From: a virus
Lineage: Duplodnaviria; Heunggongvirae; Uroviricota; Caudoviricetes
Length of the DNA: 6,188 bases
Reading direction: 5' to 3' (one strand)
IMG/VR virus record: IMGVR_UViG_2537561709_000010
Shown: positions 1 through 6,188 of the stretch, piece by piece
Layout: each line of letters begins with the position of its first letter
How positions within the stretch are numbered: position 1 is the first letter of the stretch
The notes under the pieces: generated by a model
Told to the model about the DNA's origin: nothing
The model's input: the letters and a program-made list of their open reading frames with translations, nothing else
Database searches by the model: none
Position numbers and translations under genes: made by a program

Positions 1-261
1 GACCGCATCGACCGTCAGCGAAGGCGCACCGGCAAAGGTAGCGGCTATAGGCAACACCGTACCGTCATCCGGCATGTGGCACTCAATACGGATTTTCACT
101 GGCATAGCCAGGCCGATATCCAGCATGGAGCCTTTGATGATTCGGGCGACGTTATCACGGTATGCCTGCCCTTCTGCGCTGATGTGCGTGCGCCCGCGAT
201 TATGCCGGTAGTAGCGATTATTGCTCGGAGGCCAGGGTAATGTGATGCTGTAGGTATTCAC
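1..261 (-). CDS. rusA: RusA-like Holliday junction resolvase, N-terminal part (3' end beyond window); diverges from canonical RusA after about residue 66
   Basis: Hand translation of the reverse complement from GTG at 261..259: [87 protein letters not shown], open to the window edge. The first ~66 residues match RusA as I recall it. The GTG start overlaps the ybcO stop (GTGA). Not in the ORF track because it has no stop in the window. Confidence 0.6.
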
Positions 262-548
262 GCCTTAATAACCCCCTCTTTCAGCCAGATAACCTGTGTT
301 CTCGCCATACCTTCCAGCGCGCATTCTTTTGCATATGCAGCATCGACAAAATGTGTGCGGCGGTCGATTTCGTCGTGGCAGGCAGAACATGCAATGGTGG
401 CAATCAAGTCTGGCGGTTTGGTACCGGTGCCGCACAATCCAGTCAGCCGGATATGTGCCAGTACAGACGTTTCAGGGTTGCCATTACATACGCCAGGGAT
501 TCTTACTTGGCATTCCCGACTACGCGCTGCTTTTCTCAAATCAGCCAT
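258..548 (-). CDS. ybcO: YbcO, DUF1364 family putative zinc-dependent nuclease (96 aa)
   Basis: Track ORF 258..587; from the internal Met the protein reads [62 protein letters not shown]..., matching DLP12 YbcO. I place the start at ATG 548..546 because a perfect AGGAGG lies 5 nt upstream on the coding strand (reverse complement of 551-558), whereas the track start at 587 is a TTG. Stop TGA at 260..258. Confidence 0.85.
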
Positions 549-711
549 GATTCCTCCTTGCTGCCAGTCGCAACCATTTTTTATCAACCAGGCTGGCGGT
601 ATATCCGAGCAGTGTTGGTATTTCGGATGGCTTCAGCTCAGGCTTACGCTTACGACGATTTGATACTCTGTAGATGTGTCCGTTCATGACACGAATAAGC
701 GGTGTAGCCAT
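541..711 (-). CDS. ninE: NinE (56 aa)
   Basis: Not in the ORF track (too short). Hand translation from ATG 711..709: [56 protein letters not shown], stop TGA 543..541, matching NinE of lambda/DLP12. The start shares one nucleotide with the ybcN stop (TAATG) and the 3' end overlaps the ybcO start (ATGGCTGA). Confidence 0.8.
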   Translation of the reverse strand: MATPLIRVMNGHIYRVSNRRKRKPELKPSEIPTLLGYTASLVDKKWLRLAARRNHG

Positions 712-1166
712 TACGCCTCCTGCTTGTCACGCAGCAGCTGGAACTCGCAGCTCTGCGGAATAGTCAGGTGGCAGCCAATATTCATCGCCCAGGCTTCAAC
801 CTTACACAGGAAGACATACATCTCTCCGGTATCAAGATCGGAGGTATGGCGTAACGACTGGATAGTGGTGATATCACCGGTTACGACATCAACCAGGTCT
901 TTGGTTTCATAACCGAGATATGTGTGTTTGAGAGCATCTTTTACCCAAGCTGGAGTGGCGAACGTTTTACCCCTGCTGATGAGGTATTCACTGATTTCGC
1001 TGTACCACATGTGGCTGAGTGCATTCTGGGAAAGACTGCGTTTCTCACGCCACGGTTTAAGCACCATGCGAAAGCATTTGCCCTCCTCCAGATAAGGCTG
1101 GATCTGCCGACCGATAGCGGTGAAGTTGCCGCGATGTAATTTGATGCCGTCTTGTGAGAGGTTCAC
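711..1166 (-). CDS. ybcN: YbcN, lambdoid nin-region protein reported as a DNA base-flipping protein (151 aa)
   Basis: Track ORF 711..1166: [32 protein letters not shown]... matches DLP12 YbcN as I recall it. The start codon is GTG (reverse complement of 1164-1166) with GGAGGTGA 3 nt upstream. Stop TAA at 713..711. Confidence 0.88.
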
Positions 1167-1264
1167 GCTTCACCTCCGCAGAGGTCAAACGCTAGATGCA
1201 AAGAATTGCAGGTGCATTTCTGCATCTGTGAAGGGAGAAGAGAGTTTGGATTGTATGTGCGCAT
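1163..1264 (-). CDS. ylcH: Small ORF (33 aa), likely YlcH-like
   Basis: Hand translation from ATG 1264..1262: [33 protein letters not shown], stop TGA 1165..1163 overlapping the ybcN GTG start (GTGA). Position and length agree with the 33-aa ylcH between ybcM and ybcN in DLP12; I cannot recall the reference sequence to confirm. Only a weak SD (GGGGA). Confidence 0.45.
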
Positions 1265-1287
1265 AAACGTCCCCGTTTAGCGCAGAA

Positions 1288-1316
1288 GTCACCGGAGTTG
1301 TTCAGGCTCCGGTGAC
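1288..1316 (-). terminator. Perfect 10-bp inverted repeat (GTCACCGGAG / CTCCGGTGAC, 9-nt loop); candidate terminator or regulatory hairpin downstream of ybcM
   Basis: Seen directly: 1288-1297 gtcaccggag, 1307-1316 ctccggtgac. It lies about 65 nt downstream of the ybcM stop and upstream of ylcH. On the minus-strand transcript the stem is followed by UUCUGCGC, which is not a clean U-tract, so terminator function is uncertain. Confidence 0.3.
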
Positions 1317-1380
1317 ATAATTATGCCGTGTTGATTTCCCAAAATCAAAATCGATAGAATTGCTCCTTCTTAAAACACTT

Positions 1381-2178
1381 TTACTCTCTGGAAGCTTTTC
1401 TTATCTCTCTTGGTGTTATATTAAAACGATTATGAAATCTTTCAGTAAAACGCGAAGGACACTTATAACCATTTTCTCTGGCAATCTCGCTTATAGGTTT
1501 TACCGTCGTTTGTATAGCAGACAACGCATTATTTAACCTCACATCGTCCAGTATACTTTGGAAACTTACCCCCTCGCTTGCTAGACGGCGATGTAATGTA
1601 GAAACAGAAATGTAGAGATATCGAGCAACCTTGTTTGCTGTCCATTTTGTGCCGGGTTCGGATAGCAGCAGGTTATAACAACGACTTATCAATGATTGTT
1701 TACTATATGATAAAAGTAAATGATTAACATGATTCACTCCTAACGAAAGTAGAACGCCCATTGCTAAGTGCTCCTGAATTTTAGTTGAGAAGCCTCGGGA
1801 AACAGATGTTTTTAGTTGCTCCCAACAATATATTAACTCAGGATTCTGAGGTAAAAAGAAACTTGTTTTGTTACGTATTTGATCAGTTACCGTATAAAGC
1901 TTTTGGAAACTCTCAATTAAATCAATGGGTAAGTAAAGCATTTCTGCAAGATAAAGCCCTGCTTCAGGATAATTCTCAATATAAAATTCATAACCACAAG
2001 GAAATAATATTATTTGATTATTATCAACAGTTAAAGTATGCGTCTCCCAATTGATAACTTTCTTTCCCTGACGGATACGACACAAAGCTGGCATAAGAGG
2101 CTTAACCCTATGAATCTCATGATGTTTATGCATCCGTATTTCTTCGATCTTTAAGTTAGTCTTACCTCTTGCCAGCAT
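1381..2178 (-). CDS. ybcM: AraC/XylS-family transcriptional regulator YbcM (265 aa)
   Basis: Track ORF 1381..2178. C-terminal helix-turn-helix region typical of AraC family (…[42 protein letters not shown]…[33 protein letters not shown]). ATG at 2178..2176, only 9 nt after the ybcL stop (TAG at 2190..2188). Confidence 0.88.
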
Positions 2179-2187
2179 ACTCTCACC

Positions 2188-2739
2188 CTACTTTATCTCA
2201 TAAACTGGTGTTATCTCAGCGGTTGCGATTTTATTAGCATTAAGCATATAACCAACTAACGCTCCGCTGGAGTTAGAATCTACAGGAATCTTTTCAGTTT
2301 TTAGAGCCCATACTTTAAACTGGTAATGATGTGGTTTATCTCCTTTAGGAGGACATGCGCCACCAAACCCAGCATAGCCAAAATCATTTCGGCCTTGAAC
2401 AGCACCAGTCGGCAGTTTTGTTCCATCACGTCTCCCTGCATCAACGGGCAAATATGTTACTGTTGCTGGAATATTAACAACAGTCCAATGCCACCAACCA
2501 CTGCCTGTAGGTGCATCTGGATCATATACAGTTACGGCAAAGCTTTTGGTACCTTCAGGAACACCAGACCAGGTTAATGAGGGCGATGTATTACCACCTT
2601 CACACCCAAATCCAGAAAAGACATGAGACGTTGTAAGTTGCTCTCCTGTTTTTATTTCATTACTAGCGACCTGAAATGCTGCAGCCTGCGCAGAAAATGT
2701 TATGAATGCCAATACAGTTGAAACGATAAGTGTTTTCAT
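2188..2739 (-). CDS. ybcL: YbcL, PEBP/RKIP (UPF0098) family protein with N-terminal signal peptide (183 aa)
   Basis: Track ORF 2188..2739. N-terminus MKTLIVSTVLAFITFSAQAAAFQ is a typical Sec signal peptide with an AQA-A cleavage motif. The rest matches DLP12 YbcL as I recall it. SD AGAGG lies 5 nt upstream of ATG 2739..2737. Confidence 0.88.
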   Translation of the reverse strand: MKTLIVSTVLAFITFSAQAAAFQVASNEIKTGEQLTTSHVFSGFGCEGGNTSPSLTWSGVPEGTKSFAVTVYDPDAPTGSGWWHWTVVNIPATVTYLPVDAGRRDGTKLPTGAVQGRNDFGYAGFGGACPPKGDKPHHYQFKVWALKTEKIPVDSNSSGALVGYMLNANKIATAEITPVYEIK

Positions 2740-2955
2740 AAAAACCTCTTTGTTATGACCTATCGTTATTTTATTTGATATTCCTTTATCTCATTATGCA
2801 TAAAGGCGCAATGTTCATGCAAAAGCAATCACAATTGTACCCCCAACCCAATTATTTGCCACAATATACACAAAGCACATTGATACTATCTAAAAACTCT
2901 GCTTTATTATTAGTAATACCTACGAAAGTCGGTGTTATTTTTTAACCTACCATTC

Positions 2956-3005
2956 AAAATACGTGACATACACCATTTTGCTCATAATAATTTGTCACGT
3001 ATTTT
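2956..3005. repeat. 50-bp dyad element: perfect 13-bp inverted arms (AAAATACGTGACA / TGTCACGTATTTT) around a 24-bp spacer
   Basis: Seen directly: 2956-2968 aaaatacgtgaca and 2993-3005 tgtcacgtatttt are exact reverse complements. Each arm carries an A4/T4 tract on its outer side, the arrangement of a bidirectional intrinsic terminator, but the spacer is long for a loop. About 200 bp downstream of the ybcK stop and 215 bp upstream of the ybcL start. Confidence 0.4.
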
Positions 3006-3203
3006 CAGTATTTGAATCTGCGACCAAGAGTTCTCACCTAACAAATGATTAAGATTGTATAGCTCATTTACTACCCCAATACAGCCGTACAAAACTCGCT
3101 TGTGGGAGCAAACAAAGTAATTACCCATTAAGTTTCGTTAAAGATAATTAATTCTGTCTTGCACTTTATCATCATAGCATAACTTAAAATCCGAGATCAT
3201 TAT

Positions 3204-4731
3204 TTAGAAATAAATCTCACCATCAACCATATATTTGAGAGCACTTATCGCCTGCTGGGCAGATATTACTTTCATTAAAGGATAGTGTTTAAAAACAATG
3301 CCATTCATAAAATAGATATCACAGGTTTTATTATCCGTATTAATTATGATTTTTTCGAATGTTTTATAGGCAAGTGTACGGCATAACTCTCGTCCATTTT
3401 TACTGGTTAAGTCAATAGCATAAAAATCACTGAATGAATTTACACCTTTACTCTTCAAAGTTTTCAATGATACCGAAGCCCTTCGTAATTCCTTATCTAA
3501 TAGTCTTATTTTCTCTGCTATAGCGGTAACTTCAGGCGCGACAGACAATGCAACGATTAAATTATTAATTTTCATCTGAAGCTCAATAATTTTTAACTCT
3601 AAAGTTTCATTAGCATCTTTCTTGTTTTCAACTGGTTGAATTTTGCTACAATTAAAAAGCAATTCATTAATGATATTATAATCAACCAAATCTCTCTTTA
3701 TTGATGGCCTGTCACATCGATGTAATCTTCTCATCGGACAAACATAATAGCCATGCAAACTTCCAGATACCGCATGAACAATCATGGTATTACCACAAGC
3801 CTCACACTTCATAACTGTTCGAAGTAGATTTATTAGCATAGGATTCTTGCTACTATTGCTAATACCAAAAGGTGCCAACCGAATTTCCTGTACAGCGTAA
3901 AACAAATCATCTGATATGACTCTGGGATAATAGCCAGCGATTTCACTTATCCCTTTCCCTCTTGCACGATATGAAGGTACGCATATACCTATCAGAGCTT
4001 TATTCGCTAATAATTTTTCAATTACAGAAGGCCCCCATGCACTTTTCTTTTCCTGAGAAATTCTTTACAGCATGATCATTTAAATACTTGGCTATTGCAT
4101 TCAATGAGCGCCTTTCCATCCTGAGTTTAAAAATTAGCTCAATAGTTTTCACCCTGTCGGGGTCTGGAACAAAAGCCGTTCTTTTGTCATCTAAGGAGAG
4201 CCATCTCGGACAAGACGCCGTCATAATCGTACCTGATTCCAGTGCATCCTGCCGTTTTTTCTTCCATGATAATTTAACCCGACTTGACTTTATCTCGCTT
4301 TCTTCATTTGCCCTTTGTGCTATAAGTATGGCTTTTATTAATGAATATGGCTCATTCAAAGAGTCAATATTATAGACTGTATTGTCGCAAAGAGTTATAA
4401 CATCAATACCGTGATTCAAAATCAATTTCAGACGTTCAATCGCTTCACCGACTTTTTCTCTTGAAAGTCTGTCCAGACTTTCAACTAACAATGTAGTTCC
4501 TGGCAATATATAACCATGCTCTATAGCATCTAAAAATTCCGAAAAAGCTCCTGATTGTGCATGCTTTCCTTTGAATGCACTTAATCCTAAATCTTCATAT
4601 GTTATGGTATCAAGATAATAATCACTATTTACCTTTAACCATTCAGCAATAAGTCTTCTCTGTCGGTTTAATGAGTCGCCAGACATCTGACCTGGTGATG
4701 AAAATCGCATATATGCTATGGCTTTTTTCAT
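3204..4731 (-). pseudogene. ybcK: Large serine recombinase (ybcK-like), interrupted by a +1 frameshift in this sequence
   Basis: Two same-strand ORFs: 4018..4731 carries the resolvase catalytic domain (YMRFSSPGQ with the presumed catalytic Ser; ESLDRLSR motif), and 3204..3905 carries a zinc-ribbon (CEACGNTM…HGYYVCPMRRLHRC) and coiled-coil region. The downstream frame stays open upstream to 4067, so both frames are open across 4018-4067. Total span is 1528 nt (3x509+1), consistent with a 508-aa protein carrying one extra nucleotide. Confidence 0.7.
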
Positions 4732-4975
4732 GGTGACACCTGCTAACTTATGCTTTTATAAACCTTAGTGGTGAGATATAATTTTTGTTTAATTTTTATT
4801 TAAAAAGACAATTACGATCACACTATCTTGAATATACAACAATAATCGTATTGCAATTTGCTTACGCAATAATCTTGAAGGCACAAAAGAATACACAAAA
4901 ACTAAAAACATTAACAAAAGCGGCCCATGTAAAGATATGAACCGCCATATTGCAGTCTTTTAAAAGAAATTATTT

Positions 4976-5308
4976 TTAATGTGGTGTGCTTCGTGACAAT
5001 AAATTAATAACCAACACACCGGCACAAATCAACATCATGCCTATAACGGCTGGCAGGTCCAGCCGTTGGCCGAAAAACCCCCATGATAGTAAGCTAATCA
5101 GGACAATACCGACTCCTGACCAGATAGCATAAGCAATCCCTGTAGGAATATAAGCCAGCGTCTGAGCTAATAACCAGAATGATGCACAATAACAAATAAT
5201 TGTACCAACAGATGGCCATAACCGTGTAAAACCTTCTGAAAACTTCATTAAGGTTGTACCAATGACCTCTGCAAGTATTGCACCACCAAGATAAATATAA
5301 GGGTTCAT
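4976..5308 (-). CDS. emrE: EmrE, small multidrug resistance (SMR) family efflux transporter (110 aa)
   Basis: Track ORF 4976..5362; from the internal ATG 5308..5306 the protein reads MNPYIYLGGAILAEVIGTTLMKFSEGFTRLWPSVGTIICYCASFWLLAQTLAYIPTGIAYAIWSGVGIVLISLLSWGFFGQRLDLPAVIGMMLICAGVLVINLLSRSTPH, matching EmrE including the conserved membrane-embedded Glu (KFSEGF). The 18 extra N-terminal codons in the track are not part of the known protein. Confidence 0.9.
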   Translation of the reverse strand: MNPYIYLGGAILAEVIGTTLMKFSEGFTRLWPSVGTIICYCASFWLLAQTLAYIPTGIAYAIWSGVGIVLISLLSWGFFGQRLDLPAVIGMMLICAGVLVINLLSRSTPH

Positions 5309-5323
5309 AACATATTCTTTCCT

Positions 5324-5358
5324 GTTCAAACTGGAGAGAATTGTACTACAGTTTGAAC
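5324..5358 (-). promoter_or_regulatory. Perfect 10-bp inverted repeat (GTTCAAACTG / CAGTTTGAAC, 15-nt loop) in the ren–emrE spacer, just upstream of the emrE ribosome-binding site
   Basis: Seen directly: 5324-5333 gttcaaactg, 5349-5358 cagtttgaac. On the minus-strand transcript the hairpin is followed directly by AGGAAAG and, about 10 nt on, the emrE ATG (5308). No U-tract follows, so it is not a canonical intrinsic terminator. Confidence 0.3.
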
Positions 5359-5375
5359 TCAACTCACCTGTTTCA

Positions 5376-5678
5376 TCATTGTGTACCCATTGATGTTCTT
5401 TTATATACCCTCAATACCCGTTTCATCGCGGCACTCTGGCGACACTCCTTAAAAATCAGATTCGTGCTCACCTTTCCTTCCCGTTCTTCTCTGGTAGCGA
5501 ACCGGTAATACACCGTTCGCCAGACCTTACCATCAACGACCAGGATTCCTGCCCGCGCCATTTTAGCCGCAGCCTGATTTATGCTGGTTACGGTTGCGCC
5601 TGTTACCGCGGCAACGTCCTGTGCACAGAAGCTCTTATGCGTCCCCAGGTAATGAATAATTGCCTCTTTGCCCGTCAT
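5376..5678 (-). CDS. ren: Ren protein, lambda ren homolog (100 aa)
   Basis: Track ORF 5376..5678: MTGKEAIIHYLGTHKSFCAQDVAAVTGATVTSINQAAAKMARAGILVVDGKVWRTVYYRFATREEREGKVSTNLIFKECRQSAAMKRVL… is near-identical to lambda Ren over about 90 residues, with a different C-terminal tail. ATG at 5678..5676 overlaps the P stop (ATGA). Confidence 0.85.
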   Translation of the reverse strand: MTGKEAIIHYLGTHKSFCAQDVAAVTGATVTSINQAAAKMARAGILVVDGKVWRTVYYRFATREEREGKVSTNLIFKECRQSAAMKRVLRVYKRTSMGTQ

Positions 5679-6188
5679 ACACTTGCTCCTTTCAGTCCGA
5701 ACTTAGCTTTAATTTCTGCGATCTTCGCCAGAGCCTGTGCACGATTTAGAGGTCTACCGCCCATAACAGGAAGTTGTTTTACTGGTTCAGGTATCGTCTC
5801 ACCACGGTTAATTCGCGCTGTCATACAGGTCAGTTCATCGGCAGCCTTGCGCCGTAATTCCGCGTCAGTCAGCGCATTGGCCCGCATGTTCTGGTACAAG
5901 TTGGTAACCAACCAGTAATGCGCGTTCGATTTCCACGGATAAGACTCTGCATCCGGATACAGGCCACGCTTCCGGCAATACTCGTAAACCATATCAACCA
6001 GCTCGCTGACGTTTGGCAGTCCGGCGATAACGGATGCTTCTTCCCGGCACCATGCAACAAACTGCCCGGGTGATGGCAGGAATGGTCGATTCTGCCGACG
6101 GGCTACGCGCATTCCTGCGTTAACCTGTTCCATTGTGGTGATCCCGTTTTCCCGGAAAGCCAGAACCCACTGGCGGCGGATTTCGTTC
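5675..6188 (-). CDS. P: Replication protein P, lambda P homolog, C-terminal part (5' end beyond window)
   Basis: Track ORF 5675..6133 (MEQVNAGMRVARRQNRPFLPSPGQFVAWCREEAS…KAKFGLKGASV) matches the C-terminal ~150 aa of lambda P. The frame stays open upstream to the window edge; hand translation of 6134-6187 gives NEIRRQWVLAFRENGITT, which also matches lambda P. Stop TGA at 5677..5675. Confidence 0.85.
   Translation of the reverse strand, partial: NEIRRQWVLAFRENGITTMEQVNAGMRVARRQNRPFLPSPGQFVAWCREEASVIAGLPNVSELVDMVYEYCRKRGLYPDAESYPWKSNAHYWLVTNLYQNMRANALTDAELRRKAADELTCMTARINRGETIPEPVKQLPVMGGRPLNRAQALAKIAEIKAKFGLKGASV

Follow-up and report, generated by a model that had tools for sequence, protein, structure and literature searches.

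The stretch of DNA analysed here (the window; 6,188 nucleotides) carries, from approximately 1350 to 5402-5411, what we consider, with a probability of roughly 85 %, to be a composite accessory (moron) island which fills a site of variable content flanked by ren and by the nin module in a DLP12/lambda-type prophage, has been built up as a mosaic and serves the bacterial host. The emrE-ybcK-ybcL-ybcM block within it is a well-known accessory block of the DLP12 type of lambdoid prophage in E. coli, and as such is ordinary and already known. Carriage was assessed in 168 matching phage records, 5,426 E. coli genomes and 80 IMG/VR loci. The features of the window, in order of position, are:

1-71, minus strand: interior fragment of katE (catalase HPII), outside the block, overlapping rusA by 5 bp (67-71)
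67-261, minus strand: rusA, 5' 65 codons only, cut by the katE junction (aligned to PhiR70_1)
258-548, minus strand: ybcO, nin module backbone (Pfam YbcO, 140.6 bits; GC 0.519)
541-711, minus strand: ninE, backbone (open reading frame; NinE annotated in PhiR70_1 and K-12)
711-1166, minus strand: ybcN, NinB-like, first large nin gene (NCBIfam PRK09741, 278 bits; PHROG 72, NinB/Orf)
1163-1264, minus strand: ylcH-like open reading frame of 33 codons, backbone (hypothetical protein at the equivalent site in K-12 W3110, MA11 and K12a)
1288-1348, minus strand: conserved element at the edge of the nin module, a promoter-like site followed by a hairpin
1349-1350: nin-side junction of the variable block, where BLAST matches to phages carrying different cargo stop (at 1348-1350 in eight of the loci compared)
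1381-2178, minus strand: ybcM, AraC-family regulator, second gene of the ybcLM operon (Pfam HTH_18, 61.5 bits)
2188-2739, minus strand: ybcL, periplasmic PEBP/RKIP-like protein (NCBIfam PRK09818, 399 bits, cut-off 277; Pfam PBP, 144.5 bits)
2834-2862, minus strand: sigma-70 promoter of ybcLM, GTGGCA-17-TACAAT (promoter scan)
2956-3005, no strand: perfect 13-nt inverted repeat with 24-nt spacer (z = -4.0)
2982-3128, minus strand: open reading frame of 48 codons (orf48), hypothetical in PhiR70_1, starting where the ybcLM-type slot diverges from other types
3130-3203, minus strand: tail of ~70 nt 3' of ybcK, present in diverged form in all ybcK-carrying phages (downstream-region alignment)
3204-4731, minus strand: ybcK, large serine recombinase, a pseudogene here (domain matches; frameshift mapped)
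4789-4917, minus strand: ylcJ-like small open reading frame (Pfam YlcJ, 68.7 bits)
4793-4821, minus strand: promoter-like GTGATC-17-TAAAAA 5' of ybcK, differing at one base from the ybcK promoter of K-12
4919-4946, minus strand: intrinsic terminator of emrE, 10-bp stem then TTTTGTT (-15.5 kcal/mol, z = -4.0)
4976-5308, minus strand: emrE, SMR multidrug/paraquat efflux pump (NCBIfam SMR_efflux_EmrE, 240 bits, cut-off 226)
5376-5678, minus strand: ren, backbone save for its 3' tail (PHROG 142, Ren-like exclusion protein; GC 0.505)
5403-5412: ren-side junction of the variable block, in the last ~10 codons of ren, where homology to phages with other cargo restarts
5675-6188, minus strand: P, replication gene, 3' part, running off the window end (annotated in PhiR70_1 and Perceval; GC 0.531)

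A preliminary description, made from the sequence alone, had placed an AT-rich cargo block with emrE alongside at 1265-4975, between GC-balanced phage genes. The block does consist of AT-rich accessory genes, flanked on one side by the replication module (P and ren) and on the other by that of the nin genes (ylcH, ybcN, ninE, ybcO and rusA), with a GC content of 0.363 at 1265-4975 against 0.517 at 1-1264 and 0.485 at 4976-6188, and the hand counts of about 57 and 23 % GC for the 60-nt lines 5821-5880 (P) and 3301-3360 (ybcK) proved exact on recounting (0.567 and 0.233, respectively). Its limits have to be redrawn, and emrE belongs within the block. Comparison with other lambdoid phages sets them at ~1350 and ~5402-5412, with which the shifts found by an unsupervised two-change-point fit to GC (1316, support 1295-1343, and 5416, support 5401-5462; log-likelihood gain 73) agree, and the block defined by homology (1350-5402) has 36.5 % GC, the backbone 51.6 % (z = -11.3). 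The profile is not uniform at third codon positions either, with a GC of 0.26-0.35 in ybcM, ybcL, ybcK and emrE and 0.46-0.61 in ybcO, ninE, ybcN, ren and P. As had been described, emrE is intermediate (0.417 for the gene; 0.35-0.52 in its 60-nt lines), and so is ybcL (0.426), while ybcM is at 0.365. Recent foreign origin is not proven by AT-richness alone, and the analysis did not point to a donor lineage for these genes. The initial naming of the products as an efflux pump, a serine recombinase, a PEBP-family protein and an AraC regulator was confirmed by NCBIfam/Pfam profiles.

Alignment to lambdoid phages lacking the block, as had been proposed, located both junctions, and the site between ren and the nin genes is a variable slot, with the same flanks and junctions but differing contents. 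These include Rha in PhiR5_1, PD-lambda-1 and Rha in PhiR26_1, an acyltransferase and a lipoprotein in PhiR30_1, two small open reading frames in STS63, and nothing in ev243 and lambda. The last sequence common to every cargo type is the boundary element at 1288-1348, conserved in the window, PhiR70_1, Perceval, MA11, K12a and STS63, which incorporates a promoter-like TTGATT-17-CATAAT (1348-1320; promoter scan) and a hairpin at 1316-1288 (10-bp stem, -18.3 kcal/mol, z = -5.0). On the other side, base-level alignment shows that the C-terminus of Ren continues after RVL as RVYKRTSMGTQ in the window and as AVYGVKR in ev243. The target-site duplications for which a search had been suggested were not found at the junctions, and neither end (1350, 5402) has terminal repeats, whether direct or inverted. 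The spacer between ren and ninB in lambda lies at the same position, directly behind ren and ahead of the first nin gene, but in lambda and ev243 it spans only 73 bp and holds a GC-rich terminator-like hairpin with a T-run, which in lambda we take to be tR2, and no gene. The statement that lambda carries ninA here was not supported, as its RefSeq record has ren, the 73-bp spacer and ninB with no ninA annotated; ninA is the name of a P22 gene.

The whole block occurs in only 3/168 matching phage records, and phages with the same flanks differ in content; it does not form part of the lambdoid core. The three are the lambdoid Escherichia phages PhiR70_1 (PV340577), PhiR68_2 (PV340576) and PhiR34_1 (PV340559), deposited as complete genomes, which hold the entire block between ren and ybcN at 98.4-98.6 % identity over window 67-6188 but, unlike the window, have an intact ybcK (508 aa) and no katE junction. 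At least 80 % of the window is covered in 668 E. coli genomes, and ybcLM, emrE and ybcK are carried by 3,258, 3,693 and 1,424 of the 5,426, respectively. [quoted passage not shown] In K-12, however, an IS3 lies within ren and P is truncated, whereas here ren is intact and P reaches the window end; conversely, ybcK, ylcJ and rusA are intact in K-12, while the island of this genome is decaying. An additional T (T3 to T4 at ~4040-4043) has split ybcK into open reading frames 4018-4731 and 3204-3905, a 10-nt deletion, seen on alignment with K-12, PhiR70_1 and Perceval, has removed the ATG start of ylcJ, and rusA (2833-3195 in the PhiR70_1 locus, L001) is cut by the katE fragment. This fragment matches katE of E. 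coli EC2641 and others at 100 %, with the katE-rusA junction absent from all complete E. coli genomes and GTDB species representatives.

The reading of the block as a horizontally acquired moron stands as regards accessory cargo but not as regards a single moron, since the block is a mosaic in which three or more modules, each with a history of its own, are combined, rather than one insertion. BLAST breakpoints 3' of ybcK fall at 3134 and 3195, the slot that varies starts past the ~70-nt tail, and its length among the 80 IMG/VR loci ranges from 324 to 3190 bp in at least eight variants, whereas emrE-ylcJ-ybcK always remain together as a unit. Perceval (E. coli LF82), 4A7, 1W, 3W and Lambda_4C10 resemble the window in the ren-emrE-ylcJ-ybcK module and the nin flank, but have an alpha/beta hydrolase on the opposite strand and a rha/P22AR fragment instead of orf48-ybcL-ybcM. 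The segment 2895-3133, which holds the 13-nt inverted repeat, is found only in the ybcLM-type arrangement, and orf48 has no match in Pfam or PHROG. Approximately 2,590 of the 5,426 E. coli genomes retain only porin-ybcM-ybcL-emrE beside fliE, the phage genes being gone; this remnant corresponds to window 1164-2894 and 4968-5385, without ybcK. The ybcLM alleles split deeply into two lineages, with at least 99 % identity in 667 genomes and 90-95 % in 2,590, and an intermediate value in only one. Furthermore, identity between MA11 and the window is 99.6 % on the ren side but only 95.3 % on the nin side, and window 1196-1349 is duplicated in PhiR26_1, with the second copy (80 % identity) inside its cargo. 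The modules would comprise emrE with its own intrinsic terminator, ylcJ and ybcK with the ~70-nt tail, and orf48 with the ybcLM operon, which has its own sigma-70 promoter and is probably autoregulated by YbcM. Assembly and exchange probably proceeded by ordinary lambdoid mosaicism, through homologous recombination in the conserved flanks (the body of ren and the promoter/hairpin element ahead of ylcH-ybcN) with occasional illegitimate joins; origin by one transposition was considered and rejected. Morons, a concept of Hendrix and Juhala exemplified by lambda bor and lom and by HK97 gp15, share with the block the presence of extra genes at the same position in some relatives, deviant composition, own promoter or terminator and benefit to the lysogen. 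The block differs from the classic form in being a stack of several units, including a recombinase gene, instead of a single promoter-gene-terminator unit, and in a ren-side junction that alters the final codons of a phage gene.

The recombinase gene is not obviously host-benefit cargo, and the purifying selection upon it (dN/dS 0.07-0.08 between intact alleles) is not accounted for by a model of host cargo. The intact 508-aa YbcK has Resolvase, Recombinase and Zn_ribbon_recom domains and resembles large serine integrases, such as phiC31, Bxb1, A118, SpoIVCA and TnpX, in this three-domain architecture, in its N-terminal R-x-S-S-x-x-Q catalytic motif and in its assignment to PHROG 95 (integrase). 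It differs from them in not lying at a prophage end in E. coli and in having a separate tyrosine Int/Xis in the phage; we know of no att site for YbcK, a putative recombinase by sequence. YbcK could be, or have been, the active agent, either with an element of ~2.1-2.2 kb (2895-4967, or emrE-ylcJ-ybcK) integrating site-specifically into the phage, or through integron-like capture and swapping of the DNA adjoining ybcK. Besides the selection, this is suggested by the redundancy of YbcK as a phage integrase in Perceval, which has its own Int/Xis, by the opening of the variable slot merely ~70 nt past the ybcK stop codon, and by the fliE-locus remnant, from which precisely 2895-4967 is missing, the ends meeting cleanly over 4 bp. 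Relatives of YbcK (42-61 % identity) also recur in two phage hot spots, namely the ren-nin region (loci L020, L109 and L124) and the ends of prophages, where they follow the tail-fibre genes and in one case lie 540 bp from ssrA. In both L020 and L124, the region 150-300 bp upstream of the recombinase start is abutted by a diverged, incomplete copy of the neighbouring phage gene. We nevertheless regard recombinase-driven mobility as unlikely. In 80/80 viral loci ybcK occupies the same place after emrE, with no independent movement seen, and there are only two independent junction types 3' of ybcK, as that of MA11, the third, arose from the second by deletion. The second consists of a truncated rha/P22AR gene, the 5' half of which is missing across the module; this resembles a replacement and not an insertion. 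The modules are not flanked by any conserved imperfect palindrome or repeated site, the junction has just TAAAA/AA in common, in AT-rich DNA, and one unequal illegitimate crossover between two phages can explain the partial duplications.

Other occupants of such hot spots raise the question of whether the island acts, wholly or in part, in defence against phages or in superinfection exclusion. PD-lambda-1 lies in the same slot of PhiR26_1, a gene with a SIR2 domain in this region of the related lambdoid locus L020, and the neighbouring ren is annotated as an exclusion gene; prophage hot spots are also known reservoirs of defence genes (PMC9122126). However, none of the eight proteins tested matched a PADLOC model, EmrE, YbcL and YbcM have documented phenotypes outside defence, and the cargo outlives the phage genes beside fliE, which fits general host benefit, making a defence role quite improbable. 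Least probable is the acquisition of all four genes in one event as a single moron or transposon-like unit, for although the block is uniform enough in composition for a one-segment fit and is intact in the three phages and well covered in 668 genomes, this model is already contradicted by the occurrence of emrE-ybcK without ybcLM and of emrE-ybcLM without ybcK, and further opposed by the two ybcLM lineages, the lack of terminal repeats and a ren-side junction that does not interrupt intergenic DNA but lies in a phage gene, whose end it replaces.

For the composite, host-serving island, the evidence on expression, silencing and phenotype comes from K-12, UTI89 or LF82 strains, not from this genome. 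The ybcLM promoter is kept in the fliE-locus remnant, in which homology reaches 2894, and the same hexamers and spacing form a constitutive RpoD promoter with H-NS in the K-12 ybcK-ybcL spacer, as determined by SELEX (PMC3946193). The K-12 ybcK promoter is GTGACC-17-TAAAAA, likewise with H-NS (PMC3946193), a Rho/NusG-dependent terminator has been reported in the untranslated region upstream of K-12 ybcK (PMC4150792), and Hfq/polyphosphate binding at ybcK has been published. Binding of YbcM upstream of ybcLM was observed by ChIP-exo in K-12 (PMC8464067). The stem of the emrE terminator is preserved in K-12 and Perceval via different, compensating bases. The promoter scan gave no promoter-like site upstream of emrE, and its expression in the lysogen thus rests on literature from other strains. 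In the lysogen, the cargo genes would rely on transcription signals of their own, with the AT-rich DNA probably damped by xenogeneic silencing through H-NS, Rho/NusG and Hfq-polyphosphate.

All four cargo genes are under purifying selection (dN/dS 0.01-0.13), with values of 0.01-0.11 for emrE, 0.10 for ybcL and 0.13 for ybcM. EmrE, which is absent in phages with other cargo, belongs to PHROG 1395 (category 'moron') and has been described as a moron of Perceval induced in DMEM medium (PMC9928086). Phenotypes of the cargo genes have been published (PMC8464067, PMC4810123, bioRxiv 10.1101/2022.12.20.521246, PMC9928086), including paraquat tolerance from emrE amplification, an H2O2 phenotype for YbcM and an effect of YbcL on neutrophil migration. 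The selection on the four genes, the cargo-only remnants beside fliE and these phenotypes fit the original reading of host-benefit cargo, with the exception of the serine recombinase, which is frameshifted here. It may be expected from the K-12 and LF82 literature that the cargo genes are dispensable for phage growth, and that EmrE would serve the host by efflux of cations and paraquat and YbcM by helping it to survive oxidative stress, while YbcL may modulate neutrophil migration in uropathogenic strains.

All genes of the window lie on the minus strand, and the window reads as a DLP12-type lambdoid region in reverse complement. It matches K-12 with 98.6 % identity across 67-5986 and an identical renD-to-rusA gene order, while the complete phages PhiR70_1, PhiR68_2 and PhiR34_1 share 98.4-98.6 % identity across 67-6188. 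The feature is already known, as the DLP12 accessory region of K-12 and, for EmrE, as a Perceval moron whose expression is induced (PMC9928086). Family searches bore out the gene contents read from the sequence in the preliminary description, namely an efflux pump, a serine recombinase, a PEBP protein and an AraC regulator.

Products assigned by family searches
EmrE: SMR transporter, residues 1-110 of 110, 240 bits against the NCBIfam cut-off of 226
YbcL: YbhB/YbcL PEBP family, 399 bits against the equivalog cut-off of 277
YbcM: AraC-type HTH
YbcK (intact PhiR70_1 allele): Resolvase 69 bits, Recombinase 54 bits, zinc ribbon 33 bits
Other products: YbcO, NinE, YbcN (NinB-like), Ren, the C-terminal part of P and a YlcJ-like small ORF

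The N-terminus of YbcL, MKTLIVSTVLAFITFSAQA/AAF, resembles a signal peptide when judged by eye, and the protein is periplasmic (PMC4810123). No non-coding RNA match was obtained within the window with Rfam (gathering thresholds) and ARAGORN. Three lesions distinguish this copy. Relative to PhiR70_1 and K-12, ybcK carries one additional T in a T3 run (~4040-4043), and the resulting frameshift gives two ORFs (4018-4731 and 3204-3905). The large serine recombinase assignment therefore holds but this copy of the gene is a pseudogene, although the extra T could represent either genuine pseudogenisation or a homopolymer sequencing error. A 10-nt deletion just past the emrE terminator (window 4917-4946) removes the ATG start of ylcJ. 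Furthermore, positions 1-71 comprise an interior fragment of katE (catalase HPII), joined by a 5-bp overlap (67-71) to the interior of rusA, so that both genes are truncated. This junction occurs in none of 5,426 complete E. coli genomes and has no exact match in the GTDB species representatives, and may have arisen by genuine rearrangement or through chimeric assembly.

The middle of the window had been described as an AT-rich cargo block between GC-balanced phage genes, and its composition agrees with this. The interval 1265-4975 contains 36.3 % GC, against 51.7 and 48.5 % in the left and right flanks, respectively, and the GC contents counted by hand for two 60-nt lines proved exact (0.567 for 5821-5880; 0.233 for 3301-3360). 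In a 200-nt sliding window the GC fraction is not uniform, ranging from 0.47 to 0.59 up to ~1300, from 0.29 to 0.47 over 1300-5400 and from 0.49 to 0.55 beyond, and GC3 falls into the same classes (0.26-0.35 in ybcM, ybcL, ybcK and emrE; 0.46-0.61 in ybcO, ninE, ybcN, ren and P). A maximum-likelihood fit placed two change-points, at 1316 (support 1295-1343) and 5416 (support 5401-5462). The borders were further defined by alignment with eight loci which share both flanks and hold other cargo or none at this position (PhiR5_1, PhiR26_1, PhiR30_1, STS63, Perceval, MA11, K12a and ev243). Homology on the nin side stops at 1348-1350 in all of these, giving a junction at 1349/1350, and starts again on the ren side at 5403-5412, which base-level alignment locates within the final ~10 codons of ren; the Ren C-terminus reads ...RVLRVYKRTSMGTQ in the window versus ...RVLAVYGVKR in ev243. 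As these junctions coincide with the change-points, emrE is situated inside the AT-rich block rather than alongside it, and the borders of 1265 and 4975 proposed earlier must be replaced, the former having been set ~85 bp too early. The block as a whole (36.5 % GC vs 51.6 % outside; z = -11.3) differs from the surrounding phage genes. The final backbone sequence on the nin side (1288-1348) is a conserved boundary element, present with every cargo type, which includes the following features:

1348-1320, minus strand: promoter-like sequence TTGATT-17-CATAAT
1316-1288, minus strand: GC-rich hairpin with a 10-bp stem (z = -5.0), marking the start of the nin module

Between ren and the nin module lies a hot spot of variable content rather than part of the phage core. 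The whole block is found in only three of the 168 matching phage records, and common flanks carry varied cargo, so that the block is accessory rather than conserved core. The contents of this slot in loci lacking the block are as follows:

PhiR5_1: Rha and small ORFs
PhiR26_1: PD-lambda-1 and Rha
PhiR30_1: an acyltransferase and a lipoprotein
STS63: two small hypothetical genes
ev243: empty
Lambda RefSeq record: empty, with ren, a 73-bp spacer and ninB

The lambda RefSeq record thus lacks ninA between ren and ninB, and the statement that lambda carries this gene here is unsupported. The ev243 spacer contains a GC-rich hairpin followed by a T-run, which we take to be tR2. In addition, the summary rows for matches H10 and H11, which show this two-flank pattern as well, name a YajG-family lipoprotein and a DUF4041 protein.

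Comparison of these loci shows that the block is a mosaic, with sub-modules that move separately, since they occur apart from one another in three settings. In Perceval/4A7-type phages the order ren-emrE-ylcJ-ybcK is followed by an alpha/beta hydrolase in place of ybcLM. Secondly, among 80 YbcK-encoding IMG/VR loci, ybcK follows emrE in all 80, and a slot which opens ~70 nt past the ybcK stop varies from 324 to 3190 bp, with at least eight length variants. These reduce to two independent junction types, the first being a 48-codon ORF (2982..3128, minus strand) with ybcLM, as in the window, and the second a 3' rha/P22AR fragment (86 % identity to PhiR5_1 rha) found in Perceval and K12a, of which the MA11 slot type is a deletion derivative. 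Thirdly, a remnant in the yedK-fliE region of strains ATCC 25922 (locus L003, 4634-8154) and AZ161 (L011) consists of a phage-type porin gene, window 1164-2894 (from the ylcH region through ybcM and ybcL to the ybcLM promoter), a 4-bp join and window 4968-5385 (emrE), at ~90 % identity to the window. No ybcK and no phage genes are present in it. Window 1164-1349, a 186-bp piece of phage backbone, persists in the remnant, which thus derives from a lambdoid prophage. Comparison of the remnant with the window fits both insertion and deletion of 2895-4967. Among the 5,426 complete E. coli genomes, emrE is found in 3,693, ybcLM in 3,258 and ybcK in just 1,424. The identity of ybcLM is sharply bimodal (667 genomes at >=99 %, 2,590 at 90-95 % and one between), and these bands suggest that the remnant at the fliE locus is present in ~2,590 of the 5,426. 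The horizontally acquired, accessory nature of the cargo in a lambdoid prophage stands, while its description as a single moron does not, since the sub-modules occur separately.

Several routes of assembly were considered. Insertion of the transposon or IS type finds no support: the target-site duplications anticipated at the junctions are absent, and neither these nor terminal repeats, inverted ones included, occur at 1350 and 5402 or flank the modules. The sole inverted repeat near any module border is a 21-nt pair around emrE (4948-4968/5396-5416), which is AT-rich, only 71 % complementary and was dismissed as chance. An integron-like cassette array would require a repeated site; none was found, and the downstream junctions are of only two types, one of them a truncated rha gene. 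A common crossover point after ybcK appeared from breakpoints at +66 and +75 nt. It was rejected, as the MA11 type arose from the Perceval/K12a type by deletion and the BLAST breakpoint at 3195 is an artefact of allele divergence. Two results favour ordinary recombination, homologous as well as illegitimate, among lambdoid genomes as the assembly route: PhiR26_1 holds a second copy of window 1196-1349 within its cargo (locus L005, 4564-4718; 80 % identity), and MA11 shows unequal identity to the window in its two flanks (99.6 % on the ren side and 95.3 % on the nin side). The additional flank copy in PhiR26_1 looks as if cassettes were stacked along with their own copy of the flank. The ybcK alleles of MA11 and K12a are of the window type until ~9 bp before the stop and of the Perceval type thereafter, a pattern indicative of recombination within or at the end of ybcK.

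An active role of YbcK in cargo assembly was also weighed, and is considered improbable. Perceval encodes its own tyrosine Int/Xis, and YbcK is thus not the phage integrase. The gene is under constraint, with dN/dS values of 0.07-0.08 between diverged intact alleles, and relatives with 42-61 % identity are encoded in Atlantibacter, Yersinia, Erwinia, Ewingella, Pantoea and metagenome-derived contigs. These occupy two places. In other lambdoid prophages (L020, L109 and L124) they lie in the ren-nin region, and the second place is prophage ends after the tail-fibre genes, where one lies 540 bp from ssrA. The latter location is only suggestive of a possible integrase role with att sites. In L020 and L124, two unrelated prophages, the ybcK-like gene is bracketed by a full and a partial copy of a phage gene, the diverged partial copy of the adjacent gene ending 150-300 bp upstream of the recombinase start.

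Duplicated sequences bracketing ybcK-like genes
L020, 6623-6851 and 9609-9831: first 60 codons of DUF1367, 82 % nucleotide and 97 % amino acid identity
L124, 9253-9693 and 12170-12751: P residues 77-224

These partial copies are equally compatible with recombinase-mediated events and with single unequal crossovers between phages. In L109 (Atlantibacter sp. RC6, 7818-9881), a 687-aa ORF, resembling a DNA methyltransferase by eye only, precedes the YbcK-like recombinase in the place of emrE, and KGG and DinI genes follow the recombinase as in L020. Around ybcK and the modules no conserved att-like site was identified, and within E. coli no evidence of independent ybcK movement was obtained. A perfect 13-nt inverted repeat (AAAATACGTGACA/TGTCACGTATTTT, 24-nt spacer; 2956-3005) is located between ybcK and ybcL, overlapping the end of the 48-codon ORF (fold z = -4.0; no T-run after it). 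This dyad is missing from phages with other slot contents, and its absence from the Perceval, MA11 and K12a types, all with intact ybcK, means that it cannot be a required YbcK site; it was therefore rejected as an att site. There is only a slim chance that the YbcK-family recombinases have a dedicated home in the two classical cargo hot spots, ren-nin and the tail-fibre end, of temperate Enterobacterales phages, lambdoid ones included, where they could catalyse capture or exchange of neighbouring cargo DNA or move as minimal recombinase-plus-cargo elements.

Transcription signals occur within the block. The intrinsic terminator of emrE (4946-4919; z = -4.0) differs at several positions from the K-12/Perceval stem yet stays paired, and these changes look compensatory when the sequences are compared. 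Upstream of ybcLM, a promoter-like GTGGCA-17-TACAAT (2862-2834) has the hexamers and spacing of the constitutive RpoD promoter listed by SELEX for the K-12 ybcK-ybcL spacer, where it is flagged as H-NS bound. The K-12 ybcK promoter is present with one mismatch at 4821-4793, and a promoter scan returned no promoter-like site upstream of emrE. Work on other strains has located a Rho/NusG-dependent terminator in the ybcK leader (PMC4150792) and an Hfq-polyphosphate binding site in ybcK DNA (PMC10954037). In other strains, too, YbcM occupies DNA ahead of ybcLM and H2O2 survival falls 8-fold when ybcM is deleted (PMC8464067), uropathogenic YbcL suppresses neutrophil migration (PMC4810123) and amplified emrE confers paraquat tolerance (bioRxiv 10.1101/2022.12.20.521246). 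Drawing on these expression data from other strains, the island would comprise self-contained, partly silenced transcription units serving the lysogen. Purifying selection acts on each of the four cargo genes (dN/dS 0.01-0.13). The strongest support for host benefit is that the cargo has outlived every phage gene in the remnant at the fliE locus. Complete phage genomes without the island suggest that it would be dispensable for both lytic growth and lysogeny. At precursor position 78 of YbcL, which presumably underlies the functional difference between UPEC and K-12, the window, PhiR70_1 and ATCC 25922 all carry T. Comparison of eight proteins with PADLOC-DB 2.0 gave no defence-system matches at E <= 0.01.

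The result re-identifies the DLP12 accessory region, whose genes and promoters, together with their silencing and the host phenotypes, are covered by earlier publications; emrE, ybcK and the phages compared here are not mentioned in a study of lambdoid phages (Genome Research 2025; PMC12315714). Its added value is descriptive, and lies in the base-level junctions at 1349/1350 and at 5403-5412 inside ren, and in the proof that the island is made up of stacked modules, each exchanged independently, at a hot spot which elsewhere holds defence genes. The conserved yet unexplained YbcK is the sole part that could become interesting and, were it to catalyse cargo capture, phage moron islands would have an enzyme-driven assembly route besides general recombination. 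A further descriptive gain is that, by their identity bands, roughly half of the complete E. coli genomes have lost every phage gene and retain just the cargo (porin, ybcM, ybcL and emrE) beside fliE, which illustrates cleanly how cargo can outlast its phage.

Follow-up and report, generated by a model that had tools for sequence, protein, structure and literature searches.

A low-GC accessory block in the ren-nin slot of a lambdoid phage backbone

The window, by which we mean the whole 6,188-nt stretch of viral DNA analyzed here, carries all of its recognizable genes on the - strand, from the gene for replication protein P to the start of rusA (Table 1). RefSeq annotation of the homologous regions in E. 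coli K-12 (cryptic prophage DLP12) and O157:H7 gives the same gene assignments. Between ren and the nin genes of the lambdoid backbone lies an accessory block whose GC content is 31-45%, against 50-55% in the backbone flanks (GC profile). Within this block, ybcK is split because a T-run near 4046/4047 is one base longer than in K-12 and O157:H7, and its two halves hold the Resolvase/Recombinase domains and the Zn_ribbon_recom domain, respectively (Pfam). The next two genes, ybcL and ybcM, are the subject of this analysis.

Table 1. Genes and sequence elements of the window, in the direction of transcription
Feature	Position	Strand	Basis or remark
Replication protein P	5675-6133	-	ORF, Pfam
ren	5376-5678	-	ORF, Pfam
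Low-GC accessory block (emrE, ylcJ remnant, ybcK, ybcL, ybcM)	~1320-5370	-	GC profile, gene content
emrE, SMR efflux pump, 110 aa	4976-5308	-	Pfam Multi_Drug_Res, E 2e-35
Terminator-like hairpin with T-run just after the emrE stop	4946-4919	-	Terminator scan
Diverged ylcJ region (remnant)	between emrE and ybcK	-	
ybcK, large serine recombinase, frameshifted into two ORFs	3204-4731 (4018-4731 + 3204-3905)	-	Pfam
Counterpart of the K-12 YbcM ChIP-exo peak	2807-2840	-	68-101 nt upstream of the ybcL ATG
Distal TTWTGCATNA box, TTTTGCATGA	2815-2824	-	Candidate YbcM element
Proximal TTWTGCATNA box, palindrome, TTATGCATAA	2794-2803	-	Candidate YbcM element
ybcL, 183 aa	2188-2739	-	ORF, Pfam, NCBIfam
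Signal-peptide coding part of ybcL, residues 1-21, MKTLIVSTVLAFITFSAQAAA	2677-2739	-	Direct reading of the sequence: K2, hydrophobic core, AQA/AAA motifs
ybcL codon 25, GCT (Ala)	2665-2667	-	T25A; alignment and codon table
ybcL codon 99, GTT (Val)	2443-2445	-	Alignment with MG1655 and UTI89; codon table
ybcL stop	2188-2190	-	
ybcL-ybcM spacer of 9 nt, GGTGAGAGT	2179-2187	-	GGTGA, Shine-Dalgarno-like, directly after the ybcL stop
ybcM ATG	2176-2178	-	
ybcM, 265 aa	1381-2178	-	ORF, Pfam
Perfect 10-bp stem-loop, GTCACCGGAG N9 CTCCGGTGAC	1288-1316	-	65 nt downstream of ybcM, where the GC content changes from cargo to backbone
ybcN, ninB-like	711-1166	-	ORF, Pfam
ninE	541-711	-	ORF, Pfam
ybcO	258-548	-	ORF, Pfam
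rusA, start of gene	after ybcO in the direction of transcription	-	ORF, Pfam

Among 5426 complete E. coli genomes, the best full-length matches of the window are O157:H7 prophages (98.8% identical), and positions 774-3696, which include both ybcL and ybcM, are identical to O157:H7 strain TR01. The whole window is also found at 98.4-98.6% identity in three complete lambdoid phages, PhiR70_1, PhiR68_2 and PhiR34_1, in all of which ybcK, ybcL and ybcM are intact; the recorded hosts of these phages are E. coli C, ECOR13 and K-12 MG1655. In the sister phages 4A7, Perceval, 1W and 3W, emrE-ybcK is retained and an esterase gene takes the place of ybcLM, while further sister phages carry other cargo in the ren-nin slot, with PD-lambda-1 and an acyltransferase annotated under the matches. 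With its deviant GC content, its place between backbone modules, its presence in complete phages and its variability among relatives, ybcLM has the properties of lambdoid accessory cargo (a moron). None of the PADLOC models matched YbcL, YbcM, YbcK or EmrE at E <= 0.01, and we rejected a reading of the block as an anti-phage defense system on this ground. Rfam returned no match anywhere in the window.

YbcL is a PEBP-family protein with a signal peptide

The YbcL protein matches the Pfam PBP/PEBP family PF01161 with an E value of 3.2e-42 (144.5 bits, cut-off 24) over positions 6-135 of the 135 in the profile, and it also exceeds the cut-offs of TIGR00481 (189.5 bits, cut-off 57.75) and of the NCBIfam YbcL equivalog NF007330 (399.2 bits, cut-off 277), the latter over residues 1-183 of 183. 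The pocket motifs of the family are present (D73-P74-D75-A76-P77, H84 and P130-P131-K-G...H137-H138-Y139); they are invariant in the E. coli, E. albertii and Plesiomonas homologues and align with those of YbhB. At the nucleotide level, ybcL is 100% identical to the gene of O157:H7 TR01 and 99.8% identical to that of K-12. The protein differs by one residue from the solved K-12 YbcL structure (1FUX), besides two N-terminal residues of the crystallized chain.

Read by eye, the N-terminus (MK-TLIVSTVLAFITF-SAQAAA) has the three regions of a Sec export signal, namely a basic n-region, a 12-residue hydrophobic core and A-x-A cleavage motifs. The native sequence of the 1FUX chain begins at F22, and the signal peptide would thus be cleaved after A21. 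The reported location of YbcL is the periplasm (PMC4810123).

The window carries a K-12-type ybcL allele

We compared ybcL of the window with the alleles of UTI89 (the strain used in the published studies), Nissle 1917, MG1655 and O157:H7. UTI89 and MG1655 YbcL differ at six aligned positions (T3K, T8S, V60A, V88A, V99T and E149D), and the window agrees with K-12 at every one of them. Its only amino-acid change from K-12 is T25A, which it has in common with O157:H7. The sole Val/Thr difference between K-12 and UTI89 falls at precursor position 99, which is mature position 78 after removal of 21 residues. UTI89 and Nissle have ACT (Thr) at this codon, and the window, with GTT, does not have the Thr that marks a UPEC-type allele. 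The abstract of the 2012 report by Lau et al. reportedly names "V78T", and we take this determinant of activity to be precursor position 99 of the window YbcL. Reading residue 78 in precursor numbering was rejected, as T78 is invariant in all alleles and the only Val/Thr difference is at precursor 99. In the literature searched, no text paired YbcL with V78T or T78V.

PMC4810123, citing Lau et al. 2012/2014, states that YbcL of uropathogenic E. coli suppresses neutrophil migration and that the K-12 or commensal form is non-suppressive owing to a change in one amino acid. The UPEC literature mentioned in the initial annotation is therefore real. The same annotation had left it undecided which allele the window carries and had named a match to the inactive K-12 form as an outcome that would count against it; the alignment gave the K-12 form, which excludes the more exciting case of a virulence-type allele on a phage. 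The window YbcL is a K-12-type allele, and with Val99 it is predicted to lack the activity that suppresses neutrophil migration. As the K-12 state is found at 6/6 of the UTI89/K-12 differences, this conclusion on the allele holds whichever of these residues is the determinant.

ybcL and ybcM are arranged as an operon

YbcM belongs to the AraC/XylS family by virtue of its C-terminal double helix-turn-helix domain, which matches Pfam HTH_18 at residues 185-261 (61.5 bits, cut-off 33.6) and HTH_AraC (29.1 bits, cut-off 26.6); its N-terminal domain is weakly ExsA_N-like. The protein is 100% identical to that of K-12 and 91% identical to that of UTI89.

The 9-nt spacing between ybcL and ybcM is also annotated in K-12, O157:H7, UTI89, Nissle, HS and others, and a consensus scan returned no promoter-like or terminator-like site within the gap. 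With both genes on one strand, nothing resembling a promoter or terminator between them and a pairing that is kept out to Plesiomonas, the arrangement is what would be expected of a bicistronic operon, and the authors of the K-12 ChIP-exo study call ybcLM an operon as well (PMC8464067). The ribosome-binding site of ybcM lies in the spacer beside the ybcL stop, and so its translation is probably coupled to that of ybcL. The initial annotation had read the locus as phage cargo in which a PEBP-family protein with a clear signal peptide is followed 9 nt later by an AraC-family gene, probably in one operon. Each part of this description stands: the family assignment on the Pfam and NCBIfam matches, the signal peptide on its three regions and on the F22 start of 1FUX, the operon on the exact gap with no site in it and on the published ybcLM operon, and the cargo on the GC drop and on the presence of the cassette in complete plaque-forming lambdoid phages.

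Downstream of ybcM, the consensus scan reported no terminator. The perfect stem-loop at the edge of the block was missed by the scan because no T-run follows it; it is possibly a weak terminator of the operon, and with a hairpin of this kind, read-through into the nin genes may occur.

YbcM and the ybcL promoter region

ChIP-exo in K-12 under paraquat mapped 12 YbcM sites (PMC8464067). The peak upstream of ybcL, at 570015-570048, is the second strongest (S/N 357) and is bound by RNAP (PMC8464067 supplement), and the authors read it as autoregulation of the ybcLM operon; other sites lie at ubiT, ucpA, lrhA and csrB (PMC8464067). The coordinates of that study belong to an older version of the K-12 genome, with the ybcL ATG at 570116. 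Taking them as NC_000913.3 was rejected, as the peaks would then fall inside ybcK, yhbO (for the ubiT site) and cysP (for the ucpA site).

The stretch of the window that corresponds to the ybcL peak is identical in the window, K-12 and O157:H7. Because both the YbcM protein and this site are identical to those of K-12, the published binding of YbcM to the ybcL promoter should hold for the window too. The initial annotation had left it undecided whether YbcM controls ybcL or emrE, and for ybcL the K-12 data already supply an answer. TTWTGCATNA is matched exactly at just two places in the window, 21 nt apart, one in the peak counterpart and the other just downstream of it. The proximal one overlaps a -10-like CATAAT (2793-2798). 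Related sequences occur near other mapped K-12 YbcM peaks, CTTTATGCAT at a distance of about 26 nt from the ucpA peak and AAATGCACAAT at about 16 nt from the ubiT peak; UTI89 and Nissle retain the core of the boxes. This suggests that the boxes are YbcM recognition elements and that CATAAT is part of the promoter, in what we infer to be an activator-type arrangement. The promoter scan did no better than chance (16 promoter-like sites, 15.5 expected), and its best match near ybcL, with a -35 at 2862-2857 and a -10 at 2839-2834, differs from the promoter proposed here.

Several phenotypes of ybcM have been published. A ybcM deletion strain is 8-fold more sensitive to H2O2 (PMC8464067), a ybcM::Tn5 mutant shows hyperlethality with nalidixic acid, which the cloned gene complements (PMC2824699), and YbcM lowers motility-gene expression and raises biofilm-gene expression (meeting report PMC9966839).

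ybcLM in prophages and in a chromosomal remnant

Of the 5426 complete E. coli genomes, only 669 have prophage-type ybcL (>=99% identity), and a further 2564 carry an allele that is 93-95% identical and sits in another chromosomal place. There, the order is fliE, emrE, ybcL and ybcM, then a porin gene or IS200/TnpB elements, then yedK. In the copies examined on the fliE side, neither ybcK nor phage backbone genes were found. The UTI89 version is colinear with PhiR70_1 except for two missing blocks, one comprising ylcJ-ybcK and 310 nt downstream, the other running from ybcN through most of Q. The UTI89 locus looks like a remnant of a PhiR70_1-like phage in which nothing but the cargo genes would have been kept.

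Three states of codon 99 occur in this census. Prophage-type copies have GTT (Val; 667 genomes), and of the 670 genomes matched by a 51-mer of this type that carries GTT at codon 99, 667 match it exactly. Chromosomal copies have either GCT (Ala; 2179 genomes, e.g., the commensal HS) or ACT (Thr; 409 genomes, e.g., UTI89 and Nissle). E. albertii and Plesiomonas have Val as well and, since it is also the state of the phage-borne copies, Val99 is probably the ancestral state. Two allele backgrounds, 12-14 other nucleotides apart, both show the Ala/Thr change, and ybcL of FORC_041 and 510016 differs at the codon-99 nucleotide only, which points to recurrent change or to very short recombination tracts. 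A contig scan with YbcM as query yielded only six loci; two "Shigella flexneri" loci were left out, as they gave matches in several reading frames, suggesting degraded copies or low-quality assemblies. In Plesiomonas, the ybcL-ybcM pair adjoins housekeeping genes.

It is conceivable, if rather doubtful, that codon 99 (mature 78) is a recurrent target of selection and that ybcLM is a domesticated phage module tuning host interaction and motility, with phages circulating the ancestral form. The probable ancestry of Val99, the Ala or Thr in the remnant beside the flagellar gene fliE, the Ala/Thr change on two backgrounds and the reported repression of motility genes by YbcM were counted toward this idea.

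Alternative readings of the locus

We weighed three other accounts of the pair. That ybcL and ybcM are adjacent yet independently transcribed, with ybcM read from a promoter of its own inside ybcL, gains something from the abundance of promoter-like hexamers in AT-rich DNA such as this (16 in 4.3 kb). Yet the scan reported no promoter-like site on the - strand inside ybcL, the spacing is 9 nt in every E. coli allele examined, and the order of ybcL then ybcM is kept in E. albertii and in Plesiomonas, where the spacer is 14 nt. The locus has a single strong YbcM/RNAP site, found upstream of ybcL, and the authors speak of an operon ybcLM; we regard separate transcription as very unlikely. Much the same judgment, a shade more severe, applies to emrE as the main local target of YbcM, or to a single regulon of emrE, ybcL and ybcM that would make the module a drug or stress efflux unit. 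The three genes do travel together in prophages, in E. albertii and, for >2500 genomes, in the chromosomal remnant, and ybcM mutants are stress-sensitive. Against this, ChIP-exo placed none of its 12 sites at emrE (in K-12 under paraquat only, so that control under other conditions may occur; PMC8464067), and upstream of emrE the window lacks any exact TTWTGCATNA match. The emrE stop is followed by a terminator-like hairpin with a T-run, 2 kb of ybcK DNA separates emrE from ybcL in the window, and Plesiomonas has ybcL-ybcM with no emrE detectable in the flanking 4 kb. Most likely, emrE is a separate transcription unit.

The remaining account concerns the protein: the window allele might suppress neutrophil migration like the UPEC protein despite Val99, for example if T25A, close to the start of the mature protein, compensated for it. 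This substitution does distinguish the window allele from K-12 and is fixed in O157:H7-type prophages, and the searched literature holds no report on its effect. However, UTI89 has T25, like K-12, so A25 does not belong to the active allele. The loss of activity in K-12 and commensal strains is blamed on one residue in PMC4810123, and the window is K-12-like wherever UTI89 and K-12 differ. We consider an active allele here extremely improbable.

Discussion

Altogether, we read the window as a segment of a lambdoid (DLP12-like) prophage whose ren-nin slot holds the two-gene operon ybcL-ybcM, and we put the probability of this whole explanation, including autoregulation and the K-12-type allele, at roughly 85%. 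A weak sigma-70 promoter some 50-100 nt upstream of ybcL would be bound by YbcM, making the operon autoregulated, and a single transcript would encode both proteins. YbcL would reach the periplasm by the Sec pathway after loss of a signal peptide of about 21 residues, while translation of YbcM would probably be coupled to that of ybcL through the ribosome-binding site in the spacer. YbcM would be a phage-supplied AraC-type factor that also acts on the host promoters of ucpA, ubiT, lrhA and csrB; it is linked to survival of peroxide and quinolones and to a shift from motility to biofilm. YbcL itself, being of the K-12 type with Val99 and T25A, would lack the suppression of neutrophil migration seen with the UTI89 type.

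The identity of the genes, the structure, the periplasmic location, the activity of the UPEC form, its dependence on a single residue and the autoregulation by YbcM are all known from the literature. The ybcL-ybcM feature is real and ordinary, a member of known families (PEBP/YbcL equivalog, AraC, lambdoid cargo), and the value of the analysis lies mainly in the correct annotation of ybcLM. The residue reported to determine function has three states in E. coli, with Ala the commonest. As the window carries no UPEC-type immune-modulating allele on a phage, nothing here hints that phages spread the trait.

Comparison with known systems

Like lambdoid phage morons in the ren-nin slot, the block has foreign GC content, backbone flanks, a promoter region of its own and swaps in sister phages; unlike them, it has no clear intrinsic terminator that we found 3' of ybcM. 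A close known system is the K-12 locus in DLP12. YbcL there (1FUX; NF007330) has the same length, signal peptide and PEBP fold family, is identical at 182/183 residues including Val99, and has the same neighbors (emrE, ybcK, ybcM, ybcN, ninE, ybcO and rusA). The window differs by T25A, at mature residue 4, and by the frameshift in the adjoining ybcK. K-12 YbcM, also of the AraC family (PMC8464067), is identical in protein and in the binding region upstream of ybcL, with two synonymous nucleotide changes only in ybcM. YbhB, the cytoplasmic E. coli PEBP paralogue (1FJJ/1VI3), has the fold family and the motifs DPDAPTGSGWWHW and PPKG..H.Y in common with YbcL, whereas it has no signal peptide and is not phage-borne; the YbhB equivalog model scores 201 bits here, under its cut-off of 226.

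YbcL(UTI) of UTI89 is an orthologue that is 96% identical and has the same partner, ybcM, again 9 nt away, and about 150 nt of the promoter-proximal region are conserved between the loci. It differs from the window allele at seven residues, including Thr for Val at precursor 99, and its gene lies not in a prophage but in the chromosomal remnant between fliE and the porin gene near yedK. ybcLM is true cargo of viable lambdoid phages, while the copy of the uropathogen sits in what appears to be a stripped-down phage remnant.

Variation at ybcL codon 99

We surveyed the ybcL codon reported to determine activity across 5426 complete E. coli genomes and found three residue states: Ala in 2179 genomes, Val, as carried by the window, in 667 and Thr in 409. 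Val also occupies this position in the ybcL genes of E. albertii and Plesiomonas. The switch between Ala and Thr was seen on two separate allele backgrounds, which suggests that the codon has changed recurrently. The ybcL genes of FORC_041 and 510016 differ solely at nt 295.

Features of the window and of the compared loci (L-numbers denote loci outside the window)
Feature	Position	Remarks
ybcL codon 99	2443-2445	Reported activity-determining residue; same codon in L005 (UTI89) and L011-L015 (further E. coli loci)
Perfect 13-nt inverted repeat	2956-3005	AAAATACGTGACA N24 TGTCACGTATTTT; ybcK-ybcL spacer
ybcK, large serine recombinase	3204-4731	Split into two ORFs; frameshift near 4046/4047
emrE-ybcK spacer (ylcJ region)	4748-4966	Against K-12 and O157:H7: ~25 mismatches, one deletion of 10 nt
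13-nt inverted repeat, 92% complementary	5324-5358	GTTCAAACTGGAG N9 CTACAGTTTGAAC; between ren stop and emrE start
emrE-ybcL-ybcM beside fliE	L005:41594-43453; L001:7500-9359; L011-L015	UTI89; Nissle; further E. coli loci
ybcL-like then ybcM-like gene	L022:3405-4801	Plesiomonas MAG
Esterase gene region	L018:2548-3591	Phage 4A7; counterpart of window 1381-2739

ybcK, its flanking spacers and the rusA end

Sequence comparison showed that the ybcK reading frame is broken in the window by a single additional base within a T-run, while K-12, O157:H7 and phage PhiR70_1 carry an unbroken 508-aa gene. The split may reflect either a true pseudogene or a homopolymer sequencing error. The part of the ybcK-ybcL spacer that holds the perfect inverted repeat was found in the three aligned sequences containing ybcK and is missing from UTI89 and Nissle; this repeat could be a ybcK terminator, or else a protein-binding or recombination site. 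On the other side of ybcK, the emrE-ybcK spacer is the most diverged stretch of the window in comparison with K-12 and O157:H7, and the window's ylcJ is probably not intact. The imperfect repeat preceding emrE could act as a terminator for ren or as an emrE operator. At the opposite end of the window, positions 1-66, inside rusA, are left uncovered by megablast: every hit in the best-matching E. coli prophages and phages starts at position 67, which suggests a mosaic breakpoint.

ybcL-ybcM inside and outside phage genomes

The Plesiomonas pair comprises a ybcL-like gene (73% identity) that has a signal peptide and, 14 nt after it, a ybcM-like gene (51% identity), so that the regulator is diverging faster than the PEBP protein. 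ORF translations suggest that its neighbors are the housekeeping genes ychF, pth, prs and ispE, a setting which argues that the pairing is older than, or independent of, the phage context.

Sister lambdoid phages retain emrE-ybcK as in the window, but carry an esterase gene in the opposite orientation at the position of ybcL-ybcM. Annotations beneath matches to other related phages include PD-lambda-1, an acyltransferase and a lipoprotein. Next to the serine recombinase gene lies a variable cargo site.

In approximately 2560 of the 5426 E. coli genomes, emrE-ybcL-ybcM adjoins fliE and is accompanied by neither ybcK nor phage backbone genes. The UTI89 region beside fliE is colinear with PhiR70_1 except that two blocks are missing, which makes it look like a phage remnant that has retained only its cargo genes (emrE, ybcLM and a porin).

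Follow-up and report, generated by a model that had tools for sequence, protein, structure and literature searches.

Genomic context

The window, by which we mean the whole 6,188-nucleotide stretch of viral DNA that was analysed, is the nin region of a DLP12-type lambdoid prophage of E. coli. All of its genes lie on the minus strand, in the order replication P′, ren, emrE, ylcJ, ybcK, a spacer holding the dyad element considered here, ybcL, ybcM, ybcN, ninE and ybcO. The names given in an earlier note on this DNA to the recombinase (ybcK) and to the adjacent ybcL–ybcM pair concur with the RefSeq annotation of E. coli O157:H7 and K-12 records and with Pfam, which places a PBP/PEBP domain in ybcL and an AraC helix–turn–helix in ybcM. 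The 464-bp spacer between ybcK and ybcL is 100% identical to that of E. coli O157:H7 and 99.4% identical to that of K-12.

The product of ybcK (3204–4731, minus strand) matches the Pfam families Resolvase, Recombinase and Zn_ribbon_recom and the PHROG category 'integrase' (E = 4e-120), and is therefore assigned as a large serine recombinase (LSR). In the window the gene is a pseudogene: an extra T (+1) in a T-run near 4043 (4030–4050) splits it into open reading frames of 237 and 233 amino acids, while K-12 and O157 TR01 carry an intact 508-residue version. A stretch of some 70 nt that follows the stop codon (3138–3203, minus strand) is common to all ybcK arrangements and is strongly diverged. 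Upstream, the 3′ end of emrE carries a terminator-like hairpin (minus strand, 4920–4945; GCGGTTCAT...ATGGGCCGC then TTTTGTTAATGTTTT, d-score 0.0), the sole minus-strand hairpin in the window that the classical terminator criterion picks out; phage Turner has a better-formed version of it (GGAGGCTC...GAGCCTC).

The ybcK–ybcL locus is bound by H-NS. A bicyclomycin-sensitive, that is Rho-dependent, 3′ end region has been mapped at NC_000913.3 position 568,940 (Adams et al., 2021), equivalent to about position 4692 of the window and only 39 nt into ybcK; transcription of ybcK in K-12 is thus halted by Rho almost at its start. Coordinate frames for this locus are mixed in the literature, U00096.2 and NC_000913.3 being offset by 776–777 bp. 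The positions of Gao (2021) and Shimada (2014, 2017) behave as U00096.2, those of Adams (2021) and Fitzgerald (2023) are in the.3 frame, and we converted with NC_000913.3 = LR881938 + 776.

The dyad element

An inverted-repeat scan placed the left arm of the dyad, AAAATACGTGACA, at 2956–2968, an asymmetric 24-nt spacer, TACACCATTTTG|CTCATAATAATT, at 2969–2992, and the right arm, TGTCACGTATTTT, at 2993–3005. The arms are complementary at 13 of 13 positions and the whole spans 50 bp, exactly as the earlier note had described. They cannot be extended since positions 2955 and 3006 are both C. Within the spacer only three of 12 positions are symmetric, and the dinucleotide at the exact centre (2980–2981) is GC. 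The stem is preceded by an A4 tract and followed by a T4 tract, and the flanks (TTC and CAG) are without duplication. The element lies 199 nt past the ybcK stop codon (3204) and 217 nt short of the ybcL start (2739).

This is the longest close-range perfect inverted repeat of the window, the runner-up having arms of 11 bp. A repeat of at least 13 bp with a spacer of at most 60 arose in one of 300 dinucleotide-preserving shuffles of the window. The opinion that such arms are unlikely by chance in 6 kb holds at that scale, but a frequency of 0.3% per 6-kb window means that a few such repeats are to be expected by chance in every genome. We regard the dyad as a real, previously unannotated and ordinary feature.

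Some smaller elements were noted during the same survey. A 10-bp perfect G+C-rich inverted repeat, GTCACCGGAG-N9-CTCCGGTGAC, lies between ybcM and ybcN at 1288–1316; it has no T-tract and its outer bases also read TGTCAC/GTGAC. Within the ybcK coding sequence, at 4461–4484, there is an 11-bp perfect inverted repeat with a 2-nt spacer, of the type GAAAGTCTGTC CA GACAGACTTTC. On the plus strand a 29-residue open reading frame (2963–3052) has its GTG start codon within the left arm of the dyad and is hydrophobic over its N-terminal half (MTYTILLIIICHVFSVF...). This frame lacks a Shine–Dalgarno sequence and is probably AT-rich noise with the superficial shape of a type I toxin.

A mosaic joint between two gene modules

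Among 5,426 complete genomes the dyad was found in 675, all E. coli, and it also occurs in 40 viral contigs and in three phages, always in a single sequence context with at least 98% identity. Each of the 675 genomes holds one copy, and none was found elsewhere. A MITE or IS-like repeat was considered and rejected, the element being single-copy in each of these genomes and lacking a flank duplication. The recombinase gene is more widespread than the dyad. It occurs in 1,422 of the 5,426 genomes as 1,521 copies, and 56% of these copies are not accompanied by the dyad. In phages 4A7, Perceval and Turner and in contigs L086–L089 a YbcK 92–100% identical to that of the window is encoded with no dyad nearby, and homology to the window ends at the ybcK stop codon or about 70 nt beyond it.

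Comparison of these arrangements delimits an orphan segment of about 240 bp (2895–3137) that holds the dyad, with edges at 2894/2895 and at approximately 3134–3195. The segment is confined to the DLP12-type arrangement, in which it separates ybcK from ybcLM, and is missing from loci without ybcK as well as from the four other ybcK arrangements. No relatives of it were found in phages, in plasmids or beside YbcK homologues. In 34 full-length copies aligned from the 40 viral contigs and the reference loci we distinguished 16 haplotypes; the dyad has no variable site where about 0.8 would be expected, and the alignment therefore has no power to reveal constraint or covariation. Across the 675 genomes the dyad region is at least 99% identical, and conservation and covariation supply no evidence for a function.

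An open frame of 52 codons occupies the part of the segment that adjoins ybcK (2982–3137, minus strand; 48 residues if counted from the ATG at 3128). The mosaic breakpoint marks the start of the frame, with the preceding stop codon at 3140–3138, and its TGA stop falls within the loop of the hairpin described below. At the local AT content stop codons would be expected about every 13 codons, compared with 52 open codons here, and the GC fraction of the frame is 0.38 against 0.28–0.31 in its flanks. These features suggest that the frame could be what is left of the 3′ part of a gene since lost. Searches for a parent gene gave no match in Pfam, in PHROGs or by tblastn against phages, and none in collections of 5.8 billion proteins (word-indexed) and 1.8 billion proteins (exhaustive HMMER).

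The position past the ybcK stop codon behaves as a slot for variable cargo. Besides ybcLM it may hold an opposite-strand esterase of the alpha/beta-hydrolase type or an open reading frame related to the C-terminal part of the P22 antirepressor (phrog_7640), the loci concerned being L137 6028–7420, L138 4737–5990 and L087 7438–7788, all downstream of ybcK. The esterase module of 4A7 and Perceval is preceded by 26 nt left over from an emrE-type 3′ end (L137 6310–6335); in 4A7 this second copy appears to be a gene remnant that arrived with the module. In some E. coli (L083 6156–6160; L084) emrE, ybcL and ybcM lie between fliE and yedK, with a gap of 168 bp between emrE and ybcL and with no ylcJ, ybcK or dyad. 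We considered whether the indel of about 2,074 bp that distinguishes these loci from the window (2895–4968) was an LSR insertion, a view that proved unsupported, the junctions showing microhomology at 10 of 12 positions only (ATTAAAAATAAT / ATTACTAATAAT). Deletion is equally likely because the 'insert' opens with the terminator-like hairpin of emrE itself. Inverted or direct repeats shared between the two flanks of ybcK were no more frequent than chance.

More distant members of the recombinase family illustrate how such genes travel. In L090 a YbcK homologue of 59% identity and the accompanying KGG and DinI genes (2,980 bp) are enclosed by a direct repeat, about 200 nt long with 86% identity (5652–5851 and 8633–8831), of the 5′ part of a DUF1367 (nin-region) gene. 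Such a layout is the pattern of an integrated element bearing its own copy of the start of its target gene. When three homologues are compared (L131 7933–9530 against L005 and L090), 76% nucleotide homology extends from 68 nt upstream of the start codon to exactly the stop codon, and the gene therefore moves as a tight cassette. The L131 homologue sits between Mu/P2-like tail genes and ssrA–smpB. A 'CATGCAGTAT' lead common to L131, L013 and L014 was discarded, since the flanks are non-homologous and in L013 the entire 46-bp element, spacer included, is a near-perfect palindrome. That palindrome (L013 12676–12721; GTCATGCAGTATATAG-CCTCGGCACCGAGA-CTATATACTGCATGCC) is on a Pantoea plasmid, 1.17 kb downstream of a 43%-identical YbcK homologue; L131 contains one related 10-mer, in the interval from the recombinase to ssrA.

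The RNA hairpin

In RNA folding, which the earlier note had proposed as a check, transcripts of either strand are predicted to form a stable hairpin. Over 70 nt the plus strand folds at −14.9 kcal/mol (z = −4.6) and the minus strand at −18.9 kcal/mol (z = −3.8), both more stable than shuffled sequences; across the various folds the energy ranges from −14 to −19 kcal/mol. In the minus-strand RNA the spacer contributes an added helix of 6 bp closed by a 7-nt loop, and the hairpin is retained in a fold of the complete 348-nt ybcK 3′ region.

Intrinsic terminators have a G+C-rich stem of about 5–14 bp, a loop of 3–8 nt and an uninterrupted U-rich tract immediately 3′ of the stem. The dyad has five G–C pairs among 13 and a 24-nt loop, and its tail reads UUUUGAAUGG, or UUUUCAGUAU when A:U pairs are opened (nT 3.3–3.4). 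The d'Aubenton-Carafa score is −27 to −81 over the two strands, compared with +30 and +42 for two canonical controls; the negative values result from the long loop (24 nt), a stem rich in AT and a tail of four U. Likewise, −ΔG per nucleotide is 0.24–0.34 for the dyad versus 0.64–0.73 for canonical hairpins. A terminator consensus scan of the window gave no sites, and Rfam covariance models run against the whole window gave no matches at E ≤ 1. The proposal of a bidirectional intrinsic terminator can accordingly be kept only in a weaker version, on the strength of the stable hairpin; against it stand the scores, the empty consensus scan and the lack of a convergent gene. The dyad does not have the properties of a canonical bidirectional terminator. 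With nothing convergent on the plus strand, bidirectionality would be without purpose, and only termination of ybcK-sense transcripts could matter.

The location, on the other hand, is of the terminator type: the hairpin follows the ybcK stop codon, holds the stop of the 52-codon frame in its loop and is 95 nt ahead of the −35 element of the ybcLM promoter. It shares with the intrinsic terminators at the boundaries of lambdoid morons and modules an A-tract/T-tract hairpin set between co-directional units just upstream of the next promoter, and a loop that holds the stop codon of the upstream open frame. It differs from them in its AT-rich stem, its 24-nt loop, the placement of four U residues within the stem, negative d on both strands and the lack of a mapped 3′ end. 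Hairpin equivalents are absent from the other ybcK arrangements. An unrelated phage contig (L144) carries an identical 9-bp stem with a 9-nt loop followed by six T, which indicates that these arms can form a terminator-type hairpin of canonical design.

For K-12, where the locus is H-NS bound and halted by Rho, the supplements of Adams et al. (2021) list neither start sites nor 3′ ends at NC_000913.3 570,5xx–570,8xx. Transcript ends at the dyad, which would have spoken for termination, are thus missing from this data set. The absence is weak evidence because the locus is silent and, with the Rho stop 39 nt into ybcK, few transcripts would reach the dyad.

Protein binding and promoter activity

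The idea that the dyad is an operator of the AraC-family regulator YbcM draws on its symmetry and its nearness to ybcLM, and the binding data refute it. ChIP-exo identified 12 YbcM sites, the strongest of which, 'upstream of ybcLM', has a signal-to-noise ratio of 357 (Gao et al., 2021). This footprint (U00096.2-frame 570,015–570,048) maps to 2807–2840 of the window and none of the 12 sites falls on the dyad. The footprint overlaps the −10 element of the ybcLM σ70 promoter (GTGGCA-17-TACAAT; minus strand, 2834–2862), which was located by genomic SELEX (Shimada, 2014) about 95 nt downstream of the dyad. Although they share an intergenic spacer, the YbcM site and the dyad belong to different mosaic modules, the dyad being 116–165 bp further upstream; the separation is at least 116 bp in either coordinate frame. 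The ybcLM regulatory stretch (2894 and below) is kept in L083 and L084, which have neither ybcK nor the dyad. The arms are 37 bp apart from centre to centre, about 3.5 turns, and so would present opposite faces of the helix, which also argues against a YbcM operator.

A site for some other dimeric DNA-binding protein of phage or host, or an antisense promoter, is in our view highly improbable. A promoter-like sequence, GTGACA-17-AATAAT (plus strand, 2963–2991), matches the consensus at 10 of 12 positions within the dyad and would direct transcription antisense into ybcK, but matches of this kind are at background level (five found against 3.9 expected), no start or 3′ end maps to NC_000913.3 570,5xx–570,8xx, and the RNA polymerase SELEX peaks centre on the ybcL promoter instead. 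A peak for the RpoS holoenzyme is at about 2813. The TGTCAC present in the arms is similar to half of a PhoB site, but nothing in the spacer scores as a pho box, which has two direct repeats at a distance of 11 bp. A PhoB ChIP-seq site has been reported at NC_000913.3 569,907 with the motif TGTCACATCGATGTAATC, in intragenic, H-NS-bound DNA where binding is transcriptionally inert (Fitzgerald et al., 2023). Once the coordinate frames had been reconciled the peak was seen to rest on its motif at 3710–3727, inside ybcK, and PhoB was dismissed as a ligand of the dyad.

Relationship to the recombinase

The earlier note had raised the possibility of a relic recombination site for YbcK and had at once objected that the half-sites of such enzymes are only a few base pairs apart, not 24. 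That objection does not apply to large serine recombinases. A serine-integrase dimer contacts about 50 bp of attP, with zinc-ribbon motifs at positions 16–24 of each half-site, and att sites require a non-palindromic central crossover dinucleotide for polarity (Rutherford, 2013). For an LSR attP of some 50 bp with outer motifs, a centre of 24 bp is normal. If the dyad were an intact or relic attP-type site, a YbcK dimer would hold the outer arms through its zinc ribbons and cut at the centre, and the integrase gene with its attP would be a cassette carried as a passenger of the lambdoid nin region.

The geometry does fit this idea. YbcK has the full set of LSR domains in addition to its PHROG integrase match, and the dyad, 199 nt from the ybcK stop codon, is a 50-bp site with an asymmetric centre and with arms at half-site positions 13–25. 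Similarly, attP sites of serine integrases (A118/LI, phiC31 and Bxb1, and Ec03 and Ec07) are about 50 bp in length, have symmetric outer zinc-ribbon motifs around an asymmetric centre and lie beside the LSR gene. For Ec03 and Ec07 of E. coli the attP sites were reconstructed computationally (Durrant et al., 2022), and they have a matching design of perfect outer arms and an asymmetric centre; Ec07 is 40% identical to YbcK.

The more specific comparisons go against it. The dyad accompanies only 675 of the 1,521 ybcK copies, and four other arrangements with a YbcK 92–100% identical lack it. The GC dinucleotide at the exact centre is self-complementary and, if crossover is at the centre of the dyad, would set no polarity; the inner half-sites, which would form the recombinase-domain region, are symmetric only at the three of 12 positions noted above. 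Every copy, in the 675 genomes and the 40 viral contigs alike, is complete and points the same way, with no half-dyad junction and no recombination products; the spacer orientation, identical in every copy, also led us to reject an invertible switch. No arm-like partner was found upstream of ybcK or at the edges of the indel. Beside 20 family members of 37–61% identity there is no shared motif or k-mer above the AT-rich background, and the 13-mer arm, which the earlier note had thought worth seeking next to ybcK homologues, is absent from all of them. The attP of Ec07, the only family member with a reconstructed site, is unrelated in sequence to the dyad and lies immediately upstream of the start codon, whereas the dyad is downstream of ybcK. 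Attachment-site copies of the attB kind with shorter spacing were not found in viral contigs, and the six unrelated palindromes encountered are consistent with chance. Neither the dyad sequence nor the YbcK accession is in the att catalogue supplements of Durrant et al. (2022). The notion of a relic site therefore retains its geometry and fails on co-occurrence, centre, junctions and partner arms; we judge an intact or relic attP-type site to be improbable. A functional YbcK attP, which would give DLP12-type phages a second, complete serine integrase–attP cassette in the nin region, is more doubtful still. Such phages already possess a tyrosine integrase.

Origin of the dyad

Two readings remain to be set against each other. 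The one that we tentatively prefer, at somewhat less than even confidence, is that the dyad is an RNA hairpin inherited from the end of a gene and caught at a mosaic joint, where it would act at most as a weak terminator or 3′-stabilizing element on ybcK-sense transcripts. The segment of about 240 bp would be orphan filler caught between two phage 'moron' modules, emrE–ylcJ–ybcK and ybcLM, the latter of which has an independent promoter and is autoregulated by YbcM. The dyad is a lineage-specific hairpin that would derive from the 3′ end of a lost gene, and such an origin appears the likeliest because the 52-codon frame starts at the breakpoint and stops in the loop. In the ybcK-sense (minus-strand) transcript the 13-bp stem with the 6-bp helix on top, at about −17 to −19 kcal/mol and ending in UAUUUUGAAU, may, upstream of the ybcLM promoter, serve as a leaky terminator or hinder 3′ exonucleases. 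The only activity that the sequence itself supports is at the RNA level and on the minus strand.

The other reading is that the dyad has no selected function, being a chance or mutational quasi-palindrome, produced for example by template switching, in AT-rich filler silenced by H-NS. Taken alone this is on the unlikely side, yet it is nearly as likely as a gene-end hairpin. The element would look perfect because the module is young and nearly clonal, in keeping with its one sequence context at 98% identity or above in the genomes, viral contigs and phages that carry it, and the diversity is too low to show constraint. The blank Rfam search, the want of a canonical terminator and of any mapped protein site or transcript end, the binding of the region by H-NS and the few repeats of this kind that each genome should contain, at one in 300 shuffled windows, are all compatible with an accident of sequence. 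Against it stands an excess of structure: arms paired at 13 of 13 positions, symmetric A4 and T4 tracts, a position between two transcription units and the stop codon of an open frame in the loop, together with a shuffle probability of about 0.003 for the window.

Implications

The dyad matters little in itself, and its context is more useful. Three annotations that lacked support can be removed: that of a terminator acting in both directions, that of an operator for YbcM and that of a recombinase site regarded as established. The element now has its proper place within an orphan mosaic joint. The ybcLM promoter and the actual YbcM site belong to a module separate from that of the dyad.

Should the dyad prove to be an attP after all, K-12 itself would carry an uncharacterized serine integrase together with its site, a potentially useful tool, and a functional site would point to capture or exchange of cargo beside ybcK (ybcLM, the esterase and the antirepressor-like genes) or to second-site integration. 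For the family as a whole, the ybcK clade comprises phage-type LSRs that lambdoid nin regions carry as passenger cassettes, and the slot directly after the stop codon takes varying cargo.

Follow-up and report, generated by a model that had tools for sequence, protein, structure and literature searches.

Contig KB004340.1 of Escherichia coli 97.1742 raises the question of whether a known prophage gene, ybcK, has been inactivated by mutation in this strain, is read from two open reading frames (ORFs) in some functional arrangement, or appears split because of an error in the deposited sequence. The entire contig, 6188 bp in length (draft assembly GCA_000316725.2), is the stretch of DNA analysed here and is referred to below as the window. 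From position 67 on, the window is filled by a segment of a DLP12-type lambdoid prophage in which every gene is on the minus strand, in the order replication gene P fragment, ren, emrE, ybcK, ybcL, ybcM, ybcN, ninE, ybcO and rusA fragment. The features on which the question turns are the following:

1-70 (no strand assigned): internal katE fragment that runs into mid-rusA, the two overlapping by 4 nt (67-70)
3204-4731 (minus strand): ybcK, large serine recombinase gene of the DLP12-type lambdoid prophage, 1528 nt as against 1527 nt in references
4018-4731 (minus strand): ORF1, 237 aa, running from 4731 to 4018 with a TGA stop at 4018-4020, deposited as EKW75872.1
3204-4064 (minus strand): downstream (+1) frame, 286 open codons, bounded on its upstream side by a TAA at 4065-4067
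4021-4064 (minus strand): 44-nt zone in which both frames are open, between the TAA at 4065-4067 and the TGA at 4018-4020
4043-4046 (no strand assigned): indel site, a plus-strand T4 (A4 on the coding strand) as against three in references, at codon 229

The ybcL gene, at window positions 2188-2739 on the minus strand, is an intact ORF of 183 aa. The genes recorded for KB004340.1 omit it, and a 40-aa antisense ORF stands there instead.

The gene that is split can be named with little difficulty. Of 5426 complete E. coli genomes searched with the gene by megablast, 1398 gave a near-full-length match, with the best matches annotated as "ybcK: recombinase family protein" and 1527 nt in length; compared to the annotated ybcK of O157:H7 genomes, the window gene is 99.9% identical over its full length. 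Its neighbourhood is also kept (ren and emrE upstream; ybcL, ybcM, ybcN, ninE, ybcO and rusA downstream), as determined from the annotation of reference loci, the window ORFs and Pfam families. This gene order, ren-emrE-ybcK-ybcL-ybcM-ybcN-ninE-ybcO-rusA, is shared with ybcK (b0544) of the E. coli K-12 DLP12 cryptic prophage and with the orthologue WP_000709082.1. In the one functional paper found, ybcK of BL21 is 1527 nt in length and is listed as a gene of unknown function (PMC7181518). Judging from these sequence comparisons, ybcK is an already known and annotated gene that encodes a putative large serine recombinase of a cryptic prophage.

The intact reference protein has three Pfam domains: a Resolvase domain (PF00239, residues 4-161, E = 5.5e-19), a Recombinase domain (PF07508, residues 191-284, E = 2.3e-14) and a recombinase zinc ribbon (Zn_ribbon_recom, PF13408, residues 302-357, E = 7.9e-08) with the cysteine pattern CxxC...C-x6-C. 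The Resolvase match is retained in ORF1 of the window (E = 2.1e-19), the translation of which includes AYMRFSSPGQ (Y-x-R-x-S; R9 and S11) and ESLDRLSRE (D-R-x-x-R, here D-R-L-x-R). We take these two motifs to be catalytic, as they are in enzymes of the resolvase/invertase type. YbcK also matches the phage integrase family phrog_95 (E = 4e-120) and, weakly, the NCBIfam XisF model (46.9 bits, compared to a cutoff of 375). Searched by sequence against solved structures, intact YbcK had no match at E <= 0.001. The Resolvase-Recombinase-zinc ribbon architecture and the YMRFSS...Q and DRLSR motifs are shared with integrases of the phiC31, Bxb1 and A118 type and with XisF. Unlike the large serine integrases, YbcK is encoded in the nin region; in prophage copies located next to icd (described below), a separate gene is annotated as "site-specific integrase".

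Measured from its ATG to the final stop, the window ybcK is 1528 nt in length, or 3n+1. When the window gene is aligned globally with ybcK of E. coli O157:H7 7386WT (1527 nt), the two differ in just two places. At window position 3696 there is a synonymous G/A substitution. The second difference is an inserted A: where the reference reads GGAAAAG-AAAG, the window reads GGAAAAGAAAAG, so that the coding-strand run GAAAG becomes GAAAAG and the plus-strand T3 becomes T4. The inserted base is gene position 686 and adjoins another A4 run on the coding strand. When one A is removed from the window ybcK, the predicted protein is identical to WP_000709082.1, the YbcK of O157:H7, at 508/508 residues. 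As the two ORFs align end to end with ybcK, they are not a chance pair.

These results bear out most of a preliminary description made from the letters of the sequence, in which the locus was read as a large serine recombinase, with intact homologs of approximately 508 aa, that a frameshift of one nucleotide has split at a homopolymer-rich site. The ORF map and the alignment agree that two ORFs lie on the same strand one nucleotide out of register, and the alignment and the intact single-ORF homologs support the reading as a whole. The description had both frames open between 4018 and 4067, which is essentially correct, the strict limits being 4021 and 4064. It also proposed three plus-strand runs as candidate slip sites (C5 at 4032-4036, T4 at 4043-4046 and T4 at 4048-4051), all of which are present. 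The comparison that it recommended, with homologs of approximately 508 aa, places the indel in the second of the three.

The frameshift falls at residue 228/229, within the Pfam Recombinase domain (191-284), and cuts the PF07508 match in two. ORF1 consists of 228 native residues followed by nine that are out of frame (KCMGAFCN after a shifted K), and it contains the catalytic domain together with positions 1-38 of the recombinase-domain profile. The remainder of that domain (profile positions 34-99), the zinc ribbon and the C-terminal region are encoded in the downstream frame. In all of the references these domains are on one continuous polypeptide; in the window they are not. The preliminary description had characterized ORF1 as a catalytic domain lacking its DNA-binding region: the catalytic domain is indeed there, but the boundary is not a clean one, given the approximately 38 recombinase-domain residues and the nine out-of-frame residues that ORF1 also carries. 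Translation of the downstream frame could begin no earlier than a TTG at 3905, which lies 53 codons inside it and is not preceded by any obvious Shine-Dalgarno sequence.

The split allele appears to be confined to this contig. In a 131-bp stretch around the site, the extra base is present in 0 of 1402 complete E. coli genomes, the best identity (99.2%) corresponding to one gap. The exact 33-nt pattern of the frameshift allele has 0 matches in each of three collections (genome_contigs, metagenome_contigs and viral_contigs), and an exact-protein look-up across 153 billion gene positions records the exact 237-aa product for KB004340.1 alone. At the indel site, six E. coli reference loci, comprising both O157:H7 prophage copies and two further E. 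coli genomes (ECDA1023 and ECGI0523), all read GGAAAAGAAAGTGC. A more distant homolog from Atlantibacter sp. RC6, 60% identical, is a single ORF of 509 codons; it conserves W-PSVIEKLL-NKALIGIC, the motif that follows closely after the site, and A-runs are lacking from its DNA at the site itself. The two-ORF arrangement is not the normal state of this family, as every reference examined has a continuous frame.

Short proteins listed in the same 90% cluster were considered as further instances of the frameshift and rejected: they carry the normal SGKESAWGPS sequence and are cut short by contig ends. Another member of the cluster, P0002 (298 aa), departs from the normal sequence in its tail, a long way downstream of the indel site.

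Many of the YbcK fragments from draft assemblies (P0003, P0004, P0008-P0010 and P0012) stop at residues 227-254, near the frameshift site. The two copies of the region in TR01 differ (G/A) at window position 4032, which is 14 nt from the indel site. Our guess is that short-read contigs seem to break near this site because of the paralogs. The first 70 residues of YbcK are also encoded, at 100% identity, on a 253-nt contig with a coverage of 0.84 (L009) in an assembly of Alkalicoccobacillus porphyridii; this contig is almost certainly E. coli contamination.

It could be supposed that the two-ORF layout is functional, with full-length YbcK restored through transcriptional slippage or programmed +1 ribosomal frameshifting, with an A-run that is phase-variable, or with an enzyme made in two pieces. 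All that speaks for this is the bare geometry, a 44-nt zone open in both frames that holds short homopolymers. Each of the three versions meets specific objections, however. We rejected a conserved programmed frameshift because the two-frame arrangement occurs in 0 of the 1402 genomes and gives 0 matches in the three collections, and because the Atlantibacter homolog, like the E. coli references, is a single ORF, with DNA that is devoid of A-runs at the site; moreover, a +1 shift would be required, and no prfB-like shifty-stop context is visible. A phase-variable locus was rejected because there is no long tract: references have 3 nt and the window 4 nt, the run was seen at no further length, and the 1402 genomes show no length polymorphism in it. 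Phase variation and transcriptional slippage depend on tracts far longer than 3-4 nt. A natural split gene or two-piece enzyme was rejected because homologs do not share the arrangement, because translation could not restart in the downstream frame for want of a start codon within 53 codons, and because the break cuts through the recombinase domain rather than between domains. Taken as a group, we regard these functional layouts as highly improbable. Barely conceivable, in our estimate, is that the insertion is real and that its truncated product (catalytic domain, helix E and recombinase-domain stub) is functional, for example by modulating an intact paralogous YbcK made from the second prophage copy of the same cell, or that the A-run acts as a low-frequency on/off switch.

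With a functional layout set aside, the choice is between a real inactivating mutation and a homopolymer sequencing error. The preliminary description had drawn this same dichotomy, rightly; a singleton allele on a chimeric contig with signs of paralog collapse leans toward error. The state of the contig bears on this choice. Bases 1-70 have 100% identity to katE, the chromosomal gene for catalase HPII, in more than 500 genomes, and bases 67-140 correspond to the middle of rusA. Of the 5426 complete E. coli genomes, 0 span the katE-rusA junction, which most likely reflects a mis-join or a chimeric read.

The prophage portion of the contig is itself composite. O157:H7 genomes hold two copies of the region: one bears ybcL and ybcM (L001 and L004), and the other is adjacent to icd and lacks both (L003 and L005). 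The first 1035 nt of ybcK are identical between the two prophage copies. Window positions 775-3695 match the ybcL/ybcM-bearing copy exactly, and positions 67-774 and 3696-6188 track the icd-adjacent copy; within these icd-type flanks, isolated alleles of the other copy are found at 6080, 5598, 756, 668, 663 and 643. This mosaic haplotype is matched by no complete genome, the best identity being 98.8% for the whole window and 98.5% for positions 1-1300. The best match to window positions 3690-5700 has one mismatch and a gap, as inferred from the bit score. Because the alleles interleave on a scale of tens of bases, their pattern suggests that the contig is a consensus of collapsed repeats, with natural gene conversion being less likely. 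The extra A is the sole contig-private change, every other difference from the references being the allele of one or the other copy. The contig is, then, chimeric at one end and a mosaic of paralogs.

The spacer between emrE and ybcK, at window positions 4748-4967, is the stretch in which the two copies are most divergent (approximately 86% identity; an indel of 10 nt lies near 4920). This spacer contains a small gene, ylcJ, annotated as frameshifted, in the ybcL/ybcM-bearing copy and an intact 40-aa hypothetical gene in the icd-adjacent copy.

Our preferred reading, to which we assign a probability of roughly 0.7, is that the extra A is probably an error of base calling or consensus building in a draft contig that is of low quality and derives from a repeat. 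We infer an artefact from the deposited sequence and its comparisons, and favour it because the allele is a singleton in the collections searched and because the contig is chimeric and mosaic. The corrected protein, being identical to its reference throughout, shows no other sign of decay, which also counts for an artefact. A one-base change in the length of a short homopolymer beside a run of the same base is a typical error of flow-based sequencing. The window resembles known cases of homopolymer error in collapsed draft contigs in several respects: a gain of one base, a short contig from a prophage repeat, a foreign 70-nt end and mixed paralog alleles. It differs from typical homopolymer errors in that the run is short and is located where collapsed coverage should be high. 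Three points accordingly weigh against an artefact: an A3 is short for a homopolymer miscall; at a site where the copies are identical, collapsed coverage should be higher and a random consensus error less likely; and cryptic-prophage genes do decay.

An example of such decay is found in the sister copy of this gene:

L003 4380-5902: ybcK pseudogene of TR01 (EEL45_RS07835), annotated "frameshifted"

This icd-adjacent ybcK has a 4-bp deletion (TTGC) at gene positions 1070-1073, equivalent to window positions 3659-3662. The icd-adjacent ybcK is intact in CDC#03-98 (L005 5470-6996), and in other finished genomes an unnamed "recombinase family protein" is annotated at the icd-adjacent locus. Since the finished TR01 genome carries this genuine deletion in the sister gene, real decay of ybcK happens. 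The TR01 pseudogene is comparable to the window gene in that a small indel disrupts the same gene in both, the first 1035 nt being identical; they differ in that the TR01 lesion is a deletion of 4 bp in a finished genome, whereas the window lesion is a +1 insertion at position 686 that is found nowhere else.

The main alternative is a real, recent, strain-private +1 insertion that inactivates ybcK in one prophage copy of 97.1742, which would be unremarkable for a decaying cryptic-prophage gene. The insertion is present in the sequence as deposited, short A-runs are natural sites of slippage, the paralogous ybcK is a true frameshift pseudogene in complete genomes (the TR01 deletion), and the absence of amino-acid changes elsewhere fits a very recent event. 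However, such an insertion must be private to one strain among all of the assemblies indexed; the contig that bears it is chimeric at one end and interleaves paralog alleles; and nothing else in 6.1 kb is private, the one private change being an indel and not a substitution. In draft assemblies of that period, by our own estimate, error frameshifts are expected to exceed, per gene, real frameshifts that are private to a strain. We consider a real insertion possible but unlikely.

If the sequence is taken at face value, the lesion would simply make a null allele. Translation would end once 228 native and nine aberrant residues had been added, and the truncated product would keep the serine-recombinase catalytic domain and be deprived of the zinc ribbon, the C-terminal region and the greater part of the recombinase domain. 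Large serine recombinases need their zinc ribbon, recombinase and C-terminal regions for site binding. With 53 codons of the downstream frame to pass before a start codon is reached, a second functional polypeptide would not be expected.

The preliminary description had further suggested that an inactivating mutation would fix a block of cargo genes in place. The emrE, ybcK, ybcL and ybcM genes do form an AT-rich island (approximately 1200-5400), with a GC content of 31-45% compared to 50-55% in the surrounding nin-region lambdoid DNA. No direct or inverted repeats of note that might represent att sites or inversion boundaries flank ybcK or the island in the window: a repeat search around them gave only matches of 14-28 nt with 71-93% identity, which are chance-like. 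In the icd-adjacent copy, ybcK is present without ybcL and ybcM. The Atlantibacter sp. RC6 homolog occupies the same nin-region position, among O, P, a C5 methylase, the recombinase, DinI, DUF1367, NinG and Q, and none of the emrE, ybcL and ybcM cargo genes is beside it. We rejected ybcK as the mobiliser of the emrE/ybcL/ybcM block on these grounds (no flanking repeats, and ybcK without the cargo in both the icd-adjacent copy and Atlantibacter), and the suggestion that the lesion locks the block in place finds no support. In the literature found, YbcK has no known att sites and no reported recombination activity.

The Atlantibacter sp. RC6 locus (L008 3818-7530) encodes a 687-aa C5 cytosine methylase, followed by the YbcK homolog and then by a DinI-like gene. 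It represents another accessory gene set at the same lambdoid position.

Relative to ybcK of K-12 and O157:H7, then, the window alone has an extra A at codon 229 that splits the ORF. This is an ordinary case, an artefact or the routine private pseudogenisation of a known gene, and is probably not biological in origin. The fusion of katE to rusA and the mixture of alleles mean that single-base features on KB004340.1 need confirmation at the level of the reads, and the contig is unsuited to inferring gene content or recombinase status. Were the mutation real, it would mean that one strain has merely lost a recombinase without a known role.
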